DNA from: Spirochaetia bacterium
GTDB taxonomy: Bacteria > Spirochaetota > Spirochaetia > JABMQR01
DNA: 43,374 bases
Assembly (NCBI GenBank): GCA_016784705.1
Contig: JADHUD010000001.1
Coordinates: forward strand, 1-43,374
Direction of reading: 5' to 3'
Shown: piece by piece, positions 1 to 43,374 of the stretch
Numbering within the stretch: position 1 is the first letter of the stretch
How the letters are laid out: every line of letters begins with the position of its first letter
Notes under the pieces: model-generated
Seen by the model: only the letters and a program-made list of their open reading frames with translations
Told to the model about the DNA's origin: nothing
The model's database searches: none
Program-made: the position numbers and the translations under genes

Positions 1-3
1 CTA

Positions 4-2001
4 ATGCCGAAATTTAAAGTTGTCTCTGCATATTCTCCTGCCGGTGATCAGGGGGATGCTATTAATAAGCTTTCTCAGGGAATAATAAATGGTTACGATA
101 CACAGACATTAAAAGGGGTTACCGGATCAGGGAAAACCTTCACAATGGCAAAAATTATTGAGAATATCCAGATGCCCACTCTCATATTATCTCATAATAA
201 AACATTGGCTGCTCAGTTATATAGGGAGTTCCAAACGTATTTTCCTGAAAACGCTGTTGAATACTTTGTTTCATACTATGATTACTACCAGCCAGAAGCA
301 TATATGCCTTCCAAAGATCTCTATATTGAAAAAGATTCATCGATTAATGAGGAGATTGAACGGTTAAGACTCTCAGCTACATCTTCGCTTATGGAGCGTC
401 AGGATGTAATAGTTGTCTCCACAGTTTCTTGTATTTATGGATTAGGAAGCCCGATCTCATTTAATGAAATGCGGGTCAGTATCTCAAACGGACAACACCT
501 TAATCATTCAGAGCTGATCCGGGATCTTGTCAGAATTCAGTATGAACGTAATGATGCAATCCTTCAAAGAGGCAAATTCAGGGTTCGAGGTGATATTGTT
601 GAGATTTATCCCGCATATATGAAGGAAGCATTCCGGCTCTACCTGAATTGGGATGAAATTGAAAGAATAACCCGAATAGATCCTCTTACCGGAAATATTG
701 TTGAGGAGTTGAACGAGATAATTGTATACCCTGCTAAGCATTTTGTGCTGCCAGAAGAGCAAGTCCGCAGTGCGGTGAGTACCATACGCAACGAGATGGA
801 AGAACAGTATAATTATTTTCTCAGCAAAGGAAAGCATTTAGAGGCAGAGCGGATCAAGACAAGAACTGAGTATGATCTTGAGATGCTTCAGGAGCTCGGA
901 TACTGTTCAGGTATAGAGAATTATTCACGGCCGCTCAGCGGGAGAAAAGCGGGAGAAAGGCCGGCTGTTCTTTTAGATTATTTTCCTGAACAGTATTTGG
1001 CTTTTATCGATGAATCTCATGTAACACTTCCGCAAGTTGGTGGAATGTATGAAGGAGATAAATCGAGAAAAACTAATTTAGTAAATTTTGGGTTTCGTCT
1101 CCCATCAGCTCTGGATAACAGACCGCTCTATATAACAGAATTCCATGATCTTCTTAAAAAGAAGATATATGTATCTGCAACTCCGGGGAAAAACGAGATA
1201 GCTCAGTCTCAACAGGTAGTGGAACAGGTAATTCGTCCAACAGGACTTCTTGATCCTGAAATAGTGGTTAAGCCGACTATTGGTCAGATTGAGGATTTGT
1301 ATGGCGAAATAATGAAACGCGTTGCGAAGAAGGAACGGATTCTTATCACTACACTTACAAAGAAAATGTCAGAAGATTTAACTGATTATCTTTCAGGAAT
1401 AGGAGTGAAAGTACGATATCTGCACTCAGAAATTGAGACAATAGAAAGAGTGGAGATTCTGACAGACCTGCGATTGGGAACCTTTGATGTTCTGGTCGGT
1501 ATTAATTTATTGCGTGAAGGCCTGGATTTACCGGAAGTTTCTCTTGTCGCTATTCTTGATGCTGATAAAATTGGATTTCTGCGCTCTGCAACATCACTTA
1601 TACAGACTATCGGCCGTGCTGCAAGAAACCTGAATGGTCAGGTGATTATGTATGCGGATAAATACTCTGCTGCTATGCAGGAAGCAATTGAGGAGACTGA
1701 TCGAAGGCGTGCAATTCAGCAATCTTATAATATAAAGCATAACATTACCCCAGTATCTATCAAAAAAGCTGTACACGATATTCTGATTCGGAAAAAAGAG
1801 CAGGCAAAAGAGATTCAGTCAAAGGATATTGAGGTTATCAAAGCAGGATATAACCTTCTTATTCCTGCAGAGAGAAAAAAGCTGATAGCTAAACTGGAAA
1901 AACAGATGCTCGAACATGCTAAAAATTTAGAATTTGAACAGGCTGCAGTTATCAGGGAGGAGATTGATGCAGTGAAAAGAGGTGAGATATCAAGAACTTA
2001 G
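4..2001 (+). CDS. uvrB: Excinuclease ABC subunit B (UvrB)
   Basis: 665-aa ORF with Walker A GVTGSGKT, helicase motifs (IDESH, LLREGLDLPEVSLV, GRAARN) and a C-terminal UVR motif (LEFEQAAVIREEI). The ATG at 4 gives an apparently complete N-terminus. Confidence 0.95.
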   Translation: MPKFKVVSAYSPAGDQGDAINKLSQGIINGYDTQTLKGVTGSGKTFTMAKIIENIQMPTLILSHNKTLAAQLYREFQTYFPENAVEYFVSYYDYYQPEAYMPSKDLYIEKDSSINEEIERLRLSATSSLMERQDVIVVSTVSCIYGLGSPISFNEMRVSISNGQHLNHSELIRDLVRIQYERNDAILQRGKFRVRGDIVEIYPAYMKEAFRLYLNWDEIERITRIDPLTGNIVEELNEIIVYPAKHFVLPEEQVRSAVSTIRNEMEEQYNYFLSKGKHLEAERIKTRTEYDLEMLQELGYCSGIENYSRPLSGRKAGERPAVLLDYFPEQYLAFIDESHVTLPQVGGMYEGDKSRKTNLVNFGFRLPSALDNRPLYITEFHDLLKKKIYVSATPGKNEIAQSQQVVEQVIRPTGLLDPEIVVKPTIGQIEDLYGEIMKRVAKKERILITTLTKKMSEDLTDYLSGIGVKVRYLHSEIETIERVEILTDLRLGTFDVLVGINLLREGLDLPEVSLVAILDADKIGFLRSATSLIQTIGRAARNLNGQVIMYADKYSAAMQEAIEETDRRRAIQQSYNIKHNITPVSIKKAVHDILIRKKEQAKEIQSKDIEVIKAGYNLLIPAERKKLIAKLEKQMLEHAKNLEFEQAAVIREEIDAVKRGEISRT

Positions 2002-2981
2002 TGCGTGATATCAAGTAAGATCAGATCCCGAGCTCCCCCTGAAATATGTGAATAGTACTTTGCATATAGGGGTTTAGAAGAGTTGTTATAAAACTGCTCG
2101 AAACTGGAAAAAGTATAATTGTATATTTCTGACACAGTTATAAGATTATCAGCATTATGGTCAGCCGGAATCATCTCTGATATAGTAAGATCATCGTGAT
2201 TATACCCTAAGCTTTTTAGAAGATAGTAGGTGTAATACCCGTTTTTGACACTGCTATCCTCATATGCCAGCTCATTTTCTCCTGCACTTCCAATTACCCA
2301 TATATCCTTATATTTTGGATCATACTTCTCTGAAAGATACTTTTCCCAGGTTTGGAAAAAATTCAGGGGATCTCCTGTAAAGCCATAATCATCTGGAAGA
2401 CCATCAACATCAACCCCGTTATTCATGGCAAAACCACCGGCAAAACATATATCCAATAGGAGAAGTTTTTTTCCTGGTATTTCAGCAAGTTTATCTAGCA
2501 GTTCAGAGGCATAAAATATCTCTGAGCTTAGCCCGACAGTAAAGTAGGGGATTAGTGATGCTTGGCCATCATATTCAGCTGGTGGGTATAAAAAAGTAGG
2601 ATCGTCAAGTTCGCTGCTCAAAGGAGAGGTACGAAAATAACCATCACCATGCCCGGCAAAGAAGAAAACTGTTATGGTGTTTTCATCAACATCAGGATTG
2701 TTTTTAAGATTTTCCATATCTGCAAGCATTGCTGTTTTAGTTGCATCACTATTATATCTTGCAGTAGTTGTAAAATTTTGCTGAGTTAAAAATTCATTCA
2801 TATCGAAAGCATCGTTATATGTATATGTTAAATCATTAACAGATCCTATATAATCAGCCACACCATAAATTAATGCATAAGAATTTCCGCGTACAGTGTT
2901 TCTGGTATGAAACAAATCACAGGAAGTAAAGAGTAAAATTGAAGCTGTTACAAGAAAGAAAGTTACTATAAATCTCTTCAT
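1998..2981 (-). CDS. Secreted caspase-like cysteine peptidase (peptidase C14 fold), probable lipoprotein
   Basis: Signal peptide ending in the lipobox-like LLFTSC. His-Cys dyad in typical caspase context (FFFAGHGDG and LLLLDICFAGGF). The start overlaps the stop of the upstream ORF (ATGA-type coupling). Confidence 0.75.
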   Translation of the reverse strand: MKRFIVTFFLVTASILLFTSCDLFHTRNTVRGNSYALIYGVADYIGSVNDLTYTYNDAFDMNEFLTQQNFTTTARYNSDATKTAMLADMENLKNNPDVDENTITVFFFAGHGDGYFRTSPLSSELDDPTFLYPPAEYDGQASLIPYFTVGLSSEIFYASELLDKLAEIPGKKLLLLDICFAGGFAMNNGVDVDGLPDDYGFTGDPLNFFQTWEKYLSEKYDPKYKDIWVIGSAGENELAYEDSSVKNGYYTYYLLKSLGYNHDDLTISEMIPADHNADNLITVSEIYNYTFSSFEQFYNNSSKPLYAKYYSHISGGARDLILLDITH

Positions 2982-3631
2982 AACAAACCTTCTTCACTTG
3001 GTGAATCATGATGTATCGAGAGTTCAATCTCTAATCCCACTCCGAATGAGAATGCATACAATACATCTTTTCTCAAATCCACCGTGAGCGGAAAAGTAAT
3101 TTTTGCTGCCTTATGTATGGATTTTGCTTTAATATCTCTCACGAATGTTATATTTGGGATGATTCCTGTTTCAATATGCGCAAATAAGGTTTTTGTATCA
3201 ACATATCGTGAATTATGCATTCGTAGAAAACCTGAAAGGGAAAAATTCTGAGACAGATGATAAGATATTCCTGCATCTAAAAAAAATGAAGAGAATCCTT
3301 TTGCAAATTCAAGACCGGTTACCCGGGTCTCTAAGAGCTGCAAATAGCCGACACCTGTATAGATAGTAAAAGATTTTTCAGGAAACGAAAATAGATATTT
3401 TGCCGAAACAGCATTACCAGGCTGCAGAAAGAAGCTGGTTTGCGGATCACTCGAATCATAGCCGGCAGAATATATATAAGGTTTATAGGTTACCGCGAAT
3501 GAGTTTGAACTGAAAGAATTTGCACTGAGGGGCAGCGTAATCAAGATTATAAGTAATGAAGTTATTTTAATCAGGTATTTTTGTTTTCTACACATTACAG
3601 AAAATATAACCACAGAAAAGCTTTTTAGCAA
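2978..3631 (-). CDS. Hypothetical exported protein, small outer-membrane beta-barrel-like
   Basis: Hydrophobic signal-like N-terminus (LLIILITLPLSANS) followed by ~180 aa of alternating hydrophobic/aromatic strands (FAVTYKPYIY, FTIYTGVGYLQ, LDAGISYHL, FSFGVGLEIEL). The true start may be the internal Met at 3595. No specific family recognised. Confidence 0.55.
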   Translation of the reverse strand: MLKSFSVVIFSVMCRKQKYLIKITSLLIILITLPLSANSFSSNSFAVTYKPYIYSAGYDSSDPQTSFFLQPGNAVSAKYLFSFPEKSFTIYTGVGYLQLLETRVTGLEFAKGFSSFFLDAGISYHLSQNFSLSGFLRMHNSRYVDTKTLFAHIETGIIPNITFVRDIKAKSIHKAAKITFPLTVDLRKDVLYAFSFGVGLEIELSIHHDSPSEEGLL

Positions 3632-3670
3632 TATTAATTTCAGAAAGCTGCTTTACACAGTAATAACCCA

Positions 3671-4807
3671 TTAATCGGGAATGAATAGAGAGCTGACAAT
3701 AGGGACTTTAACTGAAATAACGGAACCCTTATGTAACCGGATTTTACTGAAGAGAATAAGCTCAAATCCTTCCCAATTGCATTCGACGAAATAACCGTTT
3801 CCACTATATTCAGTCTCAATTACCACAGTATGTAAAAAAATGTTACTGAATTCAGCACGTTCTAAATCTAAATCTATATCTAATTCGTTAACGTGAAAAA
3901 TTTCTGCATTTTCAGGTCTGAAAAAGAGATGTCCGGTTTCAGGTTTTGTTTCTGCAACAGGTGTATCTCTCTTAAAATAGTGCATGACACTACTATTAGT
4001 ACAATATGTGTGGTTCTTATGACTAACAGTGCACGTATTCGAGTTATGATTTGTGATTTTAACAGGCAGCATTGTTGACCTGCCGAAAAATTCTGCTGAA
4101 AATTTAGTTTTCGGAAATGAATAGATATCTTCAGGAGTTCCAATCTGCTCAATTGATCCATTGTTTATCATAATTATACGATCACTGATAGATAGAGCTT
4201 CTTCCTGATCATGAGTAACATAAATAGTCGTAACAGTGAGATCTTTTTGTATGGACCGTATCTCTTTTCTTAAAGATTTTCTTAATTGAGCATCAAGAGC
4301 AGAGAGCGGTTCGTCGAGCAGAAGCAGTTCGGGGTGAGGTGCTAATGCTCTTGCCAGTGCTACACGCTGCTTTTCCCCGCCGGATAACTCTTCAGTAGAC
4401 CGCTTGTTATATCCGGTCAGTCCAATAATATCCAACAACGTATTTGTTCTAGCAAGTGAGGCAGATTTATCAACTTTTTTTACTTTAAGTCCATATCCGA
4501 TATTATTTTCTATATTCATATTTGGGAAAAGAGCATAATCCTGAAAAACAAATCCGATATTTCTTTCCCAAATAGGAACAAACAGCAGATCTTTTCCATT
4601 TAATGACATTTTTCCTTCATCCGGATCAAGCAATCCTGAGATAATTGAGAGTGTGGTAGTTTTACCGCATCCTGAGGGTCCTACCAGAGATACAAATTCT
4701 CCCTGCTTAATAGAAAAAGAGATATCGAGTATAAAATCAGCATATATTTTTTTAATACCCCGTAAATTCAAACCGGATTCCATTGAAGAAATAATTGTAG
4801 AAATCAT
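3671..4807 (-). CDS. thiQ: ABC importer ATP-binding subunit of the thiamine/TPP uptake system (PotA/FbpC-like, with C-terminal extension)
   Basis: Walker A GPSGCGKTT, signature LSGGEKQRV, Walker B LLLLDEPLS, H-loop VTHD. About 140 extra C-terminal residues. The start overlaps the permease stop. Last gene of the riboswitch-controlled operon. Confidence 0.85.
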   Translation of the reverse strand: MISTIISSMESGLNLRGIKKIYADFILDISFSIKQGEFVSLVGPSGCGKTTTLSIISGLLDPDEGKMSLNGKDLLFVPIWERNIGFVFQDYALFPNMNIENNIGYGLKVKKVDKSASLARTNTLLDIIGLTGYNKRSTEELSGGEKQRVALARALAPHPELLLLDEPLSALDAQLRKSLRKEIRSIQKDLTVTTIYVTHDQEEALSISDRIIMINNGSIEQIGTPEDIYSFPKTKFSAEFFGRSTMLPVKITNHNSNTCTVSHKNHTYCTNSSVMHYFKRDTPVAETKPETGHLFFRPENAEIFHVNELDIDLDLERAEFSNIFLHTVVIETEYSGNGYFVECNWEGFELILFSKIRLHKGSVISVKVPIVSSLFIPD

Positions 4808-6492
4808 AATTTTTCCCTCAGATACTCAAAAACTGAAAAGAGTATAATACACATGGCAACCAGCAATGTTCCTACCGCACATGCTGCATAAAAATTATAA
4901 GAACCAATTAACCGATAGAGTAGAATAGGTATGGTTATGGTGTTTTCATCAGCAAGTATCAAAGTTGCATTTATTTCACCAAAAGATATGGCCACAGCAA
5001 AAACAGATCCTGAAATTATGGCATTTTTCAACAAAGGAAGTTCAATGCTGAAAAATACCCGCACAGGTTTTGCTCCCAGAGATAAGGCAGCAGAAGAGTA
5101 AGTTTGACGCATATTTCGAAGAGCAGGCATAACAGATCTTAGAATGAATGGTAATGTTATAATTGCATGGGCAGCAACAATCAGCAATCGATTGACAGAC
5201 ATGGTTCCGGTAATATTAGAGAGTAGATAGTACCCGAGTCCCAGTATAACTGAGGAAACAGCAAGTGGAAGCATAAACAGCAGCTCAGGTAAATATGATT
5301 TGTTCGGGGTTACAGAAATAGTGAAGTAAGAGAGACCTATTGCAGCAGGTATGGCAACAGCCGCAGAGGTGATTGCAAGCAGCAGACTGTTTTTGAAAGC
5401 AGCTGCAGTAAGAGAAAGTGTTCCCTGGTTAACACTGAATAGCTGTTTATACCATTTCAATGAGAGTAAAGCGGAACTTCCGCGTGACAGCTGTGTTTGA
5501 AATGATCTGAATATAACAGAAATAATTGGTGCAGTTACAAACAGTACTGCTGCTGTTATATATAAAACTATAATAATAGAGGTGATTTTTGATGGATTGA
5601 GTAGAGTACTATGCTGGAAGATCGGGCGCTTAAATCCGGCAGTATTCCGCATCATCTTTTTTTGAAAAACTAGATAGATAAGCAGAATCACAGATGAAAT
5701 TGTAATAGATATAATGGCAAGTCCAGCTGCTGTATGTAAATCGAATGATACACGTGCCTGTCTGAATATTTCCACCTCTATAGTGGTGAACCATGGACCT
5801 CCCCCAAGTACCAGAATGATTGCAAAGCTGGTAAAACAGAATAAAAAAATTAATGCCGCAGAAGAGAGAATTGCTGGATAAATTTTAGGTAAAGTAATAG
5901 AAAAAAAGGTTTTACATCTCTTTGCGCCCATTGTATAGGATGCAAGTTCTGAATTGTCTGAAACCTGTTCCCAATATCCGGCAATTAGATTAATACATAT
6001 GGGAAAATTATAGAAAGCATGCGCAAATATAATTGCTTTGAAAGAGTAGAGAATTTTCAAGGGTGGTTCTGATGTGTTAAAAATCTTCATAAGAAAGTTG
6101 TTGAGAAATCCATTATTACCATAAAAAATCACAAACCCCAGAACAACAATTATTGAAGGCAGTACGAACGGAACAGCACTTATTGCACGGATAATGAATT
6201 TCCCTTTAAAATTGAATTGTGAAATAAGGTATGAACCTGGTAATCCGATAAGTATAGCTGATACGGTGCTTAATAGAGCCTGGAGTGTAGTGAAACCGAT
6301 TATTCTCCAGATATAGGAGGATTTAAGAAGTGTGCTGAAAACAGAGAACGAAAAGGTATTAGTATTTGTTAAAAATGCCTGACGCAATACCATGAATATA
6401 GGCAGAATAAAGAGAGGAACAAGCAGAAATATCCCAAAATATGCAAGAAGTGAGGTGAATCTGAATGTTTCCTTCCGATAATCAAAAGACAT
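4804..6492 (-). CDS. thiP: ABC importer permease, fused two-domain type (ThiP/FbpB-like)
   Basis: 562-aa polytopic membrane protein with two permease halves. Overlaps the stop of thiB and the start of the ATPase gene. Confidence 0.85.
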   Translation of the reverse strand: MSFDYRKETFRFTSLLAYFGIFLLVPLFILPIFMVLRQAFLTNTNTFSFSVFSTLLKSSYIWRIIGFTTLQALLSTVSAILIGLPGSYLISQFNFKGKFIIRAISAVPFVLPSIIVVLGFVIFYGNNGFLNNFLMKIFNTSEPPLKILYSFKAIIFAHAFYNFPICINLIAGYWEQVSDNSELASYTMGAKRCKTFFSITLPKIYPAILSSAALIFLFCFTSFAIILVLGGGPWFTTIEVEIFRQARVSFDLHTAAGLAIISITISSVILLIYLVFQKKMMRNTAGFKRPIFQHSTLLNPSKITSIIIVLYITAAVLFVTAPIISVIFRSFQTQLSRGSSALLSLKWYKQLFSVNQGTLSLTAAAFKNSLLLAITSAAVAIPAAIGLSYFTISVTPNKSYLPELLFMLPLAVSSVILGLGYYLLSNITGTMSVNRLLIVAAHAIITLPFILRSVMPALRNMRQTYSSAALSLGAKPVRVFFSIELPLLKNAIISGSVFAVAISFGEINATLILADENTITIPILLYRLIGSYNFYAACAVGTLLVAMCIILFSVFEYLREKL

Positions 6493-7538
6493 TATTTACT
6501 CATTAATTCTGTCCATTCTTTAAGACGTTCATCTAGATGAAGAGCCGTTTCATCAGCGGGCAGTGATAGTTGAATTGCCGGTTTCGGAGCGAAAGCATAG
6601 GATTCGGGAAGTGTAATATTCTGCACCACGGGATACATCCAATTAGTTAACGGTAATACTTTCTGAACTTCCGCACTTAATAGAAAGTCTATAAACAATT
6701 CAGCCGCTGCCAGGTTTTTTGTACCTTTAATAATTCCTGCACCTTCAATCTGTAAATAATGTCCATCCTCAAACATCAGCACCTGATATCGTTCAGTTTC
6801 CTCATATTCCACATGGTACGCGGGGCTGGTTGTATAACTTAGCACAATTGGTGCTTCGCCCGCCGTAAATAGACCATATCCGGTATCCCAACCATCGGTA
6901 ATAGTAAGAAGATTCGGTTTCAACTCTTCCCAGAAATCCAGATACTCATCTTTGAACACAGATACAGTCCAGTGCAGGAGTCCCAATCCAACTGATGAAG
7001 TTCTTGGATCCATAATAATTATTTTTTTGTTAAACTCTGGAGAAAGCAGTTCTGATAATGATTCAGGTCTATTTATCTGTACTTCAGTATCATGAATGAA
7101 AGCAAAATAACCATAATCATAGGGTGTTATGTGATAGGTGGGGTCAAAATGAAGTTCAACAGGAACTGATTCAAGCAAATTGCTCTTATATACTGTAAGA
7201 ACTTGCTCGTTTAGTGCGCGATACAACAAATTATTATCAATACCAATGATAATATCAGCTTTTGGGTTGTTTTTTTCAAGTATAACCTTCTGCAGTACCT
7301 GGCCGCTGTCACCTGCTGAAATCATATGTATTTTAATCCCAGTCTCCTTTTCAAATTTCTCGATGATAGATGGGCCAGGTCCCCATTCAGATACAAATGA
7401 GTCATAAGCATAAATAGTCAGTATTGGTTGATCAGATACAGGTAAAGTGTTTGCTGATTCTTGTCTGCCAGCGCTGAAAACCAAAGAAAAGGACATGAAT
7501 AAGAGAACAGTCAGAACAAAGAAGAAGAATTTTTTCAT
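6492..7538 (-). CDS. thiB: Thiamine / thiamine-pyrophosphate periplasmic binding protein (TbpA/ThiB)
   Basis: Signal peptide, then LTIYAYDSFVSEWGPGPSIIEKFE...ADIIIGIDNNLL, which closely resembles the E. coli TbpA N-terminal region as I recall it. Start placed at the ATG at 7538 (MKKFFFF), 7 nt after GGAG. The ORF track starts 12 nt further upstream. Confidence 0.88.
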   Translation of the reverse strand: MKKFFFFVLTVLLFMSFSLVFSAGRQESANTLPVSDQPILTIYAYDSFVSEWGPGPSIIEKFEKETGIKIHMISAGDSGQVLQKVILEKNNPKADIIIGIDNNLLYRALNEQVLTVYKSNLLESVPVELHFDPTYHITPYDYGYFAFIHDTEVQINRPESLSELLSPEFNKKIIIMDPRTSSVGLGLLHWTVSVFKDEYLDFWEELKPNLLTITDGWDTGYGLFTAGEAPIVLSYTTSPAYHVEYEETERYQVLMFEDGHYLQIEGAGIIKGTKNLAAAELFIDFLLSAEVQKVLPLTNWMYPVVQNITLPESYAFAPKPAIQLSLPADETALHLDERLKEWTELMSK

Positions 7539-7620
7539 AAGTAACTCCAATGATTGAGAAAGATTGAGTTTGTTCTGTCTGAGGGGATCTGTGTGAAAGA
7601 ATAAGCAATAAATTGCTTAT

Positions 7621-7712
7621 GTCGATCCCTTCGCTGGAATTACCCAGATCAGGTTCAACGGGTGTGATCTCAGGCTTCAAATCTGTTTTAGATAGAGAAG
7701 CCACCCCAAGAC
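7621..7712 (-). promoter_or_regulatory. TPP (THI-box) riboswitch aptamer
   Basis: The minus strand reads CUUGGGGUGGCUUC..GAAGCCUGAGAUCACACCCGUUGAACCUGAUCUGGGUAAUUCCAGCGAAGGGAUCG. It contains the invariant CUGAGA and ACCUGAUCUGG.UAAU.CCAGCG blocks of the TPP riboswitch and lies directly upstream of thiB. Confidence 0.92.
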
Positions 7713-7719
7713 ATTTTGT

Positions 7720-7748
7720 ATAATACTGTAATTAAACTATCGTGGCAA
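7720..7748 (-). promoter_or_regulatory. Putative sigma-70 promoter of the thiBPQ operon
   Basis: Minus strand has TTGCCA (7748-7743), a 17-nt spacer, then TATTAT (7725-7720), a few nt upstream of the riboswitch 5' end. Confidence 0.5.
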
Positions 7749-7754
7749 GCCTGA

Positions 7755-7789
7755 ATTGAACTAAATCATTGAACTGAATACATTGAACT
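7755..7789. repeat. Three tandem ATTGAACT motifs with 13-14 bp period
   Basis: ATTGAACT occurs at 7755-7762, 7768-7775 and 7782-7789 in the divergent thiB/murG intergenic region. Confidence 0.8.
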
Positions 7790-7819
7790 TAACAACTGTT
7801 AAAGTGGTACTCTGCCTTC

Positions 7820-7898
7820 GTTTGCATTCAGCAATAAAGAAATAATAGAAAATTTAGTATCGGATATTTATGGACTAATAGTTTGCATTCAGCAATAA
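7820..7898. repeat. 18-bp perfect direct repeat GTTTGCATTCAGCAATAA (two copies)
   Basis: Copies at 7820-7837 and 7881-7898, 61 bp apart start to start, just upstream of the murG ATG. Confidence 0.9.
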
Positions 7899-7906
7899 TA
7901 CTCTAT

Positions 7907-9043
7907 ATGAAAAGTAGTAAAAAGAGTGCGTCCATTGCTTTTACCGGCGGGGGAACTGCGGGTCATATCTTACCAGGGATTGCTGTAATTGAGGTGCTGA
8001 AAAAATACCATTCTAGAGAAACTGACAAACCTGGCAGTAAGGGCTTTGAAATGTTCTGGATATGCTCCAGAAGTGTTGCTGAGCAGAAATTATTGCAAAA
8101 AAATGGTATACCTTCTTATCCGATAGCAGCGGGAAAATTACGAAGATATTTTTCTATAAAAAATTTTCTGGATGTTTTTCTGGTTTTCGGAGGAATTCTC
8201 CAATCCATCTCCATTCTGTGGAGAAAAAAACCCGCATTACTTTTCTCGAAAGGTGGTTATGTAAGCTTCCCGCCGGTTGCTGCCGCATGGCTTTTGAAAA
8301 TACCCATTATTATACATGAATCAGATTTAGATCCTGGTTTAACTACTCGGTTAACTGCTAGATTTGCCAGTAAAATTCTTATTCCCTTTAAGGAATCACG
8401 AAGATTTTATCCGGATTCATATAGAGAGAAACTCGTAGTAACCGGAAACCCAGTGAGAAGCGATGTAAAAAATGGCAGTAAAGCGGAGGGACTGCTATTT
8501 TGCGGAGTACCTGATAACAAACCTATTATTTTTGCTGCAGGTGGAAGTCAGGGTGCAGTGCGGATCAATAAACTTTTAGAATTGTGTATACACGAGTTAT
8601 GTGAAAAGTTTGTAGTAATACATCAAACTGGATTTAACTGGACGTTTGCATTTAAGCATAATAATTATAGACACTTCACTTTTATTGATGAACATTATGC
8701 TGATATTGCTGCAGCATCTGATCTGGTTATTTCAAGAGCAGGAGCTGGAGCTGTATGGGAATTTGCAATTATGGGTAAGCCGATGATTCTTATTCCCATA
8801 AATTCTGCTTCAAGCAGGGGAGATCAGTTGCGGAATGCTGATTTCTTTGAAAATAATGGTGCTGCTGTTGTCCTGAAAGGAAAAAAAGTAAATACAGAAA
8901 ATCTTAAAAATGTTATACTATCACTAGTAGAAAATGATAACTATAGAAAAGAATTGGTAAAACATGCAAAAATACTCTGCAATGATAATGCAGACATATC
9001 AGTTGCTGATGTTATCATAACAGATATTGGAGGAATTCTATGA
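7907..9043 (+). CDS. murG: UDP-GlcNAc:undecaprenyl-PP-MurNAc-pentapeptide GlcNAc transferase (MurG)
   Basis: N-terminal FTGGGTAGHILPG motif and the C-terminal glycosyltransferase-28 region (ISRAGAGAVWE). Start placed at the ATG at 7907 (MKSSKK). The ORF track starts at TTG 7883, inside the direct repeat. Confidence 0.9.
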   Translation: MKSSKKSASIAFTGGGTAGHILPGIAVIEVLKKYHSRETDKPGSKGFEMFWICSRSVAEQKLLQKNGIPSYPIAAGKLRRYFSIKNFLDVFLVFGGILQSISILWRKKPALLFSKGGYVSFPPVAAAWLLKIPIIIHESDLDPGLTTRLTARFASKILIPFKESRRFYPDSYREKLVVTGNPVRSDVKNGSKAEGLLFCGVPDNKPIIFAAGGSQGAVRINKLLELCIHELCEKFVVIHQTGFNWTFAFKHNNYRHFTFIDEHYADIAAASDLVISRAGAGAVWEFAIMGKPMILIPINSASSRGDQLRNADFFENNGAAVVLKGKKVNTENLKNVILSLVENDNYRKELVKHAKILCNDNADISVADVIITDIGGIL

Positions 9044-9519
9044 CATTTGAAGTGCTGGATGTTATTGCACTCGTAATTTTGCTGGTTTCTGGACTTCGTG
9101 CTATGTTTAAGGGTTTTATTAAGGAGTTTATGTCTAAAGCAGGCATATTAATTGGTTTTTTTGTTGCATTAATGTTTAGTTCTGCACTTGCTCCGTATAT
9201 TGATGCGCAATTTGGTTTCGGTACCTGGAGCAATATTGCTGCGTTTGCTGCTCTTTTTCTAGCAGGATATATCGTTACAAAGTTAGTGGCAAATACTCTT
9301 AGAACGGTAATAGAGGGACTTCATCTTGCTTTTCTGGATAATATACTCGGCTTTGTTTTTGGGTTGCTGGAAGGTGCAGTAATCATCTCATTTATTATAT
9401 ATCTGCTTCGTTTTCAGACCGTTATTGTTATTGAGGACTTTTTATCACAAAGCTGGGTTGTACAGCTTCTTGAGCCGATCGCACCACGCAGTGTTGAATT
9501 CTTTGAGAAGACATTATAA
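9040..9519 (+). CDS. cvpA: CvpA-family membrane protein
   Basis: 159 aa with four hydrophobic helices and a CvpA-like N-terminus (DVIALVILLVSGLRAMFKGFIKE). The start overlaps the murG stop. Confidence 0.75.
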   Translation: MTFEVLDVIALVILLVSGLRAMFKGFIKEFMSKAGILIGFFVALMFSSALAPYIDAQFGFGTWSNIAAFAALFLAGYIVTKLVANTLRTVIEGLHLAFLDNILGFVFGLLEGAVIISFIIYLLRFQTVIVIEDFLSQSWVVQLLEPIAPRSVEFFEKTL

Positions 9520-9526
9520 TGGCAAC

Positions 9527-9771
9527 CTATCCTAGTACCCTGTACAACTTAAATCTTAGGATTCTTACTTGTACGCGGTAGGTATCTGCATCGTCAGGAT
9601 ACGAAGTAAAAAATCTGGATTTTTTACTTTTGGCAGAATAACAACTCACATAGTTCGTTGTTATTCTGCACACACCTTAGCTGGCTAAGACTTCGTATTC
9701 TTCCTTGCATATACCCACAGGGTACTGCGCGTAAGAACCTGTAAGTTTAAGCTGTACAGGGTACTAGATAG
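9527..9771. other. Unclassified ~245-nt highly self-complementary element (structured RNA candidate or MITE-like element)
   Basis: The ends pair perfectly: 9532-9546 CTAGTACCCTGTACA with 9753-9767 TGTACAGGGTACTAG. Pairing continues inward with small bulges for ~60 bp. The apex carries three hairpins at 9605-9628, 9633-9669 and 9676-9689. No ORF. Confidence 0.6.
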
Positions 9772-9894
9772 ACGTAATCATTTCATACCTGTTACGTTTT
9801 ACAAATGTTTGTACTGCTTATTTGCAGAATATATTTGCTGTTTTTTCTAATTATATTTTAAAGAAAATCCTTCTTCTTTAAGGGGAGCCGTTAA

Positions 9895-11067
9895 TTGCTT
9901 GAAAGAATATATGGACATCAAAGTCTAAAAAACCAGCTTTCACATTTGATATTAAATAAAACACTTCCTTCGGGTCTTCTATTTGCAGGACCCCGGTTTT
10001 CAGGAAGATTAACCACTGCGCTGGAGATTGCGGAAATCGTTTCATGTACAGAAACACATACACCACTCTGTTCATGTGAAAACTGCCGCAATAACAGAAC
10101 AGGTACTCATCCCTATACAATCATGCTGTTAAGTCGTGATCTTTCTAAAGAAATAGCTGCATCGTATGACACATATTGCAAAACACAGATACCGGATACT
10201 GTTCTGTTATTAATCAGACAGGTGAGAAAACTTATCAGCAGATATCGTACAGATTTATATGATGATTCAACCGCTGCTGCAAAATCACTGCTGAAAACAG
10301 CATTTGAAATTGATGAATTACTTCTGTTGTTTCAGTACCAGAACAATGGATCGGGAACAGTAAAACTAGCCGGAGAGCTGGTAAAAAAAAGTAAACAGCT
10401 AGCTTTATCTGTTAAAAGCGGTAATATTCCCGTCTCTCAAATACGTAAAATTGCTTCATGGATATATTCAGCACCAGAAAATCAGGTGAAATGCATAATA
10501 ATTGAAGGGATAGAAGGAATTACTGACGCATCGAAAAATGCATTATTGAAAATAGTTGAGGAACCTCCGGTAAATACATATTTTATGCTTATAGCTGAAT
10601 CCATTGGACGAATACCTCAAACTATTCTCTCAAGAGTTCGAAGATATCATTTTGTACAACTGGATGAAAAATCGAAAACTGATGTCATTCGAGAAATATA
10701 TTCGGATGACCCTGATTTGTATGATTCTTTAAAAACATTTTTTATGGTCAAATCTGGGGTTAACTGTCGAGAATTACATGCAGATGCTGAGACATTTCTT
10801 TTATCTGCCATGAATCGATCGGATGTTTCCTATAAAGATTTTCAAAACTTATTAGCAAAAATAAACTCTGGAAAACTATTTCCGGAATTTATAAATGAGA
10901 TAGTAACTGTGTTAGAGCAGGAAGTTGAAGATAGATTAATTAGCAGAGATAATGCGGGTAGAATCTTAACAAATATAAAAATGGTAAGTTCAAGGCAAAT
11001 AATCTATAATCAGCATCCAGCATTAGCTCTGGAATCACTATATAATAGTATACGGATTGGTTTGTAA
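9895..11067 (+). CDS. holB: DNA polymerase III delta-prime subunit (clamp-loader, HolB-like)
   Basis: AAA+ clamp-loader motifs: LLFAGPRFSG, a Cys-rich Zn module (CSCENC), ALLKIVEEPP and TILSRVRRYHF. TTG start 7 nt after GGGGAG. Confidence 0.8.
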   Translation: MLERIYGHQSLKNQLSHLILNKTLPSGLLFAGPRFSGRLTTALEIAEIVSCTETHTPLCSCENCRNNRTGTHPYTIMLLSRDLSKEIAASYDTYCKTQIPDTVLLLIRQVRKLISRYRTDLYDDSTAAAKSLLKTAFEIDELLLLFQYQNNGSGTVKLAGELVKKSKQLALSVKSGNIPVSQIRKIASWIYSAPENQVKCIIIEGIEGITDASKNALLKIVEEPPVNTYFMLIAESIGRIPQTILSRVRRYHFVQLDEKSKTDVIREIYSDDPDLYDSLKTFFMVKSGVNCRELHADAETFLLSAMNRSDVSYKDFQNLLAKINSGKLFPEFINEIVTVLEQEVEDRLISRDNAGRILTNIKMVSSRQIIYNQHPALALESLYNSIRIGL

Positions 11068-12230
11068 TGAGAAATTTTGTAAAGAAAGCAATTGGGAAAA
11101 TTGAGAAACTTGAACGCGGACAGATAATGAGATTGATAAATCTTTTATCTGATGAAAATGAGATGCTTGAAACCATTTTAGATTCAATGGATGAAGGAGT
11201 TATTGTTACAGATATTGAGTACCGCATAAGAATTGTGAATAAAAATGCAAACAGATTGCTTCAGTTTCAAACCGGTGATCTGCATGATCGAATTGTTTGG
11301 GCTGTTATTAAAGACCAGGAAACAGCTGAGTTTGTAGAGAAACAGATCAGAAGTGAAGGTAAAATAATTGATGAAGAGTTCTATACAGAAAAGGGAACTG
11401 GAACAGCTATACTTACACTAACATCACTGCCTTTTGTAAAAAATAAAAAAATAGAGGGAAATATTCTTATCCTAAGGGATGTTACTGAAAAGAAACAGAA
11501 AGAAGCACAATTCCGCCGTGCTGAAAATCTTGCCTCCCTGACAACACTCGCTGCAGGTGTTGCTCATGAAATAAAAAACCCCCTGGCCTCTATCGGCATA
11601 CATATCCAGCTTATGAGAAAAAATCTGAATCAAAGCGGGTGCATAGATAAAGAGGCTGCAGAAGAGTACCTTGAAATAATTGATGAAGAGATAGAACGTT
11701 TAAACGGCATTGTTGTTGATTTTCTTTTTGCTGTACGCCCGATGGATACGAGAATAAAAAGTGAAGATATCAATAAACTGTCTGAGGATTTATTGGATTT
11801 TGTAAAGTATGAATTGGAAAAAAATAATATTCAGATTGAAACAAATCTGTCTCAGGATGTACCGAAAATTGAGATTGATAGTAAGTATATGAAGCAGGTT
11901 CTGTTGAATATTATTAAAAACGCTATCGCAGCGATGCCTAATGGCGGGTTGCTCACGCTAAATACATTTCGGAAAGATGACAGGGTACATATACAAATAC
12001 AAGATAACGGAATTGGTATATCTGAAGAGAATATGGCTAAGATTTTTGAACCGTATTTCACAACTAAAGATTTTGGTTCAGGATTGGGGCTTACCGTGGT
12101 TTTTAAAATAATTAAAGAACATGGGGGTGAGATTTCTTTGAATTCAAAAGAGGGCGAGGGGACGACGTTTACTATATCACTGCCTTTACCGCAAAGTGAA
12201 AGAAGTTTGCTGTCCTGGGGGATTGAGTGA
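11067..12230 (+). CDS. PAS-domain sensor histidine kinase (NtrB/AtoS-like, apparently cytoplasmic)
   Basis: PAS-like segment (LETILDSMDEGVIVTD), H-box AGVAHEIKNPL, N box LLNIIKNA, and G boxes DNGIGI and GSGLGL. No transmembrane helices seen. The start overlaps the holB stop (TAATG). Confidence 0.88.
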   Translation: MRNFVKKAIGKIEKLERGQIMRLINLLSDENEMLETILDSMDEGVIVTDIEYRIRIVNKNANRLLQFQTGDLHDRIVWAVIKDQETAEFVEKQIRSEGKIIDEEFYTEKGTGTAILTLTSLPFVKNKKIEGNILILRDVTEKKQKEAQFRRAENLASLTTLAAGVAHEIKNPLASIGIHIQLMRKNLNQSGCIDKEAAEEYLEIIDEEIERLNGIVVDFLFAVRPMDTRIKSEDINKLSEDLLDFVKYELEKNNIQIETNLSQDVPKIEIDSKYMKQVLLNIIKNAIAAMPNGGLLTLNTFRKDDRVHIQIQDNGIGISEENMAKIFEPYFTTKDFGSGLGLTVVFKIIKEHGGEISLNSKEGEGTTFTISLPLPQSERSLLSWGIE

Positions 12231-13591
12231 TGGATATTACTATTTTAATCGTTGATGATGAAAAAAACATTCGAAGCGGCTTAGGAAAATCCCTTGCAAT
12301 GGAAGGGTACACAGTTAAACTAGCTGAAAATGGTTTGCAAGCATGGGAATATGTGAATAATCAGCATATAGATTTGGTAGTCTCAGATCTTAGAATGCCC
12401 AAAATGTCCGGAGAGGAGCTATTGCTGAAAATATCATCAGCGTATCCCACTCTGCCGGTAATTATTTTAACTGGTCATGGAACTATTGAATCTGCAGTTA
12501 ATGCAATGCGTGACGGAGCTTTCGATTTTGTTACAAAACCTATAAATCTTGACAGGTTAAGCCTGCTGGTTAAAAGAGCAATTTCCAGCCGGAAGCTGCA
12601 AATAGAGAATTCGAAGCTGCTGAATGAATTGGAGAAATTAAAGAAAAAACAAAAATTTGACGGTATTATTGGAAAAAGTCAAAAAATGCAAAGAGTTATG
12701 GAAATTGTCGAACAGGTTGCACAAACGAAAGCTTCTGTTCTTATAACAGGAGAAAGCGGAGTTGGAAAAGAACTTGTGGCAGATGCACTTCACGAATTAT
12801 CAAACAGAAGCAAAGGTCCTTATGTGAAGGTTCATTGTGCAGCTTTAAGTGAGTCACTTCTTGAAAGTGAGTTGTTCGGCCATGAAAAGGGATCTTTTAC
12901 CGGTGCAGTTTCTCAAAAAAAAGGACGGTTTGAGCTTGCAGATACTGGCACCATATTTCTTGATGAAATTGGTGAGATAAATGCGCAAGTACAGATTAAA
13001 ATCCTCAGAGTTCTTCAGGAGAAGCAGTTTGAGCGTGTTGGCGGCGAGAAAACACTGAATATTGATACCAGGATTGTATCAGCAACCAACAGAGATTTAC
13101 ATGAAGAGATAAAACTTGGTAATTTTCGTGAAGATCTTTATTACCGGTTAAATGTAGTGAAAATTGAAGTTCCACCCTTACGTGATCGTAAAGATGATAT
13201 TCCGTTATTGTCAGCAGCCTTTCTGAAAGAGTTTAATGAAGAGAATGGGAAAAAGATAGAAGGGTTCAGCAGTAAAGCCAGGTCTGCTTTATATAATTAC
13301 TCATGGCCGGGAAATATTCGTGAACTGAGAAACTGCATTGAGAGTTCTGTTGTTCTCTCAAAAAGTAATGTGATTGAATTGGACGACTTACCGTTAAGTA
13401 TTACTTCAGCAACCACGGATGATCAAATAAATATACCTCTCGGCTCAACGATGGAATCAGCAGAAAAAGAGTTCATTTTAGCCACGTTGAATTTCTGTAA
13501 TGGTAATAAATCCAAAGCAGCAGAAGTGCTTGGAATAGGCAGAAAAACACTTCACCGTAAAATTCAGGAATATCAGATTGAATCTAAATAA
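12227..13591 (+). CDS. Sigma-54-dependent response regulator (NtrC-family enhancer-binding protein)
   Basis: Receiver domain (LIVDDE, DLVVSDLRMP), AAA+ Walker A GESGVGKE, GAFTGA-type loop (GSFTGA), Walker B IFLDEIGE, and a C-terminal Fis-type HTH (AAEVLGIGRKTLHRKI). Confidence 0.92.
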   Translation: MMDITILIVDDEKNIRSGLGKSLAMEGYTVKLAENGLQAWEYVNNQHIDLVVSDLRMPKMSGEELLLKISSAYPTLPVIILTGHGTIESAVNAMRDGAFDFVTKPINLDRLSLLVKRAISSRKLQIENSKLLNELEKLKKKQKFDGIIGKSQKMQRVMEIVEQVAQTKASVLITGESGVGKELVADALHELSNRSKGPYVKVHCAALSESLLESELFGHEKGSFTGAVSQKKGRFELADTGTIFLDEIGEINAQVQIKILRVLQEKQFERVGGEKTLNIDTRIVSATNRDLHEEIKLGNFREDLYYRLNVVKIEVPPLRDRKDDIPLLSAAFLKEFNEENGKKIEGFSSKARSALYNYSWPGNIRELRNCIESSVVLSKSNVIELDDLPLSITSATTDDQINIPLGSTMESAEKEFILATLNFCNGNKSKAAEVLGIGRKTLHRKIQEYQIESK

Positions 13592-15719
13592 TAAAATTGA
13601 ACATATCCTGGGACCTCAGGGCAATTTAGCTGAGAATATACCAAATTTTGAATCCCGGAAGAGTCAGCAGGAAATGGCCTGTATGATTGCAGAGACTTTT
13701 AGAGATACGGGTATTTGCGTGGTAGAAGCAGGTACAGGTACCGGGAAATCGTATGCCTATTTAGTTCCTGCAATGCTCTGGTGTCTGGAAAATAGTGATG
13801 AAAAAATCGTTATAGCAACATCGACTATTAATCTTCAGCATCAGTTATTTGAAAAAGATATTCCAACTCTTTGTAAACTTCTTGCTATTAGCTTAAAAGC
13901 AGAAATATTAAAGGGAAGATCCAACTATATCTGTATGAGAAAACTATTTGAAGAGATTCAGGAAGGCCCATTGCTTTCACATCAAGAAAATGAAGCTTTC
14001 AAATATTTGTGTAAATGGGTTGAAAATACATCTACGGGTATGTTTTCTGAGCTGGAAAAACACATACATAAAAAAATATGGAACAGAGTCTGCTCGGATT
14101 CAGAGTTCTGCCTGAAAAACCGCTGCCCGCATAGAGAGGGGTGTTTTGTTCTTAGAGCAAGAAAAAGAGCATCGGCGGCTCATATAATAATAGTAAACCA
14201 TCACTTGCTTTTTGCCGATATGATAATGAGAAAACAAGAGCAGATTGATCCGCAGGAACAGGCAATCCTACCGCCTTTTGACAGATTAATTATAGATGAG
14301 GCACATAATATAGAAAAAAATGCAACGAGTTATTTTACTGAGGAATATAGTAATCAAACAATAAGTCGTTTGATGTATGATTTGCATCACATGAAATTCG
14401 GAAAACAGCAGGGAATAGCTGTAAGGATACTTCCATTTATATCCAGTGAAAACGAATCGAATCAATCGGAAAAACTTAACGGGCTGCTTGAATCTCTACG
14501 AATATATACTGATAAACTTGAACTCTTTATTTTAGATATATTTACGAGATTTCATCAAAGTTCACTTCTCTTTGAGACTATTAAGGAAAAGATAGATGAT
14601 AAAGTCTATGAACAATTTGAAGAGTATTTTTTATCATTACATGCAATACTGAAAAAAATAACCAGATTTAACAAACAGCTGATTGATGATTGTATTGAGA
14701 ATGATGACTCTTTTCCTGTGCTTCAGGAGTTGAGGAGTAATACAGCAAAATTTAATTCAGCATCTTTGTTATTGAAGAAATTCAGTAAGATTACAACCTA
14801 TCCGAAAGAAATTTTCTGGTTAGACAGTAAGAAAAATATGACTGGAAGCAGTAGTAGTCAAATGAAAATTACTCCTGTCAGTGTTGCTGAAACAATATAT
14901 GAGAATATTCTTAGTGTCTATAATTCTGTAATTTGTACATCTGCTACATTAACTGCCGGCGATGATTTTTCTTTTTGGGAAAAGCAAGTAGGATTATATG
15001 GAAGGGATTTACCAAATTACCGGAAGAAATATTTTCCATCACCCTTCAATTTTAAAAAGCATCTATTCCTTGGAATACCCATAAATGCACCATTACCATT
15101 TGAAAGCGAAAAGTATGAATCATTTGTTTGTGATTTTACCTGTAAATTAATAAATTCTTCCGAGGGAGGAACACTTGTATTATTTACTTCGTATGCACTC
15201 CTAAAAAAAGTTCATGAATATTTACTTGATGAAATGGATAAAGATAAAGATAAAGAGAAAGAGAAGATTACACTTCTGTATCAAGGAGAAAAAGATAGAA
15301 CAAAACTATTAGCTGAGTTTATCCGGGATGAAAAAAGTGTTCTGCTGGCAACAGAATCTTTTTGGGAGGGTGTTGATGCTCCCGGAAATACGCTGCGTTC
15401 TGTTATTATAACCCGTTTACCTTTCCGGGTTCCCTCAGACCCAATTGTTTCTGCCCGATATAAAGCTTTGGAAAAAAGCGGCGGTAATCCGTTTCTTGAA
15501 ATTTCTCTGCCGGAGGCTGCTGTAAGGCTTAAACAGGGATTTGGAAGACTTTTACGGAATCGATTCGACCGCGGTGGAGTTTTTATCCTTGATTCAAGAA
15601 TTATACATAAATATTATGGAAGAATACTTCTGAATTCACTTCCTGACACATTGATTGAAATACAGGAATCTGATCGGATCACAGAAAAGTTTGAAAATTT
15701 TCTCTATTCTGGAAAATAA
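13578..15719 (+). CDS. dinG: ATP-dependent DinG/Rad3-family helicase with Fe-S cluster
   Basis: Walker A EAGTGTGKS, DEAH-type IIDEAHN, and a four-Cys cluster region (CSDSEFCLKNRCPHREGC). TTG start overlaps the end of the activator gene by 14 nt. Confidence 0.85.
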   Translation: MNLNNKIEHILGPQGNLAENIPNFESRKSQQEMACMIAETFRDTGICVVEAGTGTGKSYAYLVPAMLWCLENSDEKIVIATSTINLQHQLFEKDIPTLCKLLAISLKAEILKGRSNYICMRKLFEEIQEGPLLSHQENEAFKYLCKWVENTSTGMFSELEKHIHKKIWNRVCSDSEFCLKNRCPHREGCFVLRARKRASAAHIIIVNHHLLFADMIMRKQEQIDPQEQAILPPFDRLIIDEAHNIEKNATSYFTEEYSNQTISRLMYDLHHMKFGKQQGIAVRILPFISSENESNQSEKLNGLLESLRIYTDKLELFILDIFTRFHQSSLLFETIKEKIDDKVYEQFEEYFLSLHAILKKITRFNKQLIDDCIENDDSFPVLQELRSNTAKFNSASLLLKKFSKITTYPKEIFWLDSKKNMTGSSSSQMKITPVSVAETIYENILSVYNSVICTSATLTAGDDFSFWEKQVGLYGRDLPNYRKKYFPSPFNFKKHLFLGIPINAPLPFESEKYESFVCDFTCKLINSSEGGTLVLFTSYALLKKVHEYLLDEMDKDKDKEKEKITLLYQGEKDRTKLLAEFIRDEKSVLLATESFWEGVDAPGNTLRSVIITRLPFRVPSDPIVSARYKALEKSGGNPFLEISLPEAAVRLKQGFGRLLRNRFDRGGVFILDSRIIHKYYGRILLNSLPDTLIEIQESDRITEKFENFLYSGK

Positions 15720-15778
15720 ATAAAACCCCAAATAACAGGTATAAGGGGTTATTAACAAAATGAATTTAATTCCGATTA

Positions 15779-16042
15779 TTACTCAATAATAGCAAGAAGG
15801 TCGCTCATTCTAAGAAGCAAATGATCATGTCCATCTACTTTTATTGTTGTCCCCGCATACTTATCATACATAATTTTATCGCCAACTTTAACTTTGATCT
15901 CTTCATCATCACCAATTGCAATTACTGATGCAATTTGAGTTTTTTCCTGAGCTGTTTGCGGAATGAAAATGCCGCTTGCTGTTTTTTCCTCTACTTCTTC
16001 AACTTTTACAAGAACCCGATCACTTAGTGGTCTTACCTTCAT
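15779..16042 (-). CDS. groES: Co-chaperonin GroES
   Basis: 87 aa: MKVRPLSDRVLVK...ASGIFIP...GDKIMYDKYAGT. No groEL follows it. Confidence 0.95.
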   Translation of the reverse strand: MKVRPLSDRVLVKVEEVEEKTASGIFIPQTAQEKTQIASVIAIGDDEEIKVKVGDKIMYDKYAGTTIKVDGHDHLLLRMSDLLAIIE

Positions 16043-16165
16043 AAAAAAATCCTCCTGATAGTATTATTTAATATTTTAAAAAAGGTTCATTATTCGAACC
16101 ATATAAATAAGGCATATACAAAAATATGAACAATATGCCATTAAATAACTAATTAATTCAAAGAA

Positions 16166-16194
16166 AATATACGCATGTTAGGGCTATTGGTCAA
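16166..16194 (-). promoter_or_regulatory. Putative sigma-70 promoter of groES
   Basis: Minus strand has TTGACC (16194-16189), a 17-nt spacer, then TATATT (16171-16166), roughly 115-120 nt upstream of the groES ATG. Confidence 0.5.
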
Positions 16195-16309
16195 GCAGTA
16201 AATAATTTTTTTAAGATTTGATAAGCTGCCTGGAAGATACATGAAAGAAATATGACTGACATAAAAAAATCTTGCCTGATAACTGTTTGTTTTGTATATT
16301 GTTGATATA

Positions 16310-16831
16310 ATGAATGATTGCAGAAAACTTCTGAAAGAAGGGAAAGAATTACTGTTCTCTCAGAAAGCTCATGAAGCTATGAATGTGTTTAACAATGCTC
16401 TGGAAGTTTGTGTGTGTGATAACAATATCGAACTGGGGGAAATACTTTTTTATCTTGGCTTGGCTTTTAAAAAAATAGGGCATAATGTGCATGCTCAAAG
16501 ATGCTGGTTAAATGCTTTTAAAATACGTGATATAAATAATACAGGAAATTATCAAAATGATGAGTGGGAAATATTCCATGCAATTCAACTTTCCAGATAT
16601 CTAAGTTATAAGATGGATTTTCAATTTGATACCCTTGCTGAGGGTGATATGGTTCATGATTTGATTAAAACTATCTGGTTGGAAATATGTACACTTCCCC
16701 AGTTTAATAGTATGAGCAGTGATGAAAGGGTAAATTATTACCAAACGATAACAATAATATTCCCTGAAATGAATCTTAAAGAAGATCAAGAACAATCTGT
16801 TAAAGGGAATATTGTATCTTTTTTACAATGA
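16310..16831 (+). CDS. Hypothetical protein with TPR-like helical repeat
   Basis: Open frame of ~173 aa from the ATG at 16310 (MNDCRKLL). The track starts at TTG 16292. The segment EILFYLGLAFKKIGHNVHAQRCWLNAFKI is TPR-like. No family recognised. Confidence 0.5.
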   Translation: MNDCRKLLKEGKELLFSQKAHEAMNVFNNALEVCVCDNNIELGEILFYLGLAFKKIGHNVHAQRCWLNAFKIRDINNTGNYQNDEWEIFHAIQLSRYLSYKMDFQFDTLAEGDMVHDLIKTIWLEICTLPQFNSMSSDERVNYYQTITIIFPEMNLKEDQEQSVKGNIVSFLQ

Positions 16832-16942
16832 AACCTTTAAAATCTCGCTTGGTTTACTTATCATGTGTCATTATTACTCAGTATATAACTAATATAATTC
16901 AGGTGTGTAAATCTGACACACATACACAATAGCTGAACAATA

Positions 16943-16972
16943 AATTTGCAGTTTGATAATCATATGCAAATT
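16943..16972. promoter_or_regulatory. Inverted repeat AATTTGCA-N14-TGCAAATT, candidate enhancer (UAS) site
   Basis: Perfect 8-bp arms at 16943-16950 and 16965-16972, about 50-75 bp upstream of the -24/-12 element. The function is inferred only. Confidence 0.3.
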
Positions 16973-17017
16973 AACTAACTATTTATATAATAAGTAATAA
17001 AGACATTTACATAAAGT

Positions 17018-17033
17018 TGGCATGCATCCTGCT
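17018..17033 (+). promoter_or_regulatory. Sigma-54 (-24/-12) type promoter
   Basis: TGGCATGCATCCTGCT against the consensus TGGCAC-N5-TTGCW. GG (17019-17020) and GC (17031-17032) are separated by exactly 10 nt. It lies ~24 nt upstream of the sigma-factor ATG. Confidence 0.6.
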
Positions 17034-17055
17034 ATGTATTAGCAGGAGGCTTAAG

Positions 17056-17928
17056 ATGATAGCTAAAAGAACCTACGTTAATGAACATACCAATACAGAA
17101 GATGATAATATTCTTTCAATGTATTTAAAAGAAATAAATAAAATCTCACTACTCACTAGAGAAGAAGAGGTAGAAATAGCAACAAAAGCAGCTTCAGGAA
17201 ATGAAGCGGCAAAAAAGAGACTAATCGAATCCAATTTAAGATTTGTTGTTAATGTTGCAAAGAAATACCAGAATCAGGGGCTGCCGTTGATAGATTTAAT
17301 AAATGAAGGAAATATCGGCCTCATGAACGCTATTGACAGATTTGATGTTGATAAAGGCTACCATTTTATTTCTTACGCAGTCTGGTGGATAAGACAGGCT
17401 ATTTTAAAGGCGATCTGTGAAAAATCCAGAGCAATAAGACTACCTTTGAATCGTGCAAATGAACTTATTCAGATTCAAAAGGCACAAAAAGAGTTAACTT
17501 CTATGAATATGGAAGAACCTGATCTTTATTCGATTGCTCAAATGACACAGCTTGATGAAGGGCATATAGCTGATTTGTTAAGTATCTCACGGGATATGGT
17601 ATCTTTAGAAACCCCTGTATTTACTGATAATAATAATTCAGAGCTGGGAGATTTTATTGAAGATTCCGATTACACATCCCCGGAAGAAAGTTTAGTTGAA
17701 AATGCTATGCGCGATGATATTAATACTGTCCTGAATACATTAAGTATCAAAGAATCTGAGATTATTGAGTACCGTTTTGGACTTAATGGGCGTCATGCAA
17801 TGTCACTAAAAGAGATAGGAGATATCTACAACCTTACAAAAGAACGAATTCGACAAATCGAGAAGAAGGCTCTTGAAAGATTGCGACATCCTTCAAGAAG
17901 CAAATATCTTGAGGCTTATTCTGCTTAA
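17056..17928 (+). CDS. Sigma-70-family alternative sigma factor (short group-2, RpoS-like)
   Basis: Region 2 (LRFVVNVAKKY..LIDLINEGNIGLMNAIDRFD..YHFISYAVWWIRQAI) and region 4.2 (SLKEIGDIYNLTKERIRQIEKKALERLRH). There is no long region 1.1 or spacer. Start set at the ATG at 17056, 6 nt after AGGAGG. The track starts at 17017. Confidence 0.88.
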   Translation: MIAKRTYVNEHTNTEDDNILSMYLKEINKISLLTREEEVEIATKAASGNEAAKKRLIESNLRFVVNVAKKYQNQGLPLIDLINEGNIGLMNAIDRFDVDKGYHFISYAVWWIRQAILKAICEKSRAIRLPLNRANELIQIQKAQKELTSMNMEEPDLYSIAQMTQLDEGHIADLLSISRDMVSLETPVFTDNNNSELGDFIEDSDYTSPEESLVENAMRDDINTVLNTLSIKESEIIEYRFGLNGRHAMSLKEIGDIYNLTKERIRQIEKKALERLRHPSRSKYLEAYSA

Positions 17929-17960
17929 TTCCATTAAATTACTTGAATTTACCATTTTTT

Positions 17961-18002
17961 GAGCTTGATATGTTTTTATTGACATATTGAGCTCTTTTTT
18001 TT
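17961..18002 (+). terminator. Rho-independent terminator of the sigma-factor gene
   Basis: 12-bp stem GAGCUUGAUAUG / CAUAUUGAGCUC (two G-U pairs), a 10-nt loop, then a run of about eight U. Confidence 0.8.
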
Positions 18003-18119
18003 ACTTTCAAATTGTACCATAATTGCTGATATTCGTTTACAAAAAATATATAAGAATATAGACTGAAGCGAAAACAGTAGGAAAATTGTATTATACATAT
18101 AGATGGAGGAATCTTATTA

Positions 18120-20816
18120 ATGTCAAAAAACAAGTATGTTTATTTTTTCGGTAAAAAAGAGACTGAAGGAAACGCTGGAATGAAAGATCTTCTCGGCGGT
18201 AAAGGGGCGAATCTTGCTGAAATGACCAGTATTGGTCTCCCTGTGCCTCCGGGATTTACTATTAGCACTGAGGCTTGTGCTTATTTTTCAGAAAATGATG
18301 GGAAATATCCTGCCAGTATGAAAGAACAAGTTTTGGAAAACTTGAGAAAACTTGAAAAAGAAATGGGGGCAAAGTTAGGAGATTCTGAAAACCCTCTGCT
18401 TGTATCTGTTCGTTCAGGTGCTGCTCAGTCCATGCCTGGAATGATGGATACAGTACTTAATCTTGGGATGAGTCCAGCGGCAGTTAAGGGCGTAATTAAA
18501 AAATCCGGAAATGAAAGATTTGCATGGGACAGTTACAGAAGATTTATGCAGATGTTTGGTGATGTTGTCATGGGCGTATCTCATCACAGCTTTGAGGAAG
18601 CCCTGCAGTCGGTCAAAGATCTGGTTGGAACTGAATTTGACACAGATCTTGGTGTTGAAGATTTGAAGCTTGTAATTCAGAAATACCGTGATGTATACAA
18701 AGCAGCGACTGGAGAAGAATTTCCTACAGACCCATTGGAGCAGTTATTTAAATCAATTGATGCTGTTTTTGGTTCATGGGACAATGACAGAGCTAAAAAA
18801 TATCGACAAATGAATGATATCAGAGGTCTTCTTGGAACTGCAGTAAATGTACAGGCAATGGTTTTCGGTAATATGGGAAACACTTCCGGTACCGGTGTGG
18901 CTTTCACCAGAGATCCCTCTACAGGTGAAAATAAATTCTATGGTGAATATCTCATGAATGCTCAGGGAGAAGATGTCGTAGCTGGAATTCGAACTCCGCT
19001 TACTATTGATACTTTGAAAGATGAAAATGAAGAAGTGTACAATCAGCTTGTCAGTATTCGTGGTATTCTCGAAAAACACTATAAAGATATGCAGGATCTT
19101 GAATTTACTATTCAGGAAGGAAAGCTCTACATGCTGCAAACCCGAACAGGTAAGCGAACAATTTTCAGCTGGTTAAAGACCCAGGTGGAGATGGTAAATG
19201 AGGGGTTGATTGATAAGAAAACAGCTGTCAGCCGAGTACCTGCAAATGAATTCGGCAAGTTGTTCGCACCAATTCTTGACCCAAAAGACATTGCAGCGAA
19301 AGGTGTTACAGAAGTTGCAAAAGGACTGAATGCTAGTCCTGGTGGAGCCAGTGGTATCGCAGTCTTTACTGCTCATGAAGCTGAAGAATTTGCTGCTCAG
19401 GGCAAAGATGTTATTTTGGTTCGCATTGAAACAAGCCCTGAAGATATTGGTGGAATGGCTGTTGCCAAAGGTGTATTAACTGCAAGAGGCGGTATGACAA
19501 GCCATGCTGCAGTTGTAGCACGTGGTATGGGATGTCCCTGTGTTTCCGGTGCCGGAGATTTGAAGATCAATTATAAAGCAAAATTGATGAACGTTGGTGG
19601 ATTAACGATCAATCAGGGTGATTATATCTCAATTGACGGATTTACGGGACAAATTTATGCTTCAGAGATTGCAGTAAAACCTTCTGAGATTGTCCAGGTT
19701 CTCAATGGTGAGATGCAGGAAGATGACTCGGACTTATTTAAAGATTACAATACGTTTATGTCTTATGCTGATGAATTGAGAAAGTTGAAAATTCGTACAA
19801 ATGCTGATACTCCGGCCGATACAGAAATGGCTGTTAAATTTGGCGCAGAAGGTATCGGACTTTGCCGAACTGAACACATGTTTTTTGAAGGTGATAGAAT
19901 AATTTCTATCAGAAAAATGATTCTCGCAAAGAATATTGAAGAGAGAGAGCAGGCATTGCTTGAGCTTCTCCCCATGCAGAGAGAAGATTTTGAAGGGATA
20001 TATAAAGCTTTAGCCGGACGCCCGGCTACTGTCAGACTGCTGGATCCGCCTCTGCATGAATTCCTTCCTCATGAAGAAGAGAATATTCAGGAAATGGCTG
20101 ATCAGCTCTCTGTCCCTTATGATGAAGTTGTAGCAAAAGTTGAAGCACTGCATGAATTTAATCCTATGCTGGGATTCAGAGGCTGCCGGCTTGCAGTTGT
20201 ATACCCTGAGATTCTTAAAATACAGGTCAGGGCGATTATTGAAGCCGCCATGAATGTAGCTGATGCCGGTATACCTGTATTCCCGGAAATTATGATTCCA
20301 CTTGTTGGAAATGTAAAAGAACTGGATTACTGTAAAAAAGATGCACTGGAAACAATAGAGGCTATTTTTGCTGAACGTGGAAAAACCATTGAGTACAAAA
20401 TCGGTACTATGATAGAAGTTCCCAGAGCGGCATTAACTGCCGATGAAATTGCTGAATCTGCTGAATTTTTCAGTTTTGGTACAAATGACCTTACACAGAT
20501 GACTTGCGGATTCAGCCGTGATGATTCTGCAAGCTTTTTGGTACCGTATGTCGAAGATACAGATAAACAGTTTTATGAATATGATCCTTTTGAGGTTCTT
20601 GACCAGAGTGGTGTTGGAAAATTAGTTATTATGGCTGCTGAGCTTGGACGAAAAACCAGACCTGATATCAAACTGGGAATCTGCGGAGAACATGGAGGAG
20701 ATCCCAAAACCATAGATTTTTGTGCAGGAATTGGTCTTGATTATGTTAGTTGTTCACCTTTTAGAGTACCGATTGCCAGACTTGCGGCTGCACAGGCAAG
20801 CATCAGGAGAATGTAG
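18120..20816 (+). CDS. ppdK: Pyruvate, phosphate dikinase
   Basis: 898 aa with N-terminal GGKGANLAEM, phospho-histidine motif GGMTSHAAVVARGMG, and a C-terminal PEP-utilising domain (GLCRTEHMF, FFSFGTNDLTQ). Confidence 0.95.
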   Translation: MSKNKYVYFFGKKETEGNAGMKDLLGGKGANLAEMTSIGLPVPPGFTISTEACAYFSENDGKYPASMKEQVLENLRKLEKEMGAKLGDSENPLLVSVRSGAAQSMPGMMDTVLNLGMSPAAVKGVIKKSGNERFAWDSYRRFMQMFGDVVMGVSHHSFEEALQSVKDLVGTEFDTDLGVEDLKLVIQKYRDVYKAATGEEFPTDPLEQLFKSIDAVFGSWDNDRAKKYRQMNDIRGLLGTAVNVQAMVFGNMGNTSGTGVAFTRDPSTGENKFYGEYLMNAQGEDVVAGIRTPLTIDTLKDENEEVYNQLVSIRGILEKHYKDMQDLEFTIQEGKLYMLQTRTGKRTIFSWLKTQVEMVNEGLIDKKTAVSRVPANEFGKLFAPILDPKDIAAKGVTEVAKGLNASPGGASGIAVFTAHEAEEFAAQGKDVILVRIETSPEDIGGMAVAKGVLTARGGMTSHAAVVARGMGCPCVSGAGDLKINYKAKLMNVGGLTINQGDYISIDGFTGQIYASEIAVKPSEIVQVLNGEMQEDDSDLFKDYNTFMSYADELRKLKIRTNADTPADTEMAVKFGAEGIGLCRTEHMFFEGDRIISIRKMILAKNIEEREQALLELLPMQREDFEGIYKALAGRPATVRLLDPPLHEFLPHEEENIQEMADQLSVPYDEVVAKVEALHEFNPMLGFRGCRLAVVYPEILKIQVRAIIEAAMNVADAGIPVFPEIMIPLVGNVKELDYCKKDALETIEAIFAERGKTIEYKIGTMIEVPRAALTADEIAESAEFFSFGTNDLTQMTCGFSRDDSASFLVPYVEDTDKQFYEYDPFEVLDQSGVGKLVIMAAELGRKTRPDIKLGICGEHGGDPKTIDFCAGIGLDYVSCSPFRVPIARLAAAQASIRRM

Positions 20817-20837
20817 CTCTGAGAAAGAACTTTACGT

Positions 20838-20874
20838 AAAAAAGCTGCCGTTGCATAAGAACGGCAGCTTTTTT
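20838..20874. terminator. Bidirectional rho-independent terminator (ppdK and tRNA-Thr)
   Basis: Stem AGCTGCCGTT (20843-20852) / AACGGCAGCT (20860-20869) with a 7-nt loop, an A-run on the left and a T-run on the right. Confidence 0.8.
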
Positions 20875-20887
20875 AAGCGTTTTATTG

Positions 20888-20959
20888 AGCCAAAGATGGG
20901 AATTGAACCCGCGACCTACGCTTTACGAGAGCGTTGCTCTACCCCTGAGCTACTTTGGC
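20888..20959 (-). tRNA. tRNA-Thr (anticodon CGU)
   Basis: Minus strand reads GCCAAAGUAGCUCAGGGGUAGAGC..ACGCU-CUCGUAA-AGCGU..UUCAAUU..CUUUGGC-U. Cloverleaf with a 7-bp acceptor stem. There is one C/A mismatch in the T stem and no encoded CCA. Confidence 0.85.
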
Positions 20960-21076
20960 ACGACACAAATTTAGAGAAATTATACTTAAAATGCAACCCC
21001 TTAAAAGCAGTTTTGAGATTTACCTAGCGAAAAAAAGAGTCTATTCTTTGAACATCAGTATTGACCAAATGCATTT

Positions 21077-21343
21077 TTGTATTTAGTTTTAGTTTTCTGG
21101 CAAAATAAGAATAATTTGACTGTTATTGGAAATGAGGAGCTGAATCTGGAAAATAAACTTAATCTTAAACAAGAAGAATTTACTGAAAAACAAGCTGAAA
21201 GTTTACATAAAGCAAGAAAAACACCTCTTACAACAGGAATTTTATGGACTGATTCTGTAGCTGAATATTTTTTGGAAGTGTATCCGGATTTGTTTGAAGA
21301 AGGAATGACACTTGCAGAAATATTTCACTTTATGTATGGATAA
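21077..21343 (+). CDS. Doubtful small ORF (88 codons) upstream of tsaD
   Basis: The open frame ends 5 nt before the tsaD ATG. It has no in-frame ATG near the 5' end (only TTG/CTG candidates), no clear SD and no recognisable family. Confidence 0.3.
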   Translation: MYLVLVFWQNKNNLTVIGNEELNLENKLNLKQEEFTEKQAESLHKARKTPLTTGILWTDSVAEYFLEVYPDLFEEGMTLAEIFHFMYG

Positions 21344-21348
21344 ACTGT

Positions 21349-22383
21349 ATGGTAGTTCTGGGTATTGAAACATCTTGTGATGAATGTGCAGCAGCAATAG
21401 TTGTAGACGGTAAAACAATACTCAGCAATATCATAGCCTCACAAATTGAAATTCATCAACCCTTTCAGGGAGTTGTTCCAGAACTGGCTTCTAGACTCCA
21501 TACTGAGTGGATTTCAAAAGTAGTTGATGAAGCTGTAACTGAAGCAGAGATACAACTTCATCAAATAGATGGAATAGCGGTAACAAACAGGCCAGGCCTT
21601 TCCGGTTCTTTACTGGTTGGTTTGAACTATGCAAAGGGACTCTCTGCTTCTTTAGGCAAACCATTTATAGGTATCGATCATGTACGTGCCCATCTCTATG
21701 CTCCTCATCTGGAGAATGAATTTGAATATCCGTATTTAGGTTTACTTTTATCCGGCGGGCATACAATTATCTGTATCGTTAAGGGATTCAACGAAATTGA
21801 TGTGTTAGGAACAACTATAGATGATGCTATAGGTGAAGCTTTTGATAAAGTTTCAAAATACTATAATTTAGGATACCCGGGAGGTGCTGCAATAGATAAG
21901 CTGGCACAGAAAGGAAATCCGGATGCGTTTAAATTTCCAAATCCACGTTTGAAAACTATATATAAAAAGTATGATGTTTCCTATTCAGGTTTGAAAACTG
22001 CAGTTATCAATCAATTGGATAAATTCTGGAATGGGAAAGATGAGAAAAACTTTGAAAATATTGCAGCCTCATTTCAGAAAGCGGCTATTTCACTATTTAT
22101 GAAACGTGTTAATATGGCTTTACAGGACACAGGACTTACAAGAGTTGCTGTTGGAGGTGGTGTAGCCGCCAACTCATTATTTCGGGATTCTTTAACAAAA
22201 AAAGCTCAGAAGGAGGGGGTTGATGTTTATTTCCCCTCTCATCAGCTTTGTACTGATAATGGTGCTATGATAGCCGGATTAGGATATCATTATTTAAAAG
22301 AGGGAGAATATTCAGACTATTCTCTTACTGTTTCTGCTCGAGTATCGGCATTTAAATCTTCAGTTTGGAAAAAAAACATTTAG
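21349..22383 (+). CDS. tsaD: tRNA N6-adenosine threonylcarbamoyltransferase (TsaD/Kae1/Gcp)
   Basis: MVVLGIETSCDECAAAIV N-terminus, a His pair in IDHVRAHL, GGHT, and C-terminal GGGVAAN and CTDNGAMIA motifs. Confidence 0.93.
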   Translation: MVVLGIETSCDECAAAIVVDGKTILSNIIASQIEIHQPFQGVVPELASRLHTEWISKVVDEAVTEAEIQLHQIDGIAVTNRPGLSGSLLVGLNYAKGLSASLGKPFIGIDHVRAHLYAPHLENEFEYPYLGLLLSGGHTIICIVKGFNEIDVLGTTIDDAIGEAFDKVSKYYNLGYPGGAAIDKLAQKGNPDAFKFPNPRLKTIYKKYDVSYSGLKTAVINQLDKFWNGKDEKNFENIAASFQKAAISLFMKRVNMALQDTGLTRVAVGGGVAANSLFRDSLTKKAQKEGVDVYFPSHQLCTDNGAMIAGLGYHYLKEGEYSDYSLTVSARVSAFKSSVWKKNI

Positions 22384-22391
22384 GGAAGAAT

Positions 22392-22925
22392 ATGGAAAAA
22401 AATAAATTTCTGGACAGTTCAATAAGAAAAATTAAAGACTTTCCGCATAAAGGAATTCTTTTTTATGATATAACCAGTATTTTACAAAATCCTGCTGCAT
22501 TTACCTATTGTATCGATGAAATGGTTAAGCTCTATAAAGATGCCGGATTAGATTCGGTAGCATGCATAGAAGCCCGCGGGTTTTTATTCGCAGCCCCATT
22601 TGCATTAAAGATGAAGCTGCCATTGATCCTTATTCGGAAAAAAGGAAAATTACCCGGTGAGACATTGGAAAAAAGTTTTACTTTGGAATATGGAGAGGAT
22701 ACTATTCAGATTCATAAAGATGATGTAAAAGCAGGAGATAAAGTATTAGTAATTGATGATTTAATTGCAACTGGCGGTACTGTTAAGGCTTCACTGGAAC
22801 TTCTGAATGAAGCTGGAGCATCAGCAAATGATGTATTTTGTGTTATTGGATTACCGTTTTTGCAATATGAAGAATTACTATCAGAATATAGGGTAAAAAC
22901 TTTAATTAATTATGATAGTGAATAG
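22392..22925 (+). CDS. apt: Adenine phosphoribosyltransferase
   Basis: FPHKGILFYDITSIL, EARGFLF, and the PRPP loop VLVIDDLIATGGT. Start set at the ATG at 22392 after GGGAAG. The track starts at TTG 22365. Confidence 0.9.
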   Translation: MEKNKFLDSSIRKIKDFPHKGILFYDITSILQNPAAFTYCIDEMVKLYKDAGLDSVACIEARGFLFAAPFALKMKLPLILIRKKGKLPGETLEKSFTLEYGEDTIQIHKDDVKAGDKVLVIDDLIATGGTVKASLELLNEAGASANDVFCVIGLPFLQYEELLSEYRVKTLINYDSE

Positions 22926-22956
22926 ATTCTCTATCAAGTAAGTTTTTTTAACGATA

Positions 22957-22985
22957 TTGACAAAATCATATGGTTTTAGTACATT
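22957..22985 (+). promoter_or_regulatory. Putative sigma-70 promoter of the tRNA-Gln/tRNA-Glu pair
   Basis: TTGACA (22957-22962), a 17-nt spacer, then TACATT (22980-22985), ~17 nt upstream of the tRNA-Gln 5' end. Confidence 0.55.
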
Positions 22986-23002
22986 AGCGCAGTACTGATA
23001 AA

Positions 23003-23073
23003 TGGCCGATAGTGTAATGGTAGCACCGCAGATTCTGGTTCTGCTCGTGAGGGTTCAAATCCTTCTCGGCCAG
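23003..23073 (+). tRNA. tRNA-Gln (anticodon CUG)
   Basis: UGGCCGA acceptor stem pairing with UCGGCCA, anticodon arm GCAGA-UUCUGGU-UCUGC, T loop UUCAAAU, discriminator G. No encoded CCA. Confidence 0.88.
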
Positions 23074-23085
23074 CTTTTTAATAAT

Positions 23086-23157
23086 GGTCCCTTCGTCTAT
23101 CGGCTAGGATGGAAGATTCTCAGTCTTCAGAGAGGGGTTCGATTCCCCTAGGGACTA
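23086..23157 (+). tRNA. tRNA-Glu (anticodon CUC)
   Basis: GGUCCCUUCGUCUA... resembles bacterial tRNA-Glu. Anticodon arm GAAGA-UUCUCAG-UCUUC, T arm AGGGG-UUCGAUU-CCCCU. The acceptor stem closes with a G1/U72 wobble. No encoded CCA. Confidence 0.85.
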
Positions 23158-23160
23158 TTT

Positions 23161-23191
23161 AGCCAGCCTTTCTTTGGGGCTGGTTTTTTTT
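23161..23191 (+). terminator. Rho-independent terminator after the tRNA pair
   Basis: Stem CCAGCC / GGCUGG (23163-23168 and 23178-23183) followed by a run of eight T. Confidence 0.7.
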
Positions 23192-23232
23192 GGCAATTTT
23201 CACAATCGACTATATAAGAGGCTAATTATTAA

Positions 23233-24870
23233 ATGATTACTGCAAGTAATATTTCTCTCGCTTTTGGAAACCAAGTACTATTTAAAAATGTAAATATTAA
23301 ATTTACTCCAGGAAACTGTTACGGTTTAATTGGAGCAAATGGTTCAGGAAAATCAACATTTCTTAAAATACTGTCTGGTGAACTCGAACAGGATACTGGA
23401 GAGGTGATTATTACTCCAGGTGAACGGCTCACAGTTCTTCAACAGGATCATTTTGCTTTTGATGCCTATACCATTATGGATACGGTAATTATGGGTCATG
23501 CTGAACTTTTTAGAATTATGAAAGAACGTGATCTGATATATATGAAAGAAGATTTTACAGAAGAAGATGGGCTGAGGGCAGGTGAGTTGGAAGCCGTTTT
23601 TTCTGAAATGGGAGGCTGGGAGGCTGAATCTCAAGTAGCAACAATGCTTTCCGGATTGGGAATCGATGAGAATACCCAAATAAAGTTAATGTCCGAAATA
23701 GATGACGTAATAAAAGTTCGTGTATTACTTGCTCAGGCTTTATTTGGTAATCCCGATATTCTGCTTTTAGATGAACCGACAAACCACCTTGACCTTGAGT
23801 CTATCAACTGGCTTGAAGATTTTTTGAGTAACTTTAAAAATACAGTGATCGTGGTTTCCCATGACAGACACTTTTTAAACAGAGTTTGCACTCATACAGC
23901 AGATATAGATTATGGAAAAATTCAACTTTTTGTAGGGAATTATGATTTTTGGTATATGTCAAGCCAGTTAGCGGCAAGACAGCTTAAGGATCAGAAAAAA
24001 AGAAGAGAAGATAAAATTTCTGAGTTAAAAGAGTTTATTCAGAGATTTAGTTCTAATGCGTCTAAAGCACGGCAGGCTACCAGTAGAAAAAAACTCATTG
24101 ATAAACTTACACTTGATGATATAAAACCCTCTTCAAGACGTTTTCCGTATGTCAGTTTCAAACCTGAAAGAGAGTGCGGGAAAGTTATTCTTGAAGTCAG
24201 GGATCTCACAAAAGTTGTTGATGGTGAAAAAGTATTGGATAATGTATCATTTACTGTGGATAAGGATGACAAAATTGCATTTGTCGGCCCAAATCATATA
24301 GCTAAAACTACACTTTTTCAGATTCTGAGTGGAGATCTGGAACCTGATTCAGGCACTTTCAGCTGGGGTGTAACAATTTCCTGCAGTACATTCAGAAAAG
24401 ATAATAGTGATGAGTTTGAACAAGGATACTCAATTACCGATTGGCTGCGTCAATTTTCTGAAGAAAAGGACGATACATATATACGTAGTTTTTTGGGAAG
24501 AATGCTATTTTCCGGGGATGATGCACTTAAAAGCACCAGAGTATTATCAGGTGGTGAAAAAGTACGATGTATGCTCTCAAAAATGATGTTATCCGGATCA
24601 AATGTGCTGATTTTCGATGAACCAACCAGTCACCTTGATCTTGAAGCTATAACTTCTTTAAATAACGGACTTATTGATTTTACCGGTGTTTTATTGTTTT
24701 CAAGTCACGACCATCAATTTGTGGATTCTATAGCCAATAGAATTATTGAGTTTACCCCGGGAGGTATTCTTGACAGGAGAATGCAGTTTGATGATTATTT
24801 GGTTGATGAGGACATTAGAGCTCTTCGTGATGCTCTCTATGTCGGCGAACACAAAAGATTAACCATTTAG
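23233..24870 (+). CDS. ABC-F family ATPase (YbiT-like, two NBDs, no membrane domain)
   Basis: Two ATP-binding cassettes (GANGSGKST .. LLLDEPTNHLD, and GPNHIAKTT .. LSGGEKVR .. LIFDEPTSHLD) joined by a basic linker (KDQKKRREDKISELKEFIQRF). Confidence 0.9.
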   Translation: MITASNISLAFGNQVLFKNVNIKFTPGNCYGLIGANGSGKSTFLKILSGELEQDTGEVIITPGERLTVLQQDHFAFDAYTIMDTVIMGHAELFRIMKERDLIYMKEDFTEEDGLRAGELEAVFSEMGGWEAESQVATMLSGLGIDENTQIKLMSEIDDVIKVRVLLAQALFGNPDILLLDEPTNHLDLESINWLEDFLSNFKNTVIVVSHDRHFLNRVCTHTADIDYGKIQLFVGNYDFWYMSSQLAARQLKDQKKRREDKISELKEFIQRFSSNASKARQATSRKKLIDKLTLDDIKPSSRRFPYVSFKPERECGKVILEVRDLTKVVDGEKVLDNVSFTVDKDDKIAFVGPNHIAKTTLFQILSGDLEPDSGTFSWGVTISCSTFRKDNSDEFEQGYSITDWLRQFSEEKDDTYIRSFLGRMLFSGDDALKSTRVLSGGEKVRCMLSKMMLSGSNVLIFDEPTSHLDLEAITSLNNGLIDFTGVLLFSSHDHQFVDSIANRIIEFTPGGILDRRMQFDDYLVDEDIRALRDALYVGEHKRLTI

Positions 24871-24933
24871 CAGGGGTCGTTAATCTGCAATGGTTTCACA
24901 AATTTTACGAGGATTTAAGCATTCTTTTTAAAA

Positions 24934-26151
24934 TTAAAAGCTGAATTTTCCTTTATGCATGAGCTGTACTGTTCCACCATCTCTCAGCTTTGCCGTTACG
25001 GAAATTCCAGGTGAGCCTATCATAAAATCTACATGAGTTACAGATGTGTTGCAGCCGTTTTCCAGTAGATCGTTGTCAGAATTTAAATCTGCATGGTTGC
25101 TGAGGCAGGAAGGGTAACCTGCACCAAAAGCAATATGACTGGAGGCATTCTCATCATATAGCGTTGAATCAAAAATAACATCAACTTCTGATATAGGTGA
25201 AGTTTCATCTACCAATGCTATTTCACCAAGACGTTTTGCCCCTTCATCAATGGAAAAAAACTTTTCCAGAATATCTTCTCCCTGTTCAGCAGAGAACCGT
25301 GTAACTACGCCATCTTCAATAAATATTTTTGCATTTACAACTTGTTTCCCTAATACATTTACCGGGCGTGTTGTTGAGACAAATCCGTTGACTCCTCTGA
25401 AATCGGGAACAGTAAATATTTCCTCCGTAGGGATATTGGGGAAAAATTCCCTACCGTCAGACAATATATCTGAACCTCCGATCCATACAGCGGACTGCAT
25501 CAGTTTAATTGTGAGATCTGTCCCGGAATCAGAAAGATGCAGTTCATCTATTTTCAGATCATTTAAATAACTGCAGCGTTTTTTCAGGAGTTTACCAAAA
25601 GTTTTCCACTTTGCAGCGGCATTCCCACTACCCAACTTAAGAATTGGTATAAGAATTTCCCACAAATCATTTTCTGCTGCACTTTCACCGAGAATATCTT
25701 TTGCCCAATTCTTACCAGGTGCGCAAATAACGCACCAGGCATGTTCATGCCGCATTAAAGATGTATAAAAATCAGATAATTTTTTTCTGACTGTTGTTTG
25801 GTGAATTGCAAGTCTATCGGAGTCTGAATCTGCAAGTTCATTACGATCTTCTGTATTATCAATTCTGATATATGCCCAATCATCACGTATATATTCTGTG
25901 TGCTGATTTATAATAAAATCAGGCAGCTTAGCTAATTGTTCAGTAATTTGATTATTAATTCGGGTTTTAATAAGTTTTTGGTCGTGTATTTCAATATGCA
26001 CATAACCAGCACCAAGCTTGTATGCCGTTTCTGCGAGCATTTGAGCAAAATAGTAGGTGCCCGGTCCAGTTTTTATACAGACATTCTGACTTGTTTTAAG
26101 ATTAATACCGGTTTTAATGACTAATTCAGCATATTCTTCCAGATATTTCAT
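24934..26151 (-). CDS. Aminopeptidase, M29 family (AmpS/PepS-like)
   Basis: 405 aa. The N-terminus MKYLEEYAELVIKTGINLK..Q.V.I and the overall layout are typical of thermophilic-metalloprotease M29 aminopeptidases. An AGGAG RBS overlaps the stop of the upstream ParB-like ORF. Confidence 0.8.
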   Translation of the reverse strand: MKYLEEYAELVIKTGINLKTSQNVCIKTGPGTYYFAQMLAETAYKLGAGYVHIEIHDQKLIKTRINNQITEQLAKLPDFIINQHTEYIRDDWAYIRIDNTEDRNELADSDSDRLAIHQTTVRKKLSDFYTSLMRHEHAWCVICAPGKNWAKDILGESAAENDLWEILIPILKLGSGNAAAKWKTFGKLLKKRCSYLNDLKIDELHLSDSGTDLTIKLMQSAVWIGGSDILSDGREFFPNIPTEEIFTVPDFRGVNGFVSTTRPVNVLGKQVVNAKIFIEDGVVTRFSAEQGEDILEKFFSIDEGAKRLGEIALVDETSPISEVDVIFDSTLYDENASSHIAFGAGYPSCLSNHADLNSDNDLLENGCNTSVTHVDFMIGSPGISVTAKLRDGGTVQLMHKGKFSF

Positions 26152-26161
26152 GTGCTATCTC

Positions 26162-26551
26162 CTAGGTTCTTTTAAATATTTTCTTTACAAGCCTCACAAT
26201 AAAATGGATGAATATCTTAATAATACCTGGATTTCTTATCTTATCAATTTTAGAAAACCCATCTGATAATTCAGAAGTGGACAAAGCCCGACGGTAGAGG
26301 TTTTCATCTATTTCCATCTGAACCTTGGCTACTTCAGAAGGGGCGTGAATAACATGAACTTCAATAGTCGGCCATCCAAGGCGCCTAATTGATTCCAGCC
26401 TTCTTTCTCCGGCTATAAGTTCCTTGCGCTCATTTACAACTATTGGATTAAGGAGCCCATGTGTTTTTATACTTTCCATTAACTGTGTAAGATCACCGAG
26501 ATCTTTTCGAATTCTTTTTTTTACTTTAATTTCATCGGTTCTTATCTGCAT
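26162..26551 (-). CDS. Stand-alone ParB/Srx N-terminal-domain protein (129 aa) with hydrophobic-basic C-terminal tail
   Basis: LNPIVVNERKELIAGERRLESIRRLGW matches the ParB N-domain GxxR box. There is no HTH or dimerisation domain. The C-terminus GIIKIFIHFIVRLVKKIFKRT looks amphipathic. Confidence 0.7.
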   Translation of the reverse strand: MQIRTDEIKVKKRIRKDLGDLTQLMESIKTHGLLNPIVVNERKELIAGERRLESIRRLGWPTIEVHVIHAPSEVAKVQMEIDENLYRRALSTSELSDGFSKIDKIRNPGIIKIFIHFIVRLVKKIFKRT

Positions 26552-26998
26552 AATATCTCAGCTTACTTTTTTAGATTCAATTTCAAAAATAAAAAATTAA
26601 TTTCGGTATCAAACATAAATCAAACAACCTGCAGTCATCAAAAGTTTCATTAAATAGATGTATTCTAAGGAACTTGAAATTACAATTCCATACCTGCTTC
26701 TAAATTTAGATTGTATTTAATATACACAAGAAGATTTAGATTTTAATTCAATTATTACTTTTTATTTAATAACTTTTAAAAAGATTATTTACTAAAAAAA
26801 TCTATTTTTTATTTGTACCTCAATTAACTAATAGTCTACAGTATGTAACAATCCCTGTAAAATGAAAAGTAGTTATTCTGTTGTTCTGCAGTTGTTAGGA
26901 ATAGAGTATTTTGCAAATGGCAACAAAGATGAAAGAATCAAGGAATGCAGAAAGCACCCGCTGGTTATATAAAGTTATAGGAATGATCTTTTGAGTCA

Positions 26999-28468
26999 TT
27001 ACCTGTTCTGCAGAAAAATAGTTTCCAGGACAGAATCTTTTAGTGCAAAAAAATCTGCTGATTCATTCTCTACCGGTAAGTCCGGGTACAAAGCATCAGA
27101 ATTATCCCCCGGAATCATAATAAAATAGTTTGTAGACCATGAAATAATATTACCTGAAGGCAGCTGAGTACTCCTTACTTCACCATAGTGGTTTGGTTTA
27201 CCGCCGGTTGGACTTCCCACAAGAATTCCGTTAAATTTTTGGGAAAGCTCAACTGCATTCATTAATCCTGAAGAAAAAGTATTTGGACCAATAATTATAA
27301 AAAGCCTGGATTGACTCAGTTCGTTATACAGAAGGGAGTAGAGCGGTTTTATGATTCGGGAATCCCCTCCGCTGTTATTCCTAAGATCTACAACTACGTT
27401 GTCAATAGGATGTCCTTCAAGGTCTGAATACTGCTTACTGATAAAATTTGAAAAAGAGTGTTCAGGATCATTCTTACAAGAATTATAGAGGATATACAAC
27501 AATTTTTCTGAAGGGTAATAGACACCTCTATACATATCTTTGCTGTACTGCAGATATGGAGGGAGCAGTGTTCTATCTGCAGGATAAGTGTCATCATAAA
27601 ATACAACCCAATTAAGATCCTTGAAAGTAATTAATTTTCTGGACTCAAAGTATATCGTTTCACTTTCTCCTCCAGGAAAACGAAAGGTCATCTCACATGC
27701 TTCTCTTGAGGATATTATTCCTGCCCCATAAAGTAATTGGGGATCCAGTAGAGCGGATGACATAAGACTTCTTACATATCCTTCGTTTTCATGGGAAAGA
27801 ATTGAAGTTAAAATAGAAAAAACACTCACAGTTTCAGCTGCTTTCAAAGAGTAGACTCCGGAATTATCAGAGTGTTTATTACTATCTGGTGAAAAGATTG
27901 GGATTCCATTTATCGCAATCAGCTCAACTTCTGCAGCAGTGGGGTTTTCTTCTTTTATTCTGACGAGATTCCTGTGTTCTTCCAGCGAAGCAGTAACAAA
28001 AACACCATCTTTTAAAACTACAAGATTTAAGGGGAAAGCATCGGTCATGATTGAAGAATAGGCTGTATGGGCATCACCAATTGATGTGGTAAATTCCCGT
28101 ATTTTAACCCATCTCTGCTCGGGTTCTAGGTCGGTACATTCCTCTTTCAGTTTTTGTATATTCTGATGGTATTTCTCCTTGGTTAAGGAATGATAAATGT
28201 TTTTATGTAAATTTGGTAATACATTTTCTAGAAAGTATATATCTCCCTGCCAAGGTTCTAGCTTCCCTGCAAGATCAGCAGGGAGATGATACACTGGACC
28301 AGGTTGTAAAACACAGGAACTTATGATTATCAGTAGTAAAATCAATAGTATTAATGTGAAAATTTTCTTGAATTGCAAGTGAAAACTCCCCTGTTGGAAA
28401 ACCAAATACTTTTTATATACTACCACAGGCTTTGGCTGTTTTTGGATACGTTTATAGGAGTTTTTCAA
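26999..28468 (-). CDS. S41-family (C-terminal-processing/tricorn-core-like) peptidase domain protein, probable lipoprotein
   Basis: Signal sequence plus lipobox-like IIISSC. VVVDLRNNSGGDS and GPNTFSSGLM motifs are typical of the S41 catalytic domain. Confidence 0.7.
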   Translation of the reverse strand: MKNSYKRIQKQPKPVVVYKKYLVFQQGSFHLQFKKIFTLILLILLLIIISSCVLQPGPVYHLPADLAGKLEPWQGDIYFLENVLPNLHKNIYHSLTKEKYHQNIQKLKEECTDLEPEQRWVKIREFTTSIGDAHTAYSSIMTDAFPLNLVVLKDGVFVTASLEEHRNLVRIKEENPTAAEVELIAINGIPIFSPDSNKHSDNSGVYSLKAAETVSVFSILTSILSHENEGYVRSLMSSALLDPQLLYGAGIISSREACEMTFRFPGGESETIYFESRKLITFKDLNWVVFYDDTYPADRTLLPPYLQYSKDMYRGVYYPSEKLLYILYNSCKNDPEHSFSNFISKQYSDLEGHPIDNVVVDLRNNSGGDSRIIKPLYSLLYNELSQSRLFIIIGPNTFSSGLMNAVELSQKFNGILVGSPTGGKPNHYGEVRSTQLPSGNIISWSTNYFIMIPGDNSDALYPDLPVENESADFFALKDSVLETIFLQNR

Positions 28469-28658
28469 TAAATCTCTTTCCAGTAAAACCTGCTAACAAA
28501 ATTGTCAACTTGAAAGCTGGAGAAATGCCAAGAAACCAGCATCTTACATTGTGCGGACAGTTTTCTGAGTTTCAGCTTTCGGAAAATGCTTTACAAAAAA
28601 AGCCCATCGGGATATCCGAAAGGCTATTCATTTGTTGCTTAATAATAATGTAATTAAG

Positions 28659-28729
28659 AGCGTCTGATCGGAATTGAACCGACGTCATCAGCTTGGAAGG
28701 CTGAGGTAATACCATTATACGACAGACGC
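28659..28729 (-). tRNA. tRNA-Gly (anticodon UCC)
   Basis: Minus strand reads GCGUCUG..UCAGC-CUUCCAA-GCUGA..GUCGG-UUCAAUU-CCGAU-CAGACGC-U. Good cloverleaf, no encoded CCA. Confidence 0.9.
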
Positions 28730-28749
28730 TTGTACAATTTTCTTTACTA

Positions 28750-28778
28750 TATATAACGTAAAATAATTTGATGGTCAA
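28750..28778 (-). promoter_or_regulatory. Putative sigma-70 promoter of tRNA-Gly
   Basis: Minus strand has TTGACC (28778-28773), a 17-nt spacer, then TATATA (28755-28750), ~20 nt upstream of the mature 5' end. Confidence 0.55.
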
Positions 28779-28805
28779 GAGCATTGGTGATTTTGATGAT
28801 TTTTA

Positions 28806-28829
28806 TTTATCAAAAAACTTTTTGATAAA
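28806..28829. repeat. A/T-only palindrome TTTATCAAAAA-AC-TTTTTGATAAA
   Basis: Perfect 11-bp arms at 28806-28816 and 28819-28829, between the divergent tRNA-Gly and PUR-protein genes. Confidence 0.85.
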
Positions 28830-28951
28830 ATACAAATTCTGGTATCTTAAATTTCATGCTTGAAAAAACTTTACAAAACATGTATCAAGAGGTTGAAGTA
28901 TTTTCAAATAAGGTTTGAAAAGTTATTAATCAGATTTGATTGAATAAAGGG

Positions 28952-29191
28952 ATGGGTTTTATGGGATTACGCGGGGAAGTTTTTTCGACAAAATTTGCAA
29001 CAGATAAGAGAACATATTTTTTTAACATAAAAGAGAATAGATATGGAGATCTTTTTCTTAATATCGTTGAGAGTAAGAAAAACAGCTCAGAAGGTTTTGA
29101 GAGGCAATCTGTAATTGTATTTGAAGAAGATCTGCAGGGTTTTGTTGCTGAATTTCAGAAAAGTTTGGATTTCATTAAGAAAAAGAAATAG
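28952..29191 (+). CDS. PUR-repeat (Pur-alpha-like, DUF3276) nucleic-acid-binding protein
   Basis: GEVFSTKFATDKRTYFFNIKENRYGDLFLNIVESKK..QSVIVFEEDLQGFVAEFQKSL matches the single PUR repeat known from Borrelia and Bacteroidetes. The start is ambiguous (TTG 28940, ATG 28952 or ATG 28961). Confidence 0.75.
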   Translation: MGFMGLRGEVFSTKFATDKRTYFFNIKENRYGDLFLNIVESKKNSSEGFERQSVIVFEEDLQGFVAEFQKSLDFIKKKK

Positions 29192-29285
29192 CTCAAAAGA
29201 AATATATAAATTAAGGCAATTCAAGAAATTAAAAATAATTAATCTATACTTTAATAAGATTTTCCAGGAAATTATAAAAAAATTC

Positions 29286-29858
29286 TCAATTATCAGTAAA
29301 GCTTCCGATGCTGAAACTTTTACGGTGTATTGGGGATATACCAAACTCATGGCATTTTAAACGATGTTCTTTTGTTGGATAACCTTTATGCTTTTCAAAA
29401 CCCCACTCAGGATAAATTTTAGAAATTTTTTCCATCCATAGATCTCTAGCAGTTTTAGCAAGAATTGAAGCGGCCATTATTTCATGAATGAGTGAGTCGC
29501 CTCTTATTACTGCAGCGGTCGGGACATCTATTGCCGGGGTGTATTTTCCGTCTACAATTACTTCACAATTGTCTTTTACCCAGCTTGGAAGCTTTTCAAA
29601 TGCACGCTTCATGGTTATAAGAGTTGCTTTATGAATATTAACTGAATCAATCGTTGCCGGAGCTGCCCATGCCACTGACCATGCAATTGCAAGCTCTTTA
29701 ATAATCATTTCAGCTTTCAAACGGTTTGATTTACTTAATTTTTTGGAATCAGCTAAAATTTCAATAGGAAAATCATCGGGTAGTACAACTGCTGATGCTG
29801 TTACCGGACCTGCCAGCGGGCCTCTGCCTGCTTCATCAATGCCGCAAATATATTTCAT
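29286..29858 (-). CDS. rnhB: Ribonuclease HII
   Basis: The ICGIDEAGRGPLAGPV catalytic motif at the N-terminus, DSKKLS, and a length of 190 aa. Confidence 0.92.
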   Translation of the reverse strand: MKYICGIDEAGRGPLAGPVTASAVVLPDDFPIEILADSKKLSKSNRLKAEMIIKELAIAWSVAWAAPATIDSVNIHKATLITMKRAFEKLPSWVKDNCEVIVDGKYTPAIDVPTAAVIRGDSLIHEIMAASILAKTARDLWMEKISKIYPEWGFEKHKGYPTKEHRLKCHEFGISPIHRKSFSIGSFTDN

Positions 29859-29910
29859 AGCATTAATATAATATAATTTTAATCAATTGTCATTGCAGTT
29901 TTGTTAATAT

Positions 29911-29935
29911 CCTGAATTCCCGAACAATTATAACG
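29911..29935. repeat. IS left terminal inverted repeat
   Basis: CCTGAATTCCCGAACAATTATAACG is the exact reverse complement of 31628-31652. Confidence 0.92.
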
Positions 29936-29993
29936 TGGTGTGCTAAAACCCTTAATTTACGTTAAATTACCGCAGTTTTCCCTTGAATTAATT

Positions 29994-30027
29994 CCCCATC
30001 CACGTTATAATTATAACGTGGATGGGG
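29994..30027. repeat. Perfect 34-bp palindrome in the IS leader
   Basis: CCCCATCCACGTTATAA (29994-30010) and TTATAACGTGGATGGGG (30011-30027) are exact reverse complements with no spacer. They overlap the first candidate ATG (30022) and sit just upstream of the second (30037). Confidence 0.9.
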
Positions 30028-31635
30028 GGTGATTTTATGGCTCTTGTATATGTGAATAATAAGAAAAATGGCACTACGTATGTGTATGAAGCAACTAACT
30101 ATTGGGACAAAGAGAAAAAACAATCGAGAAGTACGCGTATCTGCATAGGCAAATTGGATGGGGACGGTACACTTATCCGGTCAAAACGTTTGAGTGAATC
30201 AGGAGAGGTCTTGCCATTGAAGCGAGGACCAGTTCCAGCGATTCAAGCAACGCGCAGTTTTTATGGGGCAACCTATCTTTTTACTGCGTTAGGCGATAAG
30301 CTTGCAATAACCAAAGACTTGAAAACCTGCTTCCCAGATAGCTACAAGCAGTTATTATCTATTGCGTATTACCTGATTCTTGAAGACAGAAATCCATTAA
30401 GTCGTTTTCCTAAATGGGAACGTACGCACAAACACCCGTATGGGGAAAATATTGTATCGCAAAGAAGCAGTGAGTTTTTTTCCTCTATTACTGAAGAAAG
30501 CAAAGAACAGTTTTTCCGGCTTCAGGGAAAACGCCGAACTGAAAATGAATATTGGGCATACGATACCACCAGTATTTCATCTTACTCAGAATCATTAAAA
30601 CAGGTCAAGTTTGGCAAGAATAAGGATCATGACCCCCTTGCACAGATTAATCTTGCCTTATTGTTTGGAGAAACCTCTAATCTGCCTTTTTATTATCGGA
30701 AGCTGCCGGGAAACATCCCTGATGTGAAAACGGTGAAGAATCTTATCGCTGACATGGACTTCCTGGATTTTGGCAAAGTGAAACTGGTACTGGATCGTGG
30801 ATTCTACAGCGAGAATAATGTTAATGCACTGTATCGTAATCACCTGAAATTCTTACTGGCCACCAAAGTGTCCTTAAAATTTGTACGGAGAGAGTTGGAT
30901 AGTGTACGGGATACCATTCGGACCAGAGCAAACTATCATGCTCAGTACCAACTCCATACCCATACCGCCATGATTTCCTGGGATTACACCCAAGAACGTC
31001 TTTACAAAGGAGATGTGATCAAAGATACACGAAGAATGTATCTGCATATCTACTACAATGGCGAAAAAGCACTTGAGAGTGAGAATAGATTCAATGCTCT
31101 TCTTGATCTGCTTAAAGAGGAATTAATTTCCGGCAAACGAAATCCTGAGCATGAAAAACAATATCAGAAATATTTTGAGATAACCATGACTCCAATAAGA
31201 GGAGTAAAAGTTACAGCGAAACAGGAGGCAATAGATACTGCTGAAAAAGACTTTGGCTTTTTTGCCTTGATTAGCAATGAAATCAAAGAACCGATAGAGG
31301 CCTTGAGAATTTATCGAAACAAGGATTTGGTGGAAAAAGCTTTTGGAAACCTGAAAGAACGGTTAAACATGCGCCGCACGACGGTTTCTTCAGACAGTGC
31401 CTTAGAGGGCAAATTGTTTGTGCAGTTTGTCGCGTTAATCTATTTGTCCTATATAAAGAAACAGATGTCAGATCAGGAACTGTATAAAAAATATACGATG
31501 CAGGAACTCCTGGATGAATTTGATGTCATTGAATGCTTCGAACAACCTGGGAAAAACATACGGATTGGGGAAATGACTAGGAAGCAAGAGGATCTTTATC
31601 GAAAGCTGGGTGTGGAGCCTCCAACCTCGTTATAA
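30022..31635 (+). CDS. DDE transposase (IS4 superfamily / IS1634-like)
   Basis: Candidate catalytic D residues (AYDTTSISS and VLDRGFYS) and a Y-x2-K-x3-E-x6-K block (IYRNKDLVEKAFGNLK), resembling the IS4-type YREK signature. An alternative start is the ATG at 30037. Confidence 0.85.
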   Translation: MGGDFMALVYVNNKKNGTTYVYEATNYWDKEKKQSRSTRICIGKLDGDGTLIRSKRLSESGEVLPLKRGPVPAIQATRSFYGATYLFTALGDKLAITKDLKTCFPDSYKQLLSIAYYLILEDRNPLSRFPKWERTHKHPYGENIVSQRSSEFFSSITEESKEQFFRLQGKRRTENEYWAYDTTSISSYSESLKQVKFGKNKDHDPLAQINLALLFGETSNLPFYYRKLPGNIPDVKTVKNLIADMDFLDFGKVKLVLDRGFYSENNVNALYRNHLKFLLATKVSLKFVRRELDSVRDTIRTRANYHAQYQLHTHTAMISWDYTQERLYKGDVIKDTRRMYLHIYYNGEKALESENRFNALLDLLKEELISGKRNPEHEKQYQKYFEITMTPIRGVKVTAKQEAIDTAEKDFGFFALISNEIKEPIEALRIYRNKDLVEKAFGNLKERLNMRRTTVSSDSALEGKLFVQFVALIYLSYIKKQMSDQELYKKYTMQELLDEFDVIECFEQPGKNIRIGEMTRKQEDLYRKLGVEPPTSL

Positions 31636-31652
31636 TTGTTCGGGAATTCAGG
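31628..31652. repeat. IS right terminal inverted repeat
   Basis: CGTTATAATTGTTCGGGAATTCAGG. It overlaps the last codons and the stop of the transposase ORF. Confidence 0.92.
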
Positions 31653-31896
31653 TAATATAGCTATAAGTCTGAAAACTTCAAGATTTAACCAAATCATCCA
31701 AAAGGAAAGGTAACGAATTCGACCTGAGCAGCAGATCTGAGCAGCAGGTAAAAAGACTGCTTTAACGGTTATAGTAGAAGCTGGTTAAAGTAGAAGCATT
31801 GGTGTTCTTGAATTATAAAAGAAACTCATGATATATTGATTTTATAAAATTTTATTTTCAAAATAAAAAAATTTGTTCATATAAATGTGAGGTTCA

Positions 31897-34710
31897 ATGT
31901 TCCTGAAGAAAGTTGAGTTGTTTGGTTTTAAATCCTTTGCTGATAGAGTTACTCTTGAGTTTTCCGATGGAATAATCTCTTTATTAGGTCCGAATGGATG
32001 TGGTAAAAGTAATATTGTTGACAGTATTAAATGGGTTTTGGGAGAGCAATCAATAAAAACTCTTCGTGCAGGACAAATGGACGATGTTATATTCAATGGC
32101 ACAGAGTCAAGGAAGCCCTTAAATGTAGCTGAAGTCTCACTTACTATTGCGAATGATTCCGGATATCTTCAGATTGACCTACCAGAAATTGAGATTAAAA
32201 GAAGAATTTACCGCGGTGGAGAAAATGAGTATTTAATAAATAACACTCCCGTCAGACTTAAAGAAATTCGTGAACTTTTTTATGATACAGGAATTGGAAA
32301 GTCATCTTATTCAATTCTGGAACAAGGTAAGATTGATCAGATACTTTCACATAGACCTGAAGATCGCAGATATATATTCGAGGAAGCTGCAGGAATAACA
32401 AGGTATAAACAGAAAAGCGCAGAAGCAGAAAGAAAACTCTTGAAAACTGATGATAATATCAGGCAGGTTGAGAATATACTTCGTGAAGTGCGTAAAACCT
32501 ATGAATCGAGAAAAGTTCAGGCTGAAAAAGCTGCACAATCAAAAAAATTACAGGAATCTATTTATGAGATTGAAGTGGAAGTTCAGCTTTCCCGCATTAA
32601 AGAGTTAAAGCAGAAATATAATGATAAATTTGAAGAGCTGGCGATGATCGGTAAGCAGCACTCTGAGATTAAGGAATTTATTGATAAAACAAATTTAGAA
32701 CTCGAAGAAAATCTTGATGAAATAAACGTTATGTCACGTGAACGTATAGAGATGCAGACGCGTATACATCGTTTAGATGAACTAAAAAACAGTAAAGTAA
32801 ATCAAATATCACTACTTAATGATAGAATTAATGATTTTGAAAAATCGGTTCATGAAGCAAAGGACAGGGGAAGTAATCTGAGGAGTCATATTGAACGTGA
32901 TGAGAATGATATTATTTACAAGCAAAAAGCCCGAAATGATCTTTTAGAAGAAATTGATGGTATTAATCACGAAATTCAAACATTTGAGAATAATGTTTTA
33001 ACAGCTGAAAAACGGATAATCATGAATGAAGATACTATTCAGGAGAATGAACATATTATAGCTCAGGAAGAAAAAAAACAATCTGAATACCGTGATGAGC
33101 TGCTGGTATTAACTGATGCTATTGTTGTTGAATTAGATAAGAAATTAAAGGAATCCGGATACTCATATAAAGAACGCCGTGATCTTGAACTTGAAATTAA
33201 AAATCATACAAAAAATCTTATCATGCGTCTCTCCGGTAAATCCCAGATAGCCGATGATTTTATTAAAACTATTTCGGATACAAGTGAAAAAGTTGAAAAG
33301 TATCTGAAAGACCTGCTCAGTTCAATTGAGCTGACAATTGGCGAAGTTCAGCTTCTTGATACATTAGTATGTTCCTATATTGATATGACACCATCCTTTC
33401 TAGATGAGTTTCTTTCTCCAGAAGGAATTATTACCAGGAAAAGAAAGAATGATGATGCTCTGACAAAATCGCTTGAAACTGTTAAAAATTATGGAAATGA
33501 AATAAAAGACCTTCGCGAGGAGAACAGGCATCTAAACCAGAAACTATCTCAGTATCGCCAGACATTGGAAAACCTTAAAGTTTCCCAGGCTGATATGAAG
33601 GGGCGTGCGGATAGTCTCCATTCACTTGTATCAAACCTTAAAAGATCAGTTCAGGAGCAGGAACTGCTTTTTGAAGACAGCCGGAAAGATATAGACGTCT
33701 CCCTTGAAAGGCTTTCTGAAACAAAGGAAAGAATCAAGCAGACAGAAGATGAACTTTTTACTGTATCAGAAGAAGAAAAAGACCTTCAGCATGAACTTCA
33801 TGCAGTGGTTAATGAAATAGAGAGAAGAAATACTAGTGTTCGTGCACGAAGAGAGGCGGTAAACTCAAAATTCGGGCAGCTCTCTACCTTAACCAGCAGA
33901 ATTGAGAGGCTGAAAGCAGAGCTGGATTCATTGGAACATGAAATTACCTATATATATGATAATTTTGAAGATAGTTACTCCAGAAGTTTGAAAGAGTATG
34001 ATTCAAAGGTGTTTGAGATACGTGATGATATTCAGCAATTACGGCAGAAATTAAAAAATAATAAAATTGAAATGCAGAACCTTGGGTACATTAATCACAT
34101 GGCAGCAGAAGAGTATCTGGAAGTCAAGGAACGGTATGATTTTCTCTCAAGACAAATACAAGATCTGGAACAGGCTAAGAGTAACCTTCACCAGATAACC
34201 GACGAAATAACAACAAAATCCGAGGAATTATTCGCTGCTTGTTATGCAAAATTGAAAGTAAATTTTAATGCTATGTTCAGAAGGCTTTTTGGGGGAGGAA
34301 GGGCAGAATTGAAACTGGTAGACCCTGATGATATACTCCACACAGGAATCGATATCCTTGCACAGCCCCCTGGGAAAAAGTTGGAGAAAATCTCCCTTTT
34401 ATCTGGAGGTGAAAGATCTTTAACTGCAGTAGCGCTTCTTTTTGCAACTTATATGGTTAAACCCTCTCCGTTCTGTATTTTAGATGAGATTGACGCTGCC
34501 CTTGATGATGCAAATATTGCTCACTTTCTGGATGTACTTCAGGAATTCAGTGAGAATTCCCAATTTGTTATAATCACTCACAATAAAAAGACAGTCATGG
34601 GATCTAAGACATTACTAGGTGTTACCATGGAAGAGGCAGGAGTTTCAAAAGCTATCAGTTACAGAATCCAAGATCTTGAAAACGAGGAATCAATTTCCGC
34701 AACTGGTTGA
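31897..34710 (+). CDS. smc: Chromosome partition protein SMC
   Basis: 937 aa with N-terminal Walker A GPNGCGKSN, long coiled coils with a central hinge, a C-terminal signature LSGGERSL and Walker B FCILDEIDAALD. Confidence 0.93.
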   Translation: MFLKKVELFGFKSFADRVTLEFSDGIISLLGPNGCGKSNIVDSIKWVLGEQSIKTLRAGQMDDVIFNGTESRKPLNVAEVSLTIANDSGYLQIDLPEIEIKRRIYRGGENEYLINNTPVRLKEIRELFYDTGIGKSSYSILEQGKIDQILSHRPEDRRYIFEEAAGITRYKQKSAEAERKLLKTDDNIRQVENILREVRKTYESRKVQAEKAAQSKKLQESIYEIEVEVQLSRIKELKQKYNDKFEELAMIGKQHSEIKEFIDKTNLELEENLDEINVMSRERIEMQTRIHRLDELKNSKVNQISLLNDRINDFEKSVHEAKDRGSNLRSHIERDENDIIYKQKARNDLLEEIDGINHEIQTFENNVLTAEKRIIMNEDTIQENEHIIAQEEKKQSEYRDELLVLTDAIVVELDKKLKESGYSYKERRDLELEIKNHTKNLIMRLSGKSQIADDFIKTISDTSEKVEKYLKDLLSSIELTIGEVQLLDTLVCSYIDMTPSFLDEFLSPEGIITRKRKNDDALTKSLETVKNYGNEIKDLREENRHLNQKLSQYRQTLENLKVSQADMKGRADSLHSLVSNLKRSVQEQELLFEDSRKDIDVSLERLSETKERIKQTEDELFTVSEEEKDLQHELHAVVNEIERRNTSVRARREAVNSKFGQLSTLTSRIERLKAELDSLEHEITYIYDNFEDSYSRSLKEYDSKVFEIRDDIQQLRQKLKNNKIEMQNLGYINHMAAEEYLEVKERYDFLSRQIQDLEQAKSNLHQITDEITTKSEELFAACYAKLKVNFNAMFRRLFGGGRAELKLVDPDDILHTGIDILAQPPGKKLEKISLLSGGERSLTAVALLFATYMVKPSPFCILDEIDAALDDANIAHFLDVLQEFSENSQFVIITHNKKTVMGSKTLLGVTMEEAGVSKAISYRIQDLENEESISATG

Positions 34711-34839
34711 CAATCAGCTCGATTATACTGTATAAGTCTTTACGGTAGATAAGTATGTAATTACAAATAAGCCAATTTCATTCGTTCAAGAATTAAACTT
34801 CGTTTGATTCTGATTAAAAGATAATTTTTAAGGATTGAT

Positions 34840-36171
34840 ATGTTTGACAGCATTTCTGATAAATTTACAGACATAATTCGACAAGTTTCCGGAAAAAGTA
34901 AAATAACTGAAAAGAATGTTCAGGAAGCAATTGAAGAAATTAAGATAGCTTTACTCGAAGCTGATGTGAATTTGCGGGTTGTCCGCAGGTTTGTGAATCA
35001 AACATTAGAAGAAGCAAAGGGCGATCAGGTTCTTAAATCTGTCAATCCTGGTCAGCAATTCATAAAAATTGTGTATGACCGTATAGTTAAACTGTTAGGA
35101 GATGAGAAATCAGCCTTAGCGCTAAAAGGCCCTGATACTGTTTCTACAATTCTCATGATGGGACTACAAGGATCTGGTAAAACAACCACTGCTGCAAAAC
35201 TAGCATCGCTTCTTAAAAAAGATGGCAGAAGGCTGCTGCTTGTCGCAGCAGATCTAGTGAGGCCAGCTGCGATTAAACAGCTGGAAATACTTGGTGGACA
35301 GATTGATGTTCCTGTCTATGCTGAGCACGGTGAAAAAAATCCTGAGCACGTTGTCATAAATGCAATTGCTTATGCTAAAAAGAATCTTTTCAATACGGTT
35401 ATTATAGACACCTCCGGACGGATGCATCTGGATAAAGCAATGATGGATGAAATATCAGGAATTAGTAAAATAGCAAAACCTGATGAAACATTATTTGTTG
35501 CAGATGCCATGACGGGTCAAATTGCTGTTTCTGTAGCAAAAGAGTTTGAAGAAAGAGTAGGTATAAGCGGCGTAATACTTAGTAAGTTTGATTCAGATAC
35601 CAGGGGTGGTGCAGCTCTTTCTATCAGAAGTGTTGTGGGAAAACCCATAAAATTTATTGGTGTCGGCGAAAAAATAACTGATCTTGATCCTTTTTATCCT
35701 GATAGAATAGCAAGCAGAATTCTTGGAATGGGAGATGTCGTTTCTCTTGTTGAAAAAGCCCAGGAGACAATGGATATTCAGGAAGCAGAGAAAATGCAGA
35801 AAAAAATGTCATCTGCGACGTTTGACCTGCAGGACTATCTTGAACAAATTCAGAGAATGAATAAAATGGGACCACTGGAAAGTATTATGGAAATGATCCC
35901 GGGGGCAAAAGGGAATTTTTCAGAAGATGATATAAATCAGAAAGAACTTGGACGGGAGCAGGCTATTATTCAGTCTATGACCATTAAGGAAAGGAGCAAT
36001 TTTAGAATTATTGGTCCATCTCGTAGAAAAAGAGTTGCAAAAGGCAGCGGAACATCAGTATATGATGTTAACAGACTGTTAAAAAAATTTGAAAAGATGC
36101 GAACTACTATGAAGAAATTCGCAAAAAATAAGAAATACCAGGAATCCATGCTCAAACAAATGGGCATGTAA
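34840..36171 (+). CDS. ffh: Signal recognition particle protein Ffh
   Basis: N domain, G domain ([19 protein letters not shown]) and a Met-rich C-terminal M domain. Confidence 0.95.
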
Positions 36172-36194
36172 GTTGGAATGTACAGGAGGTACAG

Positions 36195-36461
36195 GTGAGT
36201 GTAAAAATCAGACTGAAGAGGTTTGGAACAAAAAAGAGACCATATTATAGAATTGTAGTTATGGATTCCCGAGCACCAAGAGACGGAAGGACGTTAGACG
36301 AAGTTGGTCTGTATCATCCGGTTGAACCAGTTGGAAACCAGATTAAATTGGAAACCGATAAAATTAGAGAGTGGATAACAAAAGGTGCTCAACCTACCGC
36401 AACCGTTAAACGAGTTCTTAACAAAAACAGCATTACTCTAGATAGAACAAAACCCGAATAA
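36195..36461 (+). CDS. rpsP: 30S ribosomal protein S16
   Basis: [33 protein letters not shown] start 5 nt after GGAGG. Confidence 0.95.
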
Positions 36462-36475
36462 TCGGAGGAAGCATA

Positions 36476-36709
36476 ATGGAAAAAGATCTCGTCGAATATA
36501 TAGCAAAGTCACTGGTTGATGAACCTGATGGAGTTGTTGTTAATGTGATAGAAGGTGAAAAGTCCACAATTCTTGAACTCCGGGTTGCACAGGATGATAT
36601 AGGAAAAGTGATTGGTAAACATGGCCGGATAGCTAAAGCTGTTAGAACTATTTTAAGCGCTTCAGCGACAAAGACCGGAAAACGAGTAGTTCTCGAAATT
36701 CTGGATTAA
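36476..36709 (+). CDS. KH-domain RNA-binding protein (YlqC-like)
   Basis: 77 aa with [19 protein letters not shown] (GxxG KH motif), in the conserved position between rpsP and rimM. Confidence 0.88.
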
Positions 36710-37206
36710 TGGAGTATTTAACGACAGGTGTCATTCGCACCTCGCATGGGTTGAAGGGATTTGTTTCTGTTCATGTTTTTTCTGAAACACATGCATATTT
36801 AAAAAAAATAAAGCAAGTAGTACTGAAGAACGGCACTATTGAGAAGCAGGCGGAAATTGAGACCATGCAGTTATCGGGCGGAAATGTGTTCATTAAATTT
36901 TCGCATATCAATACACCTGAAGAGGGCAGAAAATATAATGGATGGGAAGTTTGTATTCCCAGAGAGCTGAGCCCAGCACTTAAAGAAAATGAATTTTATC
37001 AGGCGGATATTATTGGTTGCTGCGTCTATTTTAAAGAGACAATAGTTGGTGATATTATTTCGGTAATTGATGGAGCACAGGCACCGTTAATTGAGATTAA
37101 GACTGAAAAAGGTACACATCTTGTGCCTTTTCTCGAACAATATATCGGTTTAGTGAGTATACCGGAAAAAAGAGTTGAATTAAAAGTAGACTGGATTTTA
37201 GTATGA
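36709..37206 (+). CDS. rimM: 16S rRNA processing protein RimM
   Basis: G.I...HGLKGFV N-terminus, a C-terminal PRC-barrel-like half, and the conserved rpsP-rimM-trmD-rplS context. Confidence 0.88.
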   Translation: MEYLTTGVIRTSHGLKGFVSVHVFSETHAYLKKIKQVVLKNGTIEKQAEIETMQLSGGNVFIKFSHINTPEEGRKYNGWEVCIPRELSPALKENEFYQADIIGCCVYFKETIVGDIISVIDGAQAPLIEIKTEKGTHLVPFLEQYIGLVSIPEKRVELKVDWILV

Positions 37207-37958
37207 CTTTTACGATTCTTTCACTATTTCCTGACATTTTGGATGGTTTTTTTACCAATTCAATAATGGCGAAATCAATTGAGAAAGGTGATATATCATA
37301 TAACTTGATTGATTTTCGGGAATTTTCTACAGATAAGCATCGTACATGTGATGACGCTCCCTATGGTGGTGGGGCGGGAATGGTTATCAAACCGGAACCA
37401 CTTGCACAAGCACTTGAAGAAATTGGTGCAGAAAATAAAAGGGTTATTTATCTCAGCCCTTCCGGAAAAACATTTACTCAGAAGTATGCTGAAGAACTTT
37501 CAGTTGAAAAAGAGCTTGTATTTATCTGTGGGAGATATGAGGGGATTGACCAAAGAATTATAGATCGTTATGTTGACGATGAGATTTGTATCGGTGATTA
37601 TGTTATTTCATCCGGCGAAGTCGCTGCATTAGTAGTTGTTGATGCAGTTTATCGCTTAATAGAGGGTGTTATAAATGAGGAATCCTTAAAAGAAGAGAGT
37701 TTTTCAAATGGTCTTCTTGAATATCCTCATTATACAAGACCATATGAGTATTGCGGAATGAAAGTTCCTGATATATTATTATCCGGAAATCATTCTGAAA
37801 TAGCTAAATGGCGTTTACAAAAAAGACTGGAAAAGACTTTAGCGTACAGGCCAGATTTAATAGATAGAGCAGTGTTGAGTGATAAAGAGATCAATCTGCT
37901 GAATAAATTGAAAAAAAACCAGGATTCCGAAGGGGTAACAAAAAATGGATGTAATTAG
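37203..37958 (+). CDS. trmD: tRNA (guanine37-N1)-methyltransferase TrmD
   Basis: [39 protein letters not shown], and [10 protein letters not shown] motifs. Confidence 0.95.
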
Positions 37959-38313
37959 AGCAATCGAATTAGAACAGCAAAAAGAGAATGTACAGAATTT
38001 TAGAATTGGAGATACTATTAAGATATATTTCAAAATTATTGAGGGCCAGACTGAAAGGGTTCAGATATACGAAGGTCTTGTTATAGCAATGAATAACGGC
38101 AGTTCCAGAAAAACTATGACAGTCCGTAAAATGTCTTATGGTGTTGGCGTTGAAAGAATATTTCCAATGCATTCTCCCAGAATTGAGAAAATTGAAGTTG
38201 TAAGAAAGGGTCGGGTAAGACGTGCAAAACTTTACTATATTCGGGATCGTGTTGGAAAAGCAGCAAAAGTTCGTGAACTTATTAAAAGAAAAAGTACTTC
38301 TGCTGTAAAATAA
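37945..38313 (+). CDS. rplS: 50S ribosomal protein L19
   Basis: [64 protein letters not shown]. Confidence 0.95.
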
Positions 38314-38344
38314 AGAATTTAACGATTATAAAGTGATTTCAAGT

Positions 38345-38384
38345 AAAAAAAGCGGAGAAGAATGAATTTTTTCCGCTTTTTTTT
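38345..38384 (+). terminator. Rho-independent terminator after rplS
   Basis: Stem AGCGGA (38351-38356) / TCCGCT (38372-38377) flanked by an A-run and followed by a T-run ending at 38384. Confidence 0.75.
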
Positions 38385-38392
38385 ATGTTAAT

Positions 38393-38752
38393 ATGTATAT
38401 GACAACTATAGAAAAAGGTAAATTCGGAGAGCAGAAAGCAGAGGCTTATCTTGTTACTATCGGATATAAGATTTTAACAAGAAATTATCGTCAAAAATAT
38501 GGTGAAATTGATATTATTGCTGAAGAGCTTGGAACAGCTGGCAGTACGATAGTATTTTTTGAAGTTAAAACCTGGGAAAATTTTACCATTTTGGATTTAG
38601 AATACTCAATTAACTATAAAAAACAGTACAAGATAAAGAAAACTTCATATAATTATCTTTATACAAACGTGGCAAAAAGCTATAAATATATTCGGTATGA
38701 TGTTATATTAATTCAGAATGACACAATACACCATATTAAAGGAGCCTTCTGA
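38393..38752 (+). CDS. yraN: YraN-family (UPF0102) endonuclease-like protein
   Basis: GKFGEQKAEAYL...GYKIL.RNYR...GEIDIIAEE....VFFEVKT. This is a restriction-endonuclease-like fold signature. Confidence 0.85.
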   Translation: MYMTTIEKGKFGEQKAEAYLVTIGYKILTRNYRQKYGEIDIIAEELGTAGSTIVFFEVKTWENFTILDLEYSINYKKQYKIKKTSYNYLYTNVAKSYKYIRYDVILIQNDTIHHIKGAF

Positions 38753-39167
38753 GTTGGATGAAAAAAACCTTGATGAGATAAAAAACCCTGAAGTAAAAAG
38801 CAGGAACAGAAATCGCAATAGAAAAAATTTTAGAAAACCAAAAATTAAAAAACAGAAATTACCCTCTGTAAACTGTTCAATTTGCGGCAAGGTAATAGAT
38901 ACCATAGCTCAAACCATTGGGGGACCGGCAAAAGATGAGTTTTCTCATTTCGATTGTGCTATCAGAACTTTATCAGAAAATGAAAATCTAAAATCTGATC
39001 AGAAAATTTGTTATATAGGAAATGGCGATTTTGCTATAATTGAGTACAATAAAAAGAACTTCTCTGGAGGCTTTTCTGTTGTTAAAAGAATATCCTATGA
39101 AAACCAGGAAATGAAAACTTCTGTTAAAAAACTTGTTTCTGACCGAAAAAGAACGGCAAGGATTTAA
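38718..39167 (+). CDS. Hypothetical protein with a basic N-terminal tract and a CxxC...HxxC motif
   Basis: 149-codon ORF with KSRNRNRNRKNFRKPKIKKQK, then CSICGKVID...SHFDCAI. It overlaps the yraN 3' end by 35 nt. An alternative TTG start at 38753 follows AAAGGAG. No family recognised. Confidence 0.5.
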   Translation: MTQYTILKEPSELDEKNLDEIKNPEVKSRNRNRNRKNFRKPKIKKQKLPSVNCSICGKVIDTIAQTIGGPAKDEFSHFDCAIRTLSENENLKSDQKICYIGNGDFAIIEYNKKNFSGGFSVVKRISYENQEMKTSVKKLVSDRKRTARI

Positions 39168-39178
39168 GAAGGTACTGT

Positions 39179-39664
39179 ATGACAATGATAAAAGCTATGC
39201 TGCCAGGTACGTTCGACCCCCCAACAAATGGCCATTTAAATTTGATTGAAAGGGCTGCAGCTATTTTTGATAAACTCTATGTAATTATTGCAGATAATTA
39301 CGCAAAAAGTTGTACTTTCAGTATTGATGAGAGAAAATCAATGCTTCAGCACTTGCTCATGCATCATACAAATATTACAGTACTCTCCTGGGATAGGATG
39401 ATTGTTGATTTTGCTCGTGAATATGACGTGAAAGTGATGTTGAGAGGAGTCAGAGCATTGGCAGATTTCAGTTATGAATTTGAACTTGCAATGACTAATA
39501 AACAACTAAATCCTGATATAGAAATATTTTTTATGCCTACTGATCCACAATATTTTGTTCTTCGTTCATCGGCTATTAAAGAATTGGCTGCTTTCGGGGC
39601 AGATATTTCAAAAATGGTACCTCCAGAAGTTGCCGATTTGCTTAGTAAAAAGATTAAAAAATGA
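39179..39664 (+). CDS. coaD: Phosphopantetheine adenylyltransferase
   Basis: The GTFDPPTNGHLNLIERA nucleotidyltransferase motif, RGVRA..DFEYE, and a length of 161 aa. Confidence 0.93.
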   Translation: MTMIKAMLPGTFDPPTNGHLNLIERAAAIFDKLYVIIADNYAKSCTFSIDERKSMLQHLLMHHTNITVLSWDRMIVDFAREYDVKVMLRGVRALADFSYEFELAMTNKQLNPDIEIFFMPTDPQYFVLRSSAIKELAAFGADISKMVPPEVADLLSKKIKK

Positions 39665-39683
39665 TGTTTTTAAATTGTCTTAG

Positions 39684-39712
39684 TTGACATTAACCTGCTA
39701 TTAAGGTAATGT
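39684..39712 (+). promoter_or_regulatory. Putative sigma-70 promoter of rpmF-acpP-rnc
   Basis: TTGACA (39684-39689), a 17-nt spacer, then TAATGT (39707-39712). Confidence 0.5.
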
Positions 39713-39747
39713 CTTTTGACTGATAACGATTAATAAGAGGTTAAGAA

Positions 39748-39936
39748 ATGGCAGTTCCAAAATATAAAACTTCTAAAGCAAAATCTCGATCGAGAAGATC
39801 AATCAATATGAAACTAACCGCTCCGAATTTGGTTGAGTGCGGTACTTGTGGAAACAGGGTTCTTCCTCACAGAGTTTGTCCCAAATGCGGTTTTTACCGT
39901 GGACAGCAGGTTTTGAATCTTGAAGATATTGGTTAA
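39748..39936 (+). CDS. rpmF: 50S ribosomal protein L32
   Basis: [17 protein letters not shown] plus the CxxC...CxxC zinc ribbon (CGTCGN...CPKCG). Confidence 0.95.
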
Positions 39937-39958
39937 TCATTAATAAGGAGATTAAGTT

Positions 39959-40192
39959 ATGGATGACCTTTTTGCTAAAATGAAAACATTAATTGCAGAG
40001 AAACTGGAAATTGATGAAGAAACAATTGCCTTAGACTCTTCCTTTCGGAAAGATCTAGGAGCTGATAGTCTTGATACATACGAACTTGTATATGCTATCG
40101 AAGAAGAGATGGGAATCACTATTCCCGATGAAAAAGCTAATGAATTTGAAACTGTAAAGGATGCTGTAGACTATTTGAAATCACAGCTTTAA
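39959..40192 (+). CDS. acpP: Acyl carrier protein
   Basis: 77 aa with the LGADSLDTYELV phosphopantetheine-attachment motif. Confidence 0.93.
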   Translation: MDDLFAKMKTLIAEKLEIDEETIALDSSFRKDLGADSLDTYELVYAIEEEMGITIPDEKANEFETVKDAVDYLKSQL

Positions 40193-40202
40193 TTTACAGG
40201 CA

Positions 40203-40961
40203 ATGTCATTTATCAATGAAAAACGGCTTGCGTCCTGTCCAGATGTTGATACTGGCAGAAAACGCGAGCTGTTATTGTTTGAAAAGCATGCAGGTATAAA
40301 ATTCAAAAGGATTCAGCTTCTGAACCTTGCTTTTTCACACAGATCATTTTCTAATGAATATCAGGGCTCTATTGAAAATAATGAGAAACTCGAATTTTTA
40401 GGTGATAGTGTTCTTGGCATGGTGGTTAGTGAATATTTGTTTATTCAGTTTGCTTCTATGGATGAGGGAGACTTTGCACGCATAAAGTCTTTTGTTGTTA
40501 GTGAAGAGAGCCTTTCTGAAATTGCAAAGAGATTAAAAGTTGATAATTTTATTCTAATCGGAAAAGGTGAAGAATACTCTGGCGGACGAAATAAGAAAGC
40601 TATTTTAGCTGATTGTCTCGAAGCGATAATAGGTGCTTATTATCTTGATTCGGGATTGAAAGCGGTTAGATTGTTCATACTGGACAGTTTGATTCCTGAA
40701 ATCAATAAAGTTTTAGAAAATAAGCATAAAAAGGATTACAAAACTCTTTTGCAGGAATTTGTACAAAAAAATTTTAAATCATATCCCAAATATGCACTTA
40801 TCAAAAATACCGGCCCTGATCATGATAAGATCTTTTGGATTGAGGTAGAAGTGGATGGGAATTCCTATGGACCCGGAAAGGGTAAAAATAAGAAAGAAGC
40901 TGAACAAATTGCCGCAGGAATAGCATATAAAAGTATTATTTCTAAGAAACCGTCTGTCTAA
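40203..40961 (+). CDS. rnc: Ribonuclease III
   Basis: The RNase III signature NEKLEFLGDSVLG, a catalytic ADCLEAIIGA segment, and a C-terminal dsRBD (KDYKTLLQEF..GKGKNKKEAEQIAA). Confidence 0.95.
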   Translation: MSFINEKRLASCPDVDTGRKRELLLFEKHAGIKFKRIQLLNLAFSHRSFSNEYQGSIENNEKLEFLGDSVLGMVVSEYLFIQFASMDEGDFARIKSFVVSEESLSEIAKRLKVDNFILIGKGEEYSGGRNKKAILADCLEAIIGAYYLDSGLKAVRLFILDSLIPEINKVLENKHKKDYKTLLQEFVQKNFKSYPKYALIKNTGPDHDKIFWIEVEVDGNSYGPGKGKNKKEAEQIAAGIAYKSIISKKPSV

Positions 40962-42361
40962 GTCTTTTCTGTAAGATAATACATTTCATTCATCTTAATT
41001 GCTATTTTGATTAACGTATCTTTTCTATTAAGTGAAGGGTCATCAATAACTGACTCTAACAGAAGTTTGAGAATAGTACCTATGGCAGGACCTTCTTTTA
41101 TACCGGCTTTAATTAAAATTTTTCCATTAACTGCTAAGTCTGAGATTCTGAGTGCAGCATTCTCAATCAATAAAGAATTTACACGTTCAATAAGTTCAGT
41201 AAGCAATGGTTTCTGAAAGTACATTCCTGTAGAACCATAAAAATCTGCTTCACGCAGAAGTATGAGGTTGTGTATGTAATCAGTTCCAATCCGACTGACA
41301 AATCTTCTTACAGCTGCATCAGACCACTCAGCTGTATAATTAAACATATGATTACTAATGAGATGAACAACTTCTTTACGGAATTGGTTAGAAAATTTCA
41401 GCCTTCTCAGCAACTTGTCAGCTTTTGCAGCTGAAACCTTATCATGTCCATGAAAAATAATTTTATTTTTTTCTAAATCATAATGTTCTGTATCAGGTTT
41501 CCCTACATCATGCAGAAGTGCAGCCCATCTCACAATCGCGTTTGATTGCGGGGCTCCATCACAGCTTTGGCATAAATGCTGAAATGTATCAATATTGTTA
41601 GTTCCTTTTGAACCTACACCTTTACAAGCTGTTAGTTCTGGAAGCAAATATTCCAGCAGGTTATATTTTTCCATGGTTAATAGAGTTTTTGAAGGGTAGG
41701 GAACAGCGAGAATTTTATGTAACTCCTCCTGAATCCTTTCAAAAGAAACATGTGCAATTTTTGAACTGCAGGACTGTATTGCGGTAATAGTTCTTTCGTC
41801 AATGGAAAAACCCAGTACCGCTGAAAATCTGAATGCACGCAGCATTCTTAGGCTGTCTTCATTAAAGCGAGCTGCGGGGTCACCTATAGCCCTGACAATC
41901 TTGTTTTTAAGGTCGGAAAAACCATGATGATTATCCAGCAGCTCAAGTGTTAATGTATTAACTGCGAGAGCGTTTATCGTAAAATCACGCCGCATTAAAT
42001 CATCAGCTATGCTTCCGATAAAGGTTACTTCATCAGGATGCCTGGAATTTGAGTATGTACTTTCAGATCTGAATGTAGTGACCTCAAATCTCTCTCCCAT
42101 GAATACAACAGTTATCGTACCATGTTCTATCCCTGTAGGAATAGTAATCTTGAAAAGTGCAGATACTTGTTCAGGTAAAGCATTTGTTGCAAAATCGTAA
42201 TCTTTAACAGGTTTACCAATATAATAATCTCTGACAGCTCCGCCGACAATGTATAATTCAAAAGAGTTTTTATGAAATATATCTGCAAAACTTTTAATTC
42301 TTTCCGGTAACTTAAAGGGTTTCATTACAAACAGATAAACATTGGCTGGTATTCTTGTCAA
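40958..42361 (-). CDS. cca: tRNA nucleotidyltransferase (CCA-adding enzyme / poly(A) polymerase family) with HD domain
   Basis: The class-II nucleotidyltransferase head YIVGGAVRDYYIGKPVKDYDFAT, RDFTINALA, and a C-terminal HD motif (ALLHDVGK). The CCA versus poly(A) specificity cannot be decided from sequence by eye. Confidence 0.8.
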   Translation of the reverse strand: MTRIPANVYLFVMKPFKLPERIKSFADIFHKNSFELYIVGGAVRDYYIGKPVKDYDFATNALPEQVSALFKITIPTGIEHGTITVVFMGERFEVTTFRSESTYSNSRHPDEVTFIGSIADDLMRRDFTINALAVNTLTLELLDNHHGFSDLKNKIVRAIGDPAARFNEDSLRMLRAFRFSAVLGFSIDERTITAIQSCSSKIAHVSFERIQEELHKILAVPYPSKTLLTMEKYNLLEYLLPELTACKGVGSKGTNNIDTFQHLCQSCDGAPQSNAIVRWAALLHDVGKPDTEHYDLEKNKIIFHGHDKVSAAKADKLLRRLKFSNQFRKEVVHLISNHMFNYTAEWSDAAVRRFVSRIGTDYIHNLILLREADFYGSTGMYFQKPLLTELIERVNSLLIENAALRISDLAVNGKILIKAGIKEGPAIGTILKLLLESVIDDPSLNRKDTLIKIAIKMNEMYYLTEKT

Positions 42362-42457
42362 TACCGATTGATAATAATAGCTAGAATAGATATATTGTGT
42401 AATAAAATAAGATAATTTCCTGAAGACCTCGTTTATTATTATCTGTAGGAGGATGTA

Positions 42458-43374
42458 GTGTTCAACCCGGTTGATACAAAAGTAAGTTTCCCAAAAATGG
42501 AAGAAAAAATATTAGCATTTTGGGAGGAAAACAATATTTTCCAGAAATCCATAGACAACAGATCTGATTGCCAGGAGTATGTTTTTTATGATGGACCTCC
42601 TTTTGCAACAGGACTTCCTCATTTTGGACATTTTGTGCCGGGTACGATTAAAGATATTATCCCCAGATATCAGACTATGAAAGGAAAGAGAGTTAATCGT
42701 CGTTTTGGTTGGGATTGTCATGGTCTGCCTGTAGAATACGAAATTGAAAAAGATTTAGGCATCTCAGGAAAATCTCAAATTGAGGAGTATGGCGTTGCCA
42801 GGTTTAATGAACAATGCAGATCTATCGTTTTGCGCTATACAAACGAGTGGCAGCAGATTGTATCTCGATTGGGTAGATGGGTAGATTTTGAGAATGACTA
42901 TAAAACAATGGATCCTGATTATATGGAATCAATCTGGTGGGTCTTTAAGTCACTTTGGGAGAAGGGTCTTATTTATGAAGGATATAATATCCTGCCATAT
43001 AGTCCTGCACTTTCCTCTCCATTATCAAATTTTGAAGTAAATCTTGGCGGGTATCAGGACGTTCTGGATCCTGCAATAACTGTTCGATTTGCCCTCAAAA
43101 ATGAACCTGATACATACTTTTTAGCTTGGACTACCACACCCTGGACATTACCTTCAAATTTAGCACTGGTTTTAGGTCCTGATATTGATTATGTAAAAGT
43201 TACAGAAAATGGTGATTCATATATATTAGCAGCATCAAAAGTATCGGTTTATTTTACCGATGAAGCAACTTATAAGATTACCGGCAAATATAAAGGCATT
43301 GATCTTACGGGAATAGAGTACGAGCCTCTCATGCCATTTTTCAGCAGCCTCTCATCAAAAGGTGCCTTCAGGAC
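42458..43374 (+). CDS. ileS: Isoleucyl-tRNA synthetase, 5' part (type-2, eukaryote-like), runs off the window
   Basis: My own translation from the GTG at 42458 (5 nt after AGGAGG) gives [31 protein letters not shown]...[19 protein letters not shown] (HIGH motif)...[21 protein letters not shown]...[13 protein letters not shown]. It stays open to the last base. It is absent from the ORF track because it has no stop in the window. Confidence 0.9.

Follow-up and report, generated by a model that had tools for sequence, protein, structure and literature searches.

What is the strongly self-complementary DNA that separates cvpA from holB in this uncultured Spirochaetales lineage? An earlier note on the 43,374-nt stretch of DNA analyzed here (from here on, the window) described the segment at 9527-9771 as a rod capped by three hairpins and left three options open, i.e., a structured RNA, a MITE, or a DNA cruciform site, with a novel structured RNA as the preferred reading. 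Among these options, our analyses favor the MITE and give no support to the structured RNA, because the segment is absent in seven relatives, has terminal inverted repeats, and folds equally on both strands. The best-supported explanation is, therefore, an orphan MITE-like insertion, i.e., a non-autonomous DNA transposon, to which we assign a probability of roughly 0.65. The element is possibly of the IS630 type.

Fold and parts of the palindrome

The sequence as well as MFE folds of both strands agree with the described architecture, and place the rod of ~60 bp and the three capping hairpins at window positions 9532-9767 (236 bp). Relative to 200 dinucleotide shuffles, the element had a fold energy of −103.3 kcal/mol (z −10.3) as plus-strand RNA, −109.2 kcal/mol (z −11.7) as minus-strand RNA, and −58.2 kcal/mol (z −10.7) as single-stranded DNA; none of the 200 shuffles was as stable as the element, either as RNA of either strand or as DNA. 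Because the three folds are equally strong, the palindromic character resides in the DNA itself and is not tied to one RNA strand. In a sliding scan of the whole window in segments of 250 nt, the mean fold energy was −52.8 (sd 8.4), and the next-best region outside the element was a tRNA cluster at −80.8. The element is the most self-complementary segment of the window, in agreement with the claim that it surpasses all other intergenic regions in this respect. Its parts, together with the remaining spacer, are as follows.

9532-9767 (236 bp): whole palindromic inserted segment, CTAG at each end included (from the inverted repeat, the folds, and the absence in relatives)
9535-9764 (230 bp): element proper, GTACCCTGTACA...TGTACAGGGTAC, if inserted into CTAG with TA duplication (suggested by the IS630 target preference)
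9533-9534: candidate left TA target-site copy, inside the CTAG at 9532-9535 (sequence)
9765-9766: candidate right TA target-site copy, inside the CTAG at 9764-9767 (sequence)
9532-9568: left terminal inverted repeat, first 15 nt perfect
9731-9767: right terminal inverted repeat, last 15 nt perfect
9571-9585: inner rod helix, left strand; pairs with 9711-9725 with three mismatches and has a subterminal GTAC (folds)
9711-9725: inner rod helix, right strand; carries the variants 9719 A>C and 9723 T>C of strain L037
9599-9607: innermost rod helix, left strand; pairs with 9690-9698 (repeat finder)
9690-9698: innermost rod helix, right strand; includes the 9690 A>G change of strain L036
9604-9629: hairpin H1, A/T-only stem, CTGG loop (repeat finder, folds)
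9633-9669: hairpin H2, perfect 13-bp stem (9633-9645/9657-9669), 11-nt loop (repeat finder)
9676-9689: hairpin H3, 5-bp stem, CTGG loop (CTTAG CTGG CTAAG; sequence, folds)
9768-9894, plus strand: remaining ancestral spacer, ending in the ribosome-binding motif GGGGAGCC; aligns with the spacers of relatives

Using a repeat finder, we confirmed that the outer arms at 9532-9546 and 9753-9767 (CTAGTACCCTGTACA) are perfectly complementary over 15 bp. This 15-mer has two sites in the window, both of which are element ends, against 0.03 expected, and the terminal inverted repeat reaches 37 nt at 81% complementarity (9532-9568/9731-9767). Farther inward, the helix formed by 9596-9607 and 9690-9701 is 92% complementary. 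All three hairpins are present as described, with H1 extending over 9604-9615/9618-9629 in the repeat finder, and the CTGG loop common to H1 and H3 is readable directly from the sequence. The distance from the cvpA stop codon (9517-9519) to position 9527 is 7 nt and not, as originally given, 8 nt.

The motif GTAC occurs six times in the element in a symmetric arrangement (9535, 9542, and 9571 on the left; 9722, 9754, and 9761 on the right), which is ~ten-fold over the 0.58 occurrences expected from the window rate, and the termini are GTAC-rich (GTACCCTGTAC). Moreover, an exact direct repeat of the terminal 10-mer ACAGGGTACT (9756-9765) is found at 9717-9726, 39 bp inward of the right end. Both ends of the element carry CTAG, although the window as a whole strongly avoids this motif (observed/expected 0.23). 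These ends parse as C-TA-(GTAC...GTAC)-TA-G, i.e., C-TA-(GTACCCTGTACA...TGTACAGGGTAC)-TA-G. The coding capacity of the element is nil: there are stops in all six frames, and the longest ORF, of 48 aa, has no gene call in public assemblies.

The cvpA-holB spacer in relatives

Based on Pfam, the gene order at the locus is murG (7883-9043), cvpA (Colicin_V; 9040-9519), holB for delta' (DNA_pol3_delta2; 9895-11067), a gene for a PAS histidine kinase, and a gene for a sigma-54 response regulator, and the gene identities proposed earlier, including that of the sigma-54 activator, were right. A DinG-like helicase comes next in the version of the locus found in relatives. The start codon of holB is a TTG at 9895, and the cvpA-holB spacer of the window is 375 nt. 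The orthologous spacer is 104 nt in L029 and L030 (HolB 82% identical), L031 (80%), and L004 (77%), 67 nt in a P0005 contig (78%), and 146 nt in L008 (= L038; 66%). In L007 (79%), it is 0 nt, and the cvpA stop codon TAA abuts the holB TTG start (L007 1845-1850); because the two genes abut, they are presumably co-transcribed in this relative. L007 is GCA_013202335.1, which carries the NCBI label "Bacteroidetes bacterium," but its locus is syntenic with those of the Spirochaetales relatives. Among these sequences, L004 was the one useful relative obtained by scanning JGI metagenomes with HolB. The nearest named genome is "MAG: Spirochaetales bacterium RS_6_9," which has a HolB that is 66% identical; in the HolB scan of GTDB representatives, the closest genome likewise reached 66%.

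The palindrome is absent from the orthologous spacer in all seven relatives (HolB 66-82% identical), and in L029, L030, L031, L004, L007, and L008 the alignment gap coincides with the palindrome. The 127 nt located 3' of the element, including GGGGAGCC before the TTG, align with the spacers of the relatives; at the junction itself, the relatives are too diverged in the multiple alignment for a base-by-base reconstruction of the empty site. By comparison, the element is found, identical or nearly so, in all contigs of the same species, drawn from ENA and Logan metagenome assemblies, that span the site. Because the element is absent in the seven relatives and present in all covering contigs of the species, the sequence comparisons indicate that it is a lineage-specific insertion, which is confined to one spirochaete species among those compared. 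On the same comparisons, the insertion is placed after the split from the relatives at ~80% HolB identity.

Searches for homologs, further copies, and a partner IS

The earlier note had recognized no known RNA class in the segment. In line with this, cmscan of positions 9300-10000 on both strands with permissive filters and a cutoff of E ≤ 10 returned only noise, the best matches being AgrB, with E = 3.3 and 17.5 bits (threshold, 40), and a fungal snoRNA (E = 6.4). At the Rfam gathering thresholds, the whole window contains a TPP riboswitch and four tRNAs only, with nothing in the element. No promoter-like or terminator-like sites were found to bound the element. The TPP riboswitch (7608-7718, minus strand; 66.9 bits) lies 5' of a solute-binding protein/ABC transporter operon that is divergent from murG and that is probably a thiamine uptake system.

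Searches for a second copy of the element gave none in the 43-kb window, in 59 kb of same-species DNA (the window plus 8 kb on its left and 7.6 kb on its right), or in the fetched loci of the relatives. A two-anchor pattern of 12+12 nt from the ends had 0 matches among 185,579 GTDB representative genomes, a set without the source species; that the source species is absent from this set follows from the pattern having missed even the source locus, and the HolB scan agrees. In BLASTN searches of plasmids with the whole element and of 72,556 plasmids with each 46-nt end, we obtained nothing or chance matches inside genes, and the whole element had no real match among phages. The CTAGTACCCTGTACA-type 15-mer end had 19 single matches in viral contigs, none of which extended, as expected of chance; the best of these (L014) was rejected as a chance match that sits inside a phage coding region. 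An 8+8 end pattern proved too loose in viral contigs and gave chance matches only. Finally, a six-frame peptide query had no match among 5.8 billion predicted proteins, a null result that is weakly informative because the known copy has no called ORF either.

Within the 59 kb of same-species DNA, there is no IS with ends matching those of the element. The sole IS in this DNA is intact, maps to 29911-31652 between rnhB (29286-29858, minus strand) and smc (31897-34710), and encodes a 537-aa DDE_Tnp_1 transposase (30022-31635). It has 29-bp inverted ends that are 97% complementary and a 6-bp target duplication, the direct repeat TAATAT, on either side. This IS was rejected as the parent element, as its ends are unrelated to those of the palindrome. 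The genome thus carries mobile DNA, which we counted in favor of the MITE reading. A separate 30+30-nt palindrome (29981-30040) lies over the start of the transposase gene of this IS.

Allelic variation and origin of the element

The flanks of the element are near-invariant within the species, with 1-4 differences per 6-13 kb in L001, L160, L161, and L163, and the element is more variable than these flanks, i.e., within-species differences cluster inside it. L036 has an A>G change at 9690. L037, in which contig positions 1-40 correspond to window 9692-9731, differs from the window at three places within ~12 nt and matches it fully over the remaining 1.77 kb of the contig. Two of these changes (9719 A>C and 9723 T>C) lie in the inner helix, and the third, a 2-nt deletion in 9727-9731, falls just beyond it. 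In L035 (Logan sample ERR13319669), positions 1-23 are a different 23 nt (TTGTTACTTAGGGGGAAAGGGCA) that is joined at 9761 and abuts GTACTAGATAG...; the junction lies 7 nt inward of the right end, and the next 2.8 kb are identical to the window. The 23-mer had no match elsewhere in the sequences searched. Counting the window type, 9690G, L037 with its cluster of changes, and the L035 junction at 9761, the element would have at least four alleles. With respect to pairing, 9690 A>G keeps a wobble pair on the plus strand only, 9723 T>C keeps one on the minus strand only, and 9719 A>C mends a mismatch on both strands. Overall, the four within-species changes favor neither RNA strand, and there is likewise no strand bias in the wobble positions, as noted earlier.

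Six contigs end in or at the edge of the element (9532, 9560, 9585, 9692, 9735, and 9761), and a seventh ends at 9815, 48 nt beyond it. In ERZ24794644, two SPAdes contigs overlap by 54 nt at 9532-9585, which corresponds to one missing 56-mer at k = 55. The clustered variants and the contig breaks fit a second, slightly different copy that confuses assemblers, which is suggestive only, and they also fit poor coverage and error at a strong hairpin. As proof of a repeat, the breaks were discarded: the 54-nt overlap better fits a coverage gap at the hairpin than a repeat branch. The Logan breaks (9560 and 9735) were not counted as evidence because they are near, and not exactly at, 30 nt inside the ends.

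MITEs are mainly intergenic, span 50-800 bp, and are characterized by target duplications of 2-10 bp as well as inverted ends that measure at least 10-15 bp (PMC11602168). Compared with this description, the element is 236 bp without coding capacity, its imperfect terminal repeats, of ~35 bp, are perfect over the outer 15 bp and 81% complementary over 37 nt, and its site is empty in the seven relatives and filled in the covering same-species contigs. Transcripts of bacterial MITEs typically are long stem-loops formed by pairing of the 5' and 3' ends, and most bacterial MITE families have TA at their termini (PMC2229807). Here, a TA direct repeat is present at 9533-9534 and 9765-9766, but it is embedded in the palindromic CTAG and may be part of the inverted repeat only; because CTAG is its own reverse complement, a TA "duplication" is inseparable from an extension of the inverted repeat. 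ISY100 duplicates TA on insertion (PMC2170065), and IS630 prefers the TA within 5'-CTAG-3' as its target, according to an entry in the reference list of the same paper (PMC2170065). We infer that the C-TA...TA-G ends fit an IS630/Tc1-mariner insertion at CTAG with TA duplication, a reading that the palindromy of the target makes ambiguous.

The element landed in the short cvpA-holB spacer of one Spirochaetales species after its split from the nearest sampled relatives. In such a scenario, a transposase encoded elsewhere would have bound the GTAC-rich termini and inserted the element at a CTAG site with duplication of the central TA, in the fashion of IS630/Tc1-mariner elements. Read-through transcription of murG-cvpA would then give an RNA duplex of ~60 bp, which the RNase III of the cell (gene at window 40203-40961) would cut, and this cleavage would uncouple cvpA from holB, which are adjacent or short-spaced in the relatives; holB still has 127 nt of the ancestral spacer and a ribosome-binding site of its own. 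If co-transcribed, the duplex of the element would probably be an RNase III substrate, as has been proposed for Correia transcripts (PMC2229807).

Among known MITEs, the Correia or NEMIS elements of Neisseria are likewise small, non-coding, and intergenic with terminal inverted repeats and TA ends, and their transcripts fold end-to-end into a long stem-loop (PMC2229807). However, Correia elements are 107-155 bp and present in hundreds of copies, whereas the present element is 236 bp with a three-hairpin center and was found in one copy, and the two are not similar in sequence. IS630-mobilized MITEs, among them RUP of Streptococcus pneumoniae, resemble the present element in having TA termini, in lacking a transposase of their own, and in inserting at TA (PMC2229807), the last being putative for the present element, and the C-TA...TA-G ends match the CTAG preference of IS630 as listed among the references of PMC2170065. 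By contrast, the ends of RUP match those of IS630-Spn1, while the present element has no known partner IS and only a candidate TA duplication. Finally, ERIC (IRU) elements of enterobacteria are also imperfect palindromes in transcribed intergenic regions, and their presence at a given locus varies among related species, but they are ~127 bp and multi-copy with a conserved sequence, to which the present element has no similarity.

A competing explanation, raised in the earlier note, is that the rod and hairpins are the functional fold of a self-contained structured ncRNA gene, or of a 3'-UTR or leader RNA, which here would have been acquired horizontally. The fold is indeed very stable and far above chance, its tip is multi-branched with a CTGG loop common to two hairpins, and the element lies in sense orientation between co-directional genes and, therefore, is probably transcribed. 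Likewise, 6S RNA, bacterial Y RNA/YrlA, and HEARO/omega RNA have a long helix closing the 5' and 3' ends and a branched or bubbled center. Unlike these RNAs, the element has no covariance-model match at E ≤ 10 beyond the noise described above, and none of the partner genes Ro, IscB, and TnpB lies nearby. It also differs from rod-shaped ncRNAs in lacking conservation in relatives and strand asymmetry: it is missing at the locus in the seven relatives, has no homolog in any collection searched, folds equally on both strands and as far above chance as DNA, and has non-Watson-Crick positions and natural variants that are split between the strands. With no promoter-like or terminator-like site at its bounds, we consider an RNA gene distinctly unlikely. 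The palindrome could, alternatively, be of local origin; template switching during replication would have produced an inverted duplication that then diverged, without transposition. Quasi-palindromes show a clustered pattern of mutations, which the L037 variants resemble, and the element is single-copy as far as seen. Nevertheless, correction of a quasi-palindrome does not account cleanly for L037, in which one substitution improves pairing, whereas the other lowers the complementarity of the arms. Moreover, the ancestral spacer, as retained in the relatives, has no resemblance to either arm, which argues against local inverted duplication; the arms are ~76-81% alike, yet the outer 15 bp are perfect, a pattern that neutral decay would not yield; and the center consists of three separate hairpins instead of a simple turn. 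These observations make a local origin unlikely.

Two further explanations start from the variation within the species. The element might belong to a different mobile system as a relic or a site, e.g., for attachment or recombination of an integrative element, or as a single-strand origin; the L035 junction would then represent the other state of that site. The joining of a different 23 nt at 9761 to 2.8 kb of window-identical sequence would agree with this idea, but no recombinase, relaxase, or phage gene is adjacent, and the 23-mer, unmatched elsewhere, could be an assembly tip; we regard this as very improbable. Alternatively, instead of a decayed MITE, the locus could be an active hypervariable hairpin, either a new class of structured RNA obtained by horizontal transfer or a novel type of hairpin-ended mobile or recombination site. 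This would explain at least four alleles in 236 bp amid flanking 10 kb that are >99.95% identical; we view it as highly improbable.

If the MITE reading is true, the element is one more small mobile element in an uncultured Spirochaetales lineage and a clear case of an insertion that splits the tightly packed cvpA-holB pair, which abuts in one relative. A MITE is unsurprising here because these elements are common in spirochaetes, which are especially MITE-rich, with ~145 per genome in some genera (PMC11602168). For annotation, recognizing the element as a MITE keeps it from being taken for an RNA gene, and it serves as a strain marker. The remaining novelty is the unexplained allelic diversity at the hairpin, and greater significance would follow only if an active process at this hairpin underlies the clustered variation and the alternative junction.

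Variation was also noted outside the element. Compared to window 8924-9195, L036 has 46 differences in 272 nt across the murG/cvpA boundary and one in the next 2.4 kb, which resembles a short tract acquired by recombination with a diverged strain. In L162 from ERZ24794644, the alignment is broken over ~30 nt at the start of cvpA (L162 487-496; window 9069-9099), and the cvpA product is 152 aa compared to 159 aa; this cvpA may be an in-frame deletion allele, with a deletion of ~21 nt as judged from the shorter product.
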